DNA of 64,000 bases, from contig NC_134026.1 in NCBI RefSeq assembly GCF_964204645.1, positions 519,950 to 583,949 of the forward strand, in the 5' to 3' direction. Within the stretch, counting starts at the first letter, position 1; each line of letters starts with the position of its first letter. Shown here one piece after another: positions 1-64,000 of the stretch. The position numbers were made by a program, and so were the translations under genes. Under the pieces are notes generated by a model. It ran no database searches, had not been told where the DNA came from, and saw only the letters and a program-made list of their open reading frames with translations. The DNA comes from Tubulanus polymorphus (Eukaryota; Animalia; Nemertea).

Positions 1-90
1 GTCTTTGTGCATCGTCCACATGTGAAACATTCAAAAACATTTCGAAATAACTTATGATTTTGTAAAACCATGGAAATATACAATTTTATA

Positions 91-249
91 TAGAGGAACC
101 TCGTTAAAATGACCATTTCATTAGTTATTACAAATCTTGAATCTGTCCCAAATAGGACACAATTTCAATGATTTCATCCCAGTTATAACAATGATTTATA
201 ACGAATAGATTTTCTGTTTCCTATCATTCGTTGTAATGAGGTTCCGCTG
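91..249. mobile_element. Short MITE, Tc1/mariner-like (TA-flanked)
   Basis: Imperfect terminal inverted repeats tagaggaacctcgtta / taatgaggttccgctg with TA on both sides; no coding capacity. Confidence 0.5.
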
Positions 250-1400
250 TAGGTAGTTTCAGTTATCGGTAATTCTTATTGTCAGTAATTTTGGGTGTCA
301 ATTTTGTCGCTTATTTGCTATGGTAGAAATCTTTTGAGACCAAGGCCCAGTTGAACAGTCCTGAGTGAAGTTCATAAAGTGGTCTGAAAGTTAAATTGGC
401 TTCAGAACTAAGATAGTCTTAAGCTGGAAGCCATGACTGCAGCTGGCTCCTGGTTTACATGTAGATCGTTAGCCTTTTCTAGTAACTTGAGTTTAAATCT
501 AAACCAACTCCTTGTTTACGAATGGTGTTTACTGGAACAGATATTGAAATTAATTACTAGCTGATATTTTCAGGTTTGATCTATTGAAAATGTCAGTCTA
601 GTATAGCAGGTAGTTTTCCGATGTTGTTGAATCATTTCACAAGTTTATATTCAGTCATAGGCTTATGAACAATAATGATTGATATTACGTACGAATATCG
701 AGGGTATTTTTGACGATGTTAATTTTCCCACCTCCTCAAATATTTCATTGTAGATTTATCGCTTTCACAGCATTGTATGATATGTACTTAAATGATGTAA
801 TAGAATAAATTATTTGATGATTCTTAACCCTTAAATCAATGAGTTTAGTTTTCTGTATGAAGAGGAAACTAGTATACATCTCCAGTCACGTCAGTCCAGT
901 TTCCAGCATCCAGAGACCTCTTAGAAATTAACAATTAAAATTCCGCTAGGGGACCATATGGTACTGCCACCTAACGCATGTGTTGTTTCTGTGAACTAAG
1001 ATGGGTTCGAAACTGGGGCATCCTCGTCTTATCATTTATAATTCAACCTCCAGATGATGTCCACCCCAATCAGATTATAAGAGCCCAAACAAATAAACAA
1101 TGAGGTTCAAATAATAAATAGAAGAGTTTTGTTAAGATAAATCCAACTTTATTTACACACTTTATTTTCACACATGATTTTTCCACTACAGCAATGCTCG
1201 TTTATCCAATATATGTGTTGTTCACAAGAGAGCTGTAATACAGTAATGGGTTTGCACCGGCTTGCTTCATATCTATGACCCGTTGTTTTGACAAATCTTC
1301 GACAGTTTTATTTTCATTTAAAATAAAGTTTGGTCATTGATTATCTATCTAGGAACCTATAAATTCTAGAAGCGGTTCTACGATGTGTGGAATGCGGTAA

Positions 1401-2760
1401 CTACGAGGCGTCGCTGATAACACCCACTAGAGCCGGTCTGATCGTACGACTATGTAATTTATAACCTATTTTACTGACAACAGCGACCGTACCGGGCTCT
1501 TTATCCGGTGATGGCTGCTGGAATAAAGCTTCGTGAACGTAGGGGTCGAATTTTTCACCGGCCGATGGATTTATCTGCTCTAAACCGTGACGCGTAAAAA
1601 CTTTATGTAATTGCGTATCCGTCATAACGAGTCCTTCGTATAAATTCTTCAAGTGCGGATTCGAATTAGTGATCTCTTCTTTCGGTATGCTCTCCGTCGC
1701 TTTACCTAAAATATCGGCGACTTCCAGTAAATCTTTACAGAATCCTTGGATTCCGAATATTTTCGCGTCGTCCGCTTGTTTTTTCATTCTTTGACGAACG
1801 TTTTCCGTCTCGGCCAAAGCTCGCTTGTATTTATCCTGAAATAAGAAATCATCCACAGTTCGTAGTTAAGTCAAACAGAATGAAAAAATGAAGCAAAACT
1901 TCATAAAAATAGTTTCTAATAACCTCAACTTCTTTAATGCTATTCATGAGTTTCTCTTTTTCTTCTGTTAAAGTCTGTTCTCGCTCGCTGACATGTGACT
2001 CCGGTGCCGCCTCCGATGACGCCGAATCTGTCGATGTTTGTTCTGATTTTTCATTGCTTTCGGTCGCCGTGGTGCTGTACGAATAACACCCCAGTCTTAA
2101 ATATATAAAATCATTCGTTCAAGTCTGATTTAATATAATATACGACAACATTAAATTCTGTGAAGAACGACCAACAGATGTTCATTGTTGAAATTTGGAA
2201 GTTATTTTGTTGACATTTATCAAATTATTTCTTGTCAACGAGATGATAAATAGCACTTTAATTAAAGCTAGCGTATTCTATTCATCTTTACAGGGAGTCA
2301 TATTTGCCCAAGTTCTATCTGAAATACTAGAGTAAGGTTGGATCTAATTGGTGTCACTGTCAACTACGATTCCATTCTCTCTGCCTGACTGATTCATCAG
2401 CGATATGTTTGTTTCTCACACTCGCCGCAGTCTCTTTCAGGGTGGATTGGAAATCTGATGTTAGCCACCAGTAGAGTTTGTTTGTTATTCCCAAACTGGA
2501 ATAAGTTCAATCAAACTTGCTTATGTAATACCGCCTCCGATGACTGATCGTAATAAATTCAATTTGCAATTGGATTTGATTGCCGGGTGACTAAATACGG
2601 TGATTATTTGAGATTTAGGCCAGTTTTAAATGTCATTTATGAATCAAAAATATCGTTTATTTCGTGAGAAACATTTTTATTACCTCTGTGAATGTACTAA
2701 AGCAGCCCTAGAGGCAGTTATGCTTTTTAATAGATTTGCACATGCACGAATTGCAGCCAT
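1401..2760 (-). CDS. GRPEL1: Mitochondrial GrpE nucleotide-exchange factor for mtHsp70, 3 exons, 227 aa
   Basis: Exons 2684-2760, 1924-2095 and 1401-1835 join in frame with GT-AG junctions (684 nt). N-terminus MAAIRACANLLKSITASRAALVHSQR resembles a mitochondrial presequence. GrpE motifs YKRALAETENVRQR, FCKDLLEVADIL, KFDPYVHEALF and GYKLHSRTIRPALVGV are present. Confidence 0.96.
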
Positions 2761-2925
2761 TTCCTGGTTTTAGTTTCGCCTTTTGCCACCAGATGGCAGC
2801 GGCTCGTGCGGAACATTGCGGAATGAAGATGCGGCACAGTCCGAGCTGCAGTCCAATACGTTCCCGGCTGAGTCCGGTTCTCGGTCAGATGTGGTGATGA
2901 AATGAGATGAAATAAAAATAATAAA
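2761..2925. promoter_or_regulatory. Compact bidirectional promoter GrpE/UCKL1 with CTCF-like motif
   Basis: Only 165 bp separate the divergent ATGs (2760 on -, 2926 on +). Locally CpG-rich. GCCACCAGATGGCAGC at 2785-2800 matches the CTCF core consensus. Confidence 0.6.
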
Positions 2926-5900
2926 ATGGCAGCGTTTGTTTTTGGTCCACTTCCAAGTTCAGCGAGCTCTGACAGGTAAAATACCCATTTACAAACGACG
3001 ATTTTATCTTCATTCATTGCTCTTAAACATCTTCTTTAATCTAAAATGTGAAACAGATTCGGTTAACAGTAAACAAGCTGCTTAATCAGCCCTTCTTCAG
3101 TTGAACATGTGAGCGTTTTTCAATTCAATCCAAAATTGGCGCTAACTAAGGCCTAATAACCAATTAGTAATTAATAAATGAGTGCCTAATTCTATATTTC
3201 TAATATTGTCATCATTGTCAATCAGAAGAAATGGCTTAAAAGCAGTAGTGGCAATAAGGGTTTAAATTTGCTAATCCAGCAGTTTTTGGTTTTTAATTCG
3301 TTGTTCAATTAGGCCTATTGTTAGTTAGTTACCTAATCGTTGGTGGTAAGCATTTTATAATCGGATGGGCTTATACCAACGTTAGGGACGACAAGGACCA
3401 AAACACGGTTGAAAAAAGTAACACTTCAAAAATATACTTTCTATTCACTTCAGTCCACAATTAATGGCTTTATTCACAAACTAACACAGGTACCTTTCGC
3501 AATAATCCAATTTTATGTATGTTTCGAGTGATTAGTCAACATTATTTTGAGAAATTAATCAATTTCTCCACAAATTTCGCCATTGGCCGCCATTTCTCTG
3601 TATTGCACATGTGGCATGATAAGACAAGGGGACCTACAAGGATTTATATAAAACTCTCAAGACGAAACGACAATTTTTATTTTTGATGGTTTTCCAACTT
3701 TTATTTCAAATCTTCGTGTTTTCCATAACAAATAATGAAATAATAAATTTCTGGTAAAAGAAAAATGTGAATAAGTGTTGATTTCTTAATTTTTTTTTAA
3801 TTTCGTCGTTTCGCTTTGTTAGTTTGTGCTGTTGTCATGGCCTCAGTCCACAGGTGCCAGCACCTCCAGTAATTTTCAAAATGGCAGCTGTTGACTGGAC
3901 GGAAATTTACTCTCACTTTACGGCCGATTTGCACATGGATTAAGATCGTCAGGTGAGGTGTTATAGGTATCAGACAAACAACGAATCTGTTGTGCGTCGA
4001 TTACAACAAAAATTAGACAGATATCTTAAGAGACAATGAAATGCCAGGCAAATTACTCGTCAGTCAAATTGGCTGACGAAGATTTCATACAAAAATGACC
4101 TTCCCATTCCTGACTGTGGTTTGTGAAAATATCCGATTGTGAAACTAAACCACAGACAGGTTACTGACTAGCCTATTGTGTGTGTGTGTTCGTTTTCAAT
4201 CTTATGCATAAGAATAATTCCTAGTTTCATCAAATTCATAATCGGTATTTTGAGTCTATTGTACTTCAAATGTCTGCATTATCTGCATAGAAGTGTGAAA
4301 ATAACTAGCATTTACTATCATCCTTTGTTTAAACTGTTAAAAAGAATGTCATTGTGGCTTTTTTCAGTACCTAATGTCATTTCCACTGACTGTTTTTTTT
4401 CCTACATTTGTGTATGTGCAGGATTGAGTGGACAAAGACAAAAGAGTGTGAACTGTTGTTGGTTGTGTTGAGAAAGGCATATACTCATGACCTGACCACT
4501 GACCTGGAAAACTGGGGCAATCAGAAAAATCTAGGAAAAAATCAGGGAATTATGACAAATTTTGCCAAAAATTCAGGGAATTTGAATTGGGTCTATGTTA
4601 TTGACCACACATTTCTTTATCAATATTTGATTCATAAAAAATGAATTCTGTGTTTAGGCCATATCTAAAAAAACTCAGGGATTTTTTTAATTGGTGGAAA
4701 GTCAGTGGCGCCATCCCATCTTATTATTCAGTCCCAAATATTATCGTGTTAGAATCTTGAAATGATCATCTGACAAATGATTAGATTCCAAGGAATCATG
4801 ATTTCATGAGCTGCAAAGGTCTTATAGTCTAGAAGAAGTGTTAGGATGACTATTTTTTCAGCTTCAATTATAAAGTTTTGGGCTTGGAGTAATTATCTTG
4901 GCTCCAAGGTTAGGGTAGGATTAGTTAGTTACCTAAGTGTTGATGGCAAGCTTTTATAATCAGATGGGGTTATACTGTGAACTAGGGTAGGGGAAACTAT
5001 TGATGAAATCATACAGTATTAACTCACAACTGCTTAATTTTTCTGCCTAATTAATCATCTGTCAAATAGAAAAATCTCCATGAGGATCAATATTGGCTTC
5101 CAATAGCTGCTTCTCAGAGATAAAATATATCTTCATTACTTCAGTGTATTTATTAAATTGATTTAAATTTTGAATAGATTAAGCAGTTATAGTCATTTTT
5201 ATGGAACTCAGAATACGTTTATTCTTCTCAATTGATATAAAGATAATGCACTGTAGTAGTCAATGTACAGAGGGTAAACAGCTGGTTTTAAAAACATTGA
5301 ATTGATGATGGATAAAACTCTACCTTATAAATCAATATATGATCATTTAGAACTAACTGTGTATAGTGTGTGGTGTATAGTGTGTGCGACAGTAAGCAGG
5401 CTCACCGCAGTATGGGGTAAATTTCTGTTAACGTCATCAAAATTCCATTGAAACCTTTCTATTTAAATCAGCTTTTTGAGAAAAATTTCTTTGAGAATAT
5501 TTTGACCAATTTATGAAATCGGAATTCATCAACAAACTGTATATAAAGAAGGCCTGACAGTATTATTGGTAGTTTCTGGTAGGTAGGCCTATCACTTTGA
5601 GTGAAAGGAATTCCCTAAATTTGATTCCCTTAAAAAAACATGAGGGTTGGTAATTATGTGTCCTGAAACCTTATCACTTCACATCTTGTATTTAGGAACC
5701 CCTGAGCAACAAGCAGCAATTCTTTTCACAATTCTGCCCTTTAATTTACACCAAATTCTTTAACGCAGTCAGTGATTATATGAAAATAATGTATGGATAC
5801 ACCATAGTGTCCTTGGATACACTAACAAAGGCCTATTGATTCTAAGATGAACGTTGAATTCACGGGTTGGAATTTGGGCATTTTAGATGCACTGCCAAAT

Positions 5901-8900
5901 CACTGCTGGTATCATATATCGCTGTGGATGTCCTAAGCAACTCACAGCAATTTGATTTAATGATGATTCAGATCTTTAGACGAAATTTTGAAAAATGTTA
6001 TAATTATTAAAACACATTAAAGATATGTGAATGACGTTTTGAAGAAACTGAAAGCAAAGACCGAAAATCTTGACTTGTTGATATCACACCCCCATTTTAT
6101 CCAATCGATGCCCTTTCGTTTCTGAACTAATAAGATTAAAGAATTTAGACTTTATCTTTATAAGTTTTGAAATTCTTAGAAGATCGCGTAACTATTGTTA
6201 TTTTTTTGTAGCCAGTATTTATCTGATATTTAATGTAGGTTATTATAAAGTCAGCAGTCTAGTGTGAAATGTCATTAGTTAATTCCTGAATAGCGTTCAG
6301 TGTAGGTTCATTCATACGGTATAGGGCAGGTCTAGGCACTGTATTTCCTGGCTGTAGTGTATGTACACTATATATATATAACGCAAGCAGGAATTACTGC
6401 GATAGTTTGTTGTTGTGAAGTACAGTTTACTCCATCGAAATCATGGATGATTTATCAGTTCTCAATTCGACTAAATATCACAGACATTTCATACGGCGCT
6501 GTAGATCACAATCCGATGCCGTCGTTCAGTCTTATAAGTTTTTATCGTTCGGTGAATTCGGTTTAAAACATTTCTTGTCGAGGTTTGTGTTATTAGTTTG
6601 TTTGTTTGTTTATCTGATATTTAAATTCTCCGAGATCATTTTGCCAGTTTGTCCGAAGATCAGATCCGGGTTGTGTTCGATTAATTAACATCTTTATCTA
6701 AATCTACTGTAGTATCTTATGAAGTATTTGTGAAATAGTGGAAATCAGTTTGGAATAATCACGGAACCAGAGTAAAACAGATGTTAAAACTCATGAAATT
6801 AGATCGGTCACGGACACTTTAAACCCTGCACTTTTTTTGTCTGAATATTTGATAGTTCTGAGATTTAATTAGTAGATCGACGCCGCTATGCGTATATATC
6901 TAATGATCGATGTAAAATGACACTCAACAGAAATATGTAATTAATTCCATGATGAGAATGTTGATTGTTTTGTGTATAATTTCAGTGGAAGTGGTGATGA
7001 TATCGAGGGAAACAATCAAGAATGCGGCAGTCCGCCGAAGAGTCCGATGAAAACTCCGCGAAGTCCGGCGAAAAGCCGACCACGAGCGAAGAGTACGGCG
7101 TCGCGTTTAATACAGGAGCCAGTCGTACAGTCCGGGTCGCGTACTATCTATACAGCCGGGCGTCCTCCGTGGTACGATACATCCGGACAACTCACTAAAC
7201 CATTCGTTATCGGTAAGTCCTCGCACATTCCTCAAATCCCTCATTCATTTCAACAGGGTTCATATACAATGGGGGGGGGGGAAATACTTAAAATGAAAAT
7301 TAGTGAGATATTTGTATAAAACTAATTTGAAATCCCTTGAAATGTTTCCTAAAGCTAATATTTATTCGACATTTCAACTTTAAACTAATAGGCTTTGTCA
7401 TCTTCAGGAATATTGTAAATATTATTCATGACAACAAAATAAGTAGATATTGAATCATTAAGCGACTAATTTGTGGATAAAATGTGATAGAAACTAGGGT
7501 TGATATACTGAATAGTATTGTAACAGTTACAAATAAAAAAAAAGACAAATTTGTATATTAAGTTGATTCGTTGTCAGTTGTCTTGTAAATAACGAAGTTA
7601 ATTTCACTGTGTCATTAAAAACAACGGTGTATAATTTACAGGTTTATGCGGAGGCAGTGCATCGGGTAAAACTACCGTAGCTCGGATGATTATAGAAGAT
7701 TTGAACGTACAATGGGTTAGCTTACTGAGTATGGATTCATTCTATAAGGTATAAACATGTTTCACTCTCTCTGTACTTGAACTCCTTACGACTATAGAAT
7801 ATGTTATACCAGTATATCAGTAAAACATATTGTACCGATATATCAGTAAAACATACCAGCATATCGGAAACTATTTTAAAGGTCACCACAGATATGCATA
7901 GTTCAAAACGTAGATATTGAAAAATATGATGATTATTTACACGTTGATTTATTGCCCATTGTTAAACATGCGGGAGATAGTTAAACCCACAAATACACGC
8001 TGCCCTCTAGGTAGATCAGATTTCATCTTATCCCGTGATTATTTTCAGCAAATTCAAAACAAAATCTGGGCCCAGTTTTATTAATGGGATTAATTCGATT
8101 TAAGACAAATTCAATCAACATTGAAGAAATTCGATCAATACTTTAACCTTTTTTGTGATCCAAGAATACAATGTTAATCCTTATTTCTCGAGCTGTGGTG
8201 TTTAATAGATACAATTGTATTATCATTGAGTTTCATTTATCATTCAGGTTTTGACCGCCGAGCAGCACGTTCTAGCTCAACAGAACAGATATAACTTCGA
8301 TCATCCAGACGCGTTCGATTTCGACTTGTTGAAGAAAACTTTACAACGATTGAGAAATGGAAAAAGTGTCGACGTTCCGGTTTATAATTTCACAACTCAC
8401 AGTAGAGAGAAACACATGGTACGTTAGAGAATTTAGAGAATTTGATTATTGGGTCAATTTGACAGGGTCCCTACAACTCCTTGAATCCTTGAAAACTCCT
8501 TGATTTTGAAAATATTTTTCAAGGTCCTTGAAAATCCTTTAATTTTGAGAAATATCCATAAACTCCTTGAAACTCCTTAAATTCTGGGAAAGTCCTATTA
8601 AAAATTTTCAAAAGGTCCTTTTCAGAAGACAATGTATTCTATTATTCTTCATTGTGTGACTTGTGAGTGAAAGTTGTTTCACTTTGAGATTTAAAACATT
8701 TAAACATGTAAAACCAAAACGGCACACACAACAACTGATCAAAATTTGAGAAAAACATGGATTTTGTTTTTGAATTTTCGACTTTTTTTCCTTATATATG
8801 ACCGCGAAAACCTCCTTGAATTTTGAAAATTACTCCTTAAAAAGTCTTGAATTCTGGATACCAGGAATTGTAGGAACCTTGTTTGAGATAATTGGCAAAC

Positions 8901-11900
8901 ATGGATGAAGTTACAATACAATTCCATTGTCACTATGGCATCCTCCACCAGGACCCAGTTCCACAGTTGCGAGTTAGAGTTAACTCTGAGTTGAGTTCAT
9001 TTTCAATGAGTTAACTCACTGTTAAATCTTAAATCGGAACTGTGGAACTGGACCCAGGGGCTGCAGTTGCTCAAAACTTGGTTAGAGTTAACCGGTGGAT
9101 ATTTGACAAAGTGACAATCAAAGTTCATCATTACTATGGTATTTATCAGCCGGTTATCTGTAACCATCTGGCCCCAGTTCATTAACCCTTTAAGCAACTG
9201 GCCGCTGAACAACAAAAGTTGACCTTTTAATTTACGAAACTCCCCTCCTTTCACAAATCACAGGATATTCATCAAATTATTTTCATGATTTTTTGCAGAA
9301 ACGAATTTACGGCGCGAATGTCGTTATATTTGAGGGAATAATGACATTTGTTCACAAAGATTTACACGAGGTTAGTATTTTATTGAGATGAACATTTCAG
9401 GAGAATATCTGAATAAGATTTTATCCAACCGGTCGTATTTCATGGTTTCTGTATTTCGTGGTTTCTGTATTTTCAAGTTGATGGATCTGAAGATATTTGT
9501 CGATACGGACGCCGATATCAGATTAGCTCGTAGATTAAAACGTGATATAATGGAACGAGGACGCGATTTAAACGGTGTTTTACAGCAGTATCACACGTAC
9601 GTTAAACCAGCGTTCGAACATTACATCGCTCCAACGATGAAAGACGCCGATATCATCGTACCTCGCGGAGCCGAGAATGAAATCGCTGTTAATCTAATCG
9701 TACAACACGTTCATAATCAATTAGAACAGGTTCGTAATCAGACCAGACTTCGGTTTCACGAAAAAGTTTAACGAGTTCAGTCTCTGCTAGTTTTAAATGA
9801 GGACAACAATTCAAACTTAACCGTTTTAAGTGACCAATTGTGGACCCTCCCATGGCTATGTACATACTCATGGTTCCCACACAACAGGGAAATTGGGAAA
9901 AAACTTGGGAAATTTGAAACAATAATCCCCGGTTTGGAAATATTTGGGAATTTGAAAAATTTTCCTCAAATCAGGGAAATATTTGGGAAATTCATTAGAT
10001 TTCACATATTGCATTTGCCAAGAGCAACTTTCTTCAGCAATTTCCCTTGAAAATCATATTGATCAACCAGTCACCGCTAAAATGTTGACTGTAGAATGAC
10101 AATATGTGTTGATTGCCATTTGAGAAAAATGAAAAATCACCAATGAAATACTTGGGGAAAACTTTGGAATTTTGAATTCATATAACTGTGGGAACCATGC
10201 ATACTGAATGGCTCGTTATATCATGCTTCTTCCTAGGGTTAGGTTAAACTTATAAGTAGTAGTCAACGCAATATATTTCATTCTAATCTAACTGACTGTT
10301 TATTTCAGAGAGGATTCAAATTCCGATCTCAATTAGCGTCTGCTCATCACGGTCAGAAACTACCGGATACGTTACACGAGTTGGAGAAAACTCCTCAGAT
10401 TCGTGGCCTGCACACGTTCATCCGGAATAACGATACGCCGAGAGATGAGTTTATATTCTATTCAAAACGATTGATGCGTTTACTGATCGAGTATGCGCTA
10501 TCGATGTTACCGTTTAAAGAAGTTTCCGTTCAGACGCCGCAGGGAGGTGATTATAAGGGCAAACGACTCGATACAAATATGGTAGGTTCACAGGGTGGCC
10601 ACTCGGTACCTGGAAATCAGGGAAAAGTTGGGCAATTTTCTTTTCTTTAAAAATTTCTTATCTTTAAAATCTGTGTCTTACGTATTTAACTGTTAATTGA
10701 TTGGATACTTAGCAGATCAAGTCAGGGAAAACAATGTGCGTGTCAGGGAATAATCTGGGAAAAACAAGTCAAATAAAAGTGGCCACTCTACTGTATTTCC
10801 TCTCATAATGCCGTTTATCTTAAATCGATTTAGGAGTTTAATCCATTTTGTGAAATAGGATCCTGTGCAGCGTAACTGAGTTAAATATTATATCAAAATC
10901 TATTTCACAGCTATGCGGTGTATCGGTGTTAAGGGCTGGGGAAACTATGGAACCGGCTTTATGCGAAGTTTGTAAAGATATACGTCTAGGAAAGATTTTG
11001 ATCCAAACTAACGTCGAATCTGGTGAACCAGAGGTAATCTTTTAAATTACGTTAAAACTCTTGAACATACGTAACCGGTAGGTCAAGCCTTGAGCAGTTG
11101 AATATAATCCGTTCTTAATTTTCAGTTGCATTATTTACGTCTGCCAAAAGAGATAAAAGATGGAATAGTGATATTAATGGATGCGACTGTAGCTACTGGA
11201 GCTGCAGCGATGATGGCTATTCGTGTTTTACTCGATCACGACGTCCCTGAAGAGAATATTATACTGTTATCAATGCTGATGGCTGAACAAGGTATGTTAA
11301 AGACTTTCTATAAAAATCTATTCTATGACCCAGAAACTCAGAAAACTCTCGAATGAATGAGGGAAAACTCGGGGGCCAGTTTTGTATACTGAAATTACCT
11401 GGGGGTTTACTCAAATTGAGTTAGCCCCTAGTTCCAGGGAATTTGATGACATTTGCCAAAACCTGGGAAACTCATAGTATTAGAAAAATATAGTCAAACA
11501 TAATGGGAAAACTTGGGGGATTTTGTAAATGGTGGAAAGAGACCACTCTGTATAATTTCATTCACTATAGAAGGATAGATATTGGTGCTCCATATACCAG
11601 ATATATCCCTGTATCAAATAGTAACAGTAAGAATGAATTTGTTTCAGGTGTTCATACTTTAGCTTACGCTTTTCCGAAAGTAAAAATTGTCACAACTGCC
11701 GTAGACAAAGAAATCAATGATCAGTTTCATATTATACCGGGTATAGGTAAGTACGCTAACTCCTAGAGGGCGCTAGCCTAAATTAAACATTGTCAATTTT
11801 GATGAAAAGAATAATCTACGTTACAATCCTAGAGCCTTTGATTTGGAACCTTCTTTCGTTTGTATTTCAGGTAATTTTGGCGATCGATATTTTGGTACAG

Positions 11901-11938
11901 AACCCGAAATAGACTCTGATTTCGATTCAGAAATGTGA
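2926..11938 (+). CDS. UCKL1: Uridine-cytidine kinase-like 1 (UCK domain plus UPRTase-like domain)
   Basis: Exons 2926-2975, 6986-7212, 7642-7748, 8248-8418, 9299-9370, 9478-9729, 10309-10581, 10911-11033, 11126-11291, 11648-11746 and 11871-11938 are phase-compatible. Motifs: [13 protein letters not shown]-loop [61 protein letters not shown] and [13 protein letters not shown]. Confidence 0.96.
3321..4172. mobile_element. Non-autonomous DNA transposon (~850 bp) in UCKL1 intron 1
   Basis: Terminal inverted repeats ttagttagttacct / aggttactgactag. The left ~115 bp and the right-end gtggtttgtgaaaatatccgat block recur fused together at 18084-18239; a left-end fragment recurs at ~4921-4976. Confidence 0.6.
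8463..8882. mobile_element. MITE with CAGGG-type TIRs and internal ccttgaaa repeats
   Basis: cagggtccctaca ... tgtaggaaccttg inverted ends; internal tccttgaaa repeats; intronic. Confidence 0.55.
9869..10199. mobile_element. MITE (catggttcccaca TIR, gggaaa-rich interior)
   Basis: catggttcccaca ... tgtgggaaccatg perfect 13-bp inverted ends. Confidence 0.6.
10591..10789. mobile_element. MITE (cagggtggccact TIR, cagggaa repeats)
   Basis: cagggtggccact ... agtggccactct inverted ends; a similar element occurs at ~60269-60514. Confidence 0.55.
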
Positions 11939-13657
11939 TTATTTAGTTGCGTGTGTGTCATGTATAGATTTATCAAAAAGATCTCATCTGAGGGGGTGGA
12001 GAGATATCTGAGAGTTTGTGTGAAACCTGATGATAAAATTATTTACTTTAATGATAAACTTTTAATGTAAACTTTAAATGTAATTTAACTCTCAAAATGC
12101 AGAACTAAAACCAAATTCATTAAGTCTTCTGTATGCTTGATGGTCTGAAGTACTGTGTATTTCTTTCTTAATGTCCTTGGTTCAGGATTTGTAGCATTTA
12201 TTCCTCTTTTATTGAGGGAATTATTGTTGATAGAAGTAGCAATCTTTGTTTATTACACTTGTAAATAATCATGTTTTGTTACGATGTGCTAATAAAAAAT
12301 GAAATATGATGTAAAGAATGCATTTCCGTTGTTATTGTCTTTACTCAATGATCACAGGAACTTGCTGGATGCGAGAGGAGGTCCTCGGTTTGGAGTCTCT
12401 ATATTTTGGTGGGGGATCTGAGGAGTTTCTAGTGTTGACTGATACACAAACCCTCTATAGGCACAGCATCTATCGAATATTGTCCCCGATACACAGTAAA
12501 CCTTGCCTTACTCAAACATGGCTTACTCGCACCTAGACCAACCAACTCATACACAAATGAAATCATGTTTTTCTGACTTCCTAACGTACTTTCCTATCCT
12601 TAACTCGGACTTAGCTTACTTTACCTTGGACCAATAATGCTAGTCCCAGTTTGTGCGAATTAGACAAGGTTTGCTGTATCTAGGCACTTTCCAACAACGA
12701 GGACACAAGAAACTAAAGCGTGTTGCACTCGTGTTATATTCTTTGTTGACAATTTTATCACGAACTCTGCTGAAGTACTTCGCTTATCGGCTTTTTGAGT
12801 ATTTTTGATAACAAGAACCGGATTTATTGGGTTTGTTGTTTTCAACGGGCAGACTTTTCAAATGAGCAATGCATGAGCAGGAATTGAGAATTGGTAAGCT
12901 CACAGACACGTGTTGAAAATAAAACCTACGTCGATGAGGATTGAATGACACTAAATGAACTCAGGTAAATTTACTGTGATGGTTATCAATTATTTATTTA
13001 TAAAATACTACACTTTACAACTCAATAAATTTATAAGTATATTTCAATTGACAAAAAAAACCAACTTTGCAGCTGATCAGCTCTACACTTCAATATCAAC
13101 ACGATCTCATGGATGAGTGAGTGAGGGACCCAATTCATTCAATCAGATCACTTTGTATATGTATATATATATATATTATAATGATATCTTTAAACACTGA
13201 TCAGTTTTACTGATCGTACAATTCATAATTTTTCATCTAATGTTTTCGTAGACTTGATTTTGAGTACGTCGTTTATTTTATACTCGAAATTCGATGTGAT
13301 ATTTTAGAGTCCTTGAAAACAATATACAATTTCCATTAAATATTCAACAATAAATAATAAGGATTCTTCAGTAATCGGACTTGTAGCCCTATTCCTGCAG
13401 GTATATAACACTGAAATAGTGAGAATGTGAAAATTAAAAAAACTGCCAAGAGCCTTGTTAAATATGGAGCCCTATCACTTGAATAACTTCTAGTCTAAGA
13501 TGCTGATAAAATTGATGTGCTTGAAACTTTTAAGGCTAATTACACAGAAACTGTCAACGTTCTAGACTCTGCAAATAGCGATATATTGTGGCAAGGTCGC
13601 GCAGGGTTACTGTAGTCATGTTTGTTATTACCACGCAGAAACTGAAAAATCTCAACC

Positions 13658-13892
13658 CTGTCAATATCCTCGGATAGATCGGACTCACAGTATCTCACAT
13701 ACTATGATATAAGTCTGAGATGGGATCTCGAAACTGTCAACATCCTTGGATAGATCGGACTCACAGTATCTCACATACTATGATATAAGTCTGAGATGGG
13801 GATCTCGAAACTGTCAATATCCTCCGATAGATCGGACTCTCATTATCTCACATACTATGATATAAGTCTGAGATGGGGATCTCGAAACTGTC
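13658..13892. repeat. Tandem repeat, 3 x 76-77 bp, in the probable RNF146 3' UTR
   Basis: Unit ctgtcaatatcctcggatagatcggactcacagtatctcacatactatgatataagtctgagatgggatctcgaaa starts at 13658, 13734 and 13811. Confidence 0.9.
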
Positions 13893-13968
13893 AAAAAATT
13901 TAAAATATCATCGCTGCAGGATTATTCATAGAACACAGATCAGTTTATCGATAATCGAGGTCGAATTA

Positions 13969-14924
13969 TTAATCCGTATCTGAATTACTGTTATTTGTCT
14001 CTGTGAATATCAAATTTAGATCTTGTCGAGGTGGGGGTAGAGCTGGAGGTGACGCCGGAGTAGAACTGATATTCAGATTATCGATTAACAAACTCAGATC
14101 CTGTACGTGTAAGTTCTCCGCGGTTCCGCCCTGAGGTGTATTATTCGGCGCTATAGGCGAACTGTCCGTACTCGTCTTTTCCGTTTTTGTATTTCCACCG
14201 ACGGCTTGACGCGTAGGTGGCGTCTTTGTTCCCGATTCCTCCCCGTACGCGCCCTCGCGTTCCGATTCCTGCAACGCGGGGACTATCTTGATTCCGGCGA
14301 TTCCCTTTTTCTCGATCGTTGCGAGATCTCGTTTAACTCGTCTCCGTCGCGACGGGTCGTTCCTCCGAACTTGGATCATATTCTCCAAATCGATTATGTA
14401 CAAAAATCCGGCAATGAGAAGTTCGAAAACTTTTTCCTCGTCTTTCACGTAGCGATCTTCAATTTCCATACTGGTTCTCTGATCGTACTGCCACCAGCCG
14501 TTTCGACCCTCGTAGTACCACTGGTAACCTTCGTGATGCAGCGACAAATCGCGCCATAAATCATCGGTATGAACAAGATTCGGAGTGTTCAGATAATCGA
14601 CCGGTATCTCCTGGCGACATAGAGCGCATCTCTTGCTCTGATTCGCTACGCCTTTTATACACAGGAAACAGAATATATGCGTACACGGCAACTGAACCGG
14701 GTGACTGCAGATCTGAAGACAAACCGGACATTCCGGGATGATATCTACAATAAATACAAATACATATCTTCTAAAAACTTTACTCTCTACTTAACAAGAT
14801 GAATCCAAATTGAGCAGTTTATAGACAGACTATTTTTACCTTGTCCTAGAGTTTTCGTTAATGTTTTACTATCCGTTGATTCTAACTGGTCGTCGAGTGA
14901 TGAATTCACATTTCTAGAAGCCAT
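13969..14924 (-). CDS. RNF146: PAR-dependent E3 ubiquitin ligase RNF146/Iduna (RING plus WWE), 2 coding exons, 286 aa
   Basis: Exons 14840-14924 and 13969-14744 are in frame (861 nt). RING CPVCLQICSHPVQLPCTHIFCFLCIKG...CALCRQ; WWE QWYYEGRNGWWQYDQRTS...LIAGFLYIID...RRRRVKRD. Confidence 0.95.
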
Positions 14925-16115
14925 TTCACCGCTCCAATTGCGTCCTCATCGATCATATATAAACAGCTCTATGGGGAACAAAAACTGTTTTTACGGAGTA
15001 CTACGTCCCGACATTGTCAATCGGGCATTCGACTGGCTGCCGGTCTCTTACCTTCGAGGCAACCAGTCTCTAGACGAAACGCGATTGACGATTGACGATT
15101 ACCGAATGACGATTGACGATTTCCCGACCTTCAAGGCCAGGTGGAGCCTCATCGGGTCGCAGAGAGTTCGTGGATTTCAGGTTTTTGTTGTTTTTATGGC
15201 TTCAATCCGGTAATTATCGAGATTTACTCCTATTTCAACTGATATGTTATTGTCGTTTTATTGACGCGTTATTTTATTGTAGAATTACTCATTGTGATAG
15301 ATTTGAAAGGCTGGAAATCACTGATAACTTACCAATCATGTTAGTTTAGTTAAACAAACTACTTCTAGATGGCGCCACTAGTTATCCGTGTACATTAGCT
15401 GTACATTTCTATTGCATCAGATTATAACCTATTTATCCACTTATCTTTAGATAAATGTTAAGTACATAACATTGAAGATTCACATTTTACCGAGCACACG
15501 GTTTAGCTACTTGTTGGATTTTTGCTGACAGTTTCACATTACTGGAAAAAAGTGAAGTTCATTTATTGTTAGAACTGGTTTTAGTTTTGTAATCGGATAT
15601 TAATGCATAAACGAAGCCCTTATCAATATGAAACGCGTAGCACCTATATTTATGTTACTAAGTTAGGATAAAGATATGTATCGTTGTTAAACCGTCAGGT
15701 ATTCACAGACTGGATACCAAAATGATCCAAAGGATTCCCCTTGGGAACAACAACGTCTTGTGTTGTCTTTCTAGTAATTCTAATCTCTTATCTAGTGGAT
15801 ATTTTTGCAAATGAAGGTAGGTCTATTCAGGATAAGGATATAGATTATCTAAGAATAAATGAGATCAGAGATCAAAGTTTCCAGAATTTGGTTCATGTAA
15901 ATACTACAAAAACTGAGTGCGATTCTATCCAAGGGAACTCAAATAGTGATCACATTCCTAATACCATCGCGGAACTCAAATAGTGATCTGATCACATTCT
16001 CTTAATTCAAATGTTATTGACTGTAATGACAAATAGAAAATTTTTGTTTATTTTTATTACAGACCCGAATCATTGTAACCCAAATCAATGGATGCCAGAT
16101 GAGATTTAAAACATC

Positions 16116-19100
16116 ATGAGTGAACTATTCAATAACCTACAACATGTTTATAGTAAATGGGAGAATCGACCAGATCACAATCAACAAGCATTCAACGATG
16201 TAATGCAAAGAGGCAAGAAAGCATGGAAGACCAGATTCAGCGATGTTGCACCACCGCCTCGGAGAACAACCAAATTTGCTAAACCAAGACGCTTCAAAAA
16301 CCAATCTGTGGTTTGTATATTTGCAAATTGGTTGTTTATTTTTCTGAAGTTTGTAAAAGAATTTAGTTTTAATGATAAAATATTTTGGTTTTTAGGGTGA
16401 GCCATCATCAGGGCCTTATCTTTGTCACTTTAAACATCAACCAACGATAATGCCCGATGAGTATAGGTTTCAGCGTCCTATGATGGGTAGATGTTGTTCT
16501 TGCATGCAGATCAGTAGAGTAAGTAGTTCAACCACCCAGTCTCCCTTAAAAATCTATGAAAGACATTTTTCTTTGTCCAGTTTCATGGGGAGGGGATGAA
16601 ACTGATGTTTTGGTTTAGACACTCTTATATTTTCAACAAGAATCAAAACTCAGTGGTTGGTTAAGTTGATATTGATAACCATTTAAAGCTGTGTCTCAGA
16701 ACAGTGGACTGTGGAAGCTGGAGTTGTGAAGCTTGCATAGCTATAATAGAGAAATTGTTTTCATTTTCAGAATGATTTATACTCTGATGAAATGCCGATA
16801 GAGGGTTTAAAAGACATTCTGAAAGTTGATACAAGGTATATATGTAGTTTCTATCAGTTTAACCTTAACAAAAATTCAAAATCTAAATATCTTTCTACCT
16901 ACTCAATAACATGATTATTTGGTTTGATTTCTAGTGAAATGGGACCAATATCAAGATCTGTTTGTCACTTGGTTTACGCAGTAAAGAGAAATTGTTCGCA
17001 TATTTATCCCGACGTCACTGAAGATGTTCTTCAAAGCAAAAGGTAAAAAGTATAGATTTAGAATTTCATTCTTTTTTAAACTCTCCACATTTGTTTAGAT
17101 ATACCTACCTATTTGTTTTGTCCCCAGGCTGAATGATGCTATTGAAAAAACAGCTTTGCAGATGGTTTCAGGTACAAACATTCCAACGCTGTACAAATCA
17201 ATATTACTTAGGCCTATTCAATAATTTCATATCGTATTTCATTTTATAGAACAAACTGGTGTAAAGTCTGACTCATATGACACTATTTATATGAAATGTC
17301 AGAAAAGAGCATCTCGACTCCTTACAACAATGAAGGCAGTTATATCATTAAGACTTGTTCGGTAGGTGTCTCTAAGAATCTGAGCACCGTATGTTGAGAT
17401 CAGTCAGTCAATATTCCCTGAGATTCATTGAGATTCCTGTTTTACTCATGTAGATTTACAGGCTGGTTCCTATTCAAAGTATTGGGTCGATTACTGTCAT
17501 CAATTATTGTTCACAGAGGACAAATGGAGCAATTAAAACTGGCTACTGAGGTTTGTATTCACAATATTAGTTTCTCGAATATATAACCATATTTAGTGCC
17601 CAGTTGAGTTCCGAGGCACTTTGAATACATATTCATATATGTACACAGTTCCGGGTACCGTGCATACATAATGATAAATAATACAAGTAATAATGTAATA
17701 GGATATCTGGGCCTCGTCTCATGAAAAACTAATTTTAAAAGGTTTCATGCAAAAAAAGCCGTTCGTTCGATAAAACCTTTAACTGTGCTTCTTTTTGAAA
17801 ACACTATAAGCAAAAGTTACAAAAAATACAATATTTCGAGCTTTTTAAACTTCATTTATGATAAGATTATTAAATGGATAACTGAGATACTGAATGATGA
17901 TTTTAGAAACACGATGGTAAACCGATAGTTCTGTTGCCGATGCATCGAAGTCATTTGGATTATATTTTACTGACGTTCGCTCTGTATCAGTACGATATCA
18001 AAGCTCCACATGTAGCAGCTGGAAATAATCTGAATATTCCTGTATTCGGGTTCGTATAATAATCTACTATAGACCTGTCTATGTTAGTTAGTTACCTAAT
18101 CGTCGGTGGTAAGCTTTTTATAATCGGATGGGCTTATACCAACGTTAGGGATGACAAGGGCCAAAACACGGTTGAAAAAAGTAACACTTCAAAAATATAT
18201 TTAGTGGTTTGTGAAAATATCCGATCGTGAAACTGACTATGAATCTCAGTTACGTCTACATCTATATATTTCAGTAAAATACTGAAAGGTCTCGGAGGTT
18301 TTTTTATTCGTCGGAAATTAGATCGTCATCCGAATCGTAAAGATTTCATCTATAGATCTATGTTACACAGTGTAAGTTCATCAACCACTTTATCATAGAG
18401 GCCACTTACCTAGCAATCGGGGAAAGGGCGGAGAATTTCAAATAGTTTCTGTCTATTGTCTTACATATTTGATTGCGTTACTTAAATTCTAAGCTTAGTT
18501 GGAGTCAGGGAGCAAGTCAAATAAAAGTTGCCACCCGGTTATTTCAAATTTCTCAGGCACGAATTTTACTCCTAAGAATTCTAAATTGACTGGTTGTTTT
18601 CAGTATATGCATGAATTAATGCGCGAAGGACAGTATTTAGAATTCTTCATCGAAGGTGGAAGGTCTCGAAGTGGTAAAGCACTCTTTCCTAAAGGTGGCC
18701 TCTTATCTGTAATAATCGATGGTTATCTCGATGGTAAGTAACGTTCAGCTGTAGAGATGTTGATAGTTTATGGATAGTTTGATGTAATATCGTGTGTATT
18801 TTGTAGGTGTTGTAACTGATGTGATGTTAGTGCCGATCAGTATTAGCTATGAACGAGTGTTAGACGGTGAATTTGTATCCGAACAAATGGTTTGTTTTAT
18901 AATCCGCGATTAACGAATTCACAAATGTTTATTAGAAACCTTTGTGTTTTGTTTCATCGTGAGATTCTCTTTTTACGTAGGGCGAGCGCAAGAAACCAGA
19001 AACATTCTGGCGAGCTGTGAAAGCTATCTGGAATGTGTTCATGACTGATTTTGGAAATGTTAGAATCGATGTTTGTCAACCTTTCTCTCTAAAGGTTTGT

Positions 19101-22066
19101 TTCAGTTCATGATTCATACATACCCAGTATCTCAGTCAGATAGATACAGTAATTATTTGTTTGGTATTTGTTAGGAATACGTCCAAGTTAACCAGCATAT
19201 GTTGGTATCTAGCACTAGTCGCAGCAGTCCGAATGGACAGTTACGTCGTACGGGTTTAAATGGAATGAAGGCGTCTGCTAGTTCAGGTTCACTGTACGGA
19301 ACTGATATAGTCATCGATGAACAGCGTCTTCTCGTGAAGAAACTAGCCGAGCATATACTGTTTAGTGAGTATCAGTAATACAGCAATTTAATTACCACGA
19401 ATAAGTTTTGAACGTAGGAAGTGAATACATTTTGTTTATTTGATACATGAAATATTTCATTTGTTATTTTGACATGTTTTCAGATAGTATCCACTCTACA
19501 GCTGTTATGAGTACGAATCTCATAGCATTCATACTTCTTACTATTTATAGACAGGTAAAGAGCGATGTTAGTATTGAGACATTTTACTTCTCCGTTCAGT
19601 ATCGACTATATCTCGTTTATTGTTATATTACCAGGGTACGTCGATATCGAATCTGGTTGAATCAGTGGATTGGATGAGAGTTGAACTCGCTTTACGCGGT
19701 AGAGATGTAGGATTCACTGGTAAATCATTAGATATCGTTCTGTACGCTTGCGATATGCTCGAAAACATCGGCTGCGCTTATACAGACAGAAAGAGGTAAA
19801 ATCAATGAGTACTTTCTGAGTTCAGCTTAGATAAAAGCTTCTTGATCCAAAACTGATTTGAAAGTTTAAGTTCATTAGTTTCCTGCTATAGTTGTTTTAT
19901 TGATATTCAATGTGTGTTGTTTCTAGTGTTGATATGGATTTGGAGAATAATAACTGGGACGCGTTGATGGTTTATCCGAAATTACAAGTGCCGAACATAT
20001 TTCAGCTAACGTATTACTCAAACGCAGTTACATCTGCTTTTCTGATGGAGAGCATCATAGGTGAGAGACACTCCTCTCGCTGTGGTAAAAACAAATTCAT
20101 TCATATCTCATTACTCTTGTTTTTAACCGATTTATATTTTTAGTGACTGCTCTGCGCAGTGCTGTAGATAGTTCTATTCTAGTCAATGTTGATGAAACTA
20201 TAAAAGTGTCGAAGAATTTAGTGATACAAAATGCTAAAATACTGTGCCAGTTTCTAGAATTTGAATTCATATTTGTGCCAGTAAGTATATCTGTATTACT
20301 GTAGTGTAATCTTGTTGTATATCCATGGTTTCCACAGAACCGGAAAATCTTGGGAATTTCAATATGATGTTTTCCAGTTTCTCCGATCTGGAAAATTCAT
20401 TTTACACTTTATATAGCATAGTTCTGGAATGTCAACTGCTTTCCCAAGGGCATCTTTCTTTAGCATTTATTCTTGGAAATTTCCTTCATCCATCAACTAT
20501 TGTCACCTCTTTAGATGTTAACATTCCTGTAGTATGATGGTTTCTTGGGATTTTTGTGAAGATCCCATTTCCATTTGGGGAAATTGGGAAAAAATTATGA
20601 ATAATGAATTCATGTGACAGAACGATGTATATTCGAGGTTTATTTCGTATTTTTAAGAGTTGTACCTCTCTCGAATCTATGATCTACGAAGCATTTCAAC
20701 AGTTGATTACGTCTGAAATTCTACTTGACGAGAAGGTAATGATAAATAATGAAACAATAAACAAACAGCGAATCCGTCGTTGAAATATGGATGATAATTT
20801 TGTTGTTTTTGTCATTAGGAAAACGAAGATCCCGAAAACAGACGTATTGCTAATCATTTAAAATCAACAATGAGTTGGGACGACGATGAATCTGATGAAG
20901 AAGATGATTATATTCAAGATGAATATTATGCTGTAAGATATACCTACATCAATCATACATCACACTTCATTAATATACATTACTACCTGAAGATATGAAT
21001 GTGCAGGTTGTATAACAGCGTTCCTACTAGGTTAGCTAGCGGGAATATTCTCTTTAAACACCAGGCATCGAGAGTTCGAATCTCGGGAAGGACAGATATT
21101 TCTTACTGTGATATTAATTCATTTAGGTATACCGGGTAGCTTATTTAACTTTGGCTCTGCCTTCAGCCTCGTCTTCTATATACCTACATCAATCAGACAT
21201 GATGTAAGCCTCCAGCCTGGTCTTCTATTTCAGTTCTGTTCTATTTATTTTATTTTGTATTTGTTTCAGTTGAATCGAAAGGGAGAAGTTTTTAAAAAGA
21301 AATTTCCGTTTCTGTTGAATATTCTACAGCCGTATGTAGAATGTTATTGGTTGGTTGCGATGTGTTTAGTGAAACTCATTGATTCCGATCTCGAAGGTAA
21401 ATCATCTAGAAATTCTTCATCTATCTCCTCTCTCCCCTCTGTTCTCAATGAAATAAAATAAAGCGAGTGTCTTACTGTTTATGTTCACAGAGGACCAATT
21501 CATGCGGACCATTCAACAAACTGCTCTCGACAGGGTAAATGATCGAATTGCAAACTATGGTAAGCATTTATTATCGATCTTATCTTGAAATTTATCCATA
21601 CGAGAAATCTGGCTTAGAAATCTTCTGATCGGCTACTGATTGTCTGTGAGAGTTTATGCCCCGATACAAATCTGATTTTATGTGTTTTAAAACTCATTAT
21701 TCAGATTTTTGAGTATTGAGTGCAACTCACATAATTCGGATAATTTAGAACCAAAGAACTTAATCCGATTTATGAGAAATCCAGATTAAACATCATTTGT
21801 TATATACATACCATTTATGTATAAGTGGATTGTAACTAATCTGGATTAGAGCAAATCTATCGACGCTGGTTTGACTTAATATGTGTTTTTCAGTGGAAAC
21901 CTGTTCACACGAGATGATTAAAACAGCTCTACGAATGTTACAGGAACAGAAAATCACCGAGATTTATTACATAGGAAACGCGAGGATGATTAGTTTATGT
22001 GATTCATATAATTCACTGGACGATCTCAATCAGTATATTAGTACTATTGAAATGTTTAAAACATAA
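16116..22066 (+). CDS. GPAM: Glycerol-3-phosphate acyltransferase 1, mitochondrial type, ~20 short exons
   Basis: N-terminal RPMMGRCCSC (exon 16396-16518); acyltransferase motif I LPMHRSHLDY (~17930-17965); motif II GGFFIRRK (~18295); motif III FFIEGGRSRSGK (~18645); motif IV VPISISYE (~18830). Last exon ends TAA at 22064-22066. Head-to-head with RNF146. Internal junctions were not all enumerated. Confidence 0.92.
18084..18239. mobile_element. Internally deleted copy of the 3321-4172 element
   Basis: Near-identical to 3322-3437, joined to sequence matching 4116-4146 and ending in actgacta. Confidence 0.65.
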
Positions 22067-23875
22067 ATCATCACCTGCTCACCGTGACTAGCACGATGGA
22101 TCCAGTTCAGCAGTTTTCAGTTTAGATTCTTGAGTTAAAACAAATGTTTTAACTGTATCGAACTTACGGGAAAACTGTTGAACCGGTTCCTGGTTTAACC
22201 ATGACCCAAATACTAGTATATACTAATATAATATCAGTAAGATACTTGCATGTTTTGCTCACATGCACATGTCAATCAAATCATACGAGATACACACTCG
22301 TAACAGGCAGCTCAGTCAGGAGGGGGGTTTAATATTAAACCAGGCTCAGGTTGACTAATGACACGATCTGATTGTCTTGAAAGGAACAGCGATTGTACAC
22401 ACATGTGACCGCTGTTCGCTGATTGGTTTGTCTCACGATCTCCGGGTCGATCATCGCCCAGTTTCTAAGTCATGTGATGTAAAACTCGTCAGCAATCCTA
22501 TCGGGTCGTAGTAGAACTTGTTCTATCCTCGTGATTCCGCTTACAATCAGTCTGCAATCAATACGTTGTGGTCGTAAGTAAACTCACATGTCTAAACGGT
22601 TCCTGATGAAATTCACTGACTCGCTTGCCGCCTTATGTTCTGATCGGATATTAGTCGACCTGTGCTTGGCTTTAGAAATTTGTTTTTGTTTGCAGATAAA
22701 GAGATTAGTATGAGACTTTATTCTTAGAGTTGTTTATAGAAGTTAATGGATGGAATTTCAGTCATGTAAATCTAAGAAATGAGTTAAATGCCTTATATTA
22801 TATATTATGGGTCGTATTATATACTTTGGGGAACATTAAAACATTTGTATATATATTTATGGATAAAAATTATGTTTAAAGTAACTGAAAAACCTTGTTC
22901 TGGAAATAAGTGAATACAGTAGTGGATTTGTTGTACATATACACGTAAAATGCTGTAATTCACAACCAATTTCACAATATCAAGTACCGTATGTGATTTA
23001 AAATTACAGGTACTCGCATAACAAACTTCTTCAATACAAAAGCATAGTGTTCCATTGTACATGTATCACTGGGCACATGTTTTGTATTCCAGTTCACAGT
23101 ATGTGCTAAATTTTGTAGACTCAATTTCAAATAAATATTGTTTAAAATGAGGAAATGGTGTTATTTGGCTCTTAGGGTTAGGGTTAAATAGTGACCATCT
23201 CTTGACCGCCCAAAACCCTTGGATTAGTGCTTCTTCAAGTACACCTGATCTTCCATTATTGAGCGTAAGCAATAAAATCTTATTTTGGTTAAAATTGTTT
23301 ATTAGATAAAAGATTTTTGTGAGCAAAAACATCTAAATCCTTTCAAATTCATACAAGGCCCAATAAAGGGGTTAGCACCCGAATCTATAAACCCCTTTAT
23401 TCAGTCTTGATTGGTTGAAAAGGATATGATAAAAAACAGTGATATTAACAACATTTACTTTCAGAGGAATAAATAACGTCCAGCATTCGTAGAGAATTAA
23501 CGTAAGGAAGGAATGTACTGAGTTGAATAAACAACACATATAAAATGACTAGATACATTAGAATATAATACTTAAACAAAAAACATTATCACACATTAAT
23601 TATACACGTATAAAACCAGATTTTGAGAAAAATAGTTTCCATAGAGATTCAAAGATTTTGATGCACAAAAACGAGTGCTCTACTTATTATTCAGAAAGAA
23701 AACATCTTCAAGCTATCATCAATCAGTGTTCGAAGTAGTCTCGCGAATGTTTGTTTTCTAGTTTTTCGATATTTTTGTGTCTAGACGGTTTGTTTTATCT
23801 TCATTGATATCAGATAGCAAATATAAGTAAATAACACAGAACAAAAATCTCAATCGTAGTCGTCTAAATATGATC

Positions 23876-26317
23876 TTATATCGGCACAGTTTCTGGACAA
23901 GTTTGAGTAGATTCCTGCGAATGTCGATCGGTTAAACATACTTCAAACTGTTTCGGCAGAATAACAAAGTTTATATATTCACCTTCCGTATCTAATGAGG
24001 TTTTTCCGTTATTTAAAACGGGAGCTACGTTCAACTGATGTAAAATACAAGTTATGAACAGGAATATTGTCGCGTCTGAGATAGCCGGACCTAAACACTT
24101 CCTACGACCCTCGCTGTAGGGCATGAAATAATCAGGAACTCGCACCTTCTTATCGGTCGTCAAAAACCTGAAGAAAATAAAAGGGGTTTTAGATACCTTT
24201 AATTTCTGTTTAGAAGGAGTCGTAATAAAACATGATCTCGATGAATTCTGATGATCACAGTCTGTCTTACCTCTCGGGATCAAATTCGCCGGGTTTCGTC
24301 CACCATCTGCGATCATGATTCAAACTCCAGAAATTGAATAGAATATTCGTCCCTTCGGGTAAATCATAACCTGAAGAAGTAATTTCACAATATCAACAAG
24401 GCTTGTAAGGCTTTCACTGGGAAAATGTTGTGTAGCAAGTATCAGCTATTTTATGTCAAGTTCTTGGATGAAAGTCATTCTTGCTTCCCTGGGTTTGATT
24501 GCCTCCTGCCAAAGCTCATGTCAACTCAAACGCTTCATTGGTCTATTACAGGTTTCCCTCAGTGGCCAGCAGTCTATGTATCTAGCCAATCAGATGCATT
24601 GTGTTTCACCAGCAGATTCACTATGCATCTGATTGGCTAGATATAAAGACTGGTGGCTGCCGAGCAGCAACTTGTCTTCCAAAGAAATCGTTGGCAACTC
24701 AATTGTGGCCAGGGTTTGAGTAGCAAGCGAGGATGGATGAAAGTCTACGAACCTTGAAATTTAGTAGCGGTAATGGTTTTATGCGGCAAGCCGAACGGCA
24801 TCACGGTTACCATTCTCTGTATTTCCAGTATAGTCGCGAACGTATACGGCATCATCGGACGATCTTCCAAACACGGGAACCGTTCCGCTCCAACGACTTC
24901 ATCGATCTCCTCGTGAACTCTGCGCTGAATATCGGGATAATTAGCGAGATAAACGAGCGCCCATTCCAGAGTGGCGGTGATTGGCTCAAAACTGTGACCT
25001 ATTAAATCTAACAATACGTAATAAATATCGGAGTCGTTTAAAACGCCTAAATCTACGTTCTGATCGAGCTGGTACAAAAACGAATCTAAAACGTCGTTTA
25101 ACTCGTCAGGATCGTACAGGTCTTTATGATCGTTTATTTGATCGGTCGGGAATTCTTTCACTAGCTGGCAGCTCATCTGTAACGCGGTAGCTTTCATACA
25201 CGGTCCGAACACTTGTAGCATCGGTAGATAATCGGCTTTAAGCGAGTACGCCGACTTGAAACGAATATCGAAAATATACAACAATTTTATGAATAGTTGA
25301 TCGTTGTATTCAAACTGTACATTGAATACGATCCAAGTTAAAACGTTGAAAATTCCGCACGAGATTAAATCTCTCGGATTCAGCGGCGTACCGACATGCG
25401 ATTGGAATTCCCACGCTAGTTTATAGAGACCTTCCGTGATTTTATCGTCGATTTGAGGAGACATGATTTTACCGATGTAGATACAGTCGTGAAGAATCGC
25501 TTTCTTACGCTGGAATTTATCCGTATAGTCAGACATTATGACACCTGCAAGGAAGATATAATAGATATCATTCACTAGTTTCTGAATCCCGAACCTTTAC
25601 CCTCTAGACTCTGAACCATAAAAACCACAGGGGCTCGTATCAGAGTTGTAGGTAATGTAAAAACGATAATCTGTTAATCCTATGTCTATAGAAGTATATA
25701 TAAAATAACAGTTATTATAGGCCTATAATATAATAGTTATTTTATAATACTTCAGACATAGGATTAAGATATAATCATTTTTACATTACCTACAACTCTG
25801 ATATGAGCCCCTGTGATAAAAACAGATGAGATGAAATGATGTATAGAGTTTTCTATATTTTCTTACCATTTTGACGGTTGCCTTTGTAAAGGATATTGGC
25901 TGAGACGGAATCAGGTCGGTCGCACATCACAGCTCCCTTCTTCAACAATCCCTCTTCAATACCCTGCTTAGAACACACAACTACGACTTTCTTCTGCCCG
26001 ATATTAATACGATAAATATTTCCAAACTGTCTTCGAAGCAGAGTTAACAAGATGTGAGGATTGACTTTCGTGAATTTGTGGAGGCTTCCGAATATGGGCC
26101 ATCCCTGGACATATTTCATTCGTTTCTTGTTGAACATATTTTGTAGGTAAATTACACTGAGAATTATTACTAAAATCGACAGCGTCACCTTCAAAATGAT
26201 TCCTGTATCGTTAAACCCGTAACTGTCAAAGAATTGCGGGCGGGGTCGCATCGGTATGAAAGGTTTTTCATTGTCAAATTCGATGAATTCATCCCACTCG
26301 TCATTACTGTCAGCCAT
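23876..26317 (-). CDS. Cytochrome P450, clan 2 (CYP1/CYP17/CYP2-like), atypical I-helix, 4 exons, ~544 aa
   Basis: Exons 25867-26317, 24753-25544, 24271-24370 and 23876-24167 are in frame (1635 nt). Membrane anchor followed by GWPIFGSL; K-helix EIQR; PERF split by an intron; heme motif YSEGRRKCLG. Confidence 0.92.
25627..25815. mobile_element. Fold-back MITE in P450 intron 1
   Basis: cacaggggctcgtatcagagttgtaggtaatgtaaaa ... ttttacattacctacaactctgatatgagcccctgtg; arms remain complementary (ttaatcctatgtct / agacataggattaa) almost to the centre. Confidence 0.8.
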
Positions 26318-26477
26318 GATTACCGCTACACCAGGAGGTGCTGCCACTGTCCAGAGCGGTGGACGCTTACACTACACAAGGAGTAGACTGGTTGCCGGTC
26401 ATATGTCGTATCTCGTATGTTGCATCTCATATCTCGAATGTCGTCTGAGGTCTTCGATAGTTGTTTATATTTTGTAG

Positions 26478-27813
26478 GTGAGTTTCAATATAGATGTAGT
26501 GAACCTGGTTGTGATTACAGCTGTCTTCAAAAACATTCATTACACACACATCTCATGAAACATACAGGCACTTATTACTCATGTCTATTTCAACCTGACT
26601 TAAGAGCATTCCATCCATGGTTTGGAAACATATTGTTAAACTTTCCAAATCATGGAGTCACTTCTCTTCATTTAGGCTAACCCCTTTCAGTGAAGACTTT
26701 TTGGATATCCTTCAATACAGTTTCTAATGGATTAAAAATGATGATTTAGGTCAACTGCCTCTCCTTTCTGGTCCCATTCAGACCTTTATCAGGTATGTAC
26801 TACCAAAACTGACTGAGCTAGGCCAACCGGAATGATCTCAAGTCAGGTTGAAATAGACATTAGATCAATCTGCAGCCTGGATACTGTACCCCTCAGCCTG
26901 GTACCAATCATCCGGGAAACTGTTGTACCCCTCAGCCTTGACCGTGTACCCCTCAGCCTGGATACTGTACCCCTCAGCCTGGACCGTGTACCCCTCAGTC
27001 TTGACCGTGTACCCCTCAGCCTGGACCGTGTACCCCTCAGCCTGGACCCTGTACCCCTCAGCCTTGACCGTGTACCCCTCAGCCTGGACCGTGTACCCCT
27101 CAGCCTGGATACTGTACCCCTCAGCCTGGACCGTGTACCCCTCAGTCTTGACCGTGTACCCCTCAGCCTGGACCGTGTACCTTTCAGCCTGGACCGTGTA
27201 CCCCTCAGCCTTGACCGTGTACCCCTCAGCCTGGACCGTGTACCCCTCAGCCTGGACCGTGTACCCCTCAGCCTGGACCGTGTACCCCTCAGCCTGGATA
27301 CTGTACCCCTCAGCCTGAACCCTGTACCCCTCAGCCTGGACCCTGTACCCCTCAGCCTGGACCCTGTACCCCTCAGCCTGAACCGTGTACCCCTCAGCCT
27401 GGATACTGTACCCCTCAGCCTTAACCCTGTACCCCTCAGCCTGAACTCTGTACCCCTCAGCCTGGACCGTGTACCCCTCAGCCTTGACCGTGTACCCCTC
27501 AGCCTTGTCAAATCGGAATCGATTCATATATCGAGACGAGTAACGAGGAGTAGATCGTGAAACTCGGGATTAGATACGAACAATCTGAGAGTGGAAACGC
27601 TACGGAATCTATAGATCAGTGTAAACTATTAGAGTATAGGGGGCGCTATTAGAGTATGATGTACGCGAAGATGAAGAGATTTGTACTTTACAATGTTCAC
27701 TGTGTAATTTCACTTGTCACTCTGATTCATCTTTAACTTTACATCAATTGAATTTTTATTCTAACGGTCACATACAAATAGTCGGCAATTATGAACATTT
27801 TACTCAGTTCTAG
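26478..27813 (+). pseudogene. Orphan 3' fragment of a C2H2 zinc-finger gene
   Basis: 90-nt phase 1-1 exon 26478-26567 after tttgtag encodes (G)EFQYRCSEPGCDYSCLQKHSLHTHLMKHT(G). A degenerate terminal segment ~27510-27813 has an in-frame TAG, a ctattagagtat duplication that shifts frame, and LQCSLCNFTCHSDSSLTLHQLNFY. AATAAA at 27897. Confidence 0.6.
26870..27506. repeat. 21-bp minisatellite (~30 copies)
   Basis: Unit (c)gtgtacccctcagcctggacc repeated with minor variants; explains the LSLDRVP, RLRGTRS and AEGYTVQ ORFs. Confidence 0.95.
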
Positions 27814-27944
27814 TAAATAGTAATAGTCAATGTGTGTGTTTAAGGGTTTTGTTGCTCAAGTAACTGTTCATCGATCTTTCATTTTGTAAAAATTAGAATA
27901 AACATGTTTTCCTGAAGTTATGAGTCATTGATTTTTGTATCTGT

Positions 27945-30900
27945 AATCAGTATCAGTGATTTTGAGCTCGAACCTGGGACGCCCCTGTTCATCCATCCTC
28001 TATTCAGCATCAGGACCACTCTGAATCAGCATCAATAATTACTGGATTCGAACCCGGGACACCCCTGAACATCCTCTATTCAGCATCAGGACCTCTAAAT
28101 CAGTATCAGTAATAACTGGGTTTGAACCCCCGGGACACCCCTGTACATCCTCTATTCAGCATCAGGACCTCTGAATCAGTATCAGTAATTACTGGGTTCG
28201 AACCTGGGACACCCCTGTTCTTCCTTTATGCATCAAGACCACTCTGAATCACAGTAATTGATGGGTTCGAACCCGGGACATCCTTGTGTATCCTCTATTC
28301 AGCATCAGTACCACTCTGAATGAATCAGCATCAGTAATTACTGGATTCGAACACGGGATACCCCTGTACATCCTCTATTCAGCATCAGGACCTCTGAATC
28401 AGTATCAGTAATTACCTTTGTTAAGACATCAACATTTTACCGTACGGTGCTGCCTCTATGCTCATTGTTAGCGGGATTTTTATACACTAACTAAAGTCAA
28501 CTCTGGCAAGCTAAGGTCACGGAGTATAACTGGACAGCACGTCGATTGCCAGAGTTGACTTTAGTTAGTGTATGAAAATCCCCCTAACGATGAGCATAGC
28601 GGCAGCACTGTACGGTCGGGACAACCATGTACATCCTTTATTCAGCATCAGGACAACTCTGAATCAGTAACAGTAATTACTTGGTTCGAACCCGGGACAC
28701 CCCTGTACATCCTCTATTCAGCATCAGGACCTCTGAATCAGTATCAGTAATTACCTTTGTTAAGACATCAACATTTTACCGTACGGTGCTGCCTCTATGC
28801 TCATTGTTAGCGGGATTTTTATACACTAACTAAAGTCAACTCTGGCAAGCTAAGGTCACGGAGTATAACTGGACAGCACGTCGATTGCCAGAGTTGACTT
28901 TAGTTAGTGTATGAAAATCCCGCTAACGATGAGCATAGCGGCAGCACTGTACGGTCGGGACAACCATGTACATCCTTTATTCAGCATCAGGACAACTCTG
29001 AATCAGTAACAGTAATTACTGGGTTTGAACCCCCGGGACACCCCTGTACATCCTCTATTCAGCATCAGGACCTCTGAATCAGTATCAGTAATTACCTTTG
29101 TTAAGACATCAACATTTTACCGTACGGTGCTGCCTCTATGCTCATCGTTAGCGGGATTTTTATACACTAACTAAAGTCAACTCTGGCAAGCTAAGGTCAC
29201 GGAGTATAACTGGACAGCACGTCGATTGCCAGAGTTGACTTTAGTTAGTGTATGAAAATCCCGCTAACGATGAGCATAGCGGCAGCCCTGTACGGTCGGG
29301 ACAACCCTGTACATCCTTTATTCAGCATCAGGACAACTCTGATTCAGTATCAGTAATTACTTCGGTTCGAACCCGGGACACCCCTGTACATCCTCTATTC
29401 AGCATCAGTACCACTCTGGACCAGTATCAGTAATTACTGGGTTCGAACCTGGTACACCCCCGTACATCCTTTTTCAGCATCAGGACCACTCTGAATCAGT
29501 ATCAGTAATTACTGGGTTCGAACCCGGGACATCCTCGTACATCCTCTATTCAACATCAGTACTGCTTTGAATCAGTTATCAGTAATTACTTTTGTTAAGA
29601 CATCAACATTTTACCGTACGGTGCTGCCTCTATGCTCATCGTTAGCGGGATTTTTATACACTAACGTTAGTCAACTCTGGCAAGCTAAGGTCACGGATTA
29701 TAACTGGACAGCACGTCGATTGCCAGAGTTGACTTTAGTTAGTGTATGAAAATCCCGCTAACGATGAGCATAGCGGCAGCACAATACGGTCGGGACAACC
29801 ATGTACATCCTTTATTCAGCATCATGACAACTCTGAATCAGTAACAGTAATTACTGGGTTTGAACCCCCGGGACACCCCTGTACATCCTCTATTCAGCAT
29901 CAGGACCTCTGAATCAGTATCAGTAATTACCTTTGTTAAGACATCAACATTTTACCGTACGTTGCTGCCTCTATGCTCATCGTTAGCGGGATTTTTATAC
30001 ACTAACGTTAGTCAACTCTGGCAAGCTAAGGTCACGGATTATAACTGGACAGCACGTCGATTGCCAGAGTTGAATTTAGTTAGTGTATGAAAATCCCGCT
30101 AACGATGAGCATAGCGGCAGCACAATACGGTCGAGACAACCATGTACATCCTTTATTCAGCATCAGGACAACTCTGAATCAGTAACAGTAATTACTGGGT
30201 TTGAACCCCCGGGACACCCCTGTACATCCTCTATTCAGCATCAGGACCTCTGAATCAGTATCAGTAATTACCTTTGTTAAGACATCAACATTTTACCGTA
30301 CGGTGCTGCCTCTATGCTCATCGTTAGCGGGATTTTTATACACTAACGTTAGTCAACTCTGGCAAGCTAAGGTCACGGATTATAACTGGACAGCACGTCG
30401 ATTGCCAGAGTTGACTTTAGTTAGTGTATGAAAATCCCGCTAACGATGAGCATAGCGGCAGCACAATACGGTCGAGACAACCATGTACATCCTTTATTCA
30501 GCATCAGGACAACTCTGAATCAGTAACAGTAATTACTGGGTTTGAACCCCCGGGACACCCCTGTACATCCTCTATTCAGCATCAGGACCTCTGAATCAGT
30601 ATCAGTAATTACCTTTGTTAAGACATCAACATTTTACCGTACGGTGCTGCCTCTATGCTCATCGTTAGCGGGATTTTTATACACTAACGTTAGTCAACTC
30701 TGGCAAGCTAAGGTCACGGAGTATAACTGGACAGCACGTCGATTGCCAGAGTTGACTTTAGTTGGTGTATGAAAATCCCGCTAACGATGAGCATAGCGGC
30801 TGCACTGTGCGGTCCGGACACCCCTGTACATCCTTTATTCAGCATCAGGACAACTCTGAATCAGTATCAGTAATTACTGGGTTCGAACCCGGGACACCCC

Positions 30901-31118
30901 TGTTCATCCTTTATCCATCAGGACCACTCTGAATCACAGCAATTGATGGGTTGAACCCGGGATACCCCTGTACATCCTTTATTCAGCATCAGTACCACTC
31001 TGAATCAGCATCAGTAATTAGTGGGTTCGAATCCGGGACATCCCCGTATATCCTCCATTCAGCATCAGTACCGCTCTGAATCAGTTATCAGTAATTACTT
31101 TGTTTAAGATATCAACAT
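27945..31118. repeat. Composite tandem array: ~80-bp tRNA-like B-box modules alternating with 178-bp hairpins (~341-bp higher-order unit)
   Basis: Short module ...gtaattactgggttcgaacccgggacacccctgtacatcctctattcagcatcaggac...; seven full hairpins start at about 28439, 28778, 29119, 29613, 29954, 30295 and 30636. First hairpin has arms 28439-28509 and 28546-28616 with a 36-nt loop. Confidence 0.92.
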
Positions 31119-31819
31119 ACGAATACGAATACGAATATTTATTACACTCCAACCATTTCTATTGTATATGGAGGAAAAACATTATTTACAATAATTACAT
31201 AAACAGTAATAAAAGCTACAAAACTTAATTAACTGGTCTCACACTTATGTACATGATATACTATTTACTATTTATAATACATATATTTACAATACATATA
31301 TTTACAATTCATATACTACCGGAGGGATTTATATACATCTAGACTTATTTTGATGAATTTAGCCATATTTAAAGTTGGATTTTTTAATACATCGAAGTTC
31401 CGAAAGGTATTTATATCTAAGTGGTTTTCACGGGGTTCGGTTAGCAAATTACAATCGAAAGTAGAATGTACTTCGTCTCCTAAAACGTTGCAGGCGTGGC
31501 AATCTATCGGTTATGGGTAAATGAAGGTTTGATAGTCTATTAACAGGTAGGAAATAAGACCCAATCCTGAACTGGAATAAATTGGTCACTAAATCGTCAT
31601 CAAGCTGATTAATATAGTTTTCAAATTTAAATTCCTTCTTTAATTGCCTAAAATTAGTGTATAGCGAGTTATCATTCAACTTAAAATATATCTCTTGTAC
31701 GTGCTGGTCTCGGAGTACACATTTTAATTTCTTTGAGAGAGTCATAGAGTTAACCATTAATTGCTGCGTCCAAATATATGATAGACCGCAGTCATCAAAA
31801 ATCTTCTTAATAAATAATA
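31119..31819 (-). mobile_element. 5'-truncated non-LTR retrotransposon (LINE) 3' end, RTE-X/CR1-group-like
   Basis: Degenerate ORF2 C-terminal-like peptide IFDDCGLSYIWTQQ...LRDQHVQE...FKFENYI...LFQFRIGSYFLPV, with a frameshifted GDEVHFTFDC zinc-knuckle remnant. 3' UTR carries a ctcca...tggag stem-loop and a (tattcg)n tail at 31119-31137. Clade assignment is inferred. Confidence 0.75.
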
Positions 31820-34800
31820 TTTTACCGTACGGTGCTCCCTCTATGCTCATCGTTAGCGGGATTTTTAAACACTAACATTAGTCAACTCTGGCAAGCTAAG
31901 GTCACGGAGTATAACTAGACTGGTTACCGGTCTACACCAGGAGGTGCTGCTACCGTTCAGAGCGGTGGTCGCTTACACTAATCCAATCTTCCAAAACAAA
32001 ACAAAATGCGTATGTGAGATTTTGGGGATATCAGAGATTTCTGGACTCCCTTCTTTCTCTTGTGAAACCACAAAAATTAATTTAACATCCTTGAAATCGT
32101 TGTTCATCGAGATCCATTGACATGTTCATGAATGAAAATAAGAAATCAAATATTTGCGGGTATCTGCTTTATTCCAACTCGTTTACACAACATAAAACGC
32201 TGACGAATATTTGGCAGTGGTATCAATAAATTAACACTCAAATAAAAAGTGAAATCTCTACACAACCACACCACATAATATCATTTATAATAAAACATAT
32301 TTAGTTCAAGATCAAACATTAAGTTGATCTTAAAATTCTAAGGAAACATAGTACATACGCCAAACTGAGCTAACAAAGTTGGAAATATATATCATAACTA
32401 ACTAACTACACGTATTCAAAATGAGACCCTGAAAATCATAAGTTATCAATATAAATAGTAGTTTTCAAATATACCACCAACATAGAGATAATAGAATAAG
32501 TTACTTTTCACGTCAGTTTTCAAGTAAAAATTCCGAGACATAAACAGATTTAAACTGAGCACAGAAACACCACCCAAATATTTATTCATTTTTCAAATGA
32601 CAAAGTAAGGATCTTTCAAGACAGTTTAAAGACAGATCATTAACCAGACTAAAGAGTTTGGACCCTGATGAATGTTGTATAAGATTAGGAAGCTAAGATC
32701 ATCATCAGAGGTCATGCATCATGCCAGCTCATCTCCTGGAATAATAACAGCATCATTCCCAGTTAAATACATTATTATTTTACCCCTAAGATAAATGCAC
32801 AAAGTCGGTTATATTTCATTGGTTGACCTTTTAGTCATGGACCGGTTTTTTTAAACTCTGCCATGGTTGTATTTTTGATTGAAGACAATATGCTTTTCAT
32901 ATCATTATGAAAAAAAAACAAACATCTATTAGTACCCTAATATTTTGTTTTCACTTTCGATTAAAAAATACCTCAACCCAACGAAAAACTTTTTACATCG
33001 ACTTCTGAAGAAGAGATATCACGTATAAAAGCAATGTTGTCACAATACAAGGAAATCGCGTATCAGAAAATTAGAAAATGAATAAATTGCACGTTAATTA
33101 TTACGAGACTAGTGTTAAACTCATGATTCCAAATATTCAAATTTTCACGAAGAAAAAACTAAAAAATTAATCGGAGAAAATACGAGACAAACACCGAATA
33201 GTTTTCATTATCTATAAATGTATAATATTCATCATAATCGTTACGTAGCCAAAATATATATATATCGATTTTTCATTTCTGGTCAAAATTCTCAGAAAAA
33301 AGTTCAGATTTCTCGTCAATAATATTAGTAGTAATAATAATCATAATAATAATAATAATATGAACATTTGTAAAAAACTTGTTCAGATTTTCATTTTTTT
33401 TCCTGTTTCATATAAAAGTTCCGTACACGTCTTTCGAATGTATGTAAACAGCAGAGTGAAGTAACACTAATTTAAGGACACACACACGGGTATTCCGGGA
33501 CTCACTAGAACGCACACAATTAATTTACATCTCATCACGTATTTTTTGAATATATTAATTAACCATTGATAATTATACAAAGATATGTCCACAACTGAAA
33601 AGATAAATATGGTACGTACACAATTGTTTTAAGAAGCTGTGCAGGTCTGATATTACTGATTACACAATTGATATTCAAGTCATACACATAATTTTCAAAC
33701 TGCGAATACAGGTCTCATATACAGCGGAGCTAATGACCATTTCATCTCATTTGAACAAATGCAACTTCAGTTTTGGTAGTATACACCAGATGTAGGTCTT
33801 GACTAAATGACCAGCACAGATGGACAGCTGAACAGATTTATTGATTTTTATTCCATTTTATACTGTATTTAAGGATTGCAAAAAACTCTTCTGACTCAAG
33901 TTGAATGGAGAAAAATTACTCGATTTTTGTTCAAACGATACATATGTTTCCATACCTACAAACCATGATTTTGGTGATTTGGAAATATCAGAGTTTGTGG
34001 CAGGTTAAACTGATTGTTATGAACTACCAAAATTGACTGAGCTTTGACACCCGACATACATTCAAACAAGTTAAAAGAGACATTAACAAATTTAGATAAC
34101 ACAGTAAATAACAAATACATCACTCGGGATCAGTATAGAATATCTGTCCATCCTATCAAACACCTCGAAATTCTATAACGCATAAATACGTAGCAGACAA
34201 TGATAATATCCGTAGTTTACTGTATTATACATCAAAAACTCTTACCGCAAATTATAGTGAATTTGTCGATATTCTAAATTCGGATTGATGACTAAAACAC
34301 CGATGTTTCTCTAGAGATATCTCAACTAAAACCAAGCTCACATAAAGGTATTCGATATTTCGAGCCCAATCGGTTAAAATGTATCGTTATTAAAAATGAA
34401 AAACCTATATGAGATATGTTTTTTAAAATGCTTCCAGCCCTCATTTGATAAATAGTAATCATATGTTTTTGTATTGATATCGGCTACTTCTTCTAACAAA
34501 CAATAAATATCATTCAATTAAATATTATATACAAGACAAATCCCTGCCTAGCTCCAACAGGGAGGGAGTTACGAGTTAAAATGATATGCAAAAAACATCT
34601 ATGTACAACTATCGAGGACATTGTACCAACAAGCAAAATACATGCTTACCGTAATTACTCTAAATTAATATATGTATTTATTGCAAAAATGTACACGGAA
34701 ATTACAATCTTTCCATCAGTTTTAACATGCACTATAATATACTTAAGGACTATATTCAAACTTCTCGCGATTTCTGAATTGAACGAACAGATTCTAGAGA

Positions 34801-35516
34801 CACAGCGACCGCTCTGCACGCGAATATAAATCGATAACTTTATATTCCACGAATCAAACGAATTATAATGAAAAACTATACATATATCGATAAAATGAAG
34901 ACCGTTACATAAAACAGATCGAGATGAGATCAATAAAATCTAAAACTGAAAACTCGCTACATTTTTCTCTACATAAAAATACGTCTAAAACCATCTTTAT
35001 ACTAAACTCTTAATCGGTTCCATAGGAGAAACATAAAACATCGGAACTGAATTCAGAGACTGTAAACTAGCACTAACATTAGCGGAAAGAGGAAGCAGAG
35101 ACTTTCAAATGAATGTTTTTTTTCTTGTACATGCGAGAAACATGGAATATATGTAAATAGAGAGATGATATTTCCGATAGCGAAACATCGTCAAAATGGA
35201 AAAATAGATTCTCCTTATAAAAACAGATCGGTGCTTTCAGCTAAATCTGTCCTCGCACATATATCAGTTATTTCTTTTGTAACCAGTACAAAATTTACAG
35301 TTCTACTGCTGCATTTTTTTCGTGTAAGGTATTATTGCATAAAAATGTATATAATATATTATTGTTATAATTGTTATTATGAGACAGACTACGCACAATA
35401 CGGGTGACATATTTCATCGCAGGTTCTACTAAAAGAGCAGAGTCAGACCGAATGTTTCAACATTATCCTATACAAGCAGGAACAAATTTGAAATATATTA
35501 TTTTATCTTATGTTCA

Positions 35517-35626
35517 GGGCCCAGTTTCACAAGCAGGTTTAACTCTTAAATCGATTTAATTTTTTCATTAATTCAGTTTATCTTAAATCGATTTAGGCGT
35601 TAATCCCTTTTGTGAAACTGGACCCA
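35517..35626. mobile_element. Short palindromic MITE (gggcccagtttcacaa type)
   Basis: gggcccagtttcacaa ... ttgtgaaactggaccc; related short elements near 8952-9056, 10820-10865 and 52767-52880. Confidence 0.55.
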
Positions 35627-36863
35627 GGGCTATAAACAGCAATTTTCTATCTACAGCTTAAAATTAAGAACTTGATTCAAGTGGTTGATGTTTGTAGCCG
35701 CGATCACACGAACACGAATTGGTCAGGGTGAAACTGGCCCGGGTCAGGCCAGAGTCAAATTTAGCCCGTGTTTATAATTAGAGTGCGTTCACACGTAAAT
35801 CACTCACTGGTTACTAAAATGCTATCTAAACCCTGCTTTAGTAAATGAGGTGATTCACTTCCAGAACCAGTTAGCAATCGCATGGAGTAATGTTTCCTGC
35901 GAAAAAGTATGGTACAGACCTGGTCAGATGTTTTTGGACGGGCCAAATTCAGCCCGTATCAGGCACAGACCTATTCGACACCAGTGCGAATGGTTGGCCT
36001 GGGTGAAAACGCTTGTGTGACTGCGGCTTATAACGCAATATCACGTGTTTTTATTATTGCACTAAAACAAGGAAAAACCCGGTTTGACTCGTCGAGACTA
36101 GACAAATTTTTGACCGTAAAAACGGCCGCATTCTCGCGATAACGATTATAGAGCCGGTGAAAATAAGTACGAGTTAAGTATGTTTGAATATCGATGAAAT
36201 CCGTGAAACAAAATATTCAAACTCGGCTTCGTACATCATCGCGAATTGTGTGAAAGAATACTATAAAAGGCTACAGCAGTTTGGAGTTTGGACGCTGGAG
36301 TTTTTTTTTTTTAAGGGAGGATTATCCGGTGCAAACAAATCATTTGTTTCTACTTGACTAGTGATTTAAAATAGAAATCAGAATCAATTCTAAATTCTAA
36401 TATTTGAACTGAACTGAACTGAACTGAACTGAACTCCCCTCAATCAATTCACTCGATGTCTTAAATTTCTAGAAATAAATAAAATATTCACAAATCTATG
36501 ACAAATATTTTCAACACAATATATGTATGTATATATATATGTATATATACCTATATATATATATTATTATCAAACGTATTTTATTCGTTCTCGAATTCAA
36601 AGTTTTCTTGACCGAACATTTTTTTGTTGAACACATTGCACGAGTTGCCGATCAATCGATCGATCCCGGCTCGGATCCGAGATCCGAGTTTTAGGCAGCA
36701 CCTTTTCCGTTCTCATCGCATCTGAACACAAACATGATTAAATACCTCGATTCATTTTACCATTTGAATCGAAGCGCGCGTGACCACGCACCTTCCTCTC
36801 GTGGCCAGACGTTAACTGAAATCCAAACTCAAACCGACAAATAATTAAAGCTCGAAATAAAGT

Positions 36864-39800
36864 CTATTTTTCGTCCGACATTTTTTCAGGCGAGCCGATC
36901 GTTTTCGAATCACCGTTTTCTTCTCCCGATTGGACTTTCTGTTGTAGTTTCTTCAGCAGCTCGGAGGCCGGTGTATTTAACGCGAAGCCCGGTCCGTACA
37001 TCAGCTCCGGGTGCTCAGCTAACGACAATCCGTTTGGCAGGACTACAGCTTGAGCAGGTAAAAACGCGTTGTTATCAACGGGCCATGTAAGGAATGGCTG
37101 GCTAGGAAACAATGCAGCCGCGCTGGCTGCAGCTGCCGGGAACTGTAGCTGAGCCATCAAATTGGCAGCTGCGGCTGAAGCTTGCGCAGCTGTTAGACTG
37201 GTGACAGCGTCGGGCAATGACATGGATGTATTATTAGGAGACGTTTTTGACGATGTATTTTGCGAAGATGGTTTAGCGGGGCTGATTTTCTGCGGTGTTG
37301 ATTTCTGATTGGTTTGTTGAGCTTGCTCTTGTTGCTGCGCGCGTTTCTCTTCAGCTTTTTTCTTCTGTCTCAACAGATGGCGCTCTTTAACTTTGTATTC
37401 GAGGGTTGAATGAGGGACGCCGTAGTAACTACCCGCTCGATGTACGCTCATTTCTCCGCGTTGCACCGCACGTACCGCCTCCATTAACAATGCATTGTTA
37501 TATTTACGATATTGGCCGCGTTTTGGACGGGTTTTCTTGACAGGTTGTTGTTCGGACCCTGTATTGCTGCCAGTCGACGAGTCTTTATTATTTGCGTCGG
37601 ATTTACGTAGTTTTTTCGAAGGTGAAGGTCCCGCGGAGCCGTTCACCGCCGTGCCCGAGGTGGCGCTACCGTTGCTATTAGACGCGTGTTGTTTGTTACC
37701 GTTATTCAGATAGTGTTGTAAGTTCGGATAAGTTTCGTTCGAACCGACGAAACGCGATCGAATTTTCTCGGTGATCGTTTTTGTGATTATTTCTTTCAGA
37801 GTGTCGTTTATACGATTATTAGACGACGAGCCGGATCCGGCGACGTCTGCCGATGTATCAGACGCCGGTATCGACGACGCCGGACTACTCACCTGCTCGT
37901 CTGAGATTCTGTGTTGCGGTTTATAGGACGGAATCTTTAGTTCAACTTGATGATGATGATTGAAATTATTTGAAACGGTTGATTCGACCGTTTCCACATC
38001 GTTACTGTCGCCGTTTACGAGTAATTTACTCTCGATTTCCATTCGCTGCTCGATCATTTTCCGCGCGATCTCCGGTAAAATCGAGGCCTGCGACGCCGCG
38101 TCGGATAAGTCTAATTTCGGGATGAATCCGAGCGCGGCTGCTGCGGCTGCCGATTCACCGATTAACGCGGCTAGATTCATATCCATCCCGACGAACGATT
38201 GCAGGTTGTGTTTGCGTCGAATCAATTCGAGTTTTTTCTCCCATGATTCCGATTCATCGTCATCGGTTTTATTATTGGTCCCGTTTTGTTGGACGATCGA
38301 CGGCGATTCTTTACGGTTGTTATTACCGGGACTGATCGACCGGCTGCTGGCCGCTGCCGCGGTGCCGTTTTGTAACAGGTCACCCATCGTTAGATTCTTG
38401 TTTAAGCGTAATTGTTGCGCTTCCATGTCGAGTTTATATATTTTGTTACGTAAAGTGGAGCGTGGAATCCCGTAGAGAACGGCCGCACGACGAGTTCCGA
38501 TTTTACCATCTCTGATTTCCTGAACGGCGGCCTGTAGTTCAGTATCGGTGTAATTACGCTTCGATCCATCCCGCTTCAGTTTCCTAAATAAATCAACAAA
38601 ACCAAATATTAGACAATCTTAGAGGATAATCACTTCCGAAAAATGCAACTAAAAATTAGCTAAGATAAAAACCCTGTAGACACAAGTTTTAGGTTGAGAA
38701 GATACACGATATCTGATGAATCCCACAATAATTCGGGTCACTCACTCAATGCCACACGTTTGATTTGTCACAACACCTGATGATGTCTGATAGTCTTTAA
38801 CTGAAACATTGCTCAATTTCACTCAAGAATTTACATTTGTAGCTGAATTATCGTGGGATTTCTCTTGTACAAGTTTTAACTAGACCTTATGTAACCGGGT
38901 CTTAATGTACAAATCAATTGCAGCCTTACAACAAACATTAACAAATCAAGGTTGTGGGTAAAACCCTTTACTATACACCTATGAAAGTGCTGGACAAAAT
39001 TCATGGATTTTTGAAAACATATTTTCAACTTACTCAGTCTTTTTAACATGCGGTACTTTCAGTTCAATGGAGTTTTGGCCTTTTTGTTGAGGTATATTGA
39101 CGTCAGAAGAAGGAGATCGTGGAGCAGTTGAACTCAGGTCCAAAGGTTGATTATCATCACCATTCTCTCGTAAAAAATAATTAGGGAACGTTATTGGAAG
39201 ACCTGAAATTAGAACAAAAAGAATTTTATCAACAGAATGATAATAGCGGTATGAATAGGCATATAACAGGTTCAACTAGTCCAGTTTGTCAAAAATATTC
39301 ATCTTATTCAGGGCTCTTACAGATCAGGGAATCTAAAATTTCCTGATATTTCCCTGAAACTGGGGCAAAAATTCACTGATCGAATTATAAGATATCCTCA
39401 GTTGGGGCTGTCCCTTGTTATATTCTTGATCTGTAAGAACTCTGTTCATTTATTCAGTTATTCTTCATTTTATTTCAATGTTTTGGGGAAACTAAATTCA
39501 TAAAATAAACTAAATTTTGAGTCAAAACTATGACACATAACTGTAGAAGTAGGAGTATGAAAAATCCTAAAATCTAAAGATTTATTCTAGACCTCAGAAT
39601 TTAAGTAGATTGGTAATTTCAGTACTGTAGGTACCGGTATAGTTCAATCCATGTAATGAACGAGAACTAAGACTAATACTATTATCGCATTCATCAATCA
39701 AATTCCTTCAGATAGATGGCAGCACTAGCGGACTAGTCAAAACTAAATTTGATCATTGTGACCTGTAAATTGTGCACATAAACTGATGATGCAGTAGTAA

Positions 39801-42800
39801 TCATTTGGGGAGCTGTGCATTAAAGCTACTCGTGTGTGTAGGCTGGCATCCAGTTATAGTCAACACCAGTTACAAGATGGCGGCTACTTAAACAGCTTAA
39901 TGTGTCTCCTCACGTTCAATATTAGAAATTAATTACACATTGTTCACAATGAGAAGAAACAACTGAAACGCGTGGAAATAAAGAGAATCGTTTAAACATT
40001 TGAAAACATCCCAAATCATCAAATCTTTAGCCATTTTTCACTCAAATTGATTTTCATCTAGAATTAATTCATTTAACATGAATTAACTATTAACTTTTTT
40101 CACGACAATAAAATAAACTATTTACCTGCTTCCCCATCTTCGTCTATCAGACCATCCTGAAGTGAAAAGAGAAACAGTTTCAAATATCAACAAGTTTTAA
40201 CTTTAAACTTCATTCAATAAACAGTTGATTAATTTAAGTTTCACAGTTTTCTGCGTTAAGTTTGACTCTAAAATAAGTTTCTGATATTTTAATCTTAGTT
40301 CCACCCTTAAAAAGAATTGGGGTCCAAAGTTTGTTCAGATATTGGAAATTATGAAACAATTAAAATTTAGACTCGAACTTATTCAAATCCCGTGGAACCC
40401 GGGCCGGGTTCATAAAACCAAACCCGGATTAATTTCGATGACTTTTTTAAAACGACGATTTCATGAAAACATGTTTAATTTCAACTGAACAGAAAGATAA
40501 AGAAAATCTAATTAGATGAAGTCACAAAATAGACTTCAAACAATGAATGATGTTACGCGTGGATTTTATCATCTTTGAAAAAAAAAAATGCCAAAAGCAG
40601 GTAAAAATTTGTCAAGCCCCTGTATCCAATATTCAATAAGTTGACACAAATAAACATAACTAAGTATCTTATTACACGACGGAGACTATCGTCCCTGAGA
40701 ATGAATATGATTGAACCGATGATGAGCTGACAGCTTACAAAAAAAAACACATTATTGCATACATTCTGAAAGACGACACTTCACTCTTAAATGATGAGTT
40801 CTTCTAAATAAATTGACTTCTTTGAAACGAATTCGAGTCGATAGGAAGCAATACAATGATTGCTATACAGCGTTCAACCTCGAGATCAATTTTCATTACT
40901 TACACGACGCACGGCATCAACAGACACACCGAATTTGAAATTTGAAAGGGAAAAACTCCTACCGCGATAAACCGGATCCGTGACCGGGTATTAATTCAAA
41001 CCTCACGATGAACTTACGCGGCTACATTCGACGTACCTGAAAACGGAGTCCTCGTCGCCGCAACCCTAAACTAAACGTAGGAGCGCGGATTCTAAGCGGA
41101 CACGATATCGACTTACGACTCTCGTCTTCGAATCCACGTCGAGAAACGCCGTACAACATTTCACCATTATCAGGTGTAATATTCGTTATAAATCCGTTTT
41201 GATCGAGCGAAAAAAATTACCAAAAAAATAGATAGAAAATATAGACAATAGCTGCGCGACGGTGAGCTACACGGCCGTTCACTAACGATATCGGCAATGT
41301 GTCATCGAAGAGACTCGCGTGATACCATTTTTATATAAATCAATGATCGTGGACCGATACATAATCTGATACTTTACTAGATATTAATAAATGCGAACAT
41401 TGATATTTCTCAATATATTTCTATAACAGGATGGAATAAAATGCCCCCGAAATCAACGCTGCACGGCACTAGTGGCCTACGTATGTGACAGCTGTTACTG
41501 ATCTCTTATCTTATACCTCACTCACCGCCCGTCGCCCGCCCGTACTCTACTCTACTATGTGGTTTTCTGTGTGTATCAATTTATAAAGCAAAATGCTGCT
41601 CGAAGACCATGAAATAAATAATTTTGTCGTCGTGTGCAGATGTTGAATACTTTTAATATTCAGCGATCGAGAAAGTATAAATACCAGTTCAATACGGCCT
41701 TCAGCATAAATACACGATACTAAAGCCTGTATAAAACTCAACACTGGCTGAATGATGAACGCAGTATCCGCACACAGGGTACAAATCTGACCACTTCTAT
41801 CAGGATTCTTACAGATTGCTGGGGGGGGGGGGGGGCTTACCTGACCCGTGACCTAAAATTCCCAGATTAGAAAGATATCTTAAATGGGACTTTTTGCTCA
41901 AGAGGTTCCTTGAGATGACGCTCGTCACTAGCAAGAAAACAAGACACTAAAATTCAAATTCGCAGACTTTTCCCTAATTACGAAGAAAAGATTGCCGTGT
42001 ATAAAACACCAGGTGAGGAAAGAGGGAAATGATGATGATTTTATGATATATTTCTATTGTTCGACGAACGCAAAGAATTTTAAAATGAGAATTTCTTCAA
42101 TAAAAATCCGATATATAATAACAACAATGAATGTACATGTGACACTCTTATCACGCAGTCAAAAACCACACTGTTAACTAACTCACAACCATTCCAACTA
42201 AACATTTACCGAATTTCCCAATTATGTACTTCCATTTAAACAAAAAATTCTGTTAACTCGACCGCCGATCACACAACTATATCTGTACTTCGATTTCTGA
42301 TTTCAAAATCAAACCCCCCGTTTCGCTCTCGGCAGGTGTGGTGGGTCTGTAAGGGACACTCAATCAGAAAATCAAACGAAATTTACCAACCAAATAAATA
42401 ACAGGGACAATCCTATTTCAAGATCAAAAAAGATTTCCATATTAGCAAAAAATTAAACGATTTAAGATTTTAGGTATTTAAACTATTGAGATATCGAAAG
42501 ATAATTGATAAAGCCAGCACACCCATGCACACTACACACAGATGCGTGGTGGTAGTAGTGCTATAGATTGGCTTACTCAGCATATTGCCGGCATTGCCAA
42601 AAGGAGCGATCTAGCACTCAGATACATCCGAAGTTGAATCTGCAATTCAATTCAGTCAAACCTTACCGAGGAGGGGCCGACTGGTTGCCATAGTAACCAT
42701 GCATTTGGTAGATAGCCCAAATACCATATTTTGATACAGGGAATAATTATGACAATAGATCTAACAGCAATAGCGTAATTGCACTATGAATGAAAGCGTG

Positions 42801-45800
42801 TCGATCAATTTCCTAAGACAGGCTGTGCGGGCTGTGCGGGCAGAACGTGCAGCGATAGAATGACCAAATTATAAACTGACAATCATAAAAAAAACGTCTC
42901 GATAATAGATTTAAATTGAGAGACTATAAATACACTTAAATTCGGTAAAAATAAAACAACCGTTCTTAATTTATCCATCAAATTGAAAAAATATAAAACT
43001 TCCAGGTTTTCATCGGATTTGAGTTAAATTCTAGATTTGAGTTAATCATTTGAAAATGAGCAAATTTTTCAAACTTAAGTAACAATTGTAGAATGGATTC
43101 AACAGAGAAAAACGTCTGAAACCTTATTCCATTCGTAAAGGAGAAAGAAGCTCGTTCCAAAATATGAAACCTTCCAAATTGAATAAATTTAAAGTCATGT
43201 CTTTCTAAAATCATGATTTCTTTGATAGCTATCCGGCGACAAACTTTACATACGTAATTCATAAAAAGAAAAACGTCGAAAAACTGTTCGCCGATAAAAT
43301 GAGTCACAGAACAACGCAACGCGTTTAATACATACTCATAATATACAAGAAAATATAATAAAGCGTTATTCGTTATTCGGGGTTTGAACGTATCGTACTG
43401 ACTGCTGTATAACAATACTCCGGACCTTTCTCTTCACTTGAAAATCTCTCTTTTATTATCAACATAATAACACAACTCATTTGAATAGATCAATTGATTT
43501 TTGTCGGAATCGTTTTTTATGAGTGATGCATGCGCTACTCAAACCCTTCCGATTCATCTCTATCCACTTTATCCACCCGTATTCTCACTAATTAACTTCA
43601 CTATTGATTTTTTTCCACTCAATCCACAAATCCTAAAGACCTCATAAAGCATCAAATATAAATTAAGATTTTCAAGAGATTTTTGGTTTAAGCGTGGTTC
43701 AGTACTTGTTGGGGATAAAATTGTGCCCATTTCTAAATATAGTAACGTTAGCCCAGTTATCAGGATATCATCTAGTAACAAAGCCTGGTCTAGTAACACA
43801 ACCGATTAAGCCTGATCTAGTAACACAACCGATTAAGCCTGATCTAGTAACACTACGGATTAAGCCTGATCTAGTAACACTACGGATTAAGCCTGATCTA
43901 GTAACACTACGGATTAAGCCTGATCTAGTAACACTACGGATTAACCCGGGTCTAATAACACTACGGATTAAGCCTGATCTAGTAACACTACGGATTAAGC
44001 CTGATCTAGTAACACTATGAAATAACCCGGGTCTATGGATCCACACCTGTCATATAACACACATACGTATTAAGAGCCGTCTGCCGATTATTAACTGCCA
44101 AAAATATCGATTTCGAATGAACGTTCAGATAATATATGCTTATTGCTGGTTGTTATTATTATCGTTCAATAAGCTGCCTTTTAACTGGTCATACATAAGT
44201 CTGGAATATTTGAACAGAAACGTTGTTCAGTGATCAGTGTTTAGTGCACCTGCAACTTCAGCGCTGTTACAATAGAGCAAAAAACTCTTTTTTATATCGA
44301 ATTTTTGTTTACAGGTTATTTTGCGTTAGATTTCTGGTTTTTTACGGTTTTAAACAGATGGATTTCGAACGAATTGTCGTGTCATACCTGTATCGACGTG
44401 TCACAGTAAACACAGTTATCAGATGGCATCCAATCTCTGACATCATCATCTTCCAGACCTAAAAATATCGAAAAATATATTCAACACCCAATGATATTGC
44501 GAGCAATTAAGTCAGTGTGGAGATTTTCCACCAACTTTCAAAATCCCTGAGTTCTCCATGTTATAACACAAAATTCCCCGAATGAATCCTGAGGAATTTC
44601 ATGAATTGCATCCCCCCCCCCCCGAGTTATACAGGTCAGTGGCGCCAACCTGATAGAAGGGCTATCGACTCGATAGATGGCTCTCCATAGTTTAACTAAT
44701 GATTTAGATCAGATGAATCTGGATTTTGATGCAATTTTGATATCATTAATAGGTCACACGACGATATGATGTTTAATGTGGATTTCTCCAAAACCGCATT
44801 AATTTCGTTGATCTCAGATGATCCAAATTTAGCCCGCTCTACTGAATCAAAATTCTGAGCCACAAGGGCAAAAACTTGCCTCAATTTACTGAGAAATTGA
44901 AAAATTGAAGACCTTTCGCAAAACGCATCTATTCGTTAAAATTCGGAATTCAGACCTTTTCTGGTCAAACATCTTACGAGGTGTTGATAACATCGGTTTA
45001 TTCCCTCGCGGCAAAAACTGACGTCAATTTCACAATTCGAGCTATTTTAAAATATCATCGGAAATAGATTCAAATATTTATTTCGCTCGGGGCGAGTTTC
45101 GTAACGCGTTCGTTTAAAGGTATATCATCGTATTAATGTCGCAGCTTCAGGGCAAATACACAAAGAAGAAGAAGAAGAAGAAGAAGATACAGTGTAAGAT
45201 TTAGAGTAAGAAATATCAACGATTCTTATACATTAAAAATGTATTCACACCGACGGACAGACAGACGGACGGACAGACAGACGGACAGACGAGGTTTGAC
45301 TGGCTGTCGATGACTGGGCACACGGGGAATCATCGCACAAAGACAATCAATATATTTAGAATAGCTTCTATCCCAAATGTCACATGGTTATTCATATTTG
45401 TCCATTCAGTGGCTGTAAGTACGGCACTGTACACCGCGCCACTACTACATCTAACAGAGAAATAATCAATACAGACTCAACTCGACGACCCGCTATTTAA
45501 AAGCCCTCGATTTCGATCACTGGTTTGAAATACCCACCATTCGACGCACGACCAGAGAGAGAGAGATGGCTGCCATACATTTTTATGAATGACTTATTTT
45601 CCCAAAACGTATTCGCCGTGGCGTTTGTCTTCTAACAAACGGGAGTAGTTTTTTATACGGAGAAGGGACGAACACGGGGTTCGTCGTCTTGTTACTTACT
45701 AGAAAACGGTTGTAAAAGATGATTGACTAAATCTCTGCCCAATAATGTCTCAGCAACGACTTCTAAACCTAAAAAATACAAATTCAAAACAATTTATTCA

Positions 45801-48800
45801 TCATGAGCTTTTCTGGTATAAACCGGAGAAAGAGAAATCTGTGGGGAGGATCCAGGGTGCTTCCCCCTTCCCCCAGATGGGGGGTACCCAAAACATCTGA
45901 AATGCATTGTCAACAAAAGGCGGAACAAATTCAAAACATCTTTGAGAATTTTTGATACATCTTATGAGGAATATTTTTAAGTACAACACTATATGCAATA
46001 AGTTGATTGGGGTTTCAGAATGTTTAAACGGATAAACATGAATATATAGTGATATATTACGTTTGTGATTTAAATATCAATTTTCATCACATCTATTACC
46101 GAGCCGTACATCCATCACGCAGTAGTCTTACAAAAATATGGTTGAAAATGGTATCTATAATGCGCTTGAGTCAATCAGATGGCGTTAACTTCCTGCCCAA
46201 AAGGGGTTCACATTGTTCCCTGGAATTTCATGCTCTATTCAAGCGGTTTGTTACTGGGAATAGACATCATCGAGACAACGGCTTCTGATTTTATTTCTAA
46301 GATTGATCAGCTCTTGTTAGAGTTGATATATTTTTCACCGATGTAATATTAATATAGCCCCAGACTGTAGCAGTCAGTGACTCAGCATTCATATATTTTT
46401 TGGGTGATCTCAGCGTACACGCAGCTATAAGCTCCATACTCTCCTCCATACTCTCCGCTCTACTCTTCAGGGGAGTTTTATCTCATACATTTATTTTTAG
46501 TATCTTCCGCCGCAGTCAAAAACAGCATACCGAACAGAACCCCGAACAGAACCGAACGAACGGTTATATTTATCTTGCTTATGTTTGGCATAAAGTTCTA
46601 TAAATAGAACGAATTGAGGCAAACATGTGGGGGTCACATACATGCCATACTCTTTACTCAGCTTCCAAATACTTATGAACGCAGCAGTTTCATTTTGAGA
46701 TCCAAAATTTCTCGGTAAATTTCATTTTCAAAATCAGAGACAAGTGTCAAACAATGATTGTAAGGTATCGTATCATTCAGATATTCAGTTCTATCCTTTC
46801 ACTTTACAACGAGAAATCATATGTGAATTTTTCGCCGGGATTCGTCGGTCAGTTTGAAATAGTAAGATACGACGATATGAATCATAAAATTTGCTTGAGA
46901 AAACAATTTCATACAGAGATAGCTCAAACTTCACACGGAGAGATTACATCTACCGAGAAAGTGGTAACACACAGCGGTGGTGTGGCGCGCTGGTATACCA
47001 CCTACTGGGGGTACAGTGTGGCGCGCTGGTGTACCACCTACTCGTGGTACAGTGTGGCGCGCGCTGGTATACCACCAACTCGGGGTACAGTGTGGCGCGC
47101 GCTGGTATACCACCTACTCATGGTACAGTGTGGCGCACGCTGGTATACCACCTACTGGGGTAGTGTGGCACACGCTGGTATACCACCTACTCATGGTACA
47201 GTGTGGCGCACGCTGGTATACCACCTACTCGTGGTACAGTGTGGCACACGCTGGTATACCACCTACTCATGGTACAGTGTGGCGCACGCTGGTATACCAC
47301 CTACTCGTGGTACAGTGTGGCGCACGCTGGTATACCACCTACTCGGGGTACAGTGTGGCGCACGCTGGTATACCACCTACTCGGGGTACAGTGTGGCGCG
47401 CGCTGGTATACCACCTACTCGTGGTACAGTGTGGCACACGCTGGTATACCACCTACTCATGGTACAGTGTGGCGCACGCTGGTATACCACCTACTGGGGT
47501 AGTGTGGCACACGCTGGTATACCACCTACTCGTGGTACAGTGTGGCGCACGCTGGTATACCACCTACTCGTGGTACAGTGTGGCGCGCGCTGGTATACCA
47601 CCTACTCGTGGTACAGTGTGGCGCGCGCTGGTATACCACCTACTCGTGGTACAGTGTGGCACACGCTGGTATACCACCTACTGGGGGTACAGTGTGGCGC
47701 GCGCTGGTATACCACCTACTGGGGTACAGTGTGGCGCGCTGGTATACCACCTACTCGTGGTACAGTGTGGCACACGCTGGTATACCACCTACTCGGGGTA
47801 CAGTGTGGCGCGCTGGTATACCACCTACTCGTGGTACAGTGTGGCACGCGCTGGTATACCACCTACTGGGGGTACAGTGTGGCGCGCGCTGGTATTCCAC
47901 CTACTCGTGGTACAGTGTGGCACATGCTGGTATACCACTTACTGGGGGTACAGTGTGGCGCGCTGGTATACCACCTACTCGTGGTACAGTGTGGCACGCG
48001 CTGGTATACCACCTACTGGGGGTACAGTGTGGCGCGCGCTGGTATTCCACCTACTCGTGGTACAGTGTGGCACATGCTGGTATACCACTTACTGGGGGTA
48101 CAGTGTGGCGCGCTGGTATACCACCTACTCGTGGTACAGTGTGGCACACGCTGGTGTACCACCTACTCGTGGTACAGTGTGGCACGCGCTGGTATACCAC
48201 CTACTGGGGGTACAGTGTGGCGCGCGCTGGTATTCCACCTACTCGTGGTACAGTGTGGCACATGCTGGTATACCACTTACTGGGGGTACAGTGTGGCGCG
48301 CTGGTATACCACCTACTCGGGGTACAGTGTGGCACACGCTGGTATACCACCTACTCGTGGTACAGTGTGGCACGCGCTGGTATACCACCTACTCGTGGTA
48401 CAGTGTGGCGCACGCTGGTATACCACCTACTCGGGGTACAGTGTGGCGCGCGCTGGTATACCACCTAGCAGTTATATATATGTACATATATTTAATAATC
48501 TGAATCCATTCCAGATGTAAAAACTTGATGATTATCAATCTGTGCGCATGAAATTCCCAAATGATCATCGGCGAGATTTTTCTAGTTGGCTTTTGTAATT
48601 ACGGAAGTATGCGGCAAATTAATGATTCACGAGACAACAGGGTATTTCAATAAATACTGTACATCAAACCATTTACTTCTCAAACGCACACAACACAAAC
48701 ATTTAAACATGTTTTTACGAGGTTTTTTCATGGAATGCGAAATGAAGAGATGACGTAATAGATTTCTCTCGAGTTATCGCAACTCGCCGCCGCATCAAAT

Positions 48801-51800
48801 CTATATTTGACCCTCGCGTAAACAACGGTCTCTACCGACTAACGGTAAACCTTTAATTAAAAACTCGAGATAAAAAAGTCCCGTAATCAAAGGAAAAAAT
48901 TATTCAATTATTTTCTCGATGCGTCGAAATCTCGCTCGACTTAAAAAGGCTAATAATGAAACTAATAAACGGGTGATGAAAAAAACGACGTCTTTCCGCA
49001 CCAGTTCGGAAGTTTCCGGCGCCAGTTTCGAGAAAACGTGAAAATAATCGGAGCCAATCTTACCTTCATAGGACATCATGATAAAACAGTCACTACTACA
49101 TCACAGGTTGAAATCAAACCCTGTCGTAGTCGTCGTTATAATAAAATACTGCACTCAGTCACTAGCTCAGCTAGCTGTGTTCTACACAGTCACTTTATTT
49201 TGATTGTTATAAAGGAATACAGCTGTACACATACAAACCCGAGCCAGCCTTACACCGGGTCCGCAACAACTTATTTTATTGGCTCTACTTGATTAATTAT
49301 CGACTCGAAGCAAAATAGAAATTTATAATGCTACATGAATTGAAGGGATCAATGAATAGTTTGGGCTTCTTAAAACTACAGCTGTTGGCCCAGATATTTC
49401 CACCTATTGTTCACGACGCGTTGTTTTCCGAATTGAAACGTCACATTTTGACATAATCCTTTATAGAATTTCTCTGCGTTGTAATGATATTCGTATCGAT
49501 ATAACTTCATTAATATTTCACGTAGCACAATAATATACAAACGAACGAACGAACGAACGAACGCCGAGTCCGAAATAAGATAAATTGAAGAAACGTAACC
49601 AGAAGAGAAAATAAACGATCGTCGACTAATGATTTACTATAACTCATATCCATTATTGAACGTGTCAAAATAGATATTACCGATAGCAACAGATTCGATT
49701 CAACTATCATTTAAAAAAAACAAAATCAGCCGAGAAAAAAGGGTTTCATACGACTGTCAACGAATGGCCTGTTTGTCTGACAGTAGCAATCATTGAAGAC
49801 AGAACAGGTGAACCATCCACATGATATAGACAGACAATCAATGAATTGTTTTATAATACACTTCGCCATATTTATTTTAGTGGGATCACCTGGGGGCCAG
49901 GGGGGAGGGGGTCCGGGGGAGGGGGAGGTACTCATCCCCCACTAAATCCGCTACTGAGTTCCCCCCCACTGAGTTCCGCTATTTTGTGTCAAGTTTGTTT
50001 GGCAACATTTTTCTATCACTGATTGTCTTTTAGCCAAGTCTGCTGTTTAATCCCTGTTGGTTTTTTAGTTTTCTATCGGGCTACAACAAATATTCACTGA
50101 AAATACATCTAAAATGCTTCAAACTTTGCAATAAGTCAAGGCCAACATCTTGATGTTTTCAGTTTATTTACATTCAGAGAATACCTCTAACTCGAGGCCT
50201 TTTCCTTCAATTCACTAACAATGGCCAGCAAATGCATTTAAAACACTTCATATTTGCTTATTTTTCTAGGAAGGACCCTAAACTCTAAACTCTTCAGGCC
50301 TGCAACAGTTACAGGCTACGTACGGGCCTGAGGATACAACCCAGAATGACTTGCCGATATTTGGTATTTAGTTCGGAATTTCCTCTCATATCTCGGGGTA
50401 TCATTAAATATGATCGGGAGAGAAAAATTAATAACATCACAGAGAAAAAGACTTTGGAATTAATTTCCAAATGATTTTTGAGATGAAAATAATCACAAAA
50501 TTAGAATAGCCAAGTAATTTATATATATCAAAAGGTTGATAAATCGATGGCGCGGTGGACCGAACCTATCTTGAAATATCGATATCTGATCTCTGGAAAT
50601 ATCGAATTATTGAATCAGTGATGAAAAAAACTCCCACCTAAATCTAACAATAGAAACATCTAAAATAAAATAACAAATTACTAATGAATCAATCGATAAA
50701 TCTCTCAAGATGACACCAGCCCTTATCGCATGTTGCTCGACAATTACAATCTAATCTATGATTCAAACCGCTGAAGAAATATTTTTTCCTTTAAAATTGA
50801 CTAATTTCTAACTAAACCAGCCCTTTACATTGAATTATAAATACTTCAGACCGACGGCTATGTCATGAGACGGCCAATATTTCATTCTGAATTATAAGTA
50901 AGTTATCAGTAACTAATAGGCCAGTTTTACCAAAAACAGGACTAAAGGTCACAGGTACATTTGAAACCTATACAAATATACCCATTTTTGATCGACATTA
51001 CATCTAAATGCATATAGTCTAAATGATGGGTAGGCCGTTGTCATAGTATCATTATGTGGCAATAATTCATTCACAAATATAACCCACAACATTCTTGAAA
51101 TTACTTCTAAGTCAAAACTTGGATCAATTGAGGAGAAAGTTAATAAAGGAGTCAGTTCCAATGGGACCAAATATTTAGCGCAGTAGCCAGTACTAGGTTT
51201 CATACGTATGTCTAATTTAGAAGTATCATGTGGGTTAATTTTAGACTTGACTCATTTTAACTCTTCAACTCAAGTTCAATAACGTAACCCACAAAATTGG
51301 ATCCAAACATAATAAATACAACATACCCCGAAAGTGAAACAAATGAATACTCATATTAAATAAAACCAAAAACTAGGAAGTGAATGCTAGGATTAAATTT
51401 TTGCCAATTGGGACATAAATCTTTTGTTACCGTGTACCACAAACTTTCAATTAAAACCCTATTTGATTTTGAAGTGTGAAAATTGTACTAATATTGAGCA
51501 GAGACTGCAGTGAGATGGGATTTACGGCCAGCCAGGGCCATCAGCAAACAAAGGCAGTAACTGACTATCGACGTCATTGCTCGCTGCTAGTCGCTGATGC
51601 GGTCGAGAGACCCTCTCTCCCTGAAAAATTTGGCAGTAACCGAACTGAATTTCTCTTCGATTTCTAACGTAAATAAAGGGAATTCCGCCTCCAGAATTAC
51701 ACAAAACATCGATTAAAACGTTCTTATTCACTCACCGACGAGTACGGGTACTTTCTTCGTCCATGTTAATAGTTCTTTTCTAAATGTTCGTCGTTGCTGC

Positions 51801-51829
51801 ATACATCGGGCTGCACCACAGTCCACCAT
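36864..51829 (-). CDS. E93: E93/Mblk-1/LCoR-family pipsqueak HTH transcription factor, 6 exons, ~717 aa
   Basis: Exons 51736-51829, 45700-45768, 44388-44458, 40126-40156, 39034-39202 and 36864-38583 join in frame (2154 nt). Conserved N-terminus CGAARCMQQRRTFRKELLTWTKK..VGLEVVAETLLGR...DWMPSDNCVYC; CtBP motif QPLDLS; two Psq domains (YTDTELQAAVQEIRDGKIGTRRAAVLYGIPRSTLRNK and RPKRGQYRKY...MSVHRAGSYYGVPHSTLEYKVKER). Confidence 0.93.
39308..39444. mobile_element. MITE with CAGGG-type TIRs
   Basis: cagggctcttacagatcagg ... cttgatctgtaagaactctg. Confidence 0.55.
42684..42697. promoter_or_regulatory. RFX X-box motif
   Basis: GTTGCCATAGTAAC fits GTNRCC-N2-RGYAAC; lies in an E93 intron. Function untested. 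Confidence 0.35.
43770..44017. repeat. 27-bp minisatellite (~9 copies)
   Basis: Unit gattaagcctgatctagtaacactacg. Confidence 0.92.
46976..48466. repeat. ~38-bp self-complementary minisatellite (~40 copies) in E93 intron 1
   Basis: Unit gtggtacagtgtggcgcacgctggtataccacctactc with 35-38-nt variants; source of the 588, 508 and 308-aa repetitive ORFs. Confidence 0.95.
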
Positions 51830-52555
51830 GATGCTCTTTCAGCACAGGGGTAACTCACGCGTCATCGAGGTCAATACCCGAATATCGATGACGTAGTACG
51901 CACCGGGTAATACCCGGAAGCATTATCTGGGGAATACCACCATTGATATTTGACAGATCGGACTCGTCAGCACAACTAGGCAAGTATTCTGTATCTATCA
52001 TAGTTGTATTCAACAAATAAGAGTCTTATTGCACTATATTCTACTCATGATACTTACCCATTAAGTGAAGCTGTTCGACATTTATGTGGCCAATGATTTT
52101 ATAGAGCAATTTTGATAATTGGTAGTCTGATAGTGATATCCCTTTTTTAGTATTAGGGAAATTTAGTCTTTGTTTGTTAGTTTGTTTCTTGTTTCTTGTT
52201 TCTACCACTGCGTTTAAGCCAATATTTTGTCCCACATCTACATTTCACTAATATTTGTGTAGAAGATTATTAACACAATTCTTTATGCTGCCTGACTGTA
52301 CCGTAGGTCTATACAGCGCGTATAGCTTATTAGGTATATACATTGAACTCAATGCACTGGAGAAGCCCACTCCCTTTATGTAAATGGGTGGTGCTCGTAT
52401 TGCGGTGGTGTATTTCACTTTCCCTCATAACAACTGATGTGTTTCAATGCAGGTATTACATAGAGTACCGACAGATAGGGGCCATTGCCATACAGATCAC
52501 CGACTGATACTGAGAATACAAATTTGATTTCTTTGCAGTTTAGAATTTAAAAATC

Positions 52556-53797
<1,242 letters not shown>

Positions 53798-53818
53798 CAA
53801 GTTTTCACAATCTCTACA

Positions 53819-53948
53819 GATGCAGGGGTAGATCATTGATACAGGGGTAGATCATTGATACAGGGGTAGATCATTGATACAGGGGTAGATCATTGATACA
53901 GGGGCAGATCATTGATACAGGGGCAGATCATTGATACAGGGGCAGATC
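53819..53948. repeat. 19-bp tandem repeat (~7 copies) formed from a MITE terminus
   Basis: Unit gatacagggg(t/c)agatcatt. The last copy (caggggcagatcca) pairs with tggatccgcacctg at ~54215-54228. Confidence 0.85.
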
Positions 53949-56900
53949 CATGGACGTATAAACTGCATTGTAGATCCAATGCCTTATTTTACAGGTCTCA
54001 TCATGGACGTTCACGTTCATGGTCTCATTGAAAAGGTTTATAAGAGGCATATTAGCAAGTTGTCACTGTTAAAAATTCGTGGATGGGTTCGATGCATTCT
54101 TTACAACATTTCCAAGTGGCAGCAAACCTTATGCAAGGGAATATTATAAGATTCCATATACGACAGTAACAAGTAAAACATATGAGGGTCTTGTTCAAGG
54201 GCTACGCGACCCCCTGGATCCGCACCTGGGATATACATCTCCGATCTACACTCACATGAGATTTTATTCGTTAAATTATTGATTTTGTATATTTTTGAAT
54301 TTCCCTCTATCCGTATGCTTGCCTGCATGTTCGATTTAGCATCACGATATGCTTTACGATGATATGTTTTTTAAATGGATTTTGTTATTATTTTATATAT
54401 AGATGATAATATTTTTGCAGCTTTGTTTAGCTGAAGTGTTATATTTTACTTTTGTCTCAGAGGAAATCATTGTAACAGAACATCGATGTATTTATTAGTG
54501 TTGACTAAACACACAGTAGTGACTTTCTGTATGTCACACATACTCATATTGATAGTTCTCACTTACAGATTAATTTCACCAAATCCCGATATATATTTTG
54601 GGTGCCTTCTTTCGTCTAGTGTGTATAAAAAAAAATGCCCAAGGACACGCCCTGCATTGTGATATTTTAGATCTGCAAAACCCTACAGTTTTAGCTACAT
54701 AGCTGCGCTTACTGTACGCGCAGGGAGAGGTAAAATACACCTGCTCGTGTATAATATTCACACAATAGCATTTTGTCAGCTCGCACACAAAAATATCGAT
54801 GTTATGCCACGCTTCATGAAAAAATATTGTTCTGGTATTAAAATCACTGCTGATATTGCGCTTTATATATCTTTCATTTTGTATTGAAATAATGAAATAT
54901 TTCCTTCCAACGAAATTCATTATTACATCGAAAACAAAATGCATACAGAATCTCCAAATCAATTTCATCAACATATTGGATGTTTTTCATGTATTTTTGT
55001 ACGACACCGATCAATTGCGATCGATTAATGTTTCCTAACCGGGTATAATCAATAATGATCATCGAGAAAAGTATTACTGAAAGTTTTTTTTTTAAATGAA
55101 TATTTTATTCGCACGTTGATGGAGACCATTTCAAAGGTTTCACTTTTATGACTGGTATTACTTCAGTGTTCCATCCTGTATATATAACCGTCCAAATGAA
55201 TAAAATGTTATCCATGTTGTCATATAACTGAAATGTTTTGATTCTTATTGTTTTCTTTATTAAAGTTTGTTTAGGATTTGTTTGATTCTACTTGTATCAT
55301 TACTAACGCTACAAGGATCATCACGAGCCATGATACAAACACAGCCCCTTTACACTAGAATTCAGCCCTGGTCCAGTTTGCAGAGTTCTTGGTTAAAAAA
55401 AAGACATACATTTTGGAAATAAACTGTTATTCCAACTCTAATCGTACGTTCACAACTTAGATAACTGGATTTAAACTACATTCTCGAATCATCGTTCCGT
55501 GATGGACGAAGTCTAGATATCCGTGTAATCATTTTTCCGTTAAAAGTTGAATTTATTTTCAGAAACAAAAGGTTTGTGCATTTATTTCATTCATTCAGTT
55601 TTGATGTTAATTTATCTGTAACACGATACAGTTGAACCTTCTTGATTCGTTTAAGATAAAACCTGTTTATTACGATGATTTCCAGCATGTCCCAGTTAAC
55701 ATATTCATATCAATCAAGATTTGGATAATACGAAACCCGTTAAATACTCGACAATTTCACGTTTCACTTTTGTCCACAAGATTCGTATCAACGATGATCC
55801 ACTATAGTAAGTACCATGCAACTCCATACACTTCACTTTATTAGTATGAAGTTTGAATTTTCAGCATTGAAAACCCTACTTTTTACCGGTACTTGTAATG
55901 GTAATATTGCAGTTATAAACTTAACTAATTGCCTCTTGTAGCGCTCTTTCTATATCAGAACACAAGCCGATATCGGTAAGATTATCATAATTAGAAATCC
56001 TAAGAATTTAGCTGAGTTAGTGTTAGGATACCGCACGACGGCTCGATTATTCATTTGGTGAAATATGATTCTTATTGTGGAACTTATTCTCTTATTCCAA
56101 GCCAAGATAAATCGGATAGAATAACCCGAGAATCATTTCTATTCAACAATAAGCGGACGATTGAACAATTTAGAAAAAATTTCTTTTCATCATGGGAAAG
56201 CGCGCACATCAGATCTCGACCGCCAAGTGCTGCCCCTATGAATAACAATAGCGTTGAAATTGTGAACTAACGCAATACTCGCGTGCCAGAGTTAGTCAAA
56301 TTACTCTGGCATGTGAATATTAAGTTAGTTCACATTTTTACCGCTACTGTTATATATAGGGGCAGCACTTCACGGTCGAGATTCGAGTACTGGTCAGATA
56401 CCCTCGCGTTTCCGACTGTAACATACAATGTAGAACCCTTACTTTCTAGCCCGAAAAGCAATAGTAAAAGAGAAATATGAATTAATGTTAAATGTTTTTA
56501 TTTGATTTTATCTTGATTTTCATAAAATAGCTGTATTTCCGACACACATTCATTATGCAACACAAAATAATAATTCTCCGATCTTTTCTAATATTCACAT
56601 TATGAACTTTCATAACATTTTCCAGTTAATGAATTTACAAATTATTTCAATAAACAGATTTCATACAGACATACATCAAATACAGCCCCGCATCAAAATA
56701 TCGATCATCCCAAATATTGAAGTTTATTAGATCAATTGACGAATTTTTCCTTGCAATGTAAAATATAGAATTACTGATTGAGAACACTCCCAGATAGTTC
56801 AATCTGACTATTTCAGGACTGAATTTAGAAAAATACAAATCCATCACCTCATTTTACAAACCTCTCACATAAATAAATAAATATCTCAACTCACTACTTG

Positions 56901-57593
56901 TCATGAAGTATTCAAAATGCCATGATCCGCACAAACCAAAAACAGTTCAAGATTAAATGCCCGAAATGGTAATCATTGCGTACTACAATAGACTCTTCCC
57001 TACTCAGTTTAAAGTTGTATCGTGAATATATCATTGATTTCACTGAGGATCAGGGGAATTGAAAGTTTTTCTAGAAAATGTGAAATTCGAACCAACTTTA
57101 GAGCGGTAGAATCATGGACTCACGACTGATGATGGCTAATAGTCTTTAGCCGAAACATTGCGCAAATATAAACTCTTCTATTCAAGTTTCTCGCGTTAAT
57201 GGACTCTTTTGTTTTGGAGTCCATGATGGAATCTACTGTACTAAACTTAATGCGCACAAAGCTGAATAGATATCAACATTTGCTTGTTTTGATTTAGCTC
57301 TATCAGAGTTTCCAAAGATTTATCAGTGGTAATTTCTAATGTAAAGATGTTTTTAAGAGTGACATTATTCATACACGTACAAGTATCATTATTATCTACG
57401 ATGATTACATATTACATTTATCCCGTTATCGATGAGTATTAGCATCATTTTTACTCTAAAAAGTTAAGTTTCATCTCTCAGGATTCTCATCACGCATGCG
57501 CGCGCAGGACACATACTGCGTTGTCACTACGAGACACAGGTAACCGTTCTAAAGCAGTGTTTTATTTTTCATCCAGACAGAATTTCACTCCTA

Positions 57594-60500
57594 TCACGAT
57601 ATCGTATTCGGTAAAATAAACGTCTTTATCGAACTGACTCTTTGCGGCCGACGACTCAATCCTAGTTTACGTTTTCTAGTTTGATTCAAATTGTCTCTGT
57701 ATAGTTTAAGAGTGAGTTGTAAGCTTTGTACGATTCGTGCTACGACTTGTCCGATCTTTTCCGGCGTCGCCTTTTTGTCGCTTAATACTGTCCAATCTTC
57801 AGCGGAAACTCCACCAGGAACCTGAACAAAACAACATCACATAGTAAATTGTCATTTTTATATGCATACTCCATCTGCTTCTTCAGGTAAAACAGGCTGG
57901 CACCACTTTGAATGAACAAAGTCTACTGTCCTCGACACCAAACTTTCTTTTTTTGGAAGTAACGTGCAAATCTATCATTTGAAAACTTACTTCGAATATT
58001 TTTTCCGGTACGTTAAACTTTCCGCCTGCTGCACCACCAGTCACACGAATAGGTATAACATTGTGATCGCTCCAAATGAACTGTTCAGCTTCGTGAGCCG
58101 CACCGGGACCACCTTCGGAAAAACATCGAAAATCAATTATTACATCACAGCAATATCAAAGACATGACGGATGAACTGATGTATTCTCAATGGTGAAAAT
58201 AACGACGGATGAACTGATGTATTCTCAATGGTGAAAATAACGAATTATCCAATAATTGATGATACCTAAAGTTTTCTATTCTGAAAGTATCGAGACCTCA
58301 TAGGCGTCCCCAGGAATTTTCATAGGGGGTTCTAATTAGCATCAATCCAGTATCCAAGCACAATGTCTGGTGTTTGGTGGGCCTCCCCCAAAAAACTTTT
58401 TGAAAATTGGAGGCTTTAGAGACATTTCCAGGCTCTAAATGAATCATTTAGACGTAAAAGACTAGTTAAATTTGCAAGAAAAATCTTGAACATTGATTAC
58501 ATAGTATCTTGAGAAGTTAGTTATCTCGAAAAGGGGGTGCGTTCGCTACCCCGCACCCCCCTTGGGGACGCCTATGGATATATGTAAATCTCATCTACAG
58601 AGAAACAGTAATGATTACTTTAAATTATTACTGTTTCTCAAATCTCAAAAATGTCAGATTATCAAAAACTTTTGATATCATCAATTGTGGAATCATTCAT
58701 TTTCATAGCACATACCTTCTATTAATATACATATTTCGAATACTCGAGATACAATAGTTTCTCTTTCTCTCACAGAATCACCACTAAATGCTGTACTTCC
58801 GTACGGAACAATCTGAAAGGTTTTATCTCTATTCTGTCTGGCTCTTTCCGTACAATCCTACAACAAATATTCATCTTAACTATGACATATGATAAAACAC
58901 GTGATAGATCACCTGATATGTTACTCATTTACACTCATTGACACTCATTTTACTTAAGTATTTCATAACTACTTTAAACATTCGTAAGTTTCATAGTCCT
59001 GCAATGCAGCAATCGAAAGGTTTATTATATTCCCACCAATCGTCCCAGCTTTTAGCAGTATGAAAACAAGGAGAAACAACAAATATTGCAGATGTGAAGT
59101 AGGTCTGACCTTTTCATCTCTGACCGGTAAAACGTGCCATGTCGCCGGTGTCTTCTTCTCTTTTTGTCGTGCGTCGAAGAAGCTCTGACCGACGACATCT
59201 CCAATTCCGTAAAACCCACCGGTTACTATAGATACGTTATCCAGTTTAGCCAAGTTCTCACCAATAGCTCTACAATCAAACAGTGAATAAAGAATCAGCG
59301 AAAACTGTCAGTTTAAACAATCAAACAGTGAATAAAGAATCAGCGAAAACTGTCAGTTTAAACAATCAAACAGTGAATAAAGAATCAGCGAAAACTGTCA
59401 GTTTAAACAATCAAACAGTGAATAAAGAATCAGCGAAAACTGTCAGTTTAAACAATCAAACAGTGAATATAAAATCAGTGAATACTGTCAGTTTAAACAA
59501 TCAAACAGTGAATAAAGAATCAGCGAAAACTGTCAGTTTAAACAATCAAACAGTGAATATAAAATCAGTGAATACTGTCAGTTTAAACAATCAAACAGTG
59601 AATATAGAATCAGCGAAAACTGTCAGTTTAAATGATTCAGAATCCATACTAACTTGCAAATAGCTTCAGACTGTGGATAATAGAACCTCGTTCCACCAGA
59701 TATATAAATACAACCTTCAGGATTTACAGCTTTCTTTAAAAGAGATACCTACAAATATATGGATAAGGTGCTCATTAGTCAAGTATCTAGAAACCTGTAA
59801 GATTGTTTGGTATTCAGGGGTAAGTTGCACAAAAGTTGGTCAAGTTAAACATTGGATCTATTATTCACTGGTTTAAACTCTTACAAGTCTTGGGTAGTTT
59901 CTTTAACTGACTTTTACGCAACATAGTCAGCTTTTGCCCGAAAATTAAGCATTGAGAATGAAGCTGAGTTTGTTCACATCGCCAGCCAATCATGAACTGT
60001 GTCATTCCTGTGTGGCACTGTTGACAGAACCAGAAGTGCAAGTATATTCGTAGCCGGCAGTGAATGTGTTTTAACATGGATGTTCATAAGTAACTTACAG
60101 CTTTAGTGATTTTAGCTTCATTCACTTCCTCACTGACCATATCTCCACCGGTGGGATCTAACGCTCGAGCCACGCGACATACGAGAGAATCTTCATAACC
60201 CTCATACCGACAATTCTAACAAAAATCACAAACACAATACATTCATTATCTTTATAGCGAAACTTTGTCAGGTTGGCCATTTGTATTTCACTTGCTTTTT
60301 CCCTGACTTGATCTTTCTAAGAATCCTATCAATTAACACAGTAAAATATGTAAGATATAAATGGAAACTGTTTGATTTTAGATGGAATCTAGCAATCTCA
60401 ACAAATTTCCCTGACGATTTTTAGTTCTTTACTAAATTCCCTGATTATTCCCTGAATCTTTTAAAGAAAAGAAATCCTTGACTTTTCACTGATTTCCAGG

Positions 60501-63500
60501 TAAGTGGCCAGCCTGATCTGTTAAAGAAATCAACAATAAATTGTTAAGGATACCTCAAGTGTACTGGTTCCGATTAACATACTCATCCAACCGGGCATAC
60601 AAAACTCTTCATACTTTAAAGGTACAACTCGTTTCCTGTGCTCACAATAGAAAACCTAAAATGACAAACATGTCTTACGATTACGATTTTATTTACACTC
60701 CAACCATTTCCATGGTATATGGAGGAAAACTATTACACATGTATATACAAATATTTACAAAACAACACTGAGTGAAGTGAATAAAATTTAGAGAATGAAA
60801 ACGTAACAAAATATATATACATCAACTATTTACAATACTACCGGTATATATATACTATTGGAGGGATCTATATACATCTAAGCCGGTCTTAATGAATAGC
60901 ATCAGTAAGGTGCTGCTATAATAGTGCGGTGGATAAACCGGTAACTAAACTAAAATTTAATACGTACTTGTTGTTTAGAAGTTTTTGAAGCAGCGAATGC
61001 CCTCGAAAGCACGAACACCACGGCTCCGGCTTCATCAGCTCGTTGTTGGAAAAGTTGTAAACGGTTTTGAGTTCCAATACTGCATGTAGATTCCTGACTT
61101 ATTGGTGACAGGGGAATATCTGTAATTAAACATGGCAGAAATATCAGAATTCTCTGAATTCTCTGACTCTGAGCACAGTTTCAGGATATTCAATAATTAC
61201 CATTGTCATCGCTGAGTTGAGTTTCGCGAGTGTCCTGTGAAAATAACGGCTCCTGACTGTCCATTTCAGTATCAGCATCGAGCATTTCCGTCGAGCACCA
61301 AACATCATAACCTTTCGCTTCAAACAATACCTTCAGTCTTTGACCCTGTAAGAGATAAATATAAACAGGTTTACCTCGGTATCTATTGAAATCGAACTGT
61401 CAAAATTCATTCTAGTTCATATTCGACACATTATGAAATATAAGGCATTGGACTTTCGCTTTGGACTCGACCAATTCCAGAATCCTCTTTGTTTCATATA
61501 GAATACGCTCTACCTGTCTAGGAAAGGCAAAATCTGTAAACCTGATAGAAGCGGCCGGTAGAGAGTTTGTAATCTGTAAACCTGATAGAAGCGGCCGGTA
61601 GAGAGTTTGTAATCTGTAAACCTGATAGAAGTGGCCGGTAGAGAGTTTGTAAATTGTAAAACTGATAGAAGTGGCTGGTAGAAAGTTTGTAATCTGGAAT
61701 CAATATTTCGGAACTGGGATACATTCGATCAAAACCTGCCTTATAAACCTTGGTTCACTTCTGAATTTTAGGTAAAATTATTCGCCACTATTACTTACAA
61801 ATTCTTTCTGTTCTGGGTGTACTGATACGACTACTAGAGGTCTCATCGGTGGCTCCGTATTTGCATAGGCAGGCGAAGATACCCAACTGTAGCGAACATA
61901 CGACGGCTAAAAATAACAATATCATAGAAACATATTTAACGAATTTGTTGTAAACTCACGCGCAGGAAAATCATTAGAATCAGAACGAGAAAATGAATTC
62001 AAATAATGAGAATGAACTAAATATCGCAGCATTAAAATAAGATCCCAATTAAGCTGTTATTATCGGTAAATGTAAAGGATTAGGTTGAAGGACATCGATA
62101 GAATTGATTTTATTCGTGATGGGTTTTCGTTCGACGTGTCGCGTTAAGCACTAAAAACTAATACTAATAATAATAATAAGATTGATGAGAATTAAGATTC
62201 CGTTAAGATAGAGTTTCAAATACATAAAGTCAATACGGTATTGGTATTATAGAAATTATCACACATAAAATTATCACCACGGGAAGAGCAGAATTGATGG
62301 AATAGATTTAAATCTGAAGATCTGGAAGACATTGATGTAGGTTCATGAATCCAGAACAACATTTAAACCGTATTATGATTATGATTAGCAGCTCACTAGC
62401 GTGGGTTTCGAGTATTCAGTTCAGAGCAACTGCAGTTTAAATGATGTTATGGAGATCTAATTTGGTTAAATTCTAAATGACTCATTCCCAGCACTGAAGA
62501 TGCTTATCAATCACCAATTCTGATTTCGCCCCCGGCTGAGAAGAAATCAAAGATTATAAAATTCCGGTATTGTTCGGGGTTTTTTTTTACTCATAGAATG
62601 TTAAAAATCAGTGAATGAAAAATGACCAGCACAACAGGACAGATATTATCTATGGCTACCTTACGAGTATGCGGCGATAATCCATCCTGAAATAGGTATC
62701 ATCAGGAATAAATTACCACACGGCAACATGAAACAATACGGAAGAGAGGAGACGAAGGGCGGTCGAGGAATTACATCAAACGTCAGTCAGAATATCGAGT
62801 AATAATAATAATAATAATATTCAGATGAATGTAAAATACCTGTTTTTTCAAACTTGTATGTTTTTTACCGGCTTTCACGTATTGTTTATAACGTTCAGCT
62901 AATTCTCGTGATACGACTTTATGAGTTTCTTCGTTTGAATTTACATCCTGACTGCAACCGGTGTGATTTTGAGCTGTAAAATGACGAACGATTAGATTCC
63001 GTTCAGTAATGAGACCACAAAATGTCGGCTGTTGACTAACAACCATCAAACTGAAATGCTTCAACTTTTTTAACTTTAAAATTCATGTTTTGCTTTTAAC
63101 CCTTGCAGTGCTGACTTATCAACACCCTATAGTGCTGGAGATAATTTGAAAATTTTGAAAAATTCCACCCTAGTGTGTTGAATTACAGGAGTACCACTAT
63201 AGTGCGTCTACACCGCGGCGCGGTGTATCGTTAGTTACTAATATTTCACTATGTTTGACAGGTGCTGCCATCTTTCAATAGAGATAAAAACTAATTAGTA
63301 CTAGCAAAATCCATCACCGATTCATACACCGCACTGCGGTGTAATCGCACTGAAAGGGTTAATATGAAGAAATTCTGCTAAATCAAATCAAAATTTTCAT
63401 CTCGGATATATATTCTTACAAGATCTCATCAAAGATATTTTACCTTTAATGCTTCTATTTCTCTGGTCGTTCGACCATTTGATAAACTGCGTCGTGGCAA

Positions 63501-64000
63501 ACTGAATAGCAAGACATTTCGGGGGCCAAACATCTCCAAAATTCACCGGTACTATCACTTTATTCAGAACATCGGCTAATTTCACCTGAAATTAAAACCA
63601 GACACAATTTGCAACATTTTATTCTTTATTGCGAATAGATCGACCTAACTATTCTTTTTAGTAACGAAAATCTAAATTTTGACTCAGGCCATTCCAAAAA
63701 CATGATTCCACACTAAATCCTGAATATCAAATTTTCTTTAACAAGATTGAACTCCATTATATACAAATTTTATAAGAAAAAAACCCCAAAATTTATGTAT
63801 TAAATTCATTTTTAAAAGACTCGAGTTTCAGACTCTCTCTAGACCAAAGTCAGGCATGGACAAGTACATAAATCGACAATGATTTTATCATCTATTTTCC
63901 ACGTTAGAGTCTGGCTATGATAATATCAAATGTTCTATTTTCCTACCTCGCGATTGGTCCATTGAGTTTCACCGTAACTCTGAGTCACGAGTGGTACGAA
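57594..64000 (-). CDS. Multi-exon TIR-TIR-SLOG (LOG/SMF-DprA-like) protein; 5' end lies beyond the window
   Basis: Exons >64000-63947, 63585-63444, 62973-62840, an uncertain micro-exon at ~62651-62677, ~61886/61906-61799, 61345-61201, 61119-60968, 60655-60554, 60215-60099, 59748-59654, 59269-59110, 58857-58716, 58112-57991 and 57821-57594. TIR1: FVPLVTQSYGETQWTNRE|VKLADVLNKVIVPVNF...WPP. TIR2: LVVVSVH..KEFGQRLKVLFEAKGYDVW...VVFVLSRAFAASKTSKQQVFY...RVVPL. SLOG: CIYISGGT, IGENLA...IVTGGFYGIGDVV, RERETIV...ICILIEGGPGAAHE...VIPIRVTGGAA. Confidence 0.85.
58299..58576. mobile_element. MITE (cataggcgtcccca TIR)
   Basis: cataggcgtcccca ... tggggacgcctatg perfect 14-bp inverted ends; intronic. Confidence 0.7.
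59273..59632. repeat. 45-bp minisatellite (~8 copies) filling an intron
   Basis: Unit caatcaaacagtgaataaagaatcagcgaaaactgtcagtttaaa; occupies nearly all of intron 59270-59653. Confidence 0.93.
60676..60900 (-). mobile_element. Second, shorter 3' fragment of the LINE family at 31119-31819
   Basis: Shares ttacactccaaccatttc...gtatatggaggaaaa and ggagggat.tatatacatcta...atgaat with 31142-31358; short (taatcg)n-type tail. Confidence 0.7.
61531..61696. repeat. 39-bp tandem repeat (~4 copies)
   Basis: Unit aatctgtaaacctgatagaagcggccggtagagagtttgt. Confidence 0.9.
63100..63358. mobile_element. piggyBac-type MITE with TTAA target-site duplication
   Basis: ttaa|cccttgcagtgc ... gcactgaaaggg|ttaa; internal inverted tacaccgc / gcggtgta motifs. 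Confidence 0.75.

Follow-up and report, generated by a model that had tools for sequence, protein, structure and literature searches.

The gene LOC141898375 of the nemertean Tubulanus polymorphus encodes a protein in which two ubiquitin-like domains (UBLs), two TIR domains and a SLOG domain follow one another, and this UBL-UBL-TIR1-TIR2-SLOG layout defines a conserved family of invertebrate proteins. We propose, with a probability of roughly 45%, that TIR1 is an NAD+-cleaving domain of the SARM1 type and that the SLOG domain, which is predicted to bind an adenine or ADP-ribose nucleotide, tunes it allosterically. The protein, soluble and widespread among animals, has an active site of the SARM1 type together with a SLOG pocket that is intact, which makes it a concrete candidate for reading or regulating cADPR signals. 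Each domain is of a known kind, and databases list the family as uncharacterised; what is new is the way the domains are combined, and the function.

The stretch of DNA analysed (64,000 nucleotides, called the window below) encodes residues 378-943 of the RefSeq protein, and the gene model in the window agrees with XP_074640330.1 letter for letter over these residues. It consists of 14 exons on the minus strand, from 64000 to 57594, with GT-AG introns throughout and a single frame of 575 amino acids whose sole stop codon is the terminal one. The window covers the C-terminal half of TIR1, and the gene extends upstream with the two UBLs; this upstream part was read from the RefSeq protein and not from DNA. 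Of the 12 introns in the 13-exon form, 11 are absent from contigs of runs X2 (study P1) and X4 (study P2), in which the joints are listed as CT..AC. At the twelfth (61906/62840), the exon ends adjoin in a 3181-nt contig of run X4, at record positions 1817/1818. The runs are public and carry no RNA label on record; their contigs behave as spliced RNA and hold no information on expression level, tissue or strand. An in-frame 27-nt exon (62660..62686, 9 amino acids in the linker) is optional, as the 3181-nt contig and RefSeq isoform X2 lack it, while isoforms X1, X3 and X4 have it. The 3' untranslated region (57148..57593) is covered by a spliced contig of run X4. Four orthologues compared by tblastn gave matches that fall on the window exons in order. 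A Pfam search with 12 single exons gave no match, because such exon pieces are too short. An extra exon candidate at 59865-60083 was dropped, as the contigs skip 59745-60096. The earlier note had read this locus as one spliced, long-resident animal gene with TIR-TIR-SLOG in one chain, and the introns, the RefSeq protein and a spliced contig that unites TIR and SLOG exons bear this out; separate transcripts are not what is found.

The exons described in the following are all on the minus strand and, the optional one apart, are supported by contig joints, together with the evidence given in brackets. The first exon in the window is cut by the window end (63947..64000; joint 63583/63945 in both runs, RefSeq, tblastn) and encodes TIR1 residues 378-395, including Trp391 (63959-63961) and Glu395 at the catalytic position (63947-63949). 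The next one (63444..63585; GT-AG model, tblastn) completes TIR1 up to residue 435, with a WPP motif, and is followed by an exon for a helix after TIR1 and the linker (62840..62973; GT-AG model, structure model). The best PDB profile match of TIR1 is the SARM1 TIR domain (E 9e-7), with the ISY-R motif, the Asp of the second strand and the W...E pair aligned, so that Glu395 is placed opposite the SARM1 catalytic Glu. The structural comparison with SARM1 TIR gives Z 16.5 and an rmsd of 2.2 over 127 aligned residues. In the family alignment, conservation peaks in TIR1, where 53 of the 112 columns reach ≥90%, and the TIR1 pocket is nearly invariant: Tyr328 is kept in 137/137 rows, Asp354 in 136/137, Trp391 in 135/137 and Glu395 in 136/137. 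TIR1 thus appears, from sequence, to carry an intact SARM1-type active site. Its best NCBIfam match is ThcB4 (E 3e-16), at 59 bits against a cut-off of 220 bits.

The second TIR domain is of a different character. It begins in the exon that also encodes part of the linker (61799..61906; tblastn), with the first strand from Arg509, and continues with the first helix, the second strand and the beginning of a disordered insert (61201..61345; structure model). The exon of the TIR2 core (60968..61119; alignment, tblastn) contains Gln622 (60968-60970) at the position of the Glu of catalytic TIRs, and Gln is found there in 122/137 rows. The remaining exons contain the invariant Tyr625 and Arg629 (60554..60655; alignment) and the end of TIR2 with a helix leading to SLOG (60099..60215; structure model). 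The assignment of TIR2 as a TIR is based on profile matches and secondary structure, with a weak profile likeness to the MyD88 TIR (E 0.03). The two TIRs proposed in the earlier note are accordingly both present, the first with a SARM1-like active site and with half of it outside the window, and the second without the catalytic Glu.

The homology search gave 143 further matches, and the five-domain layout is common to sponges, echinoderms, hemichordates, molluscs, annelids, a priapulid and chelicerates; Trichoplax and tardigrades are represented by partial records. No vertebrate, insect, nematode or cnidarian name is among the named matches listed, many of the matches carrying no name. In profile searches, neither SIR2 nor ARM/SAM matched any part of the protein; together with the structure model, these searches assign all ordered regions to UBL, TIR or SLOG. 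The N-terminus has a tandem ubiquitin-like fold, with structural Z of 7.5-7.9 and scores up to 0.85 in a separate comparison. An orthologue fragment was folded for the UBL assignment, the result being dominated by its TIR half, and the UBL match holds at the level of fold and not of subfamily. Sixteen picked full-size proteins have a TIR1-type domain with the Glu and neither TIR2 nor SLOG, and two proteins without SLOG still terminate in the C-terminal motif of the family. Judged by these sequences, some lineages appear to have eroded or lost SLOG while retaining TIR1. A search for shorter proteins over the SLOG region returned 36 matches, mostly exon-sized fragments.

The SLOG domain is encoded by the last five exons. 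These contain the strand 1 loop Ser712-Gly713-Gly714 (59692-59700, in exon 59654..59748; ThsA comparison, tblastn), which corresponds by register to Ser288-Gly289-Ser290 of ThsA; the TGG glycine loop (59110..59269; alignment); a hairpin insert of the eukaryotic fused forms together with Arg812 (58762-58764, in exon 58716..58857; alignment); the GPGAAHE motif with Gly831 and Glu835 (58090-58092) and the TGGAA loop (57991..58112; alignment, tblastn); and the end of SLOG, a basic tail, the conserved C-terminal S-I-K-T-F-I-L motif and the stop codon (57594..57821; GT-AG model). The SLOG/LOG signatures quoted in the earlier note are found in this sequence. Residues 681-910 are modelled with a pLDDT of 85-98 in 10-residue blocks. 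Residues 683-914 match PpnN (Z 17.3, rmsd 3.0, 197 aligned), TM1055 (Z 17.3, rmsd 2.4, 155 aligned) and the BcThsA SLOG-3'cADPR complex (Z 16.7, rmsd 2.7, 170 aligned); LOG proteins follow at Z 14.6-15.3, and both these and the Moco carrier lie within about 2 Z of the top matches. As had been claimed, the C-terminal domain is thus modelled as a SLOG Rossmannoid fold. The fold cannot separate a sensor from an enzyme, since PpnN, TM1055 and ThsA are tied.

The profiles place the domain closer to one subfamily. By sequence profile, its best PDB match is TM1055 (E 1e-4), and it scores 17.8 bits against the STALD profile, below the cut-off of 24. Among 54 members at E 0.1, LDcluster4 matches 46 (best 1.5e-10), STALD 35 (best 1.2e-5) and Lysine_decarbox none; the T. 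polymorphus protein itself passes neither the LDcluster4 nor the STALD cut-off. We conclude that SLOG is probably LDcluster4/TIGR00725-like rather than STALD. Profile and structure comparison hence uphold the SLOG fold and the SARM1-like TIR1, and do not uphold a STALD or Lysine_decarbox assignment.

The ligand residues of ThsA map to Ser712/Gly713, Arg812, Gly831 and Glu835, with Arg812 and Glu835 placed by motif position and the strand 1 loop by register instead of a residue-level superposition, and with ThsA K388, L326 and Q359 excluded. Gly713, Arg812 and Glu835 are jointly kept in 104/120 gap-free rows; Glu835 or Arg/Lys812 is lost in 9/120, and 5 further oyster-type rows lack Glu835. The T. 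polymorphus copy retains 13/13 scored pocket positions, and has Gly at the position of ThsA Ser290. Among the columns of SLOG, those of the glycine loops rank with the best conserved. The LOG motif PGGxGTxxE contains a Thr that is retained in TM1055 and in the bacterial stand-alone relatives. In the family, this position is Ala in 93/137 rows (Ala832 in T. polymorphus) and Thr in 4/137, which leans to a sensor over a LOG-type enzyme. Two ion channels also carry a SLOG of this subfamily as an internal fusion, a sensor-like setting, and Foldseek matches the domain to a choanoflagellate TRPM2 (E about 1e-5). In language-model space its neighbours, none of which reaches 0.9, are SLOGs of conflict systems; we take this as a lead only. 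The stand-alone bacterial relatives have about 31% identity over the domain. There was no TIR gene in the DNA examined around the four that were found, and a GTDB scan with one stand-alone SLOG (P0241) gave no relative among 161 candidate stretches. The SLOG tree groups largely by host lineage; we claim no donor or order of events from it, because it is a quick version with long branches in the non-animal group.

In the mechanism that we favour, TIR1 would cleave NAD+, and the most probable products are canonical cADPR and ADPR. TIR NADases must oligomerise, and the tandem UBLs are for that reason proposed to cluster or recruit the protein, a guess from their fold. TIR2 would be a dead TIR that couples SLOG to TIR1. 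The ligand of SLOG would be a product of this protein's TIR or of a different one, or else a related nucleotide, and its binding would set the TIR1 activity. As there is no other effector domain, the protein would act through the TIR1 product or through the loss of NAD+. The logic would follow ThsA, in which SLOG gates an NADase, except that TIR replaces SIR2; as TIR1 is the only candidate enzyme, the layout is nearer to ThsA than to ThsB plus ThsA. The SLOG fold also serves bacterial antiviral defence, and, if the animal protein is ligand-gated, this design principle of bacterial immunity would operate in invertebrates. In a 2026 preprint (bioRxiv 10.64898/2026.04.20.719644), most active animal TIRs give canonical cADPR and SLOG is listed among the architectures of cADPR-making eukaryotic TIRs; its Fig. 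3 seems already to draw a eukaryotic TIR+SLOG protein, and the earlier note's view that no characterised animal protein has this architecture may have to be modified. In the same preprint, E. coli tests of 61 animal TIRs with the Glu showed activity for only 12, which counts against our proposal. SLOG also seems dispensable in some lineages, and this counts against regulation by SLOG; the natural variants with eroded or absent SLOG offer built-in controls.

Several other readings have to be weighed against the one with a regulatory SLOG. The SLOG domain could be a second enzyme, such that TIR1 makes ADPR or cADPR and a LOG/PpnN-type nucleosidase cuts this product, which would either end the signal or create a second. 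We regard this as a minority possibility. The nucleosidase PpnN and the LOG proteins are among the top structural matches and the Arg and Glu of the LOG motif are kept; however, these two residues also serve ThsA, which is a sensor and not catalytic, Ala mostly replaces the Thr of the GT motif, and the subfamily also occurs within channels. Cleavage of ADPR derivatives by SLOG has been proposed (PMC9503650), and Raw, a TIR-fold cADPR hydrolase, indicates that invertebrates possess dedicated erasers (PMC13455253). That SLOG, with TIR2, is structural or dimerising and has no regulatory ligand next to an active TIR1 seems quite improbable to us: the ThsA SLOG is a stable dimer and lineages that eroded or lost SLOG keep TIR1, but the pocket is largely kept (104/120 rows) from sponges to echinoderms, and the glycine loops are among the best conserved parts of SLOG.

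We give similarly low credence to a non-enzymatic scaffold whose two TIRs would be signalling adaptors, of the Toll type or otherwise, with a structural reason for the conserved Glu. TLR2 is inactive despite its Glu, the preprint reports no product in E. coli from 49 of the 61 Glu-bearing animal TIRs, TIR2 weakly resembles MyD88, and an adaptor role has been hypothesised for conserved invertebrate TIR proteins (PMC6321704). Against this, it is the entire SARM1-type pocket that is nearly invariant, beyond the Glu alone, the closest structure is an enzyme, and the fusion partner is a nucleotide-binding fold. An artefact, with exons from two genes or from a bacterial Thoeris locus, has a negligible probability: apart from the missing RNA label of the runs nothing favours it, and the single spliced contig, the RefSeq protein, the further matches, the GT-AG introns and the host-wise SLOG tree speak against it. 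A bolder version of the regulatory reading, speculative and on balance unlikely, is a soluble animal receptor and amplifier, in which SLOG would bind cADPR or an isomer from TLR, SARM1 or its own TIR1 and switch TIR1 on. It would be a ThsA-like effector step present since the sponge-bilaterian ancestor and would go back to a still older TIR-SLOG unit of eukaryotes, while in other eukaryotes this SLOG subfamily would gate ion channels.

The earlier note's idea of a Thoeris-like module of producer and sensor is only partly upheld. Thoeris requires an effector that is switched on by SLOG. We conclude that the family is not a Thoeris member, because it has no effector domain, its SLOG is not STALD-type and the bacterial relatives found to be nearest are stand-alone proteins. 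A role in immunity or cell death likewise finds no support in the analysis. Type I Thoeris (ThsB TIR plus ThsA SIR2-SLOG) shares the Glu-bearing TIR and the SLOG fold, with the Gly, Arg, Gly and Glu of the pocket kept by register or motif. However, it is a two-gene prokaryotic anti-phage operon with a SIR2 effector, whereas the animal family is a single intron-rich gene with none, with an LDcluster4-scoring SLOG that has an extra hairpin, and with a dead second TIR and two UBLs in addition. The SLOG of type III Thoeris, in which several TIR proteins accompany a SLOG effector, is also described as non-STALD (PMC13276650), a likeness by description only, and it is to the ThcB4 of this system that TIR1 has its best NCBIfam match, given above and far below the cut-off; the system is bacterial and multigene. 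Among solved structures, SARM1/TIR-1 comes closest to TIR1 in both profile and fold, with Tyr, Asp, Trp and Glu aligned. It too is an animal protein of several domains, one of which is regulatory and binds nucleotides (a prediction for the family described here), but its ARM-SAM-SAM part is replaced by UBL-UBL, pseudo-TIR and SLOG. LOG, PpnN, TM1055 (TIGR00725, SLOG cluster 4) and the Moco carrier have the same fold (Z 14.6-17.3), from which the animal SLOG differs in its TIR fusion, the change of GT to GA and the hairpin insert. In animals, a SLOG fold linked to the sensing of ADP-ribose is also present at the N-terminus of TRPM (MHR1/2); it belongs to another subfamily, while that of LOC141898375 is soluble and TIR-joined. 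In the Raw/Olrn-1 cADPR hydrolases, two TIRs form one shared catalytic pocket, a feature of those proteins. The ecTIR-DC proteins are also conserved invertebrate TIR proteins absent from vertebrates (Gerdol 2017, cited in PMC6321704), but the figure in PMC6321704 has them without SLOG or UBL, and no function is given there. One of them, ecTIR-DC 15 of Trichoplax H2 (TrispH2_005040, 865 aa, a single annotated TIR), would by size and TIR annotation, rather than by a comparison of sequences, fit the expected placozoan orthologue.

The protein is real, ancient and invertebrate, and its domains, familiar from nucleotide signalling, are newly arranged as UBL-UBL-TIR1-TIR2-SLOG. On the minus strand between 64000 and 57594, 14 exons with GT-AG ends form one open frame of 575 aa, with its stop at 57594. 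Contigs of two public sequencing runs of unrecorded type, from two studies, lack introns bounded by CT..AC just where the model predicts them, 11 in X2 and 11 in X4. In a 3181-nt X4 contig the exons flanking the last junction of the 13-exon form are adjacent; this contig covers the 3' region together with the SLOG and TIR2 exons and at its loose end extends into the TIR1 exon at 63444. In X2 the TIR1 part and the TIR2-SLOG part are two separate contigs. A single-exon query matched at 100% identity a 943-aa Tubulanus polymorphus protein (P0001; XP_074640330.1, LOC141898375). Without an optional in-frame 27-nt linker exon (62660-62686), our model equals residues 378-943 of this protein; with it, the model is contained in RefSeq isoforms X1, X3 and X4. 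The RefSeq match and the spliced contigs thus establish the gene as real, with its first 377 codons outside the window. The earlier note's proposal of about 14 GT-AG exons joining TIR to SLOG on one transcript is borne out, and its TIR-linker-TIR-SLOG order stands as one chain, but the protein is longer, codons 1-377 including two ubiquitin-like repeats.

The AlphaFold2 model, built from a 137-row family alignment, averages pLDDT 78.7; 551 residues reach at least 90, and the linkers are disordered. Two repeats homologous to each other (cross-match E 3e-13) make up residues 78-246. Their predicted fold is ubiquitin-like (UBL): Foldseek matches them to ISG15 and di-ubiquitin (E about 1e-5), and in an orthologue the modelled second repeat resembles USP7 UBLs, ubiquitin and talin at Z 7.5-7.9. 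TIR1 (residues 320-436) is above the Pfam TIR_2 cut-off, and among PDB entries both profile and fold comparison (Z 16.5) put the SARM1 TIR first. As a TIR, TIR2 (505-680) is divergent, with invariant Tyr625 and Arg629, its catalytic position being Gln622 in 122 of the 137 rows and Glu in six. The C-terminal domain (about 700-900) is modelled as a SLOG fold, as had been predicted, with tied scores to PpnN (Z 17.3), TM1055 (17.3) and the SLOG of the Thoeris protein ThsA with bound 3'cADPR (16.7). Sequence comparison brings it closest to LDcluster4/TIGR00725, the T. polymorphus protein itself lying under the Pfam cut-offs. All domains of the protein are UBL, TIR or SLOG, and none is an effector domain. 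A C-terminal motif, S/T-x-K/N-T-x-I-L (57609-57632, minus strand), possibly a docking site, is conserved among members from nemerteans, molluscs and priapulids, SLOG-less ones included; 17 of 139 tails have it, and those proteins show it at no other place.

The first homology search gave 144 proteins; named matches among the 120 listed come from nemerteans, echinoderms, hemichordates, molluscs, annelids, a priapulid, chelicerates, Trichoplax and sponges, and further searches named tardigrades, a tick and a mite. With purpose-built profiles derived from the family itself, the full five-domain order is found in 138 of 262 collected proteins, isoforms included. A quick SLOG tree (95 rows) follows host lineage for the most part, as vertical descent would predict; together with the spliced contigs, this agrees with the suggested long-resident host gene.

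According to an excerpt of bioRxiv 10.1101/2022.05.07.491051, 3'cADPR is contacted in BcThsA by G289, S290, L326, Q359, R371, K388, G399 and E403; S288, R371 and E403 of ThsA are described as family features in part of PMC7272460. The structural register of the model (707 = ThsA 283) places S712, G713 and G714 on ThsA S288, G289 and S290. By motif and spacing, R812, G831 and E835 correspond to ThsA R371, G399 and E403, and HMMER pairs them with the Arg and GGxxGTxxE motif of TM1055. G713, R812 and E835 are jointly present in 104 of the 120 gap-free rows (17 gapped rows excluded). The T. polymorphus copy keeps all 13 scored pocket positions and, with its intact TIR active site, is a good copy to assay. 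Following the glycine loop, stand-alone bacterial relatives retain a Thr, which is Ala in most animal rows, as also in three aligned fused proteins outside the named animal rows (non-animal or without organism name); a hairpin insert is common to these fused forms.

Nine of the 120 gap-free rows and a further five oyster-type rows have an eroded SLOG, and two proteins without one still finish in the family C-terminal motif. Sixteen hand-picked full-size proteins (P0184, P0191-P0246) have a TIR1-type TIR with Glu, 46-62% identical to TIR1, and neither TIR2 nor SLOG. Since TIR1 persists while the SLOG is eroded or lost, TIR1 forms the core, with the SLOG as an accessory. In one of the sixteen there is also an ANTH domain, a fusion that may come from a faulty gene model. 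The earlier idea of producer and sensor in one chain survives in that TIRs and SLOG share one protein, but a closed loop is disfavoured by this erosion and loss, by the absence of an effector and by the activity of only 12 of 61 Glu-bearing animal TIRs in a recent screen (excerpt of bioRxiv 10.64898/2026.04.20.719644).

Our preferred reading, to which we give a probability of about 0.45, is a NADase of the SARM1 type controlled through a nucleotide that its SLOG binds; its activity and product, the ligand, the sense of regulation and the biological role are all inferred. The UBLs would provide a clustering or recruiting input, TIR1 would cleave NAD as SARM1 does, and TIR2 would be a dead domain coupling the nucleotide-binding SLOG to TIR1. 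ThsA and SARM1 are closest in way of working, but the protein belongs to neither family. That the SLOG is instead a nucleosidase processing the TIR product seems unlikely to us; we are more doubtful still of a structural SLOG without ligand, and similarly of a non-enzymatic scaffold. With the RefSeq match and spliced contigs in hand, an artefact is barely conceivable.

The family is apparently uncharacterised: a full-text literature search (SLOG with TIR in animals, LDcluster4, ecTIR-DC) found no paper on the function of this TIR-SLOG family. Burroughs 2015 reportedly defined the SLOG families and may mention eukaryotic fusions. The claim that no animal protein of such architecture is characterised agrees with that search, but is qualified by Fig. 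3 of bioRxiv 10.64898/2026.04.20.719644, whose domain abbreviations, given for eukaryotic TIR proteins that make cADPR, include SLOG. That figure covers mollusc, rotifers, echinoderm, lancelet, fish and protists, and the SLOG-bearing producer is left undiscussed in the available portion of the text; a member of the UBL-UBL-TIR-TIR-SLOG family may already have been reported there as a cADPR producer. An earlier catalogue of conserved TIR proteins from invertebrates exists (PMC6321704).

Relatives of the SLOG are also found outside the family. P0224, a 674-aa MMETSP transcript, is UBL-TIR-SLOG with a single TIR corresponding to TIR2; its TIR-SLOG matches TIR2-SLOG at 28% over 328 columns, with Glu in place of the animal Gln, and this one sequence suggests a formerly catalytic TIR next to the SLOG. 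It carries an extra C-terminal domain, and its N-terminal Gly motif suggests myristoylation. P0239 and P0244 (Logan/ENA, about 1300 aa) are Pfam Ion_trans channels with an intact-pocket SLOG of the same subfamily at about residues 665-865; by eye it interrupts a region that resembles a cyclic-nucleotide-binding domain and has no Pfam match. They are candidate SLOG-gated channels. P0250 and P0253 have tandem SLOGs of this subfamily; in them Thr or Val follows the glycine loop, and the hairpin insert is absent. Four metagenome loci encode stand-alone, bacterial-type LDcluster4 SLOGs (L001:2759-3391; L002:1116-1748; also L003 and L004), 28-31% identical to the T. polymorphus SLOG, and no TIR match lies near these genes within the 1.0-7.3 kb of DNA of the four loci. 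In L001 a glgC-like gene follows about 1 kb downstream.

The neighbouring genes (window 1401-53800), named by eye, are ordinary in appearance: GrpE-like (1401-1865, minus), uridine-cytidine kinase-like (about 6.9-10.7 kb, plus), RNF146-like RING-WWE (13969-14790, minus), cytochrome P450 (about 23.9-26.4 kb, minus), pipsqueak/LCoR-like (36864-38618, minus) and MORN-repeat (about 52.5-53.8 kb, plus). The WWE domain binds ADP-ribose. Intronic tandem repeats (unit lengths 45, 40 and 38 bp) and an interspersed element of very high copy number occupy 59272-59632, 61531-61696, 58166-58243 and 63130-63360.
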